Part shown: positions 1 to 29,183 of the stretch, in pieces | Layout of the letters: the number at the start of each line of letters is the position of its first letter | Position numbering within the stretch: the first letter of the stretch is position 1 | Translations under genes and position numbers: made by a program | The notes under the pieces: model-generated | The model's database searches: none | The model's input: the letters and a program-made list of their open reading frames with translations, nothing else | What the model was told of the DNA's origin: nothing | Source: an uncultured Candidatus Saccharibacteria bacterium | GTDB lineage: Bacteria > Patescibacteriota > Minisyncoccia > Phycocordibacterales > PALSA-1337 | Length of the DNA: 29,183 nt | Assembly: GCA_964633555.1 (NCBI GenBank) | Contig: CAZWGR010000001.1 | Location: forward strand, 1-29,183 | Reading direction: 5' to 3'

Positions 1-2
1 TT

Positions 3-404
3 GTGGTTGCGGGAATTCAGGGAGTGCTCACAGGTTTCGGTTTCTTTTTATTCGGTATTCCTAATCCAGCTTTGTGGGGTAGTGTAGCGGCTATTGCATC
101 GCTTATTCCTGGTGTGGGTACTGCACTTGTTGTCGTGCCGGGTATTATATATTTGTTTGCTACCGGTGCTACAGCTTTCGCAGTTGGCTTCCTTGTATGG
201 GGAGTTGTGGCTGTTGGTCTCATTGATAACTTTTTGGGTCCTCGTATCGTTCAGCAAGGGGTGGATGTGCACGAATTCCTTATCCTTTTGTCGGTTGTTG
301 GAGGATTATCATTCTTTGGTCCGATCGGACTTATTCTTGGCCCACTCTCTTTGAGTCTTCTTTTGGCTCTCCTCGATATTTACAAACAGGTGACGGCAGA
401 GTAG
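3..404 (+). CDS. AI-2E family transporter (PerM/YdiK-like), 5'-truncated by window edge
   Basis: Hydrophobic ORF open from the window start with family-typical C-terminal motifs (SLIPGVGT, GLIDNFLGPR, GGLSFFGPIGLILGP); TAG stop. Confidence 0.85.
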   Translation: MVAGIQGVLTGFGFFLFGIPNPALWGSVAAIASLIPGVGTALVVVPGIIYLFATGATAFAVGFLVWGVVAVGLIDNFLGPRIVQQGVDVHEFLILLSVVGGLSFFGPIGLILGPLSLSLLLALLDIYKQVTAE

Positions 405-430
405 GTCTGTGATACACTCACCGAACAAAT

Positions 431-1429
431 ATGGCTTTTATAGACGAACTTACATTTCACGTTAAGGCAGGTCATGGAGGAACTGGTGTTGTGCGCTGGC
501 GCCATGAAAAGGGCCGCGAATTCGCTGGTGCCTCTGGAGGTAATGGTGGAAAGGGTGGCGATGTATACGTACGCGCTGTCCGTGATCTTGCTTTACTTAC
601 ACAATATCGAAATCAAAAAGAATTCGTCGCTGAAAACGGCGTTGATGGCATGAGTGATAGTATGTTTGGTCGCAGTGGAGCAGACCTCACAATCGATTTG
701 CCTATTGGTTCTGTTGTTACTGATCTACGAACAAATCGACCAATACATCTTTTAACTGAAGGCGAAACAGTGCGAATCCTCAAGGGTGGAAACGGTGGTC
801 TTGGTAATGAACACTTTAAAGCTTCGACAAACGTTCGTCCTGAACAATCTACTCCAGGTAAGCCTGGCGAAGAAGCTGACTTTTTTGTAGAACTACAGCT
901 CGCTGCTGATGCTGGCTTTGTAGGGCAACCAAATGCAGGTAAATCAAGTCTCCTTAATGCTTTAACAAATGCAAAAGCAAAGGTTGGTAATTATGCCTTT
1001 ACCACACTCGAGCCTAACCTCGGTGCTTTATACGGCTATGTTCTCGCTGATATTCCAGGGCTCATTGAAGGAGCTTCAGAAGGCAAAGGCTTAGGTCATG
1101 CTTTCTTGCGACATGTTAAAAGAACATCTGTTGTTGTTCATTGCGTTTCTCTTGAAAATGAAAACGTTGAAGAAGTGTATACAACAATTCGAAAGGAACT
1201 TAAAGAATACGGCAATGAACTTGAGCATAAGCCAGAAATCATTGTGCTTACAAAAACCGATATGAGTACTCCAGAGCAAGTTAAGGCTGCTGTGGCAACA
1301 ATGAAAAAGTACTCACCACACGTTTACTCGGTCTCAGTCCTCGATGATGAATCTTTGAAGCAGTTTAAAGATGTGCTCAGTGTTCATTTGCGAGACATGG
1401 TTCCAAAGAAAACTGATTCTGCGTTATAA
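431..1429 (+). CDS. obgE: GTPase ObgE/CgtA
   Basis: Gly-rich Obg fold (AGHGGTG, GGNGGKGGDV), G1 GQPNAGKSS, YAFTTLEPNLG, G3 DIPG, G4 TKTD; no extended C-terminal domain. Confidence 0.97.
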   Translation: MAFIDELTFHVKAGHGGTGVVRWRHEKGREFAGASGGNGGKGGDVYVRAVRDLALLTQYRNQKEFVAENGVDGMSDSMFGRSGADLTIDLPIGSVVTDLRTNRPIHLLTEGETVRILKGGNGGLGNEHFKASTNVRPEQSTPGKPGEEADFFVELQLAADAGFVGQPNAGKSSLLNALTNAKAKVGNYAFTTLEPNLGALYGYVLADIPGLIEGASEGKGLGHAFLRHVKRTSVVVHCVSLENENVEEVYTTIRKELKEYGNELEHKPEIIVLTKTDMSTPEQVKAAVATMKKYSPHVYSVSVLDDESLKQFKDVLSVHLRDMVPKKTDSAL

Positions 1430-1441
1430 TTTATTGCACGT

Positions 1442-2920
1442 ATGGCCCAAGAACTTATTCCAACAATTGGTCTCGAAATTCATGCAGAACTCAAGACACG
1501 ATCAAAGATGTTTTGTGGCTGCGCAAATAATCCTGACGAAGAAAAGCCTAATGCACTCGTGTGTCCTATATGTATGGGGCATCCAGGAACATTGCCTGTA
1601 CTTAACTTTGAAGCAATTCGACACGTATTGCGTGTGGGGCACGCTCTTAATGCAAAGATTGCTGACTATACTGAATGGGACAGAAAAAACTATTTTTACC
1701 CAGACATTCCAAAAGGCTATCAAATAAGTCAGTACGCATATCCGCTTGTTGAAGGTGGCGAACTCGCTGGTGTTAAAATTACACGAATTCACCTCGAAGA
1801 AGATACTGCTCAATCAACACACGATATTCACGAAAAAAGCCTCGTTAATTTTAATCGAGCTGGCGTTCCGCTCATGGAGCTCGTAACTGAGCCTGTTATT
1901 CACGATTCAGAAACAGCTGTTCGTTTTGCCGAAGAACTACAGCTCGTACTCCGCTATTTGGGAGCAGGTGATGCCCATATGGAAAAGGGTCATATGCGTG
2001 TAGAAGCAAATATCTCCGTTGCAACACGCGAAGACACTGATAATAAAAAGTTTGGTACAAAAACAGAAGTTAAAAATCTTAACTCTTTTAGAGCTGTAGA
2101 GCGAGCCATTGCTTATGAAATTAAGCGACAATCAGATTTAATTGCCCGCGGCGAAAAGGTGGTTCAAGAGACTCGTGGTTGGGATGATAGTACACAGACA
2201 ACATTCTCTCAAAGAAAGAAGGAAAGCTCACACGATTATCGATATTTTCCTGATCCCGATCTTCCTCATATGATGATTTCTGAGATCGCAGAATTTAAAC
2301 CAGAAACTCTACGCGCAACATTGCCAGAATTACCTTGGGAAAAGCGTAATCGATACGCACAAAGTTTTGGCCTTAAGCCTGAAGAAGTTGAAGTCTTTGT
2401 GACTGTTGCCGAGCTTGGTAAATTTTTTGAAAAGGTTGCACAGCTTCTTGATAATAAAAGCGAAGCGGTTAAATTGTCAGTGAACTATATTCTTACTGAC
2501 TATGTTGGCTTCATAAAAAAAGATTTCGGCGAGAATATTGCACAAGGTATTGATAAAGTTTCTTCAGAGCGCATGGCTGATATTATTAAGCTTATTCAGT
2601 CAGGCAAGCTTTCTTCTCGAGGAGCAAAAGACTTGCTCAAATATCTTTACGACACTCTCGAAGACAATTCATTGCCACCACGAACAACTGAAGAAATTGC
2701 TCAAATTCAAGGCCTTATTCAAAACAGTAATGAAGGTGAACTCAAAGCTGTATGTACAACAATTGTTGCAGCAAACCCAACCGTGGTTGCAGATTTTAAG
2801 AGTGGAAAAGCGAGTGCTTTGCAATTCTTGCTCGGACAAGCAATGAAAACTGTGAAGGCTTCAGGAAGTAGTGCAAACCCAGAATTATTGCGAAAGATAC
2901 TAACTGAACTTTTGAGCTAG
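1442..2920 (+). CDS. gatB: Asp-tRNA(Asn)/Glu-tRNA(Gln) amidotransferase subunit B
   Basis: IGLEIHAEL, KMFCGC, RKNYFYPDIPKGYQISQ, NRAGVPLMELVTEP, EVKNLNS, DYRYFPDPDL; C-terminal Yqey-like domain. Confidence 0.98.
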   Translation: MAQELIPTIGLEIHAELKTRSKMFCGCANNPDEEKPNALVCPICMGHPGTLPVLNFEAIRHVLRVGHALNAKIADYTEWDRKNYFYPDIPKGYQISQYAYPLVEGGELAGVKITRIHLEEDTAQSTHDIHEKSLVNFNRAGVPLMELVTEPVIHDSETAVRFAEELQLVLRYLGAGDAHMEKGHMRVEANISVATREDTDNKKFGTKTEVKNLNSFRAVERAIAYEIKRQSDLIARGEKVVQETRGWDDSTQTTFSQRKKESSHDYRYFPDPDLPHMMISEIAEFKPETLRATLPELPWEKRNRYAQSFGLKPEEVEVFVTVAELGKFFEKVAQLLDNKSEAVKLSVNYILTDYVGFIKKDFGENIAQGIDKVSSERMADIIKLIQSGKLSSRGAKDLLKYLYDTLEDNSLPPRTTEEIAQIQGLIQNSNEGELKAVCTTIVAANPTVVADFKSGKASALQFLLGQAMKTVKASGSSANPELLRKILTELLS

Positions 2921-2921
2921 T

Positions 2922-3575
2922 ATGGACAGCAGTACTGAAATAAAAACTGGCTTCAGCTTATGGTGGCATAAGTTTCAGGTATATGGCGGCGCTTTTTTGC
3001 TCGGCTGCATTGTGATTGTTATGTGCATCAATATGTATATTAGGGTAAGTGCTTCATCATATCTTCGTGAGCGTGATCAGGCGCCACAGGCAGACGTTGC
3101 AATTATTCTTGGTGCATCGGTTTATAATAATGGCACATTAAGTAGAGCTCTTGAAGACAGAACACTCGGTGCAGTGGCGCTCTATGAAAAGAAAGTTGTT
3201 AAAAAGATTTTAGTGAGCGCTGATAGTGTTCAAGCCGGTAGAAAAGAGGTGAATGCTGTAGTGAGTTACCTTAAAAATTATGGAATTCCCGAGGCTGATA
3301 TCGTTACGGATGAAGGGGGAATTGATACGTATCACTCAATGTACCGAGCTCGCAATGTTTACAATGTTAATTCAGCCCTGATTGTGACGCAGAAGTTCCA
3401 TGTGGCCCGTTCTATCTATATTGCACGCAATGTTGGCATAGAAGCATATGGAATTCCAACTGATAGCACCTATTCTGACTTTAAGAATTCATTCCGAGAG
3501 TTTTTTGCTGCTATCAAGGCTTTTTATGAAGTCAATAGACAAATCGTACCAGAGTATGCTACACTAAAAGCCTAG
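2922..3575 (+). CDS. SanA/YdcF (DUF218, ElyC-like) membrane-anchored protein
   Basis: N-terminal TM helix; AIILGASV, LEDR, DTYHS, IVTQKFHVAR motifs, C-terminal REFFA; starts 1 nt after the gatB stop. Confidence 0.85.
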   Translation: MDSSTEIKTGFSLWWHKFQVYGGAFLLGCIVIVMCINMYIRVSASSYLRERDQAPQADVAIILGASVYNNGTLSRALEDRTLGAVALYEKKVVKKILVSADSVQAGRKEVNAVVSYLKNYGIPEADIVTDEGGIDTYHSMYRARNVYNVNSALIVTQKFHVARSIYIARNVGIEAYGIPTDSTYSDFKNSFREFFAAIKAFYEVNRQIVPEYATLKA

Positions 3576-3628
3576 TAAGTTTCTCGATCGCTTACGGGTA
3601 ATAATAGTCAAAGACGAGGTAATTAATT

Positions 3629-3901
3629 ATGGCAAAGAAGCTATACGTTGGTGGAATTCCTTATTCAACAGATGATAACTCTCTCCGAGCACACTTTGAG
3701 GCAGCAGGAGAAGTTGAATCTGCTCAGATTATCATGGACCGAATGTCAGGCCGATCAAAGGGCTTTGGCTTCGTAGAAATGAAGTCAGAAGATGGAGCAC
3801 AGAAGGCAATTGAAATGTTCCATGGTAAGCCACTCGATGGACGAAATCTCACAGTTAACGAAGCTCGCCCAATGGAGCCTCGAGCACGACGAGACGCCTA
3901 A
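3629..3901 (+). CDS. RRM-domain RNA-binding protein
   Basis: RNP2 KLYVGGI, RNP1 KGFGFVEM, C-terminal LTVNEARP; preceded by GAGGT at 3616-3620, the only clear SD-like motif I saw in the window. Confidence 0.95.
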   Translation: MAKKLYVGGIPYSTDDNSLRAHFEAAGEVESAQIIMDRMSGRSKGFGFVEMKSEDGAQKAIEMFHGKPLDGRNLTVNEARPMEPRARRDA

Positions 3902-3915
3902 ATTGACCTATAAGT

Positions 3916-3947
3916 CACAAAAAAACCGCTCACGCGGTTTTTTTGTG
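3916..3947. terminator. Intrinsic terminator (bidirectional-type)
   Basis: Perfect 14-bp inverted repeat cacaaaaaaaccgc-tcac-gcggtttttttgtg just after the RRM gene. Confidence 0.85.
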
Positions 3948-3960
3948 GTAAACTATTGAT

Positions 3961-4452
3961 ATGAATTATGAACTTATTGTAATACTTTTTACATTATTAT
4001 TACTTCCAGGAATCATCGCTTCATTTATTCCAGGCGTTCCCGGAATGCTCTATATGTTATTTGTTGCAGCAGTCTTTGGTTTTGCAACTACATTCTCATT
4101 ACTCACAGTTAACAATCTTTTAATCCTTGGAATTATTGTTATTGCAGCGATCCTATTTGATGTCGGTGCTGGTATCATTGGTGCTCGTTATGGTGGGGCA
4201 AATATGCTATCACTTCTCGGTGGCTTTTTGGGACTCATTGTGGGAACTTTTATCATTCCGCTTCCAATTGTCGGCAGCGTTCTCGGTTTCTTCCTTGGTA
4301 TTTATATTGCAGAAATTAGTCAGCATCATAAAAGTAAAAAAGCGTGGAAAGCGGCAATCGGCGGAGTTCTCGGAACCCTTACAGGTGTGGCAGGCAATAT
4401 CGTAATGTCAGTAGTGTTCATAATTTCTTTCGTTATCTTTGCTCTTAACTAG
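3961..4452 (+). CDS. DUF456 (YqgC-like) membrane protein
   Basis: Gly-rich hydrophobic protein with family-like motifs (IPGVPG, GARYGGA, IIPLPIVGSVLG, KAAIGG). Confidence 0.75.
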   Translation: MNYELIVILFTLLLLPGIIASFIPGVPGMLYMLFVAAVFGFATTFSLLTVNNLLILGIIVIAAILFDVGAGIIGARYGGANMLSLLGGFLGLIVGTFIIPLPIVGSVLGFFLGIYIAEISQHHKSKKAWKAAIGGVLGTLTGVAGNIVMSVVFIISFVIFALN

Positions 4453-4464
4453 TAATATTGTTGT

Positions 4465-5718
4465 ATGATAAATCGTCGCTATATTCTGCCGATAATATTT
4501 TTTACTATATTTTTGGATATGCTCGGTTTTGGAATACTCATTCCGATTTTGCCGCAGATCTTTGCTAATCCAGAATCTTCGCTCTATATACTCGGTAATT
4601 CAGTGTCGATTGAAACGGGGTATGTCTTGCTTGGTATACTTACCGCAGCTTATCCATTGGGCCAGTTTGTTGCCACACCAATTTTGGGGCAGTTGTCTGA
4701 CATGTATGGTCGGAAAAAGATTCTTGCAATAGCCTTGTTTGGAACTCTCATATCGTATGTAGTTTTTGGATTCGGTGTAGTGATTAAGAGTGTCTGGCTC
4801 CTCATGATATCGCGCTTCTTTGACGGAATTACCGGAGGAAATATTTCAGTAGCACAAGCCGTAATTGCTGACAGTACTTTGCCACAAGATAGAGCAAAAA
4901 ACTTCGGCTTGATCGGAGCAGCTTTTGGACTCGGCTTTATTCTCGGTCCATTTTTAGGCGGTGTGCTTGTCGATAGTTCTATCGTTTCGTGGTTCGGCCC
5001 AACAATTCCATTCTGGTTTGCTGCAATACTTTCATTTATTAATATTATTGTCGTATGGTTTGTATTACCAGAAACATATATTCCGCAGGAAAAGACAAAA
5101 TTAGACTGGAGCAAGTCTTTAGCGAATCTTGCGCGAGCAGCAACGTTCCCAGGCTTTAGGGGAATATTTGCAACTAATTTTATTTATCAGGCAAGTTTTG
5201 CTTTCTTTACGTCATTTTTCGGAGTCTTTCTAGTCGATCGATTCATGATGACAGAAGGGCAAATAGGGAAGCACTTAGCTTTCTTGGGTATTTGTATTGT
5301 TATTACCCAGCTTACAATTACACGATTTTTGGCATCACGAGTTTCTGATTATAAAATAATTCGCACATCGCTCATCTTGGCAGGACTCATAATGTTCACC
5401 CATTATTTTGTATATGGAATTGTAGAATTGCGAATCGTTGCGGCAATGTTTGCTGTAGCAAATGGCCTTGTACTTGCGAATGTTAATGGTTTAATTTCAC
5501 GAAAAGCAGATAAAACAATACAAGGAGAAATACTTGGTATTAATGCGAGTGTCCAAGCTTTGGCACATTCAATACCACCACTCATTTCTGGCTTTGTGGT
5601 TATTACCTTTACGCCAGAAACCCCGGTTTTAGTTGCCGGGGTTCTTATGGTTATTGCTGGCCTCGTTTTTGTTACCGCTCGATATTTTTCCACCACCTCT
5701 GAATCGGTGCGCGTTTAA
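4465..5718 (+). CDS. MFS transporter, TetA/DHA1-like
   Basis: About 12 TM helices; motif A GQLSDMYGRKK, SRFFDGITGGN, motif C GAAFGLGFILGPFLGG. Confidence 0.9.
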   Translation: MINRRYILPIIFFTIFLDMLGFGILIPILPQIFANPESSLYILGNSVSIETGYVLLGILTAAYPLGQFVATPILGQLSDMYGRKKILAIALFGTLISYVVFGFGVVIKSVWLLMISRFFDGITGGNISVAQAVIADSTLPQDRAKNFGLIGAAFGLGFILGPFLGGVLVDSSIVSWFGPTIPFWFAAILSFINIIVVWFVLPETYIPQEKTKLDWSKSLANLARAATFPGFRGIFATNFIYQASFAFFTSFFGVFLVDRFMMTEGQIGKHLAFLGICIVITQLTITRFLASRVSDYKIIRTSLILAGLIMFTHYFVYGIVELRIVAAMFAVANGLVLANVNGLISRKADKTIQGEILGINASVQALAHSIPPLISGFVVITFTPETPVLVAGVLMVIAGLVFVTARYFSTTSESVRV

Positions 5719-6355
5719 TAATATCTATTGCTTCATCAAGATTGTCGGTAATGGTGTAGAGCTTAAGATCTTCAGGGTTAATTGCTTTATCTTCTTCGAG
5801 CATATGCTCTTTAATAAAGGTAACGAGGGGTGTCCAGAAGTCTGAACCCACAAGAATAATTGGCACAGCAGGAATCTTTTTTGTTTGAATAAGGGTGAGG
5901 ACTTCAAAGAATTCATCAAAAGTTCCATAGCCACCAGGAAAAACTACATAAGCTTCTGCAGCAAACGTAAGGACTGTTTTTCGAGTAAAAAAGTAAGAGA
6001 AATCCATATTCTCAACTACCCAAGGATTTGTATGTTGTTCTTTCGGAAGCTTAATTGAAATACCGAGCGATACTCCACCAGCTTCGTGCGCACCACGATT
6101 TGCTGCTTCCATAATTCCGGGGCCACCACCAGTCACCACAGCATAACCACATTCTTTTGCAATTCGTCGGGCAAGTTCACGAGCCATGAGCGAATATTTG
6201 TGATCTTCAGCAAAGCGAGCTGAGCCCATAATACTCACACTCTTTGGATATCGTTTGATAAAATCAAAACCGTTTTTAAATTCCTGAAAAATTCGAGCGA
6301 GACTCTCTACTTGATTCTTTCGAATATCGTGCTCGTTGAAGTATTGTGCATCCAT
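5672..6355 (-). CDS. LOG family (TIGR00730-like) nucleotide 5'-monophosphate phosphoribohydrolase
   Basis: SIMGSAR, TGGGPGIMEAANRGA, and the LOG signature PGGYGTFDE; 3' end overlaps the MFS gene end by 47 nt. Confidence 0.92.
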   Translation of the reverse strand: MDAQYFNEHDIRKNQVESLARIFQEFKNGFDFIKRYPKSVSIMGSARFAEDHKYSLMARELARRIAKECGYAVVTGGGPGIMEAANRGAHEAGGVSLGISIKLPKEQHTNPWVVENMDFSYFFTRKTVLTFAAEAYVVFPGGYGTFDEFFEVLTLIQTKKIPAVPIILVGSDFWTPLVTFIKEHMLEEDKAINPEDLKLYTITDNLDEAIDIIKRAPIQRWWKNIER

Positions 6356-6378
6356 AAAGACTAGTATATCATGCGCAT
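6356..6378. promoter_or_regulatory. Putative bidirectional leaderless promoter between LOG and tgt
   Basis: Minus strand TGn-TATACT (6363-6368) lies 7 nt before the LOG ATG; plus strand TATCAT (6367-6372) lies 6 nt before the tgt ATG. Confidence 0.55.
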
Positions 6379-7635
6379 ATGAAGCCAGGTTTTGAACTTG
6401 TTAAGAAATTTCCACAGGCAGAAGGAAAAGGCGATGAATATCGTACTGGCTTGGCGCGTGTGGGAACAATTAAGACTCCACACGGCGATATTCAGACTCC
6501 AGCTTTTATTGCCGTTGGAACCAAAGCCACAGTTAAAGCTCTCACTATCGAAGATATTCATCTTACAGGTGCTCAAGCTGTACTTGCGAATACATATCAT
6601 CTGTATCTTGAGCCAGGGCACAAACTTATTGATCAAGCAGGAGGCTTTGGAAAGTTTATGAATTGGAATGGTCCAACCTTTACCGACTCAGGAGGTTTTC
6701 AAGTTTTTTCTTTGGGGCAAGCATATGGCAAAGGTGTTTCAAAGGTAGCAACTACAGATGCTACACAAATTTCGAATGCAATAGATACTGATGGTCGGGA
6801 AAGTAATGGTCAGGGTTCTCTGGTTGATATTGATGAAGACGGCGTAACATTTAAATCTCATATTGATGGATCTCGTCATCGTTTTACTCCAGAACTCTCT
6901 ATGGATATTCAGCACGCTCTTGGCGCAGATATTTTCTTTGCTTTTGATGAATGTACCTCGCCCATGGCTCCACATGAATATCAGCTACAAGCTGTAGAAA
7001 GAACTCATCGCTGGGCACAGAGATCACTCGATAGACATTTGGCCAATAACTCTAAAAACCAAATGCTCTTTGGAGTAGTGCAGGGTGGTCAATATGAAGA
7101 TCTACGCCGCATGTGTGCGCGCCACCTCGGTAGCATGCCTTTTGATGGCTTCGGTATCGGAGGCTCATTTACTAAAAAAGATATCGACACTGCTGTAGGT
7201 TGGGTTTGTTCAGAATTGCCCGAGAATAAACCACGACACCTTTTGGGAATTGGTGAACCTATTGATATCTTTGGTGCTGTCGAAAATGGTATCGATACTT
7301 TTGATTGTGTGGCGCCAACTCGTATTGCCCGAAATGGAACTCTATATACCAATCGAGGAAAGATTAATATTCGCAATGCAGAGTACTCGCAGCTCCTCGA
7401 ATCTTTTGATTCAACATCGGATAGTCCAATTGCTCAAAAATATACAGCAGCATACCTAGCGCACCTATTTAGATCACATGAAATGCTCGCTGCAACACTT
7501 GCATCGATACACAATTTGCATTTCATAATTTCACTCGTCGAAAAAGTACGATTGTCGCTTCTTGATGGTACGTATACAGAATTCAAAAAGAAATTCCTAG
7601 CAGATTTCTATTCTGAAAGTTCTACTGGTTTATAA
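6379..7635 (+). CDS. tgt: tRNA-guanine(34) transglycosylase, atypical (Zn-site cysteines absent)
   Basis: ANTYHL, TDSGGFQ, FDEC, VQGG, KPRHLLGIG, DTFDCVAPTR, ARNG, IHNL; catalytic Asp residues present. Confidence 0.96.
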   Translation: MKPGFELVKKFPQAEGKGDEYRTGLARVGTIKTPHGDIQTPAFIAVGTKATVKALTIEDIHLTGAQAVLANTYHLYLEPGHKLIDQAGGFGKFMNWNGPTFTDSGGFQVFSLGQAYGKGVSKVATTDATQISNAIDTDGRESNGQGSLVDIDEDGVTFKSHIDGSRHRFTPELSMDIQHALGADIFFAFDECTSPMAPHEYQLQAVERTHRWAQRSLDRHLANNSKNQMLFGVVQGGQYEDLRRMCARHLGSMPFDGFGIGGSFTKKDIDTAVGWVCSELPENKPRHLLGIGEPIDIFGAVENGIDTFDCVAPTRIARNGTLYTNRGKINIRNAEYSQLLESFDSTSDSPIAQKYTAAYLAHLFRSHEMLAATLASIHNLHFIISLVEKVRLSLLDGTYTEFKKKFLADFYSESSTGL

Positions 7636-8666
7636 GATTCCGGTTTGCGAGTAATCCAACTTTCAATTTCTTGAGCATTTAAAAGACCCTTTTGAGCACC
7701 AACTGATAGAACTACTGACATTGGGTTAATAGGAGCCCATATAAGAGCTTCTAGAGGTGTTTTTCCAAGTGCTAGAGCAGCCACAAAAGTCGAAGCAAAA
7801 GCATCGCCGCAGCCCGTTCTTTCATAAGGTTCTCCTTGGTCAGGGTATGGAGGCATAAAATACATTTTCTGAGCTGATTCTGGACTTGTAGTGTCATACA
7901 TATAAGCTCCCTTAGGGCCATCAGTAATACATACAATCTTAGGTCCGAGCTGTGCCAAGCCTTTGAGTAAAACAGAAATCTTTGCAGAATGAAGATTGAG
8001 AATTCTGCCAGCTTCTTCCACATTCACCACAAAGACATGTGTGCGTGCATATATCTTTTTGAGTTTGTCGGTACCAAGTCGCATCTGAAATGTTCCAGGT
8101 TGAAAAGCAACTTTAATTGTTGGATACATTTCGAGCCACTCAGCAATATCATGGTGGAACGATTCAGAAGATGCGCCAAGCGAACTTAAATACACCCATG
8201 AAGGAATTTTGTGCGAAGACTGAGTAATGAGTTCTTCGGGTAAAGAATAGGGATAGGTCTGGTGTTTAACGAGTATAGTTCTTTCTGCACCATACCAGAG
8301 TACATAGTGGTGATTCGTTGAGCGACCATGATGGCGAACTACATAGGGTGTACGTACTCGCTGTTTACGTAAAGCCTCAATACAATCGTCACCATTAGTA
8401 TCGTCGCCAATGTTGCCGATAAAAGCAGTGTGAAGCCCTAGTTTAGAAAAAGCTACTGCTGCATTGGCACTATTTCCTACGCCCGGAATATTATAGGCTT
8501 CTTCATATGGAATTTTGTCGCCAAACTTAACTGATAGGGTACAGTCTTCGGGATTAACGTTGCAATGCACCTCGGCTTCTTTGAGGCGGATAAAAGTGTC
8601 GACGGTAATATCACCAATCGTTACGATATCAAACTTTTTAGAAAATAGTGAAGATAGAAGAATCAT
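7608..8666 (-). CDS. PfkB family carbohydrate kinase
   Basis: GVGNSANAAVAFSKLG, VNVEEA, ITDGPKGA, RTGCGDAF anion-hole motif. Start moved to the ATG at 8666 because the longer ORF overlaps the divergent fba start. Confidence 0.88.
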   Translation of the reverse strand: MILLSSLFSKKFDIVTIGDITVDTFIRLKEAEVHCNVNPEDCTLSVKFGDKIPYEEAYNIPGVGNSANAAVAFSKLGLHTAFIGNIGDDTNGDDCIEALRKQRVRTPYVVRHHGRSTNHHYVLWYGAERTILVKHQTYPYSLPEELITQSSHKIPSWVYLSSLGASSESFHHDIAEWLEMYPTIKVAFQPGTFQMRLGTDKLKKIYARTHVFVVNVEEAGRILNLHSAKISVLLKGLAQLGPKIVCITDGPKGAYMYDTTSPESAQKMYFMPPYPDQGEPYERTGCGDAFASTFVAALALGKTPLEALIWAPINPMSVVLSVGAQKGLLNAQEIESWITRKPESYKPVELSE

Positions 8667-8718
8667 AAGTGTGGATGTTCGTATGACATAAGTATACAGC
8701 AAATGGTACACTAGTGTT
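8667..8718. promoter_or_regulatory. Putative divergent promoters pfkB/fba
   Basis: Plus strand TGG-TACACT (8707-8712) 6 nt before the fba ATG; minus strand TATACT (8691-8696). Confidence 0.5.
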
Positions 8719-9603
8719 ATGAACACCATACAAGAATATCTGAAATTAGCAGAAAAACAGGGTAATGCTATCGGTCATTTTAATATTTCAAACTCCGATG
8801 GCTTTTGGGCTGTTGTACATGCTTCGCAAGAGCTCGAAGCAGAGCTTGGGCACAAGGTTCCTGTCATTATTGGCGTATCAGAAGGCGAAAGAGATTGTAT
8901 TGGAGTAGAAGCTGTTGCGCTTATGGTGCGCAGTGCTCGCGAAAAATACAATATACCTCTCTTTTTAAATGCTGATCATACATATTCTTTTGAACGAGTT
9001 AAAGAGGTAGTAGATGCCGGTTACGATGCTGTCATTTTTGATGGTACAGAATTACCTTTTGCTTCAAACGTTGCAGAAACTCAAAAGTGCAAAGAATATA
9101 TTACAAAAGTACGACCAGCAATGCTCCTCGAAGCCGAGCTTGGTTTTATCGGTAAGTCCTCAAAGGTTCTTGAGGGTATACCAGACAATGTAAAACTTAC
9201 TGATGAATTTTTAACTGACCCTATTGAGGCACAAAAGTTTATTAAAGAAACTGGTGCAGATATGCTCGCTCCAGCTGTAGGAAACATTCACGGCATGCTT
9301 AAGGGTGGAGTTGATCCAGCTTTAAATCCGCAGCGTGTACAAGAGATTAGTGAAGCTACAAAAGTTCCTTTAGTACTCCATGGAGCTTCGGGTAATTCTG
9401 ATGCCGAAATCAAAGAGTGTATTAAGGCTGGCGTTCGAATCGTGCACGTAAATACCGAGCTCCGCGTTGCCTTTAAACAGGGACTTATTAAGTACCTTCA
9501 AGAAAACCCTGATGAAGTTGCTCCTTATAAATATATGAAAGCAGCTCGAGACGCAATGAAAGATGTGGTAAAGAAAAAATTATTAGTTTTCATGAATGCT
9601 TAA
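8719..9603 (+). CDS. fba: Class II fructose-bisphosphate aldolase
   Basis: AIGHFN, LNADH, VIFDGT, LEAELG, LAPAVGNIHG, PLVLHGASG, VHVNTE; metal-binding His residues present. Confidence 0.93.
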   Translation: MNTIQEYLKLAEKQGNAIGHFNISNSDGFWAVVHASQELEAELGHKVPVIIGVSEGERDCIGVEAVALMVRSAREKYNIPLFLNADHTYSFERVKEVVDAGYDAVIFDGTELPFASNVAETQKCKEYITKVRPAMLLEAELGFIGKSSKVLEGIPDNVKLTDEFLTDPIEAQKFIKETGADMLAPAVGNIHGMLKGGVDPALNPQRVQEISEATKVPLVLHGASGNSDAEIKECIKAGVRIVHVNTELRVAFKQGLIKYLQENPDEVAPYKYMKAARDAMKDVVKKKLLVFMNA

Positions 9604-9604
9604 T

Positions 9605-10573
9605 ATGTCAAAAGTTTATATAACTCGCGAGATTCCACAGATTGGTATTGATATCCTTACTCAAGCAGGGCATACCGTTGAAATAAATAAGCTCCCACGA
9701 CCCTTAACAAAGGCCGAGCTTATTAAGGCTCTATCAGATACTCAGTACGATGCAGTTCTTTCTTTGCTTACTGATTCTATTGATGATGAAGTTTTGGCAG
9801 CCGCACCAAGTGTAAAAATCTTTGCTAACTATGCAATTGGTTTTAATAACTTTTCAGTAGAGGCAGCAAAAAAGCGTGGTGTGTTTTTAACAAACACTCC
9901 AGGGGGTGGGGCAGACAGAGTTGCTGAGCATACATGGGCGCTCATTCTTGGCCTTACATGCCGAGTTGTAGAAGGTGATTCATATATTCGAACGGGTAAG
10001 TATGTTGGCTGGGATCCTATGCTTTTGCATGGAACTAAATTAAATGGGGGAACTCTCGGTATTGTAGGAACTGGCCGTATTGGCGCCGAGGTTGCTCATA
10101 AGGCATGGCATGGTTTTGGTATGAAGGTTGCATATTACGATATTAAGCGTAATGACGACCTTGAAAAAAATTACGGAGCACAGTTTTGTGCAACCGTAGA
10201 AGAAGTCCTTAAGATTTCAGATATCGTTTCAATCCACGTTCCTCTTATGGAGGCAACGCATCACCTCATTAATGCAGAGCGATTGGCAATGATGAAAAAG
10301 ACTGCTTACCTCATCAATACTTCACGCGGTCCAGTTATCGATGAAGCCGCTCTTGTAGAGGCTTTAAAGAATAAAACAATAGCAGGGGCAGGACTTGATG
10401 TATTTGAATTCGAACCAAAGCTTACACCAGGGCTCGTTGACTTACCTAATGTAATTCTGACTCCACACATTGCTTCGGCAACCGAAGAGGCTCGATTAGA
10501 CATGGCTCGCTTATCAGCAACAAATATTGTAGAAGTCTTAGCCGGCCGAGCACCAAAAAATCCTGTTTACTAG
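9605..10573 (+). CDS. D-glycerate/2-hydroxyacid dehydrogenase (glyoxylate reductase-like)
   Basis: ANYAIGFNN, TLGIVGTGRIG Rossmann motif, INTSRGPVIDE, LDVFEFEP, TPHIASAT; ATG 9605 is 1 nt after the fba stop. Confidence 0.93.
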   Translation: MSKVYITREIPQIGIDILTQAGHTVEINKLPRPLTKAELIKALSDTQYDAVLSLLTDSIDDEVLAAAPSVKIFANYAIGFNNFSVEAAKKRGVFLTNTPGGGADRVAEHTWALILGLTCRVVEGDSYIRTGKYVGWDPMLLHGTKLNGGTLGIVGTGRIGAEVAHKAWHGFGMKVAYYDIKRNDDLEKNYGAQFCATVEEVLKISDIVSIHVPLMEATHHLINAERLAMMKKTAYLINTSRGPVIDEAALVEALKNKTIAGAGLDVFEFEPKLTPGLVDLPNVILTPHIASATEEARLDMARLSATNIVEVLAGRAPKNPVY

Positions 10574-10624
10574 GTTCCTTTTGCTTGTGATATACTTATT
10601 ACGTATTATTTAATGTAACTATAT

Positions 10625-10831
10625 ATGGGAATTGAATTTAACGAAGAGAATGCAATGATGAATCAGGCATATCAGCAGCAGGTGCAGCAAGCAAATTCTT
10701 CTGCTTTTGGCCGATTTCTTGTAGCTCGAGGTATTGCCAAAGATGATGCTCAAGCAAATATGATTTTGTTGGGTATTGCTGTTGCCGCGGTAATTTTGAC
10801 AGTTATTGTCATCTTTACATTCGTAATCTAG
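10625..10831 (+). CDS. Small hypothetical protein with C-terminal TM helix
   Basis: 68-aa ORF filling the gap, upstream TGA-TATACT, amphipathic segment followed by a hydrophobic tail. Confidence 0.7.
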   Translation: MGIEFNEENAMMNQAYQQQVQQANSSAFGRFLVARGIAKDDAQANMILLGIAVAAVILTVIVIFTFVI

Positions 10832-10871
10832 TGTTTTTGTGAGTTTAATAGGTCGAAAAACCCCGTAACCC

Positions 10872-10899
10872 TTGCTTTTTTTATAGAAATCAGTAGACT
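10872..10899 (+). promoter_or_regulatory. Putative sigma70 promoter of rplY
   Basis: TTGCTT-N16-TAGACT, ending 8 nt before the ATG. Confidence 0.5.
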
Positions 10900-10907
10900 G
10901 TTCTGGT

Positions 10908-11555
10908 ATGTATACGCTTAATGTCGAAAAAAGAACTCCAGCAGATTCAGTAGAGGCACTTAATAAAAAGGGCTTTATTCCTGCTGTATTCTATGGTCCA
11001 AAAGAACCATCAACTTCAGTTGCTGTTTCTCAGGTAGAATTTACTAAGGTTTGGAAAAAGGCAGGTGAGTCATCAATTATTAGTCTTAAGGTTGGCGGTG
11101 AGGAACACGATGTTCTTATTCATGATATCGATTTTCATCCTCTAACTGATGCAGCTCGTCACGTAGACTTCTATGTTATTGAAAAGGGCAAGAAGCTTAC
11201 TGTGGATGTTCCTGTAACATTCGTGAATGCTTCTCCTGCAGTTAAGGATCTTGGTGGTATTCTTGTTAAAGTGGCTCATGATCTTAAGATCAAGGCTATG
11301 CCAAAGGATCTTCCTCGAGAAATTGCTGTCGACATTGCACTTCTTACAGATCTTACAAGTGTTATTAAGGCTGGAGACATTAAACTCCCATCTGGAGTTG
11401 AACTCGCTACTGGTGCTGATGAAATCGTAGCTTCTATCGCAGTTGCTAAGGAAGAAGTTGAAGAAGCTCCTACAGCTATCGACATGTCAGCTATTGAAGT
11501 TGAAAAGAAAGGTAAAGAAGAACCAGCTCCTGGAGAAGGAGATGCTAAAGAATAA
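10908..11555 (+). CDS. rplY: 50S ribosomal protein L25 (long CTC/TL5 form)
   Basis: IPAVFYG, HVDFY, GGILVKVAHDL, P-x-x-LP, acidic C-terminal tail. Confidence 0.95.
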   Translation: MYTLNVEKRTPADSVEALNKKGFIPAVFYGPKEPSTSVAVSQVEFTKVWKKAGESSIISLKVGGEEHDVLIHDIDFHPLTDAARHVDFYVIEKGKKLTVDVPVTFVNASPAVKDLGGILVKVAHDLKIKAMPKDLPREIAVDIALLTDLTSVIKAGDIKLPSGVELATGADEIVASIAVAKEEVEEAPTAIDMSAIEVEKKGKEEPAPGEGDAKE

Positions 11556-11577
11556 TACAAAAGTGTTGTTCAATGAT

Positions 11578-11606
11578 AAAAACTGGCGCAAGCCGGTTTT
11601 TATTTT
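11578..11606. terminator. Intrinsic terminator after rplY
   Basis: aaaaactggc-gcaa-gccggttttt hairpin followed by a T-rich tract. Confidence 0.8.
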
Positions 11607-11620
11607 GGTATACTATGTAC

Positions 11621-13003
11621 ATGTCACAGGGTAGTCTCTACCAAAAAATAATAATGTTGTGCTCGGTAGCTATGTTAGTTTCGGGTTTTGTTATTGGTGT
11701 TGATTTTATCGTAGCGCCATATGTTGTGCATGCCGAAACTACCGCAGAACGCGAAACTCGCCTTAAGCAAGAATTGGCAAATGTCGAGCGCGAGGTAAAA
11801 GAAACCGAAGCTGCTCTCGCTTCTGCAAAAAATGAATCGGCATCTTTGGATCGAGATATTCGAATCCTCAATGCTGAAATTAAGGCTGCTCAGCTTAAGG
11901 TTCAAGCAAAAAACTTAGTTATTGCCACTTTGGGTAAAGATATTAGTACAAAGAATGAGCACATTGGCGAACTCAATGAACGTATTGAGCGTGGGCAAGA
12001 ATCACTCGCTGAGCTTTTGCGCAAAAGAAATGAATTTGATACGTATAGTTTGGCCGAGGTTGTATTAAGTAGAGTATCCCTTACTCAGTTTTTCGCCGAT
12101 ATTGATGATTTTGAAATGATTGAAGATGCGCTTGCGGCAACTTTTGCAGATATTCGCGACGCTCGATCACAAACAGAAACCGAAAAGCAAGCTCTCGATA
12201 AAAAGAAAAATCAAGAAATCGATGCCCGGGCCGTAATTGCAGAACAGAAAAAGAAAATTGAATCTGCAGAGGCAGAAAAAAAGCGCCTGTTGGCTGCAAG
12301 TAAGAATAGCGAAATGCTCTATTCGCAAATTGCCGCTGAAAAGCGTGCAAAAGCTGCCGAAATTCGTGCAGCACTCTTTTCTTTGCGTGACACTGCAGCA
12401 ATTCCATTTGAGCAAGCTTTGGCGTTTGCAAATGAAGCTGCACAAAAGACGGGTATTCGCCCAGCATTCCTTTTGGCTATTCTTATGCAAGAATCAGCTT
12501 TTGGTAAGAACGTAGGCTCGTGTTATTTAACTGACCCTGATACTGGCGCAGGCGCAAGTATTAAGAGCGGAACTAAGTTTCCTAATGTAATGAAGCCAGG
12601 AAGAGACGTTGAACCATTCATTGAAATCACAAAGGCTTTAGGGCTCGATCCATTCAAGACTCTTGTTTCTTGCCCACAATCAATTGGTTGGGGTGGAGCC
12701 ATGGGCCCAGCACAGTTCATTGCTTCTACATGGAAATTATTTGAAGCGCGACTTAAAACATCACTTGGTATACAAGCACCAAACCCCTGGGAGCCACGCC
12801 ATGCTTTTATGGCCTCAGCAATGTACCTATCAGACTTAGGTGCTAAGGGTGGTAGTTATACAGGTGAGCGCAATGCCGCTTGTCGGTATTATTCTGGTCG
12901 TGCTTGCACCGTAGGTAATATAAATACAACATATGGTGACCAGGTTATGGTAAAAGCTGCAAATATCCAGTTAACTATGATTAACCCTCTTGAAGGATTC
13001 TAA
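11621..13003 (+). CDS. Exported coiled-coil protein with C-terminal lytic transglycosylase (SLT-like) domain
   Basis: Signal/TM segment, long coiled coil, then AILMQES (catalytic Glu), GAMGPAQFIASTW, PNPW, AACRYY. Start chosen at ATG 11621, 6 nt after TGG-TATACT. Confidence 0.85.
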   Translation: MSQGSLYQKIIMLCSVAMLVSGFVIGVDFIVAPYVVHAETTAERETRLKQELANVEREVKETEAALASAKNESASLDRDIRILNAEIKAAQLKVQAKNLVIATLGKDISTKNEHIGELNERIERGQESLAELLRKRNEFDTYSLAEVVLSRVSLTQFFADIDDFEMIEDALAATFADIRDARSQTETEKQALDKKKNQEIDARAVIAEQKKKIESAEAEKKRLLAASKNSEMLYSQIAAEKRAKAAEIRAALFSLRDTAAIPFEQALAFANEAAQKTGIRPAFLLAILMQESAFGKNVGSCYLTDPDTGAGASIKSGTKFPNVMKPGRDVEPFIEITKALGLDPFKTLVSCPQSIGWGGAMGPAQFIASTWKLFEARLKTSLGIQAPNPWEPRHAFMASAMYLSDLGAKGGSYTGERNAACRYYSGRACTVGNINTTYGDQVMVKAANIQLTMINPLEGF

Positions 13004-13020
13004 GAATATTGCACGGTATA

Positions 13021-13049
13021 TTGCATTTATATTCAGTATCTGATATAGT
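13021..13049 (+). promoter_or_regulatory. Putative sigma70 leaderless promoter of rpmE
   Basis: TTGCAT-N17-(TGA)TATAGT-N7-ATG. Confidence 0.65.
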
Positions 13050-13056
13050 CTCTCGC

Positions 13057-13308
13057 ATGAAGCAAGATATTCATCCAAAGGAATACCGCCCAGTGATCTT
13101 CGTGGATAACTCAAACGGAGCTCAGTTTCTTATTCCTTCAACAATCAAAACATCAGAAAAGGGCTCATGGACAGACGGTAAAGAATACCCACTCTATCGA
13201 CTCGAAATTACAAGTGCATCACACCCATTCTATACAAACCAGGAAAAGGTGATGGATACTGCAGGACGTGTAGAAAAGTTCCGTTCTCGCCAGTCAAAGA
13301 AGAAATAA
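13057..13308 (+). CDS. rpmE: 50S ribosomal protein L31 type B (Zn-independent)
   Basis: MKQDIHPKEYRPVIF, EITSASHPFYT, AGRVEKF; no CxxC motifs. True start at ATG 13057. Confidence 0.95.
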   Translation: MKQDIHPKEYRPVIFVDNSNGAQFLIPSTIKTSEKGSWTDGKEYPLYRLEITSASHPFYTNQEKVMDTAGRVEKFRSRQSKKK

Positions 13309-13350
13309 AGAACCACTGGTTCATCTATCTTTTTTGCCGGGGCCTCACTC

Positions 13351-14349
13351 ATGAACCTCGACGAAATAAAAAAGAATCATAAAACTGCTTATTTAGCAGA
13401 AATGTACGAAGCGCTTTTAGTATCAGAGCGTGACGTTCTTGCTATGTCTGCAGATCCAAGTATGGCAGATTTGGCCAAAGATGAACTTGCATCAATTCAG
13501 ACTCAAAAGAAAGGTATAGAGCAACAAATAACTGCAATTCTTAATGCAGATAAAGAAGAGGAGGAATATCCAACTGAACTTATTCTTGAAATCCGCGCAG
13601 GAGCTGGCGGCGATGAAGCTGCGCTCTTTGTGGAAGAACTCATGATGATGTATAAGCGCTATGCCGAATCAAAAGGCTGGGGCACGCACATTACCGAAGA
13701 ATCTCGCGGTTCAGCAGGTGGTTATAAAGAAGTTCAGCTTATCGTAAAAGGCAAGGGCGTATACGAAGCATATAAATACGAAACTGGTGTGCACCGAGTG
13801 CAAAGAATTCCTGCTACTGAAAAAGCCGGAAGAGTACATACTTCTACCGTTTCAGTTGCCATGTTGCCGATTCGAAAGAAAGTTAAATTTGAAGTTAATC
13901 CAAGTGATATTCAGATGGAATTCTCTCGAGCGGGAGGAAAGGGTGGTCAGAATGTTAACAAGGTTGAAACCGCTGTGCGACTTTTACATATTCCAACAGG
14001 TATCGACGTTCGTGCCACTGCCGAGCGTTCTCAAGCCGCAAACCGCGAACGTGCTATGCAGGTTCTTATGGCAAAGCTCGAAGCTCTTAAAATTGAAGAA
14101 GATGCCAAAAAGTGGAGCGCAGATAAGCGTAGCCAGATCGGTACAGGTGACCGTTCTGAAAAGATTCGCACATATAATATTCTCCAGGATCGTATTACAG
14201 ACCACAGAATCAAGCATTCTTGGCACAATATCGAAACCATACTCGGTGGCGAAATGGAGCCATTAATTGAGGCTATTGAAGAATTTAAAAAGAGTGGAGC
14301 CGAAATTGCCCACGATACTTCGGGTATTGATGATGGCGATGATGCCTAA
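13351..14349 (+). CDS. prfA: Peptide chain release factor 1
   Basis: [24 protein letters not shown] (PxT = RF1 specificity, 13810-13818), GGQ (13942-13950), [10 protein letters not shown]. Confidence 0.95.
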
Positions 14350-14354
14350 AAGGG

Positions 14355-14383
14355 TTGCAAAAATACGGCTCATTTGCTAGGAT
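14355..14383 (+). promoter_or_regulatory. Putative sigma70 promoter of rpsB-tsf
   Basis: TTGCAA-N17-TAGGAT. Confidence 0.55.
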
Positions 14384-14403
14384 ACAGAGACCAATATATA
14401 CGT

Positions 14404-15105
14404 ATGTCAGAAAAACAAACTACAAATCCAGCAGTTATCGAGAACATGTTCAAGGTTGGCGCTCATTTTGCTTTCGCACGATCACGCCGACACCCAACAG
14501 TATTACCATTTATTTTCGGTGCTAAGAATAAGGTTGAAATCTTTGACCTTGAAAAAACAGAACAACTCCTAGAAAAGGCTAAGGCTTTTGTTCGAGGACT
14601 TGCTAAAGACGGAAAGGCAATTCTTTTCGTTGGTGGTAAGCCAGAAGCACGAGCTGCTATCCGAAAGGCTGGTATTTCTCTTGCTATGCCATTTGTTGAT
14701 GGTCGCTGGATCGGTGGTTCTCTTACAAACTTCCCAGAGGTTCGCAAGCGAGTAGAAAAACTCGAAAGACTCACTCTTGAGCGCGAAAAGGGAGAACTCG
14801 CTAAGTACACAAAGAAGGAGCGTCTTCTTATTGATCGAGAAATTTCTAACCTCGACATCATGTTCTCAGGTCTTATTCCAATGAAGGATATGCCAAAGGC
14901 TCTCTTTGTTATCGATCCAAAGAAAGAAGCTATTGCAGTTAAAGAAGCACAAGACAAGGGTATTCCAGTTATTGCTCTTCTTGGTTCAGACTGTGACTTT
15001 ACAGGCGTTGAAGTTCCTATCGTAGGAAACGATGCTTCACGAGCAAGTATTGAATTCTTTGTGAATGAAATTGTTCGAGCATACTCAGAAGGTAAAAAGG
15101 CTTAA
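14404..15105 (+). CDS. rpsB: 30S ribosomal protein S2
   Basis: GAHFAF, IFDLEKT, RWIGGSLTNF, MPKALFVID, AVKEA, PIVGND; ATG 14404 preferred over the upstream TTG. Confidence 0.97.
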   Translation: MSEKQTTNPAVIENMFKVGAHFAFARSRRHPTVLPFIFGAKNKVEIFDLEKTEQLLEKAKAFVRGLAKDGKAILFVGGKPEARAAIRKAGISLAMPFVDGRWIGGSLTNFPEVRKRVEKLERLTLEREKGELAKYTKKERLLIDREISNLDIMFSGLIPMKDMPKALFVIDPKKEAIAVKEAQDKGIPVIALLGSDCDFTGVEVPIVGNDASRASIEFFVNEIVRAYSEGKKA

Positions 15106-15170
15106 TACCCTCTAGGGTCTTAAGTAGGTTTGGTGTATACTTTACATATTAGTTAATACTCAAAAGAATT

Positions 15171-15758
15171 ATGATCACCACAGAACTCATTAAGGAATTA
15201 CGAGACAGAACAGGAGTTTCAGTAATGCAGTGCAAGAAAGCTCTTGAAGAGGCTCAGGGCGACCTTGAAAAGGCACTTATTATTCTTCGCAAGAAGAGTG
15301 GTGAAATTGCTGCAAAGAAAGGTGATCGAACATTCGGTGCCGGAACAATTCAGTCATATGTTCATGCAAATGGCTCTGTAGCCGCTATGGTTGAACTTGT
15401 ATGCGAAACTGACTTCGTATCAGGTAACGATGAATTTAAGGCTTTGGCCCGTGATATTGCTATGCATGTAACAGCAGCTAATCCAAAGTTTCTTAAGTCA
15501 TCTGAAATTACTCCAGAAGTTACAGCTAAGGCTCAAGAAGTTTTTGCTGAAGAAGTAAAAGATAAGCCAGAAGCAATGCGAGCAAAGATTCTTGAAGGAA
15601 AGCTTGCAACATACTTTGGCGAAATGGTGCTTTTGAATCAGCTTTTCATTAAAAATCAGGACCTCACAATTCAAGCTCTTATTGATGCAGCCATGCAAAA
15701 GTTCGGCGAGAAAATCGAAATTGCTCGATTTGTTCGCTACGGTGTGCTACAACAGTAA
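15171..15758 (+). CDS. tsf: Elongation factor Ts (short form)
   Basis: IKELRDRTG, CKKALEE, ELVCETDFV, DIAMHV, LLNQLFIK, IEIARFVRY. Confidence 0.97.
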   Translation: MITTELIKELRDRTGVSVMQCKKALEEAQGDLEKALIILRKKSGEIAAKKGDRTFGAGTIQSYVHANGSVAAMVELVCETDFVSGNDEFKALARDIAMHVTAANPKFLKSSEITPEVTAKAQEVFAEEVKDKPEAMRAKILEGKLATYFGEMVLLNQLFIKNQDLTIQALIDAAMQKFGEKIEIARFVRYGVLQQ

Positions 15759-16147
15759 TGATATCTGTACCAACAATTGCATTTGCAGTTTCTTTGGTAG
15801 GCATTCTCTGTATGCTCGGTATTAAGTCGTATGAAGTTACGACAGGGCGAAATAGTTTATTGGCTTTAGTGAGCGAGAAAACCAACCATATTGTTCATGG
15901 TTGGTTTTCTGCAATTGATAGTTGGATTCGCAGTGTTAACAGAGATTCAGTGTTCTCTTTGACGATACTGGGTGCCCGTTTTATTCGAAATATACTTTTT
16001 TCTGTTTACGAGGCCACTCTTAAGTATGCGCAAGCACACCCACAGTCAAAAAAGATACTCGATATGGTTGCGGGGAAGACTCCAATCAAGCGAGGGGGTG
16101 CCTCAATATATCTTAAGAAGATTGGTGAGGATAGATTGATGAAATAA
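15758..16147 (+). CDS. Hypothetical membrane-anchored protein
   Basis: ATG overlaps the tsf stop (TAATG); N-terminal TM helix, basic C-terminus. Confidence 0.65.
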   Translation: MISVPTIAFAVSLVGILCMLGIKSYEVTTGRNSLLALVSEKTNHIVHGWFSAIDSWIRSVNRDSVFSLTILGARFIRNILFSVYEATLKYAQAHPQSKKILDMVAGKTPIKRGGASIYLKKIGEDRLMK

Positions 16148-16178
16148 AAGAAATAGTGTAATATGGCTTGTGTTGATT

Positions 16179-16251
16179 GCCACCTTAGCTCAGTTGGTAG
16201 AGCAACTGTTTTGTAAACAGTAGGTCCCCGGTTCAAGCCCGGGAGGTGGCT
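16179..16251 (+). tRNA. tRNA-Thr (anticodon UGU), CCA not encoded
   Basis: Cloverleaf: acceptor GCCACCT/AGGTGGC, D arm GCTC/GAGC, anticodon arm ACTGT-TTTGTAA-ACAGT, T arm CCCGG-TTCAAGC-CCGGG, discriminator T. Confidence 0.97.
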
Positions 16252-16311
16252 CAGTTAAACTTCTACACATATTTAATAGTCACGACTATAAATGTGCTTT
16301 ATACTAGTGGT

Positions 16312-17178
16312 ATGAATGTTCGAAGTAATAATAAAATTCTCACCCAAAAAGCTTTCACTTTAATAGAGCTACTTGTCGTTATTTCAATAATTGGCCTTCT
16401 GTCGTCTATTGTTCTTGCTTCGGTCACAAGTGCTCGAGAAAAAGCTCGACTAGCTGCTGCAAGATCATTCGCCACCGCTCAGTATCGAGCGTTTGGCGCT
16501 GATACAGTTTTGGGTTTTAATTTTAATGAGTCGAGTGGTAACCCGATTGATGAGGTTAGTGGTTTTGCATGTACTCTGGCGGGAAATGCAGCGCGGAGTT
16601 CTGATAATCCAACAGGTATTGGAAATTCTTTGAGCCTGGACGGTACGGGAGATTATTGTACTGTTGGTGTAACGGCCGGCTCACTTCCCACAACCATAAT
16701 GAATGAAGGGGGGAAGTACACAGTGGGTTTATGGTACAAACCTAGTGGTCTACCAGTGGGTACAACCGTGTACTTTTTTCCACGAACTACATTTTTTGGC
16801 GGTCTGTATCTTAATGCATCAAATCAAGTTCGTTTGGGGCTGTACTACGCCGGTGGCACATCATCTTTTGGTCTAACTCCCTCGAATAGGTTAACGGCCG
16901 GTCAGTGGCACCATTTAGCCTATTCAGTTGATACTATTCAAAATAAGGTAGAGTTATATTTGGATGGCCAATCTATAGCGTCTGGAACTTTGGCTAACGA
17001 TGTGTATGCTTACTCAAACTCTACAGGATATTTTATTGGAGGAGTGTCGGCCGGCAACCTTAACGCAAACGGTCTTATTGATGACGTTCGTCTATATTCT
17101 CAAGCTTTCACATTAGCTGAAATACAAAAGCTCTATGCTGAAGGTCTAGAAACAAAGCAATTGGCTCAGAATAACTAG
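16312..17178 (+). CDS. Type IV pilin-like protein (prepilin N-terminal cleavage motif) fused to a LamG/ConA-like domain
   Basis: QKA|FTLIELLVVISIIGLLSSIVLAS; LamG motifs (WHHLAYS, LYLDGQ, GLIDDVRLYSQA). Start ATG 16312, 6 nt after TATACT; the longer ORF would begin in the tRNA. Confidence 0.88.
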   Translation: MNVRSNNKILTQKAFTLIELLVVISIIGLLSSIVLASVTSAREKARLAAARSFATAQYRAFGADTVLGFNFNESSGNPIDEVSGFACTLAGNAARSSDNPTGIGNSLSLDGTGDYCTVGVTAGSLPTTIMNEGGKYTVGLWYKPSGLPVGTTVYFFPRTTFFGGLYLNASNQVRLGLYYAGGTSSFGLTPSNRLTAGQWHHLAYSVDTIQNKVELYLDGQSIASGTLANDVYAYSNSTGYFIGGVSAGNLNANGLIDDVRLYSQAFTLAEIQKLYAEGLETKQLAQNN

Positions 17179-17230
17179 ACTTCGCTCGGCATTGGCAATT
17201 TTGAATTTGTTGGAGTATGATAGCTATACC

Positions 17231-17956
17231 ATGATCCAAAAAAGACATATTCACCCAGCAACACAGCTTATACGAGATGTCGTTACGATTTTTAATGACT
17301 TAGGTTTTAATGTTGCAACAGGGCCAGAGCTTGAAGTTGAATACTATAACTTCGATGCTCTCAATATTCCTAAAGATCACCCATCTCGCGATATGCAAGA
17401 TACTTTTTGGATTAAAACTCCAAAGCCAATAACAGACCCTCGCGAGCGCAAATTGCTCACAACTCAGACTTCTGCAATTCAAATTCGTTACATGGAAGAA
17501 ATGCTCAAAAAAGGCATTCAGCCACCATATAAAATTATTGCTCCAGGAAAGGTATATCGAAACGAGGCAACCGATGCAACTCATGAAGTTCAGTTCCACC
17601 AAGTAGAAGCATTGCTTGTTAATAAGACTACAAATCTTGCTGAACTTAAGGGAACACTCGAGCACGCTTTTAAAAAGCTCTTTGGTGATGATGTTGTAAT
17701 CCGCTTTCGACCAAGTTACTTTCCTTTCGTTGAGCCTGGTGTTGAAGTTGATATGAAGTGGAAAGATACATGGCTTGAAGTTGCCGGTGCTGGTATGGTG
17801 CATCCTAATGTTTTATCTGCCGTAGGTCTTGATCCACAAGAGTGGCGTGGCTTTGCTTTTGCTTTCGGCCTTGATCGACTCATTATGCTTAAATACGGTA
17901 TCGATGATATACGCAATTTATACAACGGAGATATGCGCTTCGTAGAACAATTCTAA
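17231..17956 (+). CDS. pheS: Phenylalanyl-tRNA synthetase alpha subunit (no N-terminal coiled-coil arm)
   Basis: HIHP, HPSRDMQDTF, motif 2 KVYRNEATDATHEVQFHQVE, FRPSYFPFVEP, motif 3 FGLDRL. Confidence 0.96.
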   Translation: MIQKRHIHPATQLIRDVVTIFNDLGFNVATGPELEVEYYNFDALNIPKDHPSRDMQDTFWIKTPKPITDPRERKLLTTQTSAIQIRYMEEMLKKGIQPPYKIIAPGKVYRNEATDATHEVQFHQVEALLVNKTTNLAELKGTLEHAFKKLFGDDVVIRFRPSYFPFVEPGVEVDMKWKDTWLEVAGAGMVHPNVLSAVGLDPQEWRGFAFAFGLDRLIMLKYGIDDIRNLYNGDMRFVEQF

Positions 17957-17957
17957 T

Positions 17958-19889
17958 ATGAAAATACCATATTCATGGCTTACAGAAGAATTTGGCAGCG
18001 CTACACCAAGCGTGGAGCAAATTACAGATGCTCTCATAGCACGCTGTTTTGAAGTTGAGGGGGTAGAAAAAGTTGGAAATGAAACAGTAATTGATGTTAA
18101 GGTTTTGCCTGACCGAGCCCACTATGCTTTATCGTGGAATGGTCTTGCATATGAAATAGCTGCAATCTTTGGTATTGAACGAATTGATCGAGGTCACACT
18201 CTGCCACAGGGAGTATTAAGTGCTCCTGAAATTAGTATAGACTCTGATCCACAGAGTGTTCGACGTTATATTGCATGTCGAATTGAAGGTATTGAGCAAA
18301 TTGATACTCCAGCTTGGCTACGTAGCCGGCTTGAAGCCCTTGGCCAGCGCTCAATAAATCTCATTGTTGATTTGGCAAACTATGTAATGTTTGAGACAGG
18401 GCAGCCACTTCATGCTTTTGATGCAAGTAAACTCGCTTCAGAAATCTCCATTCGTAATGCGAACAATGACGAACTATTTACAACCCTTGATTCAAAAGAG
18501 GTTAAACTCAATTCAACAATGGTGGTTATTTCTGATGCAAAAAAGCCACTCGCTCTTGCAGGCATTAAGGGCGGTAAGGATGCAGAGGTAACGAATACGA
18601 CAACCGCTATTGTTCTTGAATCAGCAAATTTTGATCCAGTTAAGACCCGCCGTACTTCAGAAAAAGTGGGTATTAAGAATGATTCTTCAAAACGCTTTGA
18701 AAATAATATAAGTCCTGAGATTGCCATAGAGGGCGTTAAGGCTTTTACTCACTACCTTGCTAAAATTCTCCACGGAAAAAAGATTTCTTTCGGACAGGTG
18801 TACGATTATTACCCTCATCCGCAAATAGCTCAGTCTTGCATAATCTCTGTACAGCAGATCGCTTCAATACTCGGCCGAGAAATCGCTCAAGCCGATGCTG
18901 TGCGAATTCTTGAATCAATTAAATGCGCCGTAGAAGTACAGGATTCTGATTTACTCAAAGTCACACCGCCTGTATGGAGACAAGATTTAGTTATTACTCC
19001 CGACTTTGCCGAAGAAGTGGGACGTCTCCTTGGTTATGAAACTTTGCCAAATAAAATTCCAGAATACACAAAACCAGAACCAGTAAATTCTCAGTATTTT
19101 ATCGTTGAATCTATTAAGAATATTCTTGTAGAAAACGGCTGGACAGAAACAATTTTGTATACACTCGGCAAAAAGGGCGATCTCGAAACCGCATACCCGG
19201 TTGCAAAAGATAAGGCTTTTTTGAGAACATCACTTATTCCGCATTTAGTAGAGAGTGCAGAAGTAAATGCTCGCAATGCAGATTTGCTCGAAATTGATAC
19301 CCTTAAGCAATTTGAAATCGGTAAAGTGTTTCCACAGAATGGTGAAAAGCTATTTGTTGGTTTGGCGTGCATTCATATAAAAAAGCAAAAAGGTAATAAT
19401 CCGGCCCAAGATATTGAATCAATTCTTAAATTAATTGAACAAGAAGTAGGTATATCATGTGCAAACTCTCAGATTGTTGCCCAAGGAAAAGTATCAGCTG
19501 TAGAGTTTGAAATCGACACAGCAGGGTACAATGCACCTCAAAATGCTTCTTATGAAGCTTTTGTCGGTTCTTCATCAGAACAGCAAGTTCGCTACGAACC
19601 ATTCTCACTATTCCCATTCGCAGTTCGCGATATTGCAGTATTCGTGCCTGAGCAGGTTACAGAGGCTGAAGTCCGATCTGTTATTGATACTTATAAGGGT
19701 GAACTTTGTGTTCGCACACGCCTATTTGATGTATTCACTAAAAAGTTTGACGATGGCACAGCGAAGACCTCATATGCCTTTAGACTGGTCTTTCAATCTA
19801 AAGTTGCAACACTTACTGAAGAGCAGATTTCAACCCCAGTACAAGTAATATACGAAGCTTTGAAAGCCAAAGGATGGGAGATTCGCTAA
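17958..19889 (+). CDS. pheT: Phenylalanyl-tRNA synthetase beta subunit (no B2 OB-fold)
   Basis: PDRAHYALS, SINLIVDLANYVMFETGQPLHAFD, LESANF, RQDL...DFAEEV, C-terminal FDX-ACB domain (RDIAV, LFDVF). Confidence 0.95.
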   Translation: MKIPYSWLTEEFGSATPSVEQITDALIARCFEVEGVEKVGNETVIDVKVLPDRAHYALSWNGLAYEIAAIFGIERIDRGHTLPQGVLSAPEISIDSDPQSVRRYIACRIEGIEQIDTPAWLRSRLEALGQRSINLIVDLANYVMFETGQPLHAFDASKLASEISIRNANNDELFTTLDSKEVKLNSTMVVISDAKKPLALAGIKGGKDAEVTNTTTAIVLESANFDPVKTRRTSEKVGIKNDSSKRFENNISPEIAIEGVKAFTHYLAKILHGKKISFGQVYDYYPHPQIAQSCIISVQQIASILGREIAQADAVRILESIKCAVEVQDSDLLKVTPPVWRQDLVITPDFAEEVGRLLGYETLPNKIPEYTKPEPVNSQYFIVESIKNILVENGWTETILYTLGKKGDLETAYPVAKDKAFLRTSLIPHLVESAEVNARNADLLEIDTLKQFEIGKVFPQNGEKLFVGLACIHIKKQKGNNPAQDIESILKLIEQEVGISCANSQIVAQGKVSAVEFEIDTAGYNAPQNASYEAFVGSSSEQQVRYEPFSLFPFAVRDIAVFVPEQVTEAEVRSVIDTYKGELCVRTRLFDVFTKKFDDGTAKTSYAFRLVFQSKVATLTEEQISTPVQVIYEALKAKGWEIR

Positions 19890-19943
19890 ATAGTGTTGCT
19901 AAGCCATTTTGCGGAGCATAAGAAAGCAAAGTGTGACCAATGT

Positions 19944-19967
19944 AAAGGGACAGAAAAGTCCTTTTTT
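19944..19967 (+). terminator. Intrinsic terminator after pheT
   Basis: aaagggac-agaaaa-gtcctttt hairpin ending in a T run. Confidence 0.65.
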
Positions 19968-19975
19968 GGTATAAT
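19967..19975 (+). promoter_or_regulatory. Extended -10 element upstream of gyrB
   Basis: TGG-TATAAT, 24 nt before the ATG. Confidence 0.55.
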
Positions 19976-19999
19976 TACCATAATACTTTTATAAACAAT

Positions 20000-22126
20000 A
20001 TGGCAAAAGAAGATAAAAAAGCTGGTTCATATGGTGCTGATGAAATTCAAGTCCTTGAAGGTCTTGAGCCTGTTCGAAAGCGCCCTGGTATGTACATTGG
20101 TACTACAGGTCCTGACGGTTTTCACCATCTTGTAACCGAAATTTTCGACAACTCCCGCGACGAAGCCATGGGTGGTCATGCTAATGACATTGAAATCACC
20201 TTTTTGCCTGGTGAGCGTGTTCGTGTTGTAGACAACGGTCGCGGTATTCCAGTTGATATTCATAAGCAAACAAAGGTTTCAGCCCTTGAAACAATTATGA
20301 CCGTTCTCCATGCCGGAGGTAAATTCGGCGGCGAGGGCTATAAAGTCTCTGGAGGTCTCCACGGTGTGGGTGCATCAGTAGTAAACGCCCTATCTATTTT
20401 TTGTGAAGTTGTAGTTCATCGTGACGGTGGTATTCACATGCAGGAGTACTCTCAGGGTAAAAGAAAGGCTGCTGTAAAAAAGATTGGTTCAACAAAAAAG
20501 CGGGGTACTATTGTTTCTTTTGAACCTGATACAGCCATTTTTGGACAACAAGAGTTTACCTATGAACGTATTGTAAATCACATGCGCCAGCAGGCGTACT
20601 TGGTTCGAGGTCTTAAAATTACTGTCATCGATGCGCGCCATGCAAGCGATGAAGTTCTTAAACCTCTCGGAACAAAAGGTAAGGATGGTCGTATCGGAAT
20701 TGACCCAACCGAAGTCTATTATATTCGCGATCTGAATCTACAGGTACCATCACACACTTTCTATTTCGAAGGCGGTCTCGCTTCTCTTGTTCGATTTACC
20801 AACCAAATTCTTACACCGCTCCATAAAAATATCTTTTATGTAGAAAAGCCAGCAGAAGGTGTAGAGTCAGTAGAAATCGCTTTGCAATACGCCGATGACG
20901 TATCAAGTAGAATCTTGGCATTTGCAAACAATATTTATAACTCAGAAGGCGGTACGCATATTACGGGTTTCAAAACATCACTCACTCGTACGCTTAATAC
21001 CTATGCCAAAAAGAATAATCTTGTAAAAGGCGACGACGACTCTTTTACAGGCGACGACGTTCTTGAGGGTATAACAGCTGTTGTTTCAGTTAAAATACGC
21101 GAAATCCAATTTGAAGGACAAACAAAAGCAAAGCTCGGTACCGTAGAGGCACAAGGCGCTGTTGCGGGTGTATTTACTGAAGCTTTCTCAGCTTTCCTCG
21201 AAGAACATCCAGATGATGCGAAGGGTATCATAAATAAAGCGGTTCTCGCTATGAAGGCTCGTAAGGCTGCTAAAGCTGCAAAAGATTCTATTTTGCGAAA
21301 GGGCGCACTTGAAGGTACAACTTTGCCTGGAAAACTCGCTGATTGTCAGTCTCGAGATGCTTCAGAGTCAGAACTTTTTATTGTGGAGGGAGACTCCGCT
21401 GGAGGTAGTGCAAAAACAGGTCGCGATCGCCGAACCCAGGCTATTTTGCCGCTCCGAGGAAAGATTCTTAACATTGAGCGAGCACGTCTTGATCGTATGC
21501 TTCAGTCAGAGCAGATCAAAAATCTTGTCCTTGCTTTTGGTACTGCAATTGGCGACACCTTTGACATTTCAAAGCTTCGATATCACAAACTCATTCTTGC
21601 AACCGATGCCGATGTCGACGGAGCACACATCCGTACACTTATTCTAACTTTGTTGTACCGATACTTCAGGCCTTTGCTTGAAGGTGGTTTCGTTTATATT
21701 GCTCAACCACCACTCTATAAGGTGAAGCGTGGCAAAGAAATAATGTATTTCTATACCGAAGAAGAGAAGAACACTGCTCTCGGTTCTGAAATCAATGATA
21801 TGCAGGGAATCGTTTCCACCGATTCAATTAACACAGAATCGACCGCAGTTGATACTTCAATTGATGAAGAAGCACAAGCGGAAGCTGAAGAGACAACAGC
21901 TAAGAAGCCAAAGATTTCTATACAGCGTTACAAGGGTCTTGGAGAAATGAATGCGGATGAATTGTGGGAAACTACCATGGATCCTGCTCGCAGAATCCTT
22001 AAGCAAGTTACTATCGAGGATGGCCAAGATGCTGATAAAGTGTTCGACATGCTTATGGGAACTGATGTTCCTGCTCGAAAACTCTTTATTCAGTCAAATG
22101 CTCGCAAGGCAACTATCGATATTTAG
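20000..22126 (+). CDS. gyrB: DNA gyrase subunit B
   Basis: LEGLEPVRKRPGMYIG, HAGGKF, SGGLHGVGASVVNALS, EGGTH, TOPRIM VEGDSAGG, PLRGKILN, TDADVDGAHI, QRYKGLGEM, LWETTM; gyrA is not adjacent. Confidence 0.93.
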   Translation: MAKEDKKAGSYGADEIQVLEGLEPVRKRPGMYIGTTGPDGFHHLVTEIFDNSRDEAMGGHANDIEITFLPGERVRVVDNGRGIPVDIHKQTKVSALETIMTVLHAGGKFGGEGYKVSGGLHGVGASVVNALSIFCEVVVHRDGGIHMQEYSQGKRKAAVKKIGSTKKRGTIVSFEPDTAIFGQQEFTYERIVNHMRQQAYLVRGLKITVIDARHASDEVLKPLGTKGKDGRIGIDPTEVYYIRDLNLQVPSHTFYFEGGLASLVRFTNQILTPLHKNIFYVEKPAEGVESVEIALQYADDVSSRILAFANNIYNSEGGTHITGFKTSLTRTLNTYAKKNNLVKGDDDSFTGDDVLEGITAVVSVKIREIQFEGQTKAKLGTVEAQGAVAGVFTEAFSAFLEEHPDDAKGIINKAVLAMKARKAAKAAKDSILRKGALEGTTLPGKLADCQSRDASESELFIVEGDSAGGSAKTGRDRRTQAILPLRGKILNIERARLDRMLQSEQIKNLVLAFGTAIGDTFDISKLRYHKLILATDADVDGAHIRTLILTLLYRYFRPLLEGGFVYIAQPPLYKVKRGKEIMYFYTEEEKNTALGSEINDMQGIVSTDSINTESTAVDTSIDEEAQAEAEETTAKKPKISIQRYKGLGEMNADELWETTMDPARRILKQVTIEDGQDADKVFDMLMGTDVPARKLFIQSNARKATIDI

Positions 22127-22183
22127 TAGCATTATTGAGTATCGTTCATTCAGAATAGTGCTTCAAACAAAGGCCGTAAGGTG

Positions 22184-22212
22184 TTGACTATAGCCTTATT
22201 TTGATATATAAT
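22184..22212 (+). promoter_or_regulatory. Near-consensus sigma70 promoter of the PKD protein gene
   Basis: TTGACT-N17-TATAAT. Confidence 0.7.
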
Positions 22213-22222
22213 ATTGAAACGT

Positions 22223-23623
22223 ATGAATACCCACATGAAATACACATTTACTGCCTTTTTTATTGCCCTTTTTGTTGCAACGGCTTTTATTCCGCACGTC
22301 GCTTTTGCTTTATCGCTCGAAAGTATTGCAGATCCATTCTGTGTTTTTCGTGATTGTGATGACGAGGTAAGAAATGTAAATTACGTTAACAGTAATAATG
22401 TAAATAGTAATGTTAACAGTCCTGGTGGTGTGGTTTCAGGTAATTCGGCAATTATTGTAAGTCCTTCAGTGCTTACAAATACAGACTCAAATTCTAACTC
22501 TAATGTAGATTCTAATTATGACTTTGGTCAGCTCGGTGTAAGTTGTAGCTCGGGTACAGCAACTTCTTATGTTGGCCGTACTGTTATTTGGAATGCTTCA
22601 GCATGGGGTGGAAATGGTAACTACTCATATTCATGGACTGGCTCTGAAGGACTTTCTGATTCAGGTTCGTCTGCTTCAATTCGCTACGACAAAACAGGTA
22701 CTAAAACAGCACAGGTTCGTGTAACTTCTGGTGGTCGTTCAGTAACACAGACATGTTCACATTCAATTCTTGTCTATAACTCAAGCTCTGATTATTACGA
22801 TGATTATGACTATGACTACGATGATGACTATGATAATGATGACGATTTGAGTGTTAAGTGTACAGTTGATGACAGAACAGTAAAGGTTGGCGAATCAGTT
22901 CGCTATGAAGCCGATGCTGATGGTGGTTCAAGTTCATACCGATATGAATGGGATGGCTCTGATGGATTTAGCGACACTGGCCGTACAACACGAGTCGAAT
23001 ATGACTATCCAGGAACTTACCGTATGGAAGTCGAGGTTCGTTCTGGTGGCCAGTACGAAACACGTAGTTGTCCAACGGTTCGCGTAGAAGACGATAATGA
23101 TTCAGATCGTTACTATACAACTCAGCGAGTTTCAACAACTTACAATGGTGATCTTACTGCTTCATGTACTGCAGACAGAACATCAGCTAATCCTGGAGTT
23201 CCTGTAACATGGATGGTGTATCCTCGAGGCGGCAATGGTTCATATGCCTATGCTTGGAGTGGTTCAGATGCACTACAGAGCAATCGGGACAGTGTTGTAA
23301 CAGGTTACTATACACAAGGACTTAAGAGTGCAAATGTAACGGTATCTTCAGCTGGTCGCCAAATTACAGTTGCTTGTGGATCGGTTTCTATTACAGGTTC
23401 TGCTGTGCGCACTGGTACAGTTAGTCCATCAAGTGGAACTAAGTCAGGAACAACAGATGTTAAATCTGCAGATAAAGAAACTCTTACAGGCGCTATTGGT
23501 GCCCTAGGTGCAGCTTCAATTCTTTCTCTTAAGAATGCTCCATGGGGTTCAGTTTCTATCCTCGTAATTCTCGTGCTTTTGGGAACAATCTTCTACATGA
23601 TTTACAATAAGAATAAATTATAA
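22223..23623 (+). CDS. Surface protein with three PKD-like Ig domains and a C-terminal membrane anchor
   Basis: Signal peptide (VAFA|); three ~80-aa repeats (22532-22774, 22847-23086, 23153-23392), each with GGxGxYxYxWxGS and a terminal Cys pair; C-terminal TM plus basic tail. Start could also be ATG 22235. Confidence 0.8.
   Translation: MNTHMKYTFTAFFIALFVATAFIPHVAFALSLESIADPFCVFRDCDDEVRNVNYVNSNNVNSNVNSPGGVVSGNSAIIVSPSVLTNTDSNSNSNVDSNYDFGQLGVSCSSGTATSYVGRTVIWNASAWGGNGNYSYSWTGSEGLSDSGSSASIRYDKTGTKTAQVRVTSGGRSVTQTCSHSILVYNSSSDYYDDYDYDYDDDYDNDDDLSVKCTVDDRTVKVGESVRYEADADGGSSSYRYEWDGSDGFSDTGRTTRVEYDYPGTYRMEVEVRSGGQYETRSCPTVRVEDDNDSDRYYTTQRVSTTYNGDLTASCTADRTSANPGVPVTWMVYPRGGNGSYAYAWSGSDALQSNRDSVVTGYYTQGLKSANVTVSSAGRQITVACGSVSITGSAVRTGTVSPSSGTKSGTTDVKSADKETLTGAIGALGAASILSLKNAPWGSVSILVILVLLGTIFYMIYNKNKL
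22790..22846 (+). repeat. Low-complexity Asp/Tyr tract (DYYDDYDYDYDDDYDNDDD)
   Basis: Degenerate GAY/TAY codon repeats between PKD domains 1 and 2. Confidence 0.85.
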
Positions 23624-23688
23624 TTCTTATTGAATGTGAGTACAGCATATGTAGTAATACATATAACGGGTACTATTCAATATAATGT

Positions 23689-23722
23689 CAGCAAAAAACC
23701 GGCCAAGACCGGTTTTTTGCTG
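23689..23722. terminator. Bidirectional intrinsic terminator between the convergent PKD gene and thrS
   Basis: Perfect 14-bp inverted repeat cagcaaaaaaccgg-ccaaga-ccggttttttgctg. Confidence 0.9.
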
Positions 23723-23741
23723 TTATGGCTATGTCACAATA

Positions 23742-25490
23742 CTAAGATCGCTGCTTAATTTCAGTCTCAAGTCGAGCAATTGCTTCTTCGGCAATAATTT
23801 GGCCGATCTGACCATGATCACGACTTTCAAGAGTAATCTTGCCAGCCTCAATATCTTTATCACCAATGATGATTGTATAAGGAGCAAAGGCATCTTTAGC
23901 TTTGCGAACCTTCTTACCAAAGCCGTCATTGGTTGTATCAATACGAGCACGAATACCTCGAGAGCGAAGATCCTTGTAGATTTTCTGTGCTGTTTCAAAA
24001 GCTGTTTCTTTTACAGGTACTACATACACCTGTTCAGGAGCAAGCCAAAGAGGGAATTTACCTGCATAGTGCTCAATAAGGAAGCCAATGAATCGTTCGT
24101 GGGTAGAAAGTGGAGCTCGATGAATACAGAGCGGAGTCTTTTTTGTTCCATCTTTATCAACATAAGTAAGGCCAAAGCGCTCTGGAACCGCAAAGTCTAC
24201 TTGGTTTGTAGCAAGGGTAAACTCACGACCAATTGCTGACCAAATCTGAACGTCAATCTTTGGTCCATAGAATGCACCCTCATCTTCAGCTTCAAAGAAG
24301 GGCACTTTAAGGTCTTGAAGACTTTTGCGAACCATGTCTTCAGTCTTAACCCAGAGAGCTTCATTGTCGATATACTTCTTGCCAAGCTTTTCTTTTGAGT
24401 GCTTTGAAAGGCGCATCTTAAAGCTGTTAATTCCAAAGATCTTGAAATAGTACAAATACATTTCAATAACTTTTTTGAATTCATCGAAGAATTGTTCTTC
24501 GGTACAGTAAATGTGAGCATCATTCATTTGCAAAGAACGTACGCGCATGAGACCAAAGAGTTCACCCGATTTCTCATGTCGATAACATGTGCCGTATTCA
24601 GCTAAGCGAAGAGGCATTTCTTTATAGCTACGAGGTCGCGCATCAAAGATTTTATGATGATGCGGACAGTTCATTGCTTTCAGATAGTATTTACCGCCTT
24701 CGTATTCCATAGGAGGGAACATAGAATCCTCATAATAAGGAAGATGGCCTGATGTTAGATAGAGCTTGTCTTTTGCAAGGTGAGGTGTGTGAACGCGCTC
24801 GTACTCATAAGCAAATTCAGTTTCTTTTGCGAGCTTTTCAAGTTCTTCAATAATTGCTCCGCCATTTGGAAGCCATAGTGGTAAACCAGCACCAACATCT
24901 TCATTGAATTCAAAGATGTCGAGTTCTTTTCCGAGTTTTCGATGATCGCGCTTCTCGGCCTCTTTTTGCTGTAATTCGTATGCTTCAAGCTCTTCTTTGC
25001 TTGAGAAAGCGAGGCCGTATATACGAGTGAGCATTTTATTTTTTTCATCTCCTCGCCAATATGCGCCTGCAATGCGGTAAAGTTTAAGACCCTTCATGTC
25101 GACATTCTTCATAGAATCGACATGTCCGCCACGGCAAAGGTCAGTAAAGTCTCCCGAAGTGTAGAGGGTGATTTTTTCTCCTTTAGCTGCTATTTCATTA
25201 ATGAGTTCTATTTTGTAAGGATTATCTTTGAAGAATTCTAGAGCTTCTTCTCTCGATACTTCTTTTGCTGTAAAACCATCCCAGCTCTTTGAAATTTCGC
25301 GCATCTTTTGTTCGATTTTTCCAAGATCCTTTTCATTGATTGGTTCTGCAAAATCAAAGTCGTAGTAAAAGCCGTTATCAATAGCAGGGCCAATAGTTAC
25401 TTTTGTAGAAGGATAGATTTTAAGAACTGCGCTTGCGAGTAAGTGAGCAAGAGAGTGTCGAATAAGAGCTAATTGTTCGTTGTTGTTCAT
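23742..25490 (-). CDS. thrS: Threonyl-tRNA synthetase (no N-terminal TGS domain; N2 editing domain retained)
   Basis: RHSLAHLL, DLCRGGH, GAYWRG, RDHRKLG, MNCPHH, YRHEKSGELFGLMRVR, AFYGPKID, IHRA. Confidence 0.98.
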   Translation of the reverse strand: MNNNEQLALIRHSLAHLLASAVLKIYPSTKVTIGPAIDNGFYYDFDFAEPINEKDLGKIEQKMREISKSWDGFTAKEVSREEALEFFKDNPYKIELINEIAAKGEKITLYTSGDFTDLCRGGHVDSMKNVDMKGLKLYRIAGAYWRGDEKNKMLTRIYGLAFSSKEELEAYELQQKEAEKRDHRKLGKELDIFEFNEDVGAGLPLWLPNGGAIIEELEKLAKETEFAYEYERVHTPHLAKDKLYLTSGHLPYYEDSMFPPMEYEGGKYYLKAMNCPHHHKIFDARPRSYKEMPLRLAEYGTCYRHEKSGELFGLMRVRSLQMNDAHIYCTEEQFFDEFKKVIEMYLYYFKIFGINSFKMRLSKHSKEKLGKKYIDNEALWVKTEDMVRKSLQDLKVPFFEAEDEGAFYGPKIDVQIWSAIGREFTLATNQVDFAVPERFGLTYVDKDGTKKTPLCIHRAPLSTHERFIGFLIEHYAGKFPLWLAPEQVYVVPVKETAFETAQKIYKDLRSRGIRARIDTTNDGFGKKVRKAKDAFAPYTIIIGDKDIEAGKITLESRDHGQIGQIIAEEAIARLETEIKQRS

Positions 25491-25502
25491 GTATTTAAGT
25501 TA

Positions 25503-25553
25503 ATAATAAAACGCCCGAGCCTATACGCGAATAATCGTGTATATGCTCGGGCG
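25503..25553 (-). terminator. T-box attenuator terminator
   Basis: 9-bp GC-rich basal stem plus 9-bp upper stem (one mismatch), followed by UUUUAUUAUU. Confidence 0.9.
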
Positions 25554-25683
25554 CAAGACTCCGGTCTTCCGCGGTTCCACCGGGCTTCGCTGCGTATATC
25601 TTATATATTACAGCAATCTTTGTAATAGATTAGGCTTTCGCTTGGTTACCCAACTGCGATTGGTAGTCGCAACAATCTCTATT
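25503..25683 (-). promoter_or_regulatory. T-box riboswitch (transcriptional) in the thrS leader
   Basis: T-box bulge UGGAACC (25579-25573) flanked by CGG/CCG and GCG/CGC helices with an AAGAC-CGGA-GUCUU cap. Its 3' strand (25553-25545) is also the 5' arm of a terminator CGCCCGAGC...GCUCGGGCG-UUUU. Candidate specifier ACC at 25664-25662. Confidence 0.9.
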
Positions 25684-25689
25684 TCTTGC

Positions 25690-25718
25690 ATTGTAGCGCA
25701 AGCCCTGTTTTGTTGCAA
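25690..25718 (-). promoter_or_regulatory. Putative sigma70 promoter of the thrS leader
   Basis: TTGCAA-N17-TACAAT on the minus strand; predicted TSS near 25683. Confidence 0.6.
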
Positions 25719-25805
25719 ATGAGACAATTTCACTGCTTGCACAGTTTGCTCACAATTTATACTCAGAAAAATCAAAAAGTTATGAATTTTTTATAGAAAA
25801 AACCC

Positions 25806-25833
25806 TTGCTTAACTCACTCAAAAAACTATACT
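25806..25833 (+). promoter_or_regulatory. Putative promoter of the repeat protein gene
   Basis: TTGCTT-N16-TATACT. Confidence 0.45.
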
Positions 25834-25859
25834 AAATATATATCACTAACTTAATACTC

Positions 25860-26510
25860 ATGTCACAAAATTCCCTTCAAAATAGTGCAAAAGAACATGT
25901 GCCACAGTACATCCATGATCTCAAAAGGGAATTAATTGACCACACTGAAAATCACGTACCGCAGTACATTCACGACCTCAAGAAGGAGCTAGTTGATCGT
26001 ATTGAAAATCACGTACCGCAGTACATCCACGACCTCAAGAAGGAGCTAGTTGATCGTATTGAAAATCATGTACCACAGTACATCCATGACCTCAAAAAGG
26101 AATTGAAAGCACATACAGACACCTCAGTAAATGCTCTTGCAGAACTTGTAGCTAAAAACATGTTCACCAAAGATGATGCAAAGAATTTGGCCGCTAAGGT
26201 AGATTTAAAGTTGCTTGCAATTAAAAAAGATCTCGAAAAGTTTGCAACAAAGAAAGATCTTGAAAGATTTGCTACCAAGAAGGATCTTGAGCGTTTTGCC
26301 ACAAAGGAGGATCTTAAGTTGTGTGCAACCAAGGAAGACCTTAAGCAATTCGCAACTAAGGAGGATCTTAAGCAATGTGCAACAAAAGATGATATTAAAA
26401 ATCTACCCACTCGAGCAGAACTTGCTGTTCAAACAGATTTTCTCGTAAAAATGTGGCAATCACACGAGGGTCGCATCGGTCACTTAGAGAGGGTTGTGGT
26501 TGAGAAATAA
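25860..26510 (+). CDS. Hypothetical repeat-rich coiled-coil protein (4 x 19-aa repeat plus 10 x 9-aa ATKxD nonads)
   Basis: 216-aa ORF; synonymous divergence among the repeats points to selection on the protein. Confidence 0.85.
   Translation: MSQNSLQNSAKEHVPQYIHDLKRELIDHTENHVPQYIHDLKKELVDRIENHVPQYIHDLKKELVDRIENHVPQYIHDLKKELKAHTDTSVNALAELVAKNMFTKDDAKNLAAKVDLKLLAIKKDLEKFATKKDLERFATKKDLERFATKEDLKLCATKEDLKQFATKEDLKQCATKDDIKNLPTRAELAVQTDFLVKMWQSHEGRIGHLERVVVEK
25890..26117 (+). repeat. Four tandem 57-nt coding repeats (ENHVPQYIHDLKKELVDRI)
   Basis: Units start at 25890, 25947, 26004 and 26061; units 2 and 3 are identical at 56/57 nt. Confidence 0.95.
26160..26429 (+). repeat. Ten tandem 27-nt coding repeats (consensus FATKEDLKx)
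   Basis: MFTKDDAKN, LAAKVDLKL, LAIKKDLEK, FATKKDLER x2, FATKEDLKL, CATKEDLKQ, FATKEDLKQ, CATKDDIKN, LPTRAELAV. Confidence 0.92.
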
Positions 26511-26542
26511 TTGTATTTGCCGCTGCACAAAATACTGAGCAG

Positions 26543-29182
26543 TTACAGTACCTTTATTTTATCAATAATAATACTCTTCTGGCCATTGCGTTCAGACATT
26601 TTACCTTTAAGTGCAATACAAACATCCGGATTAAGAATTGTACGGTAAGTGGCTAGAGTTTTAGGGAATACTACAGCTTCGAGTGATCCAGTAAAGTCGG
26701 CCACCTTAAGGAAAGCCATAAGGTCACCTTTTTTTGTTGCGATTTGCTTCGCTTCTTCTATGGTGCAAGCAAAAGTAGCTTCGGCACCATCCTTAAGTGA
26801 CTCTTTTGCTTTAGCTATATTCATACCGCTTTTTTCTATTGCTTCACGGTATTGGTCGAGGGGGTGACCAGAAACATACAAGCCAAGCAATTCTTTTTCC
26901 CAGGCTAAGCGCTGACGTGGGTGAATAGCTGGAGCTGGTTCGAGTTTAAGGGTTGGTAAAGACGAAGTGTCTGCCATGAGCCCAAAAAGAGAGTCTTGAT
27001 TTGTTGGGCGCTTCTCATGTTCTTTGTTGTAAGCCAAAAGATTTTCGATATTACCGAGGAGTGTGCCACGTTCATGACCAAAGTTATCAAGGGCACCAGC
27101 TTTAATAAGCGCTTCAAGAGACTTTTTATTAAGGTTTCTATCCTGAACTCGATCAAGGAAATTAATGAGAGAAGTAAAATGTCCGCCGCGCTTACGCTCA
27201 TCAATAATTGCTGTGGCTATATTTTGACCAAAGTTTTTAATGGTAACGAGTCCGAAGCGAATACGATCAGGCTCACCGTCTTTGCCTTTAATAACGGTGA
27301 ATTGGCTGTAACTTTCATTAATGTCTGGGGGCAGAATAGGAATCTGCATGCGCTTACATTCAGCAATGATTTCGGCAATCTTTTCTACATCACCTGAGTC
27401 GGCAGTAAGTACGGCTGACATATAGATAGCAGGGAAATTAGCTTTCATATATGCTGTTTGATAGGCAACGCGGCCATAACTAGCAGCGTGGGCTTTATTG
27501 AAACCGTAAGCGGCAAATGGTTCGATAAGCTCCCAAAGTTTTTTGGCTTTTGAGGCTGTCATGCCATTTTTTACAAGACCATCAAGGAGTTTACCTTTTT
27601 GCTCTTCCATTTCTTTGGGAATTTTCTTTCCCATAGCTTTACGAAGCTTGTCTGCTTCGAGCCAAGAATATCCAGCAAGTTCAATAGCAATCATCATAAC
27701 GTCGTCCTGGTAGGTAATAACACCAAAAGAACGTTCAATAATATTTTTGAGGCGTGGATCAATATATTCAATCTTTGAATGATCGTGTTTTCGTTCAATG
27801 TATACAGGAATCATTTCAAGAGGTCCTGGGCGGTAGAGCGCCACCATAGCGTTAATGTCGTGAATAGTTGAAGGCTTAAGCTCGACCAAGAATCGGGTCA
27901 TACCTGTACCGTTGAGCTGGAAAAGTCCCACCGTTTCACCTCGAGCAAGCATTGCAAATGTCTTAGGATCATCGAGGGGAATGTTTTCAATATCAATATC
28001 GATATCCTCAATCTTTTTAACGCGATCTACAGCGTCGGCAAGAATGGAAAGGTTTTTAATACCAAGAAAGTCGAATTTAAGGAGTCCTACGCCGTCTTCT
28101 CCTACGCCGTGCATGTCGTACTGAGTAATAATTTTACCTTCACCTTTAGGGTCGTATTGAAGAGGTACGTATTCATCAAGAGGGCGAGGGGCAATAACCA
28201 CACCGGCAGCGTGAACCGAAATGTGACGGGCACAGCCTTCAATCTTTTTAGCCATGTCAATAATTCTTTGAACATCAGCTTCTTTGGTATAGAGCTCTTT
28301 GAGTTCGGGAACTTCTTCGAGGGCGCGATCAATAGTCATTGGAAAGCCTTGTGCTCCCATAGGAATCATTTTAGATATTTTGTCACCAAGGTCATAAGGG
28401 TAGCCCATAGCGCGAGCAACGTCGCGAACAGCACCGCGGGCCATCATGGTACCGAATGTTCCAATTTGCGCTACTTTATCATGGCCATACTTTTGTCGAG
28501 CATAGCTAATAACCTCGTCGCGACGGTTATCGGCATAGTCCATGTCGATATCGGGAGCAGAAGGTCGCTGTGGGTTAAGAAAGCGTTCGAATGGCAAACG
28601 GTATTCGAGCGGGTTTACATTCGTAATATGAGTTACGTATGTGGTTAAAGAACCAGCAACCGATCCTCGAATGTTGGTAAGAATTCCATTTTCATGGGCA
28701 TAACGAAGTAGGTCAGATACTACAAGAAAGTACTGAGCATATCCTTTATCTTTAATAACTTTAAGTTCGTATTCGAGGCGGTTAACTACTTCAGGATCAT
28801 CAACTTTAAGCCCGCGCTTAGGAATTCCTTCGTAGGCAATACGACGGAGCTCATCATCATATGAAAGGCCACTCTCAACGATGTAGTTTGGAAAGGTCCA
28901 CTTTGCAAGTTCAAGTTTAAGGTTGCACATTTCGGCAATCTTAGCCGTATTATCGAGCGCTTCGGGAATGTCTTTAAAAAGTTCTTCAGCTCGTTCAGAA
29001 GAGATAAAAGAAAAATCTTCGTCTTCGCTATCGTTAAGGCGCTCAGCAGCTGCATCGCCCCCTGCTGTGTTAACGAGCATGAGCGTATCACGAGCTACGC
29101 GGTCTTCGGGGTGCAAATAGTAAACATCGTGGGCAGCTACAAGGGGCGTACCAGTCTCATTGCCGAGCTTTATGAGCTGATT
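26543..29182 (-). CDS. dnaE: DNA polymerase III alpha subunit, 5'-truncated by window edge
   Basis: Frame is open to the window end (AAHDVYYLH of the PHP domain); RGSVAGS, FERFLNP, catalytic PDIDMD, KFDFLG, YGFNKAHA, EKELLGLYVSGHP, C-terminal OB fold. Confidence 0.97.
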   Translation of the reverse strand, partial: NQLIKLGNETGTPLVAAHDVYYLHPEDRVARDTLMLVNTAGGDAAAERLNDSEDEDFSFISSERAEELFKDIPEALDNTAKIAEMCNLKLELAKWTFPNYIVESGLSYDDELRRIAYEGIPKRGLKVDDPEVVNRLEYELKVIKDKGYAQYFLVVSDLLRYAHENGILTNIRGSVAGSLTTYVTHITNVNPLEYRLPFERFLNPQRPSAPDIDMDYADNRRDEVISYARQKYGHDKVAQIGTFGTMMARGAVRDVARAMGYPYDLGDKISKMIPMGAQGFPMTIDRALEEVPELKELYTKEADVQRIIDMAKKIEGCARHISVHAAGVVIAPRPLDEYVPLQYDPKGEGKIITQYDMHGVGEDGVGLLKFDFLGIKNLSILADAVDRVKKIEDIDIDIENIPLDDPKTFAMLARGETVGLFQLNGTGMTRFLVELKPSTIHDINAMVALYRPGPLEMIPVYIERKHDHSKIEYIDPRLKNIIERSFGVITYQDDVMMIAIELAGYSWLEADKLRKAMGKKIPKEMEEQKGKLLDGLVKNGMTASKAKKLWELIEPFAAYGFNKAHAASYGRVAYQTAYMKANFPAIYMSAVLTADSGDVEKIAEIIAECKRMQIPILPPDINESYSQFTVIKGKDGEPDRIRFGLVTIKNFGQNIATAIIDERKRGGHFTSLINFLDRVQDRNLNKKSLEALIKAGALDNFGHERGTLLGNIENLLAYNKEHEKRPTNQDSLFGLMADTSSLPTLKLEPAPAIHPRQRLAWEKELLGLYVSGHPLDQYREAIEKSGMNIAKAKESLKDGAEATFACTIEEAKQIATKKGDLMAFLKVADFTGSLEAVVFPKTLATYRTILNPDVCIALKGKMSERNGQKSIIIDKIKVL

Positions 29183-29183
29183 C

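What the first reader, a model, noticed from the sequence alone, without database searches (positions are those of the whole stretch)
7408..7512. TGT has lost all three zinc-ligand cysteines
Seen: where bacterial TGTs have D-x-x-C-x-C-x-x-C-x-x-Y, this protein has D-S-T-S-D-S-P-I-A-Q-K-Y (C to S, S, A at 7417, 7423, 7432). The fourth ligand His (IHNL, 7510) and the catalytic Asp/Gln residues remain. Established: the Cys3His Zn site (Z. mobilis C318/C320/C323/H349) is structural and needed for the tRNA-binding/dimer subdomain. Inference: a Zn-independent TGT variant. The Zn-free type B L31 in the same window fits Zn sparing, though GatB, ThrRS and FBA keep their metal ligands. The intact ORF and active site argue against decay.
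Basis: partly seen in the sequence, partly recalled or inferred. Interest (0 to 1): 0.62.

Follow-up and report, generated by a model that had tools for sequence, protein, structure and literature searches.

The report
Zinc-free tRNA-guanine transglycosylase variant
The tRNA-modifying enzyme Tgt of this tiny-genome (CPR/Paceibacteria) bacterium has really lost three of the four ligands of a structural zinc site that the literature calls absolutely conserved, yet it is intact and strongly conserved, so it is most likely a working zinc-free version of an ordinary enzyme.

Summary
Observation confirmed. The 418-aa ORF at 6379-7635 (+) is a bacterial Tgt. Where Z. mobilis Tgt has C318/C320/C323 it has S347/S349/A352. 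The fourth ligand (H378), all catalytic and pocket residues and the dimer hot-spot residues are kept.

It is neither an error nor decay. Five independent assemblies at 80-95% identity keep S-S-A, and dN/dS against the sister species is 0.03 (0.04 in the former zinc subdomain).

The loss is at genus level. In the window's own GTDB family, 48 of 53 Tgt keep CxCxxC, and only the window's genus and one other genus do not.

Loss recurs elsewhere and takes different chemical forms:
- 50 of the 80 species with the most similar Tgt.
- 7 of 69 in an even class-level sample, from 5 further families.
- 23 of 139 cluster representatives.
- Cultured Devosia.

Two zinc-less relatives have QueA and a single Tgt, which argues for activity.

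The "zinc sparing" reading is not supported. L31 type and Tgt zinc state are uncoupled across 43 relatives. The genome also keeps Cys4 motifs in RpoC, UvrA, LeuRS, PriA, RecR, MsrB and S14.

This scan had already found zinc-less Tgt on other DNA several times. No paper found describes it. Verdict: a new variant of a known enzyme, of moderate interest.

The parts
6379..7635 (+). tgt: bacterial-type tRNA-guanine(34) transglycosylase, 418 aa, the only Tgt gene found in the genome
   Evidence: PF01702 E 8.5e-128 and TIGR00430 432.7 bits, above the cut-off. One TGT match in the 652-kb, 87%-complete genome. AF2 pLDDT 90.7, with Foldseek TM 0.95 and rmsd 1.5-1.6 to Z. mobilis Tgt.
7408..7443 (+). Remnant of the zinc knuckle, D344 to Y355. 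It keeps the canonical spacing but has S347 (7417), S349 (7423) and A352 (7432) in place of the three Cys.
   Evidence: Alignment to Zm C318/C320/C323. S-S-A is conserved in all six members of the clade. P350 replaces a Tyr that 80 of 88 Cys-keeping relatives have.
7510..7512 (+). H378, the retained fourth zinc ligand (Zm H349), in the I-H-N-L motif
   Evidence: His is kept in every zinc-less Paceibacteria form listed. It is lost in Devosia and some other distant zinc-less forms.
7441..7482 (+). Helix carrying the dimer-interface hot spot: Y355 (Zm W326), Y359 (Y330), H362 (H333) and E368 (E339)
   Evidence: Mapping. The roles of these residues come from bioRxiv 10.1101/2020.09.01.277731. Y359 is invariant; H362 and E368 are at least 90% conserved. 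The partner residues K53 (Zm K52) and F93 (Zm F92) are also present.
6685..6687 (+). D103, equivalent to Zm D102 (catalytic and substrate-binding Asp in T-D-S-G-G-F-Q)
   Evidence: invariant.
6946..6954 (+). D190-E-C192, equivalent to Zm D156 and C158 (base pocket)
   Evidence: D190 is invariant and C192 is at least 90% conserved.
7303..7305 (+). D309, equivalent to Zm D280, the nucleophile in F-D-C-V
   Evidence: Residue-by-residue count on the alignment; invariant.
7159..7182 (+). Pocket loop G261-G-S-F-T-K-K-D268 in place of the canonical G-G-L-A-V-G-E (Zm 229-235). This is a clade-wide feature and is independent of the zinc state.
   Evidence: all 80 related species, whether Cys-keeping or zinc-less, have G-I-G-G-[SC]-F-x-K-x-[DG] (G-I-G-G-S-F-x-K-x-D in 79, with one Cys/Gly exception, L082).
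6718..6816 (+). Insertion of about 33 aa (residues 114-146) relative to Z. mobilis Tgt. It is variable and probably disordered.
   Evidence: Gap between the two phmmer stretches. pLDDT is 41-64 and dN/dS is 0.14 against 0.03 for the whole gene.
5672..6355 (-). Context: LOG-family (PF03641) gene transcribed divergently, 23 bp from the tgt start
   Evidence: The same divergent neighbour is present in 23 of 80 related loci: L004, L037, L048 and 20 Cys-keeping forms.
13009..13308 (+). The real start is probably the Met at 13057.
   Evidence: no Cys. The same type occurs in 11 relatives that keep the Tgt zinc site.

Best explanation
This is the organism's single housekeeping tRNA-guanine(34) transglycosylase. 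It most likely still works as a homodimer that swaps G34 of GUN-anticodon tRNAs for a salvaged 7-deazaguanine base. The subdomain between strand 8 and helix 8 now folds without zinc. In the window's genus the three thiolate ligands were replaced in place (Ser, Ser, Ala) with the loop length unchanged. A Pro follows the second position and the former His ligand is kept. The knuckle is presumably held by ordinary hydrogen bonds and packing instead of a metal. Shown: the substitutions, their conservation, purifying selection, an intact active site and intact dimer residues, and the recurrence of the loss. Inferred: zinc-free folding, catalytic activity and the nature of the base. The genome has a YhhQ/QPTR transporter but no QueA, QueG, QueH, QueF or real QueC, so the base is probably imported queuine or preQ1. 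The loss is a genus-level event inside a family that otherwise keeps the site. It is most simply a compensated loss specific to this protein, not part of a proteome-wide zinc economy.
For: Identity and fold:
-. The former zinc subdomain is modelled at pLDDT 96-98 with a mixed alignment and at 94-97 with an alignment of zinc-less sequences only.

Selection:
- dN/dS is 0.028 for the whole gene and 0.039 for residues 330-418 against the sister species, at dS about 1.

Functional residues:
- D103, D190, Q235, G261, G262 and D309 are invariant.
- The dimer residues K53, F93, Y355, Y359, H362 and E368 are kept.

Single copy and substrates:
- One Tgt gene in the genome.
- tRNA-Asp(GUC) and tRNA-Tyr(GUA) genes are present.

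Pathway context:
- YhhQ is present (E 4.9e-40).
- QueA, QueH, QueG and QueF were not found, and only a borderline partial QueC-family hit exists.
- Tgt plus QPTR alone is the published salvage pattern (PMC10723273).

Activity of zinc-less forms in general:
- Two relatives with zinc-less Tgt (G051, G066) have QueA and only one Tgt gene.

Lineage pattern:
- 48 of 53 Tgt in the same GTDB family keep CxCxxC. Only the window's genus (S-S-A) and genus g3 (knuckle deleted) do not.
Against: - No biochemical data exist for any zinc-less Tgt.
- In E. coli Tgt, mutating these ligands abolishes zinc binding and activity (Chong et al. 1995). That paper is known to me only through citation and from memory.
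- AlphaFold confidence says nothing about metal dependence.
- I could not read the model coordinates, so the contacts that replace the metal are not shown.
- The pocket loop lacks the canonical Glu235 position, so substrate and even activity could differ. That feature is shared with the Cys-keeping relatives.
- The genome is 87% complete, so the absence of QueA and the other genes is not proven.
Confidence: 0.8

Rival explanations
1. The site still binds a metal through a different ligand set, for example H378 with D344, D348, S347 or S349, so the enzyme is not metal-free.
For: H378 is retained in all zinc-less Paceibacteria forms listed. D344 is conserved. A related sub-lineage (L034, L038, L045, L062, L079) has C-x4-C-x2-H plus the His, which could be a rebuilt Cys2His2 site.
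Against: D348 varies within the clade (D, N, S, Q). D344 is also present in Cys-keeping forms, so it is not a new ligand. Ser is a very poor zinc ligand, and A352 cannot bind a metal at all. The only clade-specific His (H367) lies in the loop before the long helix, about nine residues from H378. Other lineages replace the ligands with Trp, Leu, Ile or Asn, or delete the knuckle altogether. The fold therefore clearly tolerates having no site.
Confidence: 0.07
2. The protein is a catalytically dead or repurposed Tgt homologue, for example a tRNA-binding or regulatory protein like the eukaryotic accessory subunit QTRT2.
For: The genome lacks the downstream enzymes QueA and QueG/H. The pocket loop is non-canonical. 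Some lineages are reported to keep tgt alone (PMC10723273).
Against: Every catalytic residue is invariant: D103, D190, Q235 and D309. QTRT2-type proteins do the opposite, keeping zinc and losing the aspartates (PMC3074131). dN/dS is 0.03. A QPTR transporter is present. Zinc-less relatives co-occur with QueA, which needs Tgt product.
Confidence: 0.08
3. The loss was driven by zinc economy. The first reader's version is that the organism spares zinc and that the Cys-less L31 in the same window is part of the same adaptation.
For: The window's L31 has no Cys. Zinc-starved bacteria are known to swap zinc proteins in the queuosine pathway, such as QueD2 and FolE2 (PMC9894224 and PMC11672702).
Against: Across relatives the two traits do not travel together: noZn/C+ 21, noZn/C- 4, Zn/C- 11, Zn/C+ 7, one of the Zn/C+ calls being a mis-parsed ORF (G011). 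The same genome keeps Cys4 motifs in RpoC, UvrA, LeuRS, PriA, RecR, MsrB, zinc-type S14 and GatB. One Tgt zinc per dimer subunit is a trivial saving. There is no second, zinc-bearing paralogue to switch with.
Confidence: 0.1
4. Sequencing or assembly artefact, or a decaying pseudogene.
For: The source is a metagenome-assembled genome in 65 contigs.
Against: The frame is open and full length. The same S-S-A occurs in five independent assemblies with many synonymous differences (nt identity 85%, dS about 1, dN/dS 0.03).
Confidence: 0.01

Closest known systems
Canonical bacterial Tgt (Z. mobilis and E. coli tRNA-guanine(34) transglycosylase, EC 2.4.2.29; TIGR00430, PF01702)
   Same: About 40% identity. 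Same TIM-barrel fold plus inserted subdomain (TM 0.95, rmsd about 1.6). Same catalytic Asp, Asp, Gln, Gly and Asp residues. Same aromatic dimer hot spot and the same Lys52-Glu339 pair.
   Different: Three of the four Cys3His zinc ligands are gone. The pocket loop is G-G-S-F-T-K-K-D instead of G-G-L-A-V-G-E. There is an insertion of about 33 aa after the D-S-G-G-F-Q motif and a short N-terminal insertion.
Chlamydia trachomatis and Bartonella henselae bTGT + QPTR (YhhQ) salvage systems (PMC10723273)
   Same: The genome encodes Tgt and a YhhQ/QPTR transporter but no QueA, QueG or QueH and no preQ1 synthesis genes. It therefore must rely on an imported base.
   Different: Those enzymes are not reported to lack the zinc site. 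The substrate of the window's enzyme is unknown. YhhQ was found in only 5 of 50 related genomes.
Zinc-less Tgt of neighbouring Paceibacteria families and of Devosia
   Same: Same enzyme and same lost site, with His usually retained. All are single-copy, full-length genes.
   Different: The replacements differ. Most have a one-residue deletion with Trp, Asn or Ser at the second position and His or Ser at the third. Some delete the whole knuckle. The window's genus is so far unique in keeping the exact C-x-C-x-x-C spacing as S-x-S-x-x-A.
Phage DpdA (TGT-superfamily DNA transglycosylase) with two of four zinc ligands not conserved (PMC5699537)
   Same: A precedent within the TGT superfamily for degeneration of the zinc site.
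   Different: That is a DNA-modifying paralogue with an archaeal-type pocket. The window's protein scores as the bacterial tRNA enzyme.
C+/C- pairs of zinc-ribbon ribosomal proteins (L31, S14 and others)
   Same: A structural Cys-zinc site is replaced by ordinary residues while function is kept.
   Different: Those are usually paralogue pairs switched by zinc availability. Here there is a single gene and no coupling to L31 type.

Membership tests
Bacterial Tgt (TIGR00430 / PF01702, EC 2.4.2.29) | Profile match above the curated equivalog cut-off over the full length | tested here: met
   TIGR00430 432.7 bits against a cut-off of 306.75, positions 8-362 of 368. PF01702 426.8 bits.
Bacterial Tgt (TIGR00430 / PF01702, EC 2.4.2.29) | Catalytic and base-pocket residues Asp102, Asp156, Gln203, Gly230 and nucleophile Asp280 (Zm numbering) | tested here: met
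   D103, D190, Q235, G262 and D309 by the alignment. All are invariant.
Bacterial Tgt (TIGR00430 / PF01702, EC 2.4.2.29) | Structural Cys3His zinc site (Zm C318, C320, C323, H349), described as absolutely conserved (PMC3074131) | tested here: not met
   S347, S349 and A352; only H378 is kept. I treat this as a departure from a supposedly universal feature, not as grounds for exclusion. The feature fails in many proteins that otherwise pass the equivalog model.
Bacterial Tgt (TIGR00430 / PF01702, EC 2.4.2.29) | Homodimer interface hot spot (Lys52, Phe92, Trp/Phe/Tyr326, Tyr330, His333, Glu339) | tested here: met
   K53, F93, Y355, Y359, H362 and E368. Dimerisation itself was not tested.
Bacterial Tgt (TIGR00430 / PF01702, EC 2.4.2.29) | preQ1-type pocket loop G-G-L-A-V-G-E with Val233 and Glu235 | tested here: not met
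   The loop is G-G-S-F-T-K-K-D. This holds clade-wide, including the Cys-keeping relatives.
Bacterial Tgt (TIGR00430 / PF01702, EC 2.4.2.29) | Guanine, preQ1 or queuine exchange at G34 of tRNA Asp, Asn, His and Tyr | not testable with these tools
   Circumstantial evidence only: tRNA-Asp(GUC) and tRNA-Tyr(GUA) genes are present, and QueA co-occurs with single zinc-less Tgt in G051 and G066.
Direct-salvage Tgt + QPTR system (Chlamydia type) | Tgt and YhhQ/QPTR present; QueA, QueG/H and the preQ1 synthesis genes absent | tested here: met
   The caveat is that the genome is 87% complete.
Direct-salvage Tgt + QPTR system (Chlamydia type) | Demonstrated queuine specificity of enzyme and transporter | not testable with these tools
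   No assay was possible. Bartonella shows that gene content alone does not predict the base.

The most novel reading that the evidence does not exclude
Loss of the Tgt zinc knuckle may not be neutral drift. It may be a repeatedly selected change, for example to escape oxidation or thiol-reactive inactivation of the Cys3His site, or to alter dimer dynamics. Together with the rebuilt pocket loop, the QPTR transporter and the conserved divergent LOG-family neighbour, it would then mark a distinct CPR route for salvaging queuosine-family bases. In that route a zinc-free Tgt inserts a base other than preQ1.
Probability: 0.12. Interest if true: 0.65.

Novelty: new variant of a known kind. Interest (0 to 1): 0.42.

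Why it matters
[quoted passage not shown] Its Cys3His zinc site is described as absolutely conserved. At least one phylogenetic study discarded six sequences that were missing, or did not align with, the conserved aspartates and zinc ligands or had inconsistent lengths (PMC3074131).

Natural zinc-free enzymes under purifying selection show that the metal is dispensable for the fold. They also offer several independent "solutions": in-place Ser/Ser/Ala, a Trp plug with a one-residue deletion, and deletion of the knuckle. These could be compared structurally.

Cultured Devosia carries such an enzyme, so the question can be tested at the bench without cultivating a CPR organism.

For annotation, the result means that zinc-ligand checks should not be used to reject Tgt orthologues.

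For this particular window the finding is one more instance of a pattern this scan has already met several times.

Tried and rejected
- **Zinc-sparing link.** I tested L31 type in 51 genomes (parsed in 43 relatives) and Cys4 motifs in the window's own genome. No coupling was found, so the link is rejected.
- **Independence from the large zinc-less clade, by gene tree.** The result is inconclusive.
  - FastTree needs 3 changes of state.
  - IQ-TREE LG+G4 needs 4.
  - The PMSF quick tree needs 5, and its well-supported branches force at least 2.
  - An AU test cannot reject joining the S-S-A clade to the 46-species zinc-less clade (p 0.795; the constrained tree was in fact better).
  - The careful IQ-TREE search did not finish.
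  - Independence therefore rests on GTDB family membership, LOG synteny and the different indel and chemistry.
- **Compensating substitutions.** Only Y350P stands out near the site. R238 is present in 81 of 88 Cys-keeping forms and 2 of 106 other zinc-less forms, so it co-varies with zinc state. That may be phylogenetic inertia, and one S-S-A member keeps Arg.
- **Devosia gene context.** I could not check whether Devosia has QueA, QueG and the preQ1 genes.
- **Model coordinates.** They are not readable, so no distances around S347, S349, A352 and H378 were measured.
- **PDB entries 10fa, 10fb and 10fc.** These are recent Tgt entries. I could not see whether they have the Cys ligands.
- **Literature.** Five full-text searches found no description of a zinc-less bacterial Tgt. 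This covers the held library only.
Full report
**1. What is in the window**

The finding lies in a 418-aa ORF at 6379-7635 on the + strand. It matches Pfam PF01702 (TGT) at E 8.5e-128. It scores 432.7 bits on NCBIfam TIGR00430, the equivalog model for bacterial tRNA-guanosine(34) transglycosylase, against a cut-off of 306.75. It is the only TGT-family gene found in the 652-kb, 65-contig, 87%-complete genome.

The surrounding 29 kb holds ordinary housekeeping genes of a small CPR genome. They include obg, gatB, fba, the ribosomal protein genes for L25, L31 and S2, tsf, prfA, pheST, gyrB, thrS and dnaE. Relatives are labelled Paceibacteria/Parcubacteria, for example Taylor-, Nomura- and Campbellbacteria.

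**2.

In the phmmer alignment to Z. mobilis Tgt (1ozm, 1enu and others), the Zm stretch D-S-E-C318-H-C320-A-V-C323-Q-K-W lies over D344-S-T-S347-D-S349-P-I-A352-Q-K-Y355, without a gap. Zm H349 lies over H378.

Counting along the same alignment gives these equivalences:

| Z. mobilis | Window protein |
|---|---|
| D102 | D103 |
| D156 | D190 |
| C158 | C192 |
| Q203 | Q235 |
| G229/G230 | G261/G262 |
| D280 (nucleophile, in M-F-D-C-V) | D309 |

All of these except C192, which is conserved in at least 90% of sequences, are invariant in a 120-sequence alignment of Cys-keeping and zinc-less homologues. The same holds in an 82-sequence alignment of zinc-less homologues only.

The residues that the Klebe group identified as the homodimer hot spot are also present. 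Those residues are Lys52, Phe92, Trp326 (Phe or Tyr in most bacteria), strictly conserved Tyr330, His333 and Glu339. Here they are K53, F93, Y355, Y359, H362 and E368.

**3. Not an error, not decay**

The closest species-level relative is L004, in the same GTDB genus, at 95% amino-acid but only 85% nucleotide identity. It has the same S-x-S-x-x-A...H. So do three further metagenome proteins at 80-94% identity.

Nei-Gojobori dN/dS between the window and L004, at dS about 1:

| Region | dN/dS |
|---|---|
| Whole gene | 0.028 |
| Residues 330-418 (former zinc subdomain and C-terminal helices) | 0.039 |
| 33-aa insertion | 0.14 |

AlphaFold2 gives a confident Tgt fold: pLDDT 90.7 and pTM 0.91. Foldseek finds TM 0.95 and rmsd about 1.6 Å to Z. 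mobilis Tgt. The former zinc subdomain is at pLDDT 96-98.

A second model used an alignment made only of zinc-less sequences. It keeps the same secondary structure at pLDDT 94-97. These models show consistency with the fold. They do not show metal independence.

**4. How lineage-specific is it?**

*The window's own GTDB family.* I sampled 61 genomes in 14 genera. Of these, 54 have a Tgt and I read 53.
- 48 keep C-x-C-x-x-C...H.
- The exceptions are the window's genus (two species, S-S-A) and one other genus (three species), where the knuckle is deleted outright.
- So the ancestral state of the family is clearly the zinc site, and the loss is a genus-level event.

*Other samples.* Loss is common in all of them:

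| Sample | Zinc-less |
|---|---|
| 80 GTDB species with the most similar Tgt | 50 of 80 |
| Even class-level sample (110 genomes, 68 families, 75 with Tgt, 69 readable) | 7 of 69, from five further families |
| 50%-identity cluster representatives nearest the query that cover the region | 23 of 139 keep at most two ligands |

- Among the 80 nearest species, most zinc-less forms belong to one large clade. That clade has a one-residue deletion and Trp, Asn or Ser at the second ligand position.
- In the class-level sample, two of the five further families are in the window's order.
- One cluster of 358 members is the Tgt of cultured Devosia (for example WP_212658164). It has S, N, C and I at the four ligand positions.

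*Number of independent losses.* Gene trees need 3 to 5 changes of state, and well-supported branches force at least 2. The Tgt tree alone cannot say whether the window's genus lost the site independently of the large clade (AU p 0.795).

Three observations favour an independent loss:
- Its GTDB family membership.
- The retained canonical spacing of the knuckle.
- The divergent LOG-family neighbour, which it shares with 20 Cys-keeping family members but with none of the large clade.

**5. Are zinc-less Tgt active?**

The evidence is indirect.
- QueA uses the preQ1-tRNA that Tgt makes. It is present in 8 of the 80 related genomes.
- Six of those eight have a Cys-keeping Tgt. Two (G051 and G066) have a zinc-less Tgt as their only Tgt gene.
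- That is hard to explain unless zinc-less Tgt works.

In the window's genome I found no QueA, QueH, QueG or QueF, and only a borderline 54-residue QueC-family hit inside a 650-aa ORF. There is a clear YhhQ/QPTR transporter (E 4.9e-40). tRNA-Asp(GUC) and tRNA-Tyr(GUA) genes are present.

Tgt plus QPTR without the downstream enzymes is the published salvage pattern. Chlamydia salvages queuine this way, and Bartonella salvages preQ1 and weakly queuine (PMC10723273).

The pocket loop here is G-G-S-F-T-K-K-D instead of G-G-L-A-V-G-E. All 80 relatives share that feature whatever their zinc state. It therefore bears on substrate choice, not on the zinc question.

**6. The zinc-sparing inference fails**

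*L31 type against Tgt zinc state* (51 genomes searched, L31 parsed in 43 relatives):

| Tgt | L31 | Genomes |
|---|---|---|
| Zinc-less | Four-Cys type | 21 |
| Zinc-less | Cys-less type | 4 |
| Cys3His | Cys-less type | 11 |
| Cys3His | Four-Cys type | 7 (one of them, G011, is a mis-parsed ORF) |

The window's genome is not in this table; it pairs a zinc-less Tgt with a Cys-less L31. The Cys-less L31 in the window is a lineage trait shared with many genomes that keep the Tgt zinc site.

*Cys4 motifs in the window's genome.* It still has two-pair Cys motifs in RpoC, UvrA, LeuRS, PriA, RecR, MsrB, the short zinc-type S14, a LysW-like zinc ribbon and GatB.

The loss is therefore specific to this protein.

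**7. Mechanism proposed**

Shown:
- The ligands are gone.
- The loop length is unchanged.
- P350 replaces a Tyr that 80 of 88 Cys-keeping relatives have.
- The His is kept.
- The helix that carries both the dimer hot spot and the former fourth ligand is conserved.

Inferred: the knuckle between strand 8 and helix 8 is now fixed by hydrogen bonds (Ser, Ser, His) and by a stiffer Pro-containing turn instead of by zinc. The homodimer and the catalytic cycle are unchanged.

I put 0.8 on a functional zinc-free Tgt, about 0.07 on an alternative metal site, about 0.08 on an inactive or repurposed protein, and about 0.01 on artefact. As for the cause, adaptive zinc economy gets about 0.1. Compensated, lineage-specific loss is the default.

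**8. Comparison with what is known, and novelty**

The literature I could search treats the site as universal. [quoted passage not shown] Reviews describe the zinc subdomain as the dimerisation element.

The nearest precedent is phage DpdA, where two of the four ligands are not conserved.

Five full-text searches found no report of a zinc-less bacterial Tgt.

This scan has met the same thing on other genomes several times, and earlier follow-ups reached the same reading. I re-tested the central claims here rather than relying on them.

The thing is a new structural variant of a well-known enzyme, not a new kind of system. The window's genus adds one particular form: in-place Ser/Ser/Ala.

Noticed in passing
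L034, L038, L045, L062, L079 (Tgt C-terminal region); also P0042, P0063, P0115, P0122: A sub-lineage of the large zinc-less clade has C-x4-C-[YP]-A-H followed by the retained His. This could be a rebuilt Cys2His2 zinc site, or an intermediate between Cys3His and the S-x4-W-Y-T-H forms.
   Followed up: no
window 5672-6355 (-) and 6379 (+): The LOG-family (PF03641) gene is divergent from tgt, with 23 bp between the start codons. The same arrangement is present in 23 of 80 related loci, mostly the Cys-keeping members of the window's family.
   Followed up: partly
window 7159-7182: The pocket loop G-G-S-F-T-K-K-D replaces the canonical G-G-L-A-V-G-E in all 80 related species, so Val233 and Glu235 have no obvious equivalents. 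Most of these genomes lack QueA (72 of 80), and 45 of the 50 searched lack YhhQ. What base they insert, and how they import it, is open.
   Followed up: partly
window 6718-6816: An insertion of about 33 aa after D-S-G-G-F-Q-V-F-S-L. It is variable in length and sequence across the clade, has low pLDDT (41-64), and evolves faster than the rest of the gene (dN/dS 0.14).
   Followed up: partly
Position 238 of the Tgt (window 7090-7092): Arg is present in 81 of 88 Cys-keeping relatives but in only 2 of 106 zinc-less forms of the large clade (which have Ala or Ser). It is Gln in 5 of 6 members of the window's clade. This could be co-variation with the zinc site or plain phylogenetic inertia.
   Followed up: no
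P0189 (413 aa, cluster representative): A distant Tgt has H-H-H-E-H-T-S-H where the Cys knuckle should be. This may be a His-based metal site.
   Followed up: no
P0185/P0287 cluster (358 members): Tgt of the cultured genus Devosia (Alphaproteobacteria) has S, N, C and I at the four zinc-ligand positions. It is a tractable organism for testing zinc-free Tgt.
   Followed up: partly
window 7608-7635: The 3' end of tgt overlaps, by 28 nt, the 3' end of the convergent PfkB-family kinase ORF (7608-8729, - strand).
   Followed up: no

Follow-up and report, generated by a model that had tools for sequence, protein, structure and literature searches.

The thrS gene of this patescibacterial genome is preceded by a leader that very probably works as a T-box attenuator of transcription, with uncharged tRNA-Thr as the likely ligand if it behaves like T-boxes of known mechanism. 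The leader joins a recognizable T-box discriminator and an overlapping intrinsic terminator to a decoding half of a noncanonical kind, a small junction that presents a threonine codon in the terminal loop of a 6-bp hairpin. It lies in the window, the whole stretch of 29,183 nucleotides that was analyzed, and is read from the minus strand (Table 1).

An earlier reading of the same DNA, made from the letters only (the sequence-only reading), had proposed a T-box controlling thrS in a probable CPR/Patescibacteria genome. Both proposals held. The T-box bulge, a covarying A1 helix, the terminator, the Thr codon, a matching tRNA, and Stem III are all present, and the element is conserved in relatives. 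The genome is 0.65 Mb (65 contigs), and its nearest named relatives are metagenome-assembled genomes (MAGs) labeled Candidatus Paceibacterota or "Patescibacteria group." The sequence-only reading had placed the element at 25503-25590, which covers the discriminator and terminator half but leaves out the specifier half; the full element runs from 25682 to 25502. It also missed the specifier hairpin, the noncanonical decoding domain, and the failure of the Rfam model RF00230 at this site.

Table 1. Features of the thrS leader and its surroundings (coordinates of the window)
Feature	Position	Strand	Sequence, detail, or basis
Promoter-like site	25690-25718	-	TTGCAA 25718-25713, 17-nt spacer, TACAAT 25695-25690
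Whole T-box leader	25682-25502	-	Sequence, fold, family conservation
P1, 5' strand	25678-25682	-	AUAGA; pairs with UCUAU 25629-25625
Junction strand GAUUG	25673-25677	-	RAUYG consensus in family
Specifier hairpin P2	25654-25672	-	UUGCGA/UCGCAG 6-bp stem, 7-nt loop CUACCAA 25666-25660; conservation, covariation
Thr codon ACC	25664-25662	-	In P2 loop, followed by purine A25661
Variable hairpin P3	25653-25642	-	UUGG-GUAA-CCAA; fold
Variable hairpin P4	25641-25634	-	GC-GAAA-GC; fold
Junction strand CUAA	25633-25630	-	Conserved (CYAA in family)
P1, 3' strand	25629-25625	-	UCUAU; pairs with AUAGA
Linker with purine run, Stem III, and GAA	25586-25624	-	Purine run ACAAAGAUU; sequence and family motif
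Stem III	25614-25610 / 25593-25589	-	GCUGU/GCAGC; sequence
GAA 3' of Stem III	25588-25586	-	Sequence
Antiterminator	25545-25585	-	Sequence, RNAfold, covariation
Helix A1	25585-25580 / 25550-25545	-	GCCCGG/CCGAGC, one C.A mismatch; sequence
T-box bulge	25579-25573	-	UGGAACC; sequence
Helix A2	25572-25570 / 25553-25551	-	GCG/CGC; sequence
Hairpin capping A2	25568-25555	-	AAGAC/CGGA/GUCUU; sequence
Intrinsic terminator and U tract	25502-25554	-	Stem 25554-25511, U tract 25511-25502
thrS (threonyl-tRNA synthetase, 582 aa), regulated gene	23742-25490	-	Pfam tRNA-synt_2b, HGTP_anticodon, tRNA_SAD

The locus, the terminator switch, and the matching tRNA

The leader sits in a gap of 369 nt between thrS, whose ATG is at position 25490, and a divergent open reading frame (ORF) on the plus strand (25860-26510). 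Because the gene upstream of the leader is divergent, the terminator serves no other gene. In the whole genome we found one T-box-like site, that of the thrS leader. The divergent ORF encodes 216 aa and has only subthreshold Pfam matches (DUF1816, 26.3 bits against a cut-off of 27); its start contains two near-repeats of a unit of ~30 nt, at about 25905-26035. The sequencing runs that contain the leader DNA were wastewater and freshwater metagenomes. Three wastewater runs labeled "RNA" also contain it, and these look like DNA, present as short, fragmentary contigs. One wastewater run (X19) holds a related strain with a 3-nt insertion (TTA) at 25479, just inside the thrS start, alongside many synonymous-looking differences.

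The TACAAT hexamer of the promoter-like site ends 7 nt ahead of P1, the outermost helix of the leader. The same arrangement recurs in 21 of 26 homologous leaders, where a -10-like hexamer ends 6 to 8 nt before P1, mostly with a TTGACA-like -35 hexamer. Since promoter-like boxes adjoin P1 across the family, the RNA probably begins at P1, about 7 nt past TACAAT. A permissive alignment to RF00230 placed Stem I farther upstream, in what is promoter DNA; we rejected that placement because the promoter-like boxes occupy this position family-wide.

The discriminator half follows the T-box pattern closely. Known T-boxes carry the motif RRRxG-Stem III-AA (PMC7583486), and at 25620-25586 of the leader a purine-flanked Stem III reads AAAGAUU-[GCUGU...GCAGC]-GAA. 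The 5' purine run is AAGAU here rather than AAGxG. Most of the 26 leaders have an AAGxG-like run ahead of Stem III, and AA stands immediately 5' of A1 in 25 of them; Stem III itself is absent from a few relatives (leaders L038 and L047). The antiterminator that the sequence-only reading had drawn, CGG-UGGAACC-GCG paired with CGC-CCG around an AAGAC/GUCUU hairpin, was confirmed base for base. Its UGGAACC bulge between A1 and A2 is invariant (26/26 leaders). Across the same leaders, pairing amounts to 94% in A1 and 86% in A2, and A1 covaries, with changes on both sides in five of its six pairs. For 25545-25590, the fold of lowest energy in RNAfold was the bulged antiterminator, at -14.6 kcal/mol, a value no better than that of shuffled sequences.

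The competing fold is much stronger. The 3' strand of A2 and A1 is reused, as GCGCCCGAGC, for the 5' arm of an intrinsic terminator (25554-25511) of -30.7 kcal/mol (z = -7.8; 0/200 shuffles as good), and the stem runs into the U tract UUUUAUUAUU (25511-25502). The antiterminator (-14.6 kcal/mol) and the terminator (-30.7 kcal/mol) are thus mutually exclusive through their shared strand, and the earlier reading had described this sharing. That reading had put the terminator 17 to 20 nt before the ATG, which is close to the 21 nt that we count from the end of the stem. Of the 26 leaders, 24 or 25 have a comparable terminator that overlaps the antiterminator and runs into a U tract, L073 being an unclear exception, and in nearly all 26 an antiterminator of -8 to -15 kcal/mol stands against a much stronger overlapping terminator. 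A survey of homologous thrS leaders had been suggested as a check, and it bore the proposal out: the antiterminator/terminator switch is kept, with covariation in A1.

The bulge and the codon both match one tRNA. A tRNA-Thr(UGU) gene with discriminator U (U73) lies in the window at 16179-16251. The sequence-only reading was correct about this discriminator and about the complementarity of UGGA and UCCA, but the tRNA in the window is not the isoacceptor that reads ACC. That one is tRNA-Thr(GGU), encoded on another contig and also carrying discriminator U. Its anticodon pairs with ACC, its 3' end UCCA is complementary to the bulge UGGA, and the variable N of the UGGN motif, here A, is complementary to its U73. 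The tRNA-Thr(GGU) of five further T-box-bearing relatives likewise has U73. In one relative with a thrS T-box (G039), the tRNA-Thr(GGU) gene (L153:1277-1542; G039:C2:27240-27505, minus strand) is interrupted by ~190 nt directly after the anticodon. Rfam searches of this interrupted gene returned no intron family at E <= 0.01, and ARAGORN made no call there.

At the base of A2, canonical T-boxes have a conserved G.U wobble, described as the principal means by which the aminoacyl group is sensed sterically (PMC7583486), whereas the thrS leader has a Watson-Crick pair, G25572-C25551. Among 25 scorable leaders, this basal pair is G-C in 17, G.U in 4, and A.C in 4.

Detection, distribution, and covariation of the leader

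RF00230 had been proposed as a check of the assignment, and it failed in that role: the leader scored 10.8 bits against a gathering cut-off of 93, and at gathering thresholds Rfam identified only tRNA in the window. The 3' half of the permissive alignment does match Stem III, AA, A1, the bulge, and A2. Two homologous leaders scored 39 and 33 bits. We then took 151 genomes as an even sample of the order. RF00230 had subthreshold matches in 52 of them and none at the cut-off (best score, 60.8 bits), so that annotation at the Rfam threshold misses T-boxes across a bacterial order. The 12-nt core GGTGGNACCRCG is not significant by itself, as 0.24 matches are expected in the window with one mismatch allowed, and the case therefore rests on conservation.

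For this purpose, thrS loci were fetched from 60 relatives, and 30 loci were examined. Eight of the 30 have the same core and switch upstream of the gene, each with a CUACCAA-type hairpin, and the P2 stems of these eight leaders differ by compensating changes. A covariance model built from five leaders (R1) recovered three held-out leaders at 72, 50, and 37 bits. Applied to the 151 genomes, R1 found a site in 21 of them, never more than one per genome. Leaving aside the site in the window's genome, 19 of the other 20 are directly upstream of thrS, and the last is upstream of an aspS-like gene. With the window's own genome counted, thrS is preceded by a T-box in 20 of the 151 genomes, and about 17 of these 20 show the minimal hairpin design. 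The distribution is patchy, also within the family.

The minimal thrS design is rare in the phylum outside the order. Among about 145 genomes of the class we found one real case (L134), and a further set of about 145 drawn from elsewhere in the phylum gave none; named genome records added two Komeilibacteria and one unclassified MAG. The R1 matches L010, L133, and L135 were discarded as spurious, as they lack the T-box core or the specifier hairpin. Three other thrS leaders (L049, L050, and L051, from genomes G125, G182, and G113) have a normal discriminator in which CGUCC gives a G.U pair at the base of A2. These three have no recognizable GAUUG/CUACCAA module or minimal hairpin.

Covariation was assessed on 26 distinct leaders. 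In this alignment, which was fitted to R1 and anchored by invariant blocks, 92.4% of the pair cells hold standard pairs, compared with 36 to 42% when the 3' partners are slid by 1 to 3 columns. Changes on both sides were seen in 17 of the 21 pairs, and four helices show strong covariation. None of 500 shuffles reached the observed covariation score (0/500). As a cross-check, the 5' strands were set against the 3' strands of other sequences, which gave clearly fewer pairs.

A small decoding domain

The decoding module takes up 58 nt (25682-25625). All five pairs of P1 vary on both sides among the 26 leaders, and the 5' strand pairs with its own partner at a mean of 4.5 of 5 positions, versus 3.3 of 5 with the partners of other sequences. 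In the P2 stem, all six pairs covary and 96.8% of the cells are paired. The P2 loop holds an invariant ACC with a purine next to it in every one of the 26 thrS leaders. The strand between P1 and P2 reads GAUUG in 20 leaders, AAUUG in 3, GAUCG or AAUCG in 2, and only AAU in 1; GAUUG and CUAA are kept across families and also in another order and in Komeilibacteria. The stretch between P2 and CUAA is looser. Relatives carry zero to two hairpins there (none in genus g19, leaders L026 and L048), and for this reason P3 and P4 are optional and the four-way junction at 25682-25625 is one form of a smaller core. The invariant core consists of P1, RAUYG, a 6-bp hairpin with a 7-nt loop, and CYAA.

For the single sequence, RNAfold prefers another register of P1, AGAUUG paired with UAAUCU. 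We rejected it as the conserved helix for two reasons: covariation is seen in the outer pairs of P1 (A-U to G-C to C-G), and this register would create A.C mismatches in leaders with AAUUG or UCC. The family covariation supports the AUAGA/UCUAU register, under which GAUUG facing CUAA would form a conserved non-Watson-Crick module. In L048 these positions hold ordinary pairs, AAU with AUU, which fits antiparallel, stacked GAUUG and CUAA strands. We also considered a K-turn at GAUUG/CUAA, and the module does not fit that motif.

On inspection of its sequence, the thrS leader has no long Stem I, interdigitated T-loop motif (IDTM), K-turn, Stem II S-turn, or IIA/B pseudoknot. The conserved distal pair AGAGA/UGxRA was not found in it, nor was a GA/GA K-turn flanking P2 or P1, and the region after P2 is variable. 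The GAUUG/CUAA module beside P1 is the only candidate that we see for a replacement of these absent elements.

By analogy with the known T-box mechanism, transcription would start ~7 nt after TACAAT, at P1, and the first ~58 nt would fold into the small junction, with ACC exposed in the 7-nt loop of P2. This loop would pair with the anticodon loop of tRNA-Thr(GGU). If the bound tRNA is uncharged, its 3' end UCCA would pair with the bulge UGGA and stack on A1. This pairing would hold the weak antiterminator in place, allowing RNA polymerase to read into thrS. A tRNA charged with threonine would leave the antiterminator unstabilized, and the stronger terminator (25554-25511) with its U tract would then stop transcription. 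Binding of the tRNA, sensing of its charging state, and readthrough are thus predicted to follow the established scheme.

The reduced decoding half could also be taken as a sign of decay, in which case the leader would be a constitutive or otherwise controlled attenuator whose 5' domain no longer recruits tRNA effectively, and leaky termination or some other factor would set the expression of thrS. The absence of the IDTM, the K-turn, and Stem II would agree with this, as would a basal A2 pair that is G-C instead of the sensor G.U and the loss of the leader from many relatives. We nevertheless consider decay improbable. The codon and its purine have stayed invariant (26/26), P2 covaries at six of six pairs, the two junction strands have been retained as far as another order and Komeilibacteria, and UGGA remains matched to U73. 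A decoding domain that had lost its function would not be expected to be under such selection.

Comparison with known T-boxes and significance

The thrS leader shares its whole discriminator (purine run, Stem III, AA, A1, UGGN-ACC, and A2) with canonical T-boxes (RF00230; Bacillus subtilis thrS, tyrS, and glyQS). In both, an intrinsic terminator overlaps the antiterminator, a purine follows the specifier codon, N of the bulge is complementary to the discriminator base of the tRNA, and the target is an aminoacyl-tRNA synthetase (aaRS) gene. The two differ in the decoding half. Canonical T-boxes have a long Stem I with an AG bulge and distal loop (IDTM) for the tRNA elbow, and a K-turn, all of which the thrS leader lacks. 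They present the codon in an internal specifier loop with an S-turn, whereas the thrS leader does so in a terminal 7-nt loop. Transcriptional T-boxes generally require a long Stem I with the IDTM (PMC7583486). The thrS leader does not belong to this long-Stem I class (class I): its Stem I amounts to a hairpin of 6 bp with the specifier loop at its tip, and the promoter-like boxes abut P1.

Ultrashort Stem I elements are known from translational T-boxes, in which the K-turn and Stem II are essential (PMC7583486). The leaders of Actinobacterial ileS genes (Sherwood et al. 2015; Nocardia and Mycobacterium) resemble the thrS leader in that Stem I is very short, the IDTM is absent, and the specifier lies at or close to the apical loop (PMC7583486), and in both cases recognition would go through the anticodon and the NCCA end. 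The ileS leaders keep the essential K-turn, an S-turn in Stem II, and the IIA/B pseudoknot, whereas the thrS leader has none of these, ends in a terminator, and carries the P1-GAUUG...CUAA-P1' junction. It likewise has no helix that would sequester a Shine-Dalgarno (SD) sequence; its expression platform consists of the terminator and U tract. One might still suppose that the thrS leader acts on translation as in Actinobacteria, given that the ultrashort Stem I T-boxes described so far do so (PMC7583486). This is very unlikely, as in nearly all 26 leaders the competing helix is long and GC-rich and runs straight into a U tract, and it lies 21 to about 170 nt before the ATG and covers no ribosome-binding site.

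The threonyl-tRNA synthetase (ThrRS) of E. coli binds its own thrS leader as a tRNA mimic and autoregulates the gene, and P2, with its 7-nt loop, is the size of an anticodon arm, but a protein operator of this kind has next to no credibility here because the loop carries the codon ACC and not an anticodon (GGU, UGU, or CGU), and the 3' half, with its terminator, is unmistakably the discriminator of a T-box.

The order also contains aspS-type leaders (L136, L138, L141, L143, L145, and L146), which lie upstream of an aspS-like class II D/K/N synthetase gene and are another instance of an ultrashort Stem I combined with a terminator. Like the thrS leader, they are of the transcriptional type (terminator plus U tract), and they show their codon (GAC) in the terminal loop of a short hairpin. 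That hairpin has a 5-bp stem and a 6-nt loop, CUGACA (GAC, Asp), and the bulge is UGGC. RF00230 scores them at 41 to 61 bits, again below the cut-off. The aspS-type leaders differ in that they keep a textbook K-turn (GC-AUU-GA...GA-GC) and Stem II- and IIA/B-like sequence, which the thrS leader does not have. One genome (G099) carries a minimal thrS leader together with a K-turn-type leader. Because the other T-boxes of the order keep the K-turn and both types occur in G099, the minimal design is a property of the thrS leader and not a general trait of the lineage. Further T-box-like leaders (L137, L144, L147, and L142; 38 to 58 bits), with UGGU or UGGC bulges, precede genes for small GCS2/amidoligase-like proteins (Pfam GCS2, 25.6 bits; Amidoligase_2, weak) and a NUDIX gene.

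We lean toward placing the minimal thrS leaders in an architectural class of their own among T-boxes, one whose decoding domain spans ~45 to 58 nt, is made of P1, GAUUG/CUAA, and the codon hairpin, and works cotranscriptionally through two contacts. Such a class would touch the tRNA only at the anticodon and at its NCCA end. It would not recognize the elbow, would have neither a K-turn nor the purine string of Stem II, and in most members would lack the G.U pair that serves as sensor. Elements now held to be necessary for transcriptional T-boxes would then be dispensable, and the GAUUG/CUAA module would be a new means of stabilizing the codon-anticodon helix.

In the literature outside subscription journals, we found no paper that links T-boxes with Patescibacteria, CPR, Parcubacteria, or Saccharibacteria, and none that describes a minimal thrS T-box variant. 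The T-box database TBDB was built from Rfam-type models and an Actinobacteria-only class II model.

T-boxes are a model system for RNA-RNA recognition between structured RNAs. According to reviews, the double T-loop platform of a long Stem I is needed to catch the tRNA elbow quickly during transcription (PMC7583486). The thrS leader, which couples a T-box with a ~50-nt decoding domain to a terminator, would be a conserved natural counterexample on which the rules for Stem I can be tested, and its very small size may suit it as a scaffold for structural studies and for engineering sensors of tRNA. For the organisms themselves, the leader suggests that control of an aaRS gene by tRNA charging persists in some ultra-small CPR genomes.

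Follow-up and report, generated by a model that had tools for sequence, protein, structure and literature searches.

The leader of the threonyl-tRNA synthetase gene (thrS) in an uncultured Candidatus Saccharibacteria bacterium was found to carry a tRNA-decoding domain of a new type, which is specific to threonine as far as our searches extended and for which we found no published description. A Thr codon is predicted to be displayed in the terminal loop of a short hairpin, Stem I, held within a compact four-way junction that is closed by a long-range helix, P0. We consider it highly probable that the leader is a transcription-attenuating T-box, tuning thrS to the charging of tRNA-Thr by means of this rebuilt decoding module.

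The window analysed (the whole stretch of 29,183 nucleotides) belongs to contig 1 of a genome assembly in 65 contigs totalling 652 kb, with an estimated completeness of 87% and a size that fits CPR/Patescibacteria. The gene under the leader's predicted control, thrS (23742..25490, minus strand), encodes a 582-aa threonyl-tRNA synthetase in which Pfam domains tRNA_SAD, tRNA-synt_2b and HGTP_anticodon were identified, and from which an N-terminal TGS domain was absent. Upstream of the leader lies a divergent gene, separated from P0 by 177 nt. A sigma-70-type promoter, TTGCAA-17-TACAAT, was located by consensus scan at 25690..25718 on the minus strand (-35 TTGCAA, 25718-25713; -10 TACAAT, 25695-25690), predicting a transcription start at about A25683. 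An earlier, sequence-only reading of this DNA had named this promoter, together with a hairpin arm, two further hairpins and a closing helix, and all of these were recovered on the minus strand where that reading had placed them.

No Rfam T-box match was found in the window at gathering thresholds, and Rfam 15 holds no family covering the thrS junction leader. In a permissive scan the leader scored 10.8 bits against the T-box family RF00230, compared with a gathering score of 93, with high posterior probability restricted to the antiterminator part and the 87-position Stem I body of the model aligned to 29 nt; by the same model, the thrS leader was the only T-box candidate in the whole 0.65-Mb genome. 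The RF00230 alignment and a constrained fold placed the T-box sequence and antiterminator at 25545..25588 (minus strand), comprising helix A1 (GC.CGG with CCG.GC) and helix A2 (GCG.AAGAC-CGGA-GUCUU.CGC). The T-box sequence itself, GGUGGAACCGCG (25581-25570, minus strand, from the RF00230 alignment), belongs to a stretch reading GAAGCCCGG-UGGAACC-GCG, in which UGGAACC (25579-25573) forms the 7-nt bulge. Downstream, folding identified an intrinsic terminator (25508..25554, minus strand), consisting of a 44-nt hairpin (25554-25511) and a U run (25511-25508), which ends 17-20 nt before the thrS ATG. Constrained folding energies were -15.9 kcal/mol for the antiterminator and -30.7 kcal/mol for the terminator. 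Since the 5' arm of the terminator (25554-25545) is also the 3' half of the antiterminator, only one of the two structures can exist at a time, the arrangement seen in every transcriptional T-box. The terminator invoked in the sequence-only reading is a canonical one, as is the T-box discriminator. The genome encodes tRNA-Thr genes with anticodons GGU, CGU and UGU, all three with discriminator U73, to which the fourth base of the bulge UGGA is complementary. By sequence and comparative evidence, we conclude that the thrS leader is a genuine transcription-attenuating T-box.

A DNA search of related genomes revealed the same layout in a dozen of them, namely RGARRUYG, a hairpin with loop NNACCAN, variable hairpins, CYAAUCY and then the T-box. 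Matches in BLAST-type DNA searches of relatives fell mostly in the T-box part; a covariance model was needed. As the sequence-only reading had proposed, such a model (R1) was built from related thrS leaders, 13 in number, with pairs marked for P0 and Stem I only. In every genome that it matched, R1 gave exactly one match. Within the family, it matched 38 of 151 genomes. Among 150 genomes from the rest of the order it gave 15 matches, 14 of them true, from at least 13 families; the fifteenth and weakest, which sits before dnaK, was rejected as false. Elsewhere in the taxonomic class, a single match was obtained from about 145 genomes. The genomes of all GTDB species were also scanned with a pattern in which AGATTG and the gap ranges were fixed and the triplet was left free. 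This yielded at least 119 matches, of which about 113 of those listed possess the junction architecture. Record titles of the true listed matches correspond to Patescibacteria, Parcubacteria, Paceibacteria, Nomurabacteria, Kaiserbacteria, Campbellbacteria and Saccharibacteria, or are free of lineage; the other pattern matches were discarded as chance hits and a few canonical T-boxes (three Firmicutes-type; tyrS, hisS and serS by eye). Wherever an ORF of at least 110 aa was called downstream of a true leader, it was thrS-like as judged by eye from its N-terminus, with no such ORF called at a few leader loci. At one locus from the order-wide search (L074 in genome G267), a DUF2238 membrane gene lies between leader and thrS, forming a DUF2238-thrS operon. 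In total, about 170 leaders were collected from well over a hundred species. The junction class is common throughout one large CPR order, and standard annotation misses it.

Conservation across these homologs extends to the T-box half of the leader. Of 146 homologs, 128 fold into the A1-bulge-A2 arrangement, and in 139 of the 146 the T-box is succeeded by a terminator hairpin and its U run. Between the junction and the antiterminator of the window's leader are a purine-rich linker (25624-25615, minus strand) and Stem III (25589..25614, minus strand; GCUGU 25614-25610 with GCAGC 25593-25589), both assigned from sequence; 126 of the 146 homologs fold a hairpin like Stem III. No such hairpin is formed in the leaders with the shortest linkers, which are A-rich and 21-27 nt long (at least 11 leaders). 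Some members of the class are thereby smaller still, with this A-rich linker and no Stem III. In a related strain, U25610 of Stem III is replaced by C with the pair kept. Separately, public wastewater runs that are labelled RNA-Seq and contain the thrS-leader locus are probably DNA, and their contigs are those of related strains; neither transcript 5' ends nor a termination signal could be seen in them.

The predicted decoding module is compact (all positions on the minus strand). The 5' strand of P0 (25673..25682) consists of AUAGA, the unpaired G25677 and A25676, and UUG; it is followed by Stem I (25654..25672), a 6-bp helix UUGCGA/UCGCAG bearing the 7-nt loop CUACCAA (25666-25660), within which the specifier ACC occupies 25664-25662 and a conserved A follows at 25661. 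Next are a Stem II-like 4-bp GNRA hairpin, UUGG-GUAA-CCAA (25642..25653), a Stem IIA-like 2-bp GNRA hairpin, GC-GAAA-GC (25634..25641), and the unpaired C25633, after which the 3' strand of P0, UAA-UCUAU (25625..25632), closes the four-way junction. P0 and Stem I were assigned by covariation, and the two hairpins from sequence and the minimum free energy (MFE) fold. The isolated 59-nt module adopts the four-way junction as its MFE structure, at -12.4 kcal/mol. In a single-sequence fold of 100 nt (25591-25690), the MFE structure differed from the junction and the energy was no better than that of shuffles (z = -0.72), so that the sequence alone does not prove the junction fold, for which the proof is comparative.

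Across an alignment of 99 homologous leaders, pairing holds in 98% of cells, and each of the six pairs of Stem I covaries, with many compensatory changes. For P0, pair 3-93 is AU in 76, GC in 22 and CG in one leader, and pair 4-92 is GC in 96 and AU in three, with zero mismatches at either; a flanking pair that is absent from the model, 2-94, also varies in a compensated manner (CG 67, UA 17, AU 6, UG 6). When, as a control, the P0 partners were shifted by 1-3 columns, just 26-46% of cells paired. These large-count alignments were either fitted to the model or chosen by a pattern that fixes some columns, and the related genomes they contain are not independent of each other. The same P0 pairing was observed in a MAFFT alignment of 13 leaders that was not fitted to the model. 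From this unfitted alignment RNAalifold recovered Stem I and not the long-range P0, for which the evidence comes from counting its pairs explicitly. Towards the junction, the UUG:UAA segment of P0 is invariant, carries a C.A mismatch (7 of 99) or is G-C, and hence covariation does not prove it.

In the P0 register supported by comparative data, AUAGA pairs with UCUAU and UUG with UAA, which leaves the purines G25677 and A25676 unpaired; a contiguous register, AGAUUG:UAAUCU, is also possible in this genome and is that of the MFE structure. We considered the GA bulge of P0 as a K-turn, k-junction or UAA/GAN motif, and set each of these aside because strand polarity and the variable bases (GA, AG, AA; U/C) do not fit. 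The segment that links Stem I to the P0 3' strand varies in sequence across homologs, with a hairpin kept at the Stem II-like place. Two adjacent hairpins form here in 93 of 146 unique leaders (64%), compared with 7.7% of shuffles, and have GNRA loops in only 12 and 20 of these 93, respectively. In most homologs the arms of the junction are joined by linkers of 0, 0 and 1 nt, and the base directly before the P0 3' strand is C in 143 of 146 leaders. Together, the two-hairpin folding and short linkers indicate that the cloverleaf of the sequence-only reading is a real and compact four-way junction, which replaces the Stem I/II region as that reading had suggested. The covariation of P0 and Stem I and the MFE of the module both agree with its proposal; its closing-helix register, on the other hand, gives way to the comparative one. 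Similarity of the cloverleaf to tRNA is a resemblance only: a cmscan over 25400-25950 with a permissive cutoff (E up to 10; tRNA family RF00005) returned no tRNA match.

Among 146 unique leaders, the Stem I loop has the form NNACCAN in 144 and NNACGAA in the other two; in the 144, ACC plus A stays constant against variation in the rest of the loop and in the stem. Similarly, the triplet is ACC in 111 of the listed true leaders from the GTDB scan and ACG in those of two related species. Both ACG leaders (loop CUACGAA) are otherwise intact, are located before thrS and show a compensatory Stem I change between them. One of the two genomes (G591) encodes tRNA-Thr with CGU, GGU and UGU anticodons, all with U73; in the other (G446), tRNA-Thr(UGU) is the only one assembled, among 37 tRNA genes. 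No junction leader with a non-Thr triplet was present among the GTDB pattern matches listed, and a metagenome scan demanding a second codon base other than C returned four matches, none with the junction architecture; the metagenome pattern likewise fixes AGATTG and gap ranges, and both patterns sample only part of the class. As far as searched, the junction class is Thr-only. These findings support the proposal that ACC acts as a Thr specifier in a terminal loop, and indicate a putative specifier that is a Thr codon (ACC or ACG) followed by a purine. Pairing of ACC with the GGU of the T-box GGUGG was also considered and rejected, as it comprises just 3 bp, all T-boxes contain GGUGG, and the ACG variants no longer allow such pairing.

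Like class I T-boxes (RF00230; for example Bacillus subtilis thrS, tyrS and glyQS), the thrS leader possesses a T-box sequence with a UGGN bulge and an A1/A2 antiterminator in competition with an intrinsic terminator. Also shared are a Stem III preceded by purines, a specifier with C as its third base and a purine directly after it, and an aminoacyl-tRNA synthetase gene as the target of control. In class I, however, Stem I is long and contains a K-turn, an internal specifier loop and a distal double T-loop elbow platform, and it is joined by an S-turn Stem II and a IIA/B pseudoknot with F-box (missing only in glycine leaders), none of which are seen in the thrS leader; its codon is placed in a terminal loop instead, and its closing helix makes a four-way junction. 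The AGUA/GAA internal loop and CCGUUA were absent from the thrS leader, and its loops are too short for a pseudoknot. Nor is there a K-turn GA...GA signature beside Stem I, which is flanked 5' by the UUG of P0 and 3' directly by Stem II.

The actinobacterial ileS T-boxes (Nocardia farcinica, Mycobacterium tuberculosis) share with the thrS leader an apical-loop specifier on a short Stem I, a canonical discriminator domain and the lack of an elbow platform. They retain a Stem I K-turn, a long Stem II whose S-turn purines clamp the paired codon and anticodon, and a IIA/B pseudoknot of 21 nt with the F-box, all of which are required for tRNA binding (PMC7583486, PMC10651847, PMC11297988); without Stem II or without the pseudoknot, binding disappears or becomes much weaker (PMC7583486, PMC10651847). 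These leaders furthermore control ribosome access, and hence translation rather than termination (PMC7583486, PMC10651847, PMC11297988). Conversely, the thrS leader has no K-turn, S-turn or pseudoknot, is closed by P0, specifies Thr rather than Ile, and in place of a Shine-Dalgarno-sequestering platform carries a strong intrinsic terminator.

For the T-box database TBDB, the short-Stem-I class was sought in Actinobacteria only and RF00230 was used otherwise (PMC7778990). Across the phylum, RF00230 gave matches in 50 of 151 sampled genomes, five of them over threshold, and many of these were compact CPR leaders of 117-175 nt. Such sister leaders (L232-L246) score 30-75 bits. In those inspected we found a K-turn signature, GC-NNN-GA ... 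GA-GC, with a GGAAGAA...AGUAGA Stem II (S-turn) in most and a CGUUA F-box in many. Their loop has the form NN-codon-A on a 4-6 bp stem, and its triplet matches the gene (GUC for valS, AUC for ileS, GAC for aspS, GGC for glyS, ACC or ACU for thrS); one aspS leader has AAC. The expectation of the sequence-only reading that the loop codon should follow the downstream amino acid is thus borne out among these sister leaders, and within the junction class, where every member found precedes thrS, only indirectly by the two ACG leaders. By eye, several also have terminator-like hairpins with U runs. The junction class and these K-turn-type CPR T-boxes thus occur in the same phylum and share loop format and small size, whereas P0 is confined to the former, and the K-turn, S-turn and F-box to the latter. 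What is special to the junction class, as predicted from these comparisons, is P0 with its four-way junction together with the loss of the K-turn, S-turn and pseudoknot. The suggestion that the combination is undescribed is supported, as neither an Rfam model nor a publication was found for it, with the qualification that a terminal-loop specifier with a terminator is not unique to the junction class and also occurs, as judged by eye, in several K-turn-type CPR T-boxes. We found no literature description of T-boxes in CPR/Patescibacteria or of a junction-type thrS T-box, although our coverage of subscription papers was thin and this absence is not proof.

A probable mechanism can be outlined from these features. 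The transcript would start about 2 nt before P0, and P0, Stem I and the two small hairpins would fold compactly into a four-way junction, about 58 nt in size. Stem I would then display ACC and the purine after it in its 7-nt loop, CU-ACC-AA, in a manner resembling the anticodon of a tRNA, so that the anticodon loop of tRNA-Thr(GGU) could kiss this loop. If the tRNA-Thr is uncharged, its 3' end UCCA would pair with the bulge UGGA and hold the antiterminator, allowing readthrough into thrS; with tRNA-Thr charged or absent, the stronger terminator would form and transcription would stop 17-20 nt before the ATG. The junction might hold the hairpin out, make new contacts or bind a protein, and no K-turn, S-turn, pseudoknot or elbow platform would be needed. 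Of this scheme, the conserved covarying parts, the alternative helices, the match of codon and bulge to the genome's own tRNA-Thr and the exclusive association with thrS were computed.

Placement of the decoding module at the very start of the transcript bears on whether a diverged canonical Stem I might lie further upstream, leaving the junction as the Stem II region only. Room for such an element exists in this genome in the 177 nt between P0 and the divergent gene, and the first positions of RF00230 align at 25742, where GCAAGC...GCUUGC can pair and a UGAA motif occurs. That alignment, however, scores only 10.8 bits and skips the Stem I body. Across 144 leaders, hexamers resembling a -10 box are most frequent 8-10 nt before P0 (61 of 144, compared with a background of 1-3 per position), the distance in this genome being 9 nt, which implies a start 1-3 nt before P0; a promoter this close leaves no room for a long Stem I. 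The bases immediately 3' of the predicted start pair with the 3' end of the module within P0, with covariation, and by a crude ORF call an ORF of at least 120 aa lies within 60 nt upstream of the leader at 42 of 128 loci. R1 matches start at P0 in all genomes, no conserved block upstream of P0 was seen by eye in the homologs, and the sole conserved Thr codon is that of the hairpin loop. We regard an upstream Stem I as extremely improbable, and the sequence data indicate that no hidden canonical Stem I is present. Both the absence of a canonical Stem I and the figure of roughly 100 nt before the T-box bulge given in the sequence-only reading are therefore upheld, the distance from the predicted start (about 25683) to U25579 being about 104 nt.

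Other explanations retain the structure and alter how the loop is read. The ACCA of the loop might mimic a tRNA 3' end in cis, its CCA pairing with the leader's own bulge UGG to give a switch that does not read an anticodon. ACCA is invariant in 144 of 146 loops and its CCA is complementary to UGG; moreover, as all members precede thrS, gene identity alone cannot separate ACC from CCA. The two species with CUACGAA argue against such a mimic, since there CCA is destroyed and a Thr codon kept in leaders that are intact and precede thrS, and G591 encodes the corresponding tRNA-Thr(CGU). In addition, a codon plus A, a third-position C and a bulge matching the discriminator (here U73) follow the normal T-box rules (PMC7583486), and the CPR sister T-boxes have other codons at the same loop place. 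A CCA mimic is on these grounds very unlikely. A similarly slim chance attaches to the hairpin being a binding site for ThrRS, by which the protein rather than tRNA would regulate thrS. The translational operator of Escherichia coli thrS consists of anticodon-arm mimics that ThrRS binds in autoregulation, and it likewise regulates thrS through leader hairpins with 7-nt loops; the 7-nt loop on a 6-bp stem in the CPR leader resembles an anticodon arm, and the element is thrS-specific. ThrRS reads anticodon bases G35-U36, however, and the E. coli operator shows it anticodon-like triplets, whereas the loop of the CPR leader holds a codon (ACC or ACG) rather than a Thr anticodon (GGU, CGU, UGU) and is without G35-U36. 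A complete antiterminator and terminator, and a bulge matching the tRNA end, would also be pointless for a protein operator.

A further alternative accepts the T-box and assigns a protein partner, junction- or tRNA-binding, to the role of the missing RNA supports. A 3-bp loop-loop contact that lacks such known supports as the elbow platform and the S-turn is perhaps too weak, so that an extra contact or a protein may be needed. All known RNA supports of the codon-anticodon helix are absent here, such supports are essential in the actinobacterial class (PMC7583486, PMC10651847), and unpaired purines as well as a C are conserved within the junction. Against this, no candidate protein is linked to the thrS locus, and the hairpin loops vary in sequence, with the GNRA frequencies given above. 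Complementary anticodon loops, moreover, pair well with each other unaided, as in tRNA-tRNA anticodon complexes. A protein partner is accordingly unlikely, although less so than either a CCA mimic or a ThrRS site.

Structural work on T-boxes has led to the conclusion that the 3-bp codon-anticodon contact needs a prop, provided either by the elbow platform of Stem I or by the S-turn of Stem II with the pseudoknot. The junction class has neither of these, yet it is found with a strong terminator, and with covariation, in well over a hundred species, which raises the question of what stands in for the missing clamps. One conceivable answer, which we offer tentatively and hold with less than even confidence, is that the four-way junction represents an independent solution to reading tRNA and thus a fourth T-box architecture, in which a bare hairpin resembling an anticodon loop decodes, the junction contacts the tRNA (at the anticodon stem or D arm) or recruits a protein, and the K-turn, elbow platform, S-turn clamp and pseudoknot hub, all regarded as essential in structural studies, are dispensable. 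If the T-box reading is true, this would be the smallest natural tRNA-decoding module, at about 58 nt, and a target for structure determination and the engineering of tRNA sensors. It would also mean that T-boxes go unnoticed in much of the CPR when annotation relies on Rfam, and would show how bacteria with the most reduced genomes retain regulation.

Among the junction-type thrS leaders, predicted T-boxes in which a closing helix (P0), Stem I and two small hairpins form the sensing module, we identified members in which Stem III is absent (L064, L069, L074, L083, L085, L090, L099, L183, L188 and L191). In these leaders the junction is linked to the antiterminator bulge by an A-rich linker alone, 21-27 nt long, resulting in a leader length of ~150 nt, terminator included. 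A further variant was found in leader L187 of genome G591, which carries an ACG specifier and in which the bulge reads UGGG, not UGGA. Given that all three tRNA-Thr genes of this genome encode U73, the fourth bulge pair, as judged from sequence, would be a G.U wobble. In the window's own genome, tRNA-Thr(UGU) (16179-16251, plus strand) has discriminator U, while adjoining genes for tRNA-Thr(GGU) and tRNA-Thr(CGU) occupy 6717-6936 of contig C8; the CCA end is gene-encoded in tRNA-Thr(CGU) only.

No N-terminal TGS domain is present in the window's thrS (23742-25490, minus strand). An even shorter thrS, which begins near ERDHKKLG and is devoid of the editing domain, was seen under the same junction-type leader in several relatives. 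In L074 (G267:C14), a gene for a DUF2238 membrane protein lies between leader and thrS, an arrangement suggesting that the two genes form an operon under the control of this leader. Upstream of the window's thrS leader lies a divergent ORF of 216 aa (25860-26510, plus strand), comprising approximately four tandem 57-nt units at about 25890-26117, each encoding a 19-aa repeat, and yielding only sub-threshold Pfam matches (DUF1816, SERRATE_Ars2_N). It is followed by a DNA polymerase III alpha gene (26543-29183, minus strand) that continues past the window end, with NTPase, finger, HHH and OB domains in the portion covered.

In a sister family of the same order, the thrS leader L229 (G227:C1) possesses a T-box and terminator and scores 32 bits against RF00230. 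A junction of the type described by R1, our covariance model of P0 and Stem I, was not found in this leader, which may represent an intermediate form. Other CPR classes were found to possess compact T-boxes of 117-175 nt (L232-L246), combining a K-turn with an apical-loop specifier upstream of valS, ileS, aspS, glyS or thrS; in several, terminator-like hairpins with U runs were recognised by eye. One of these, L237 (G472:C12), precedes a bacterial-type aspS and displays the loop triplet AAC (Asn), not GAC, which would fit a non-discriminating AspRS sensed via tRNA-Asn. Since their RF00230 scores of 30-75 bits fall below the threshold of 93, these compact T-boxes escape Rfam-based annotation as well.
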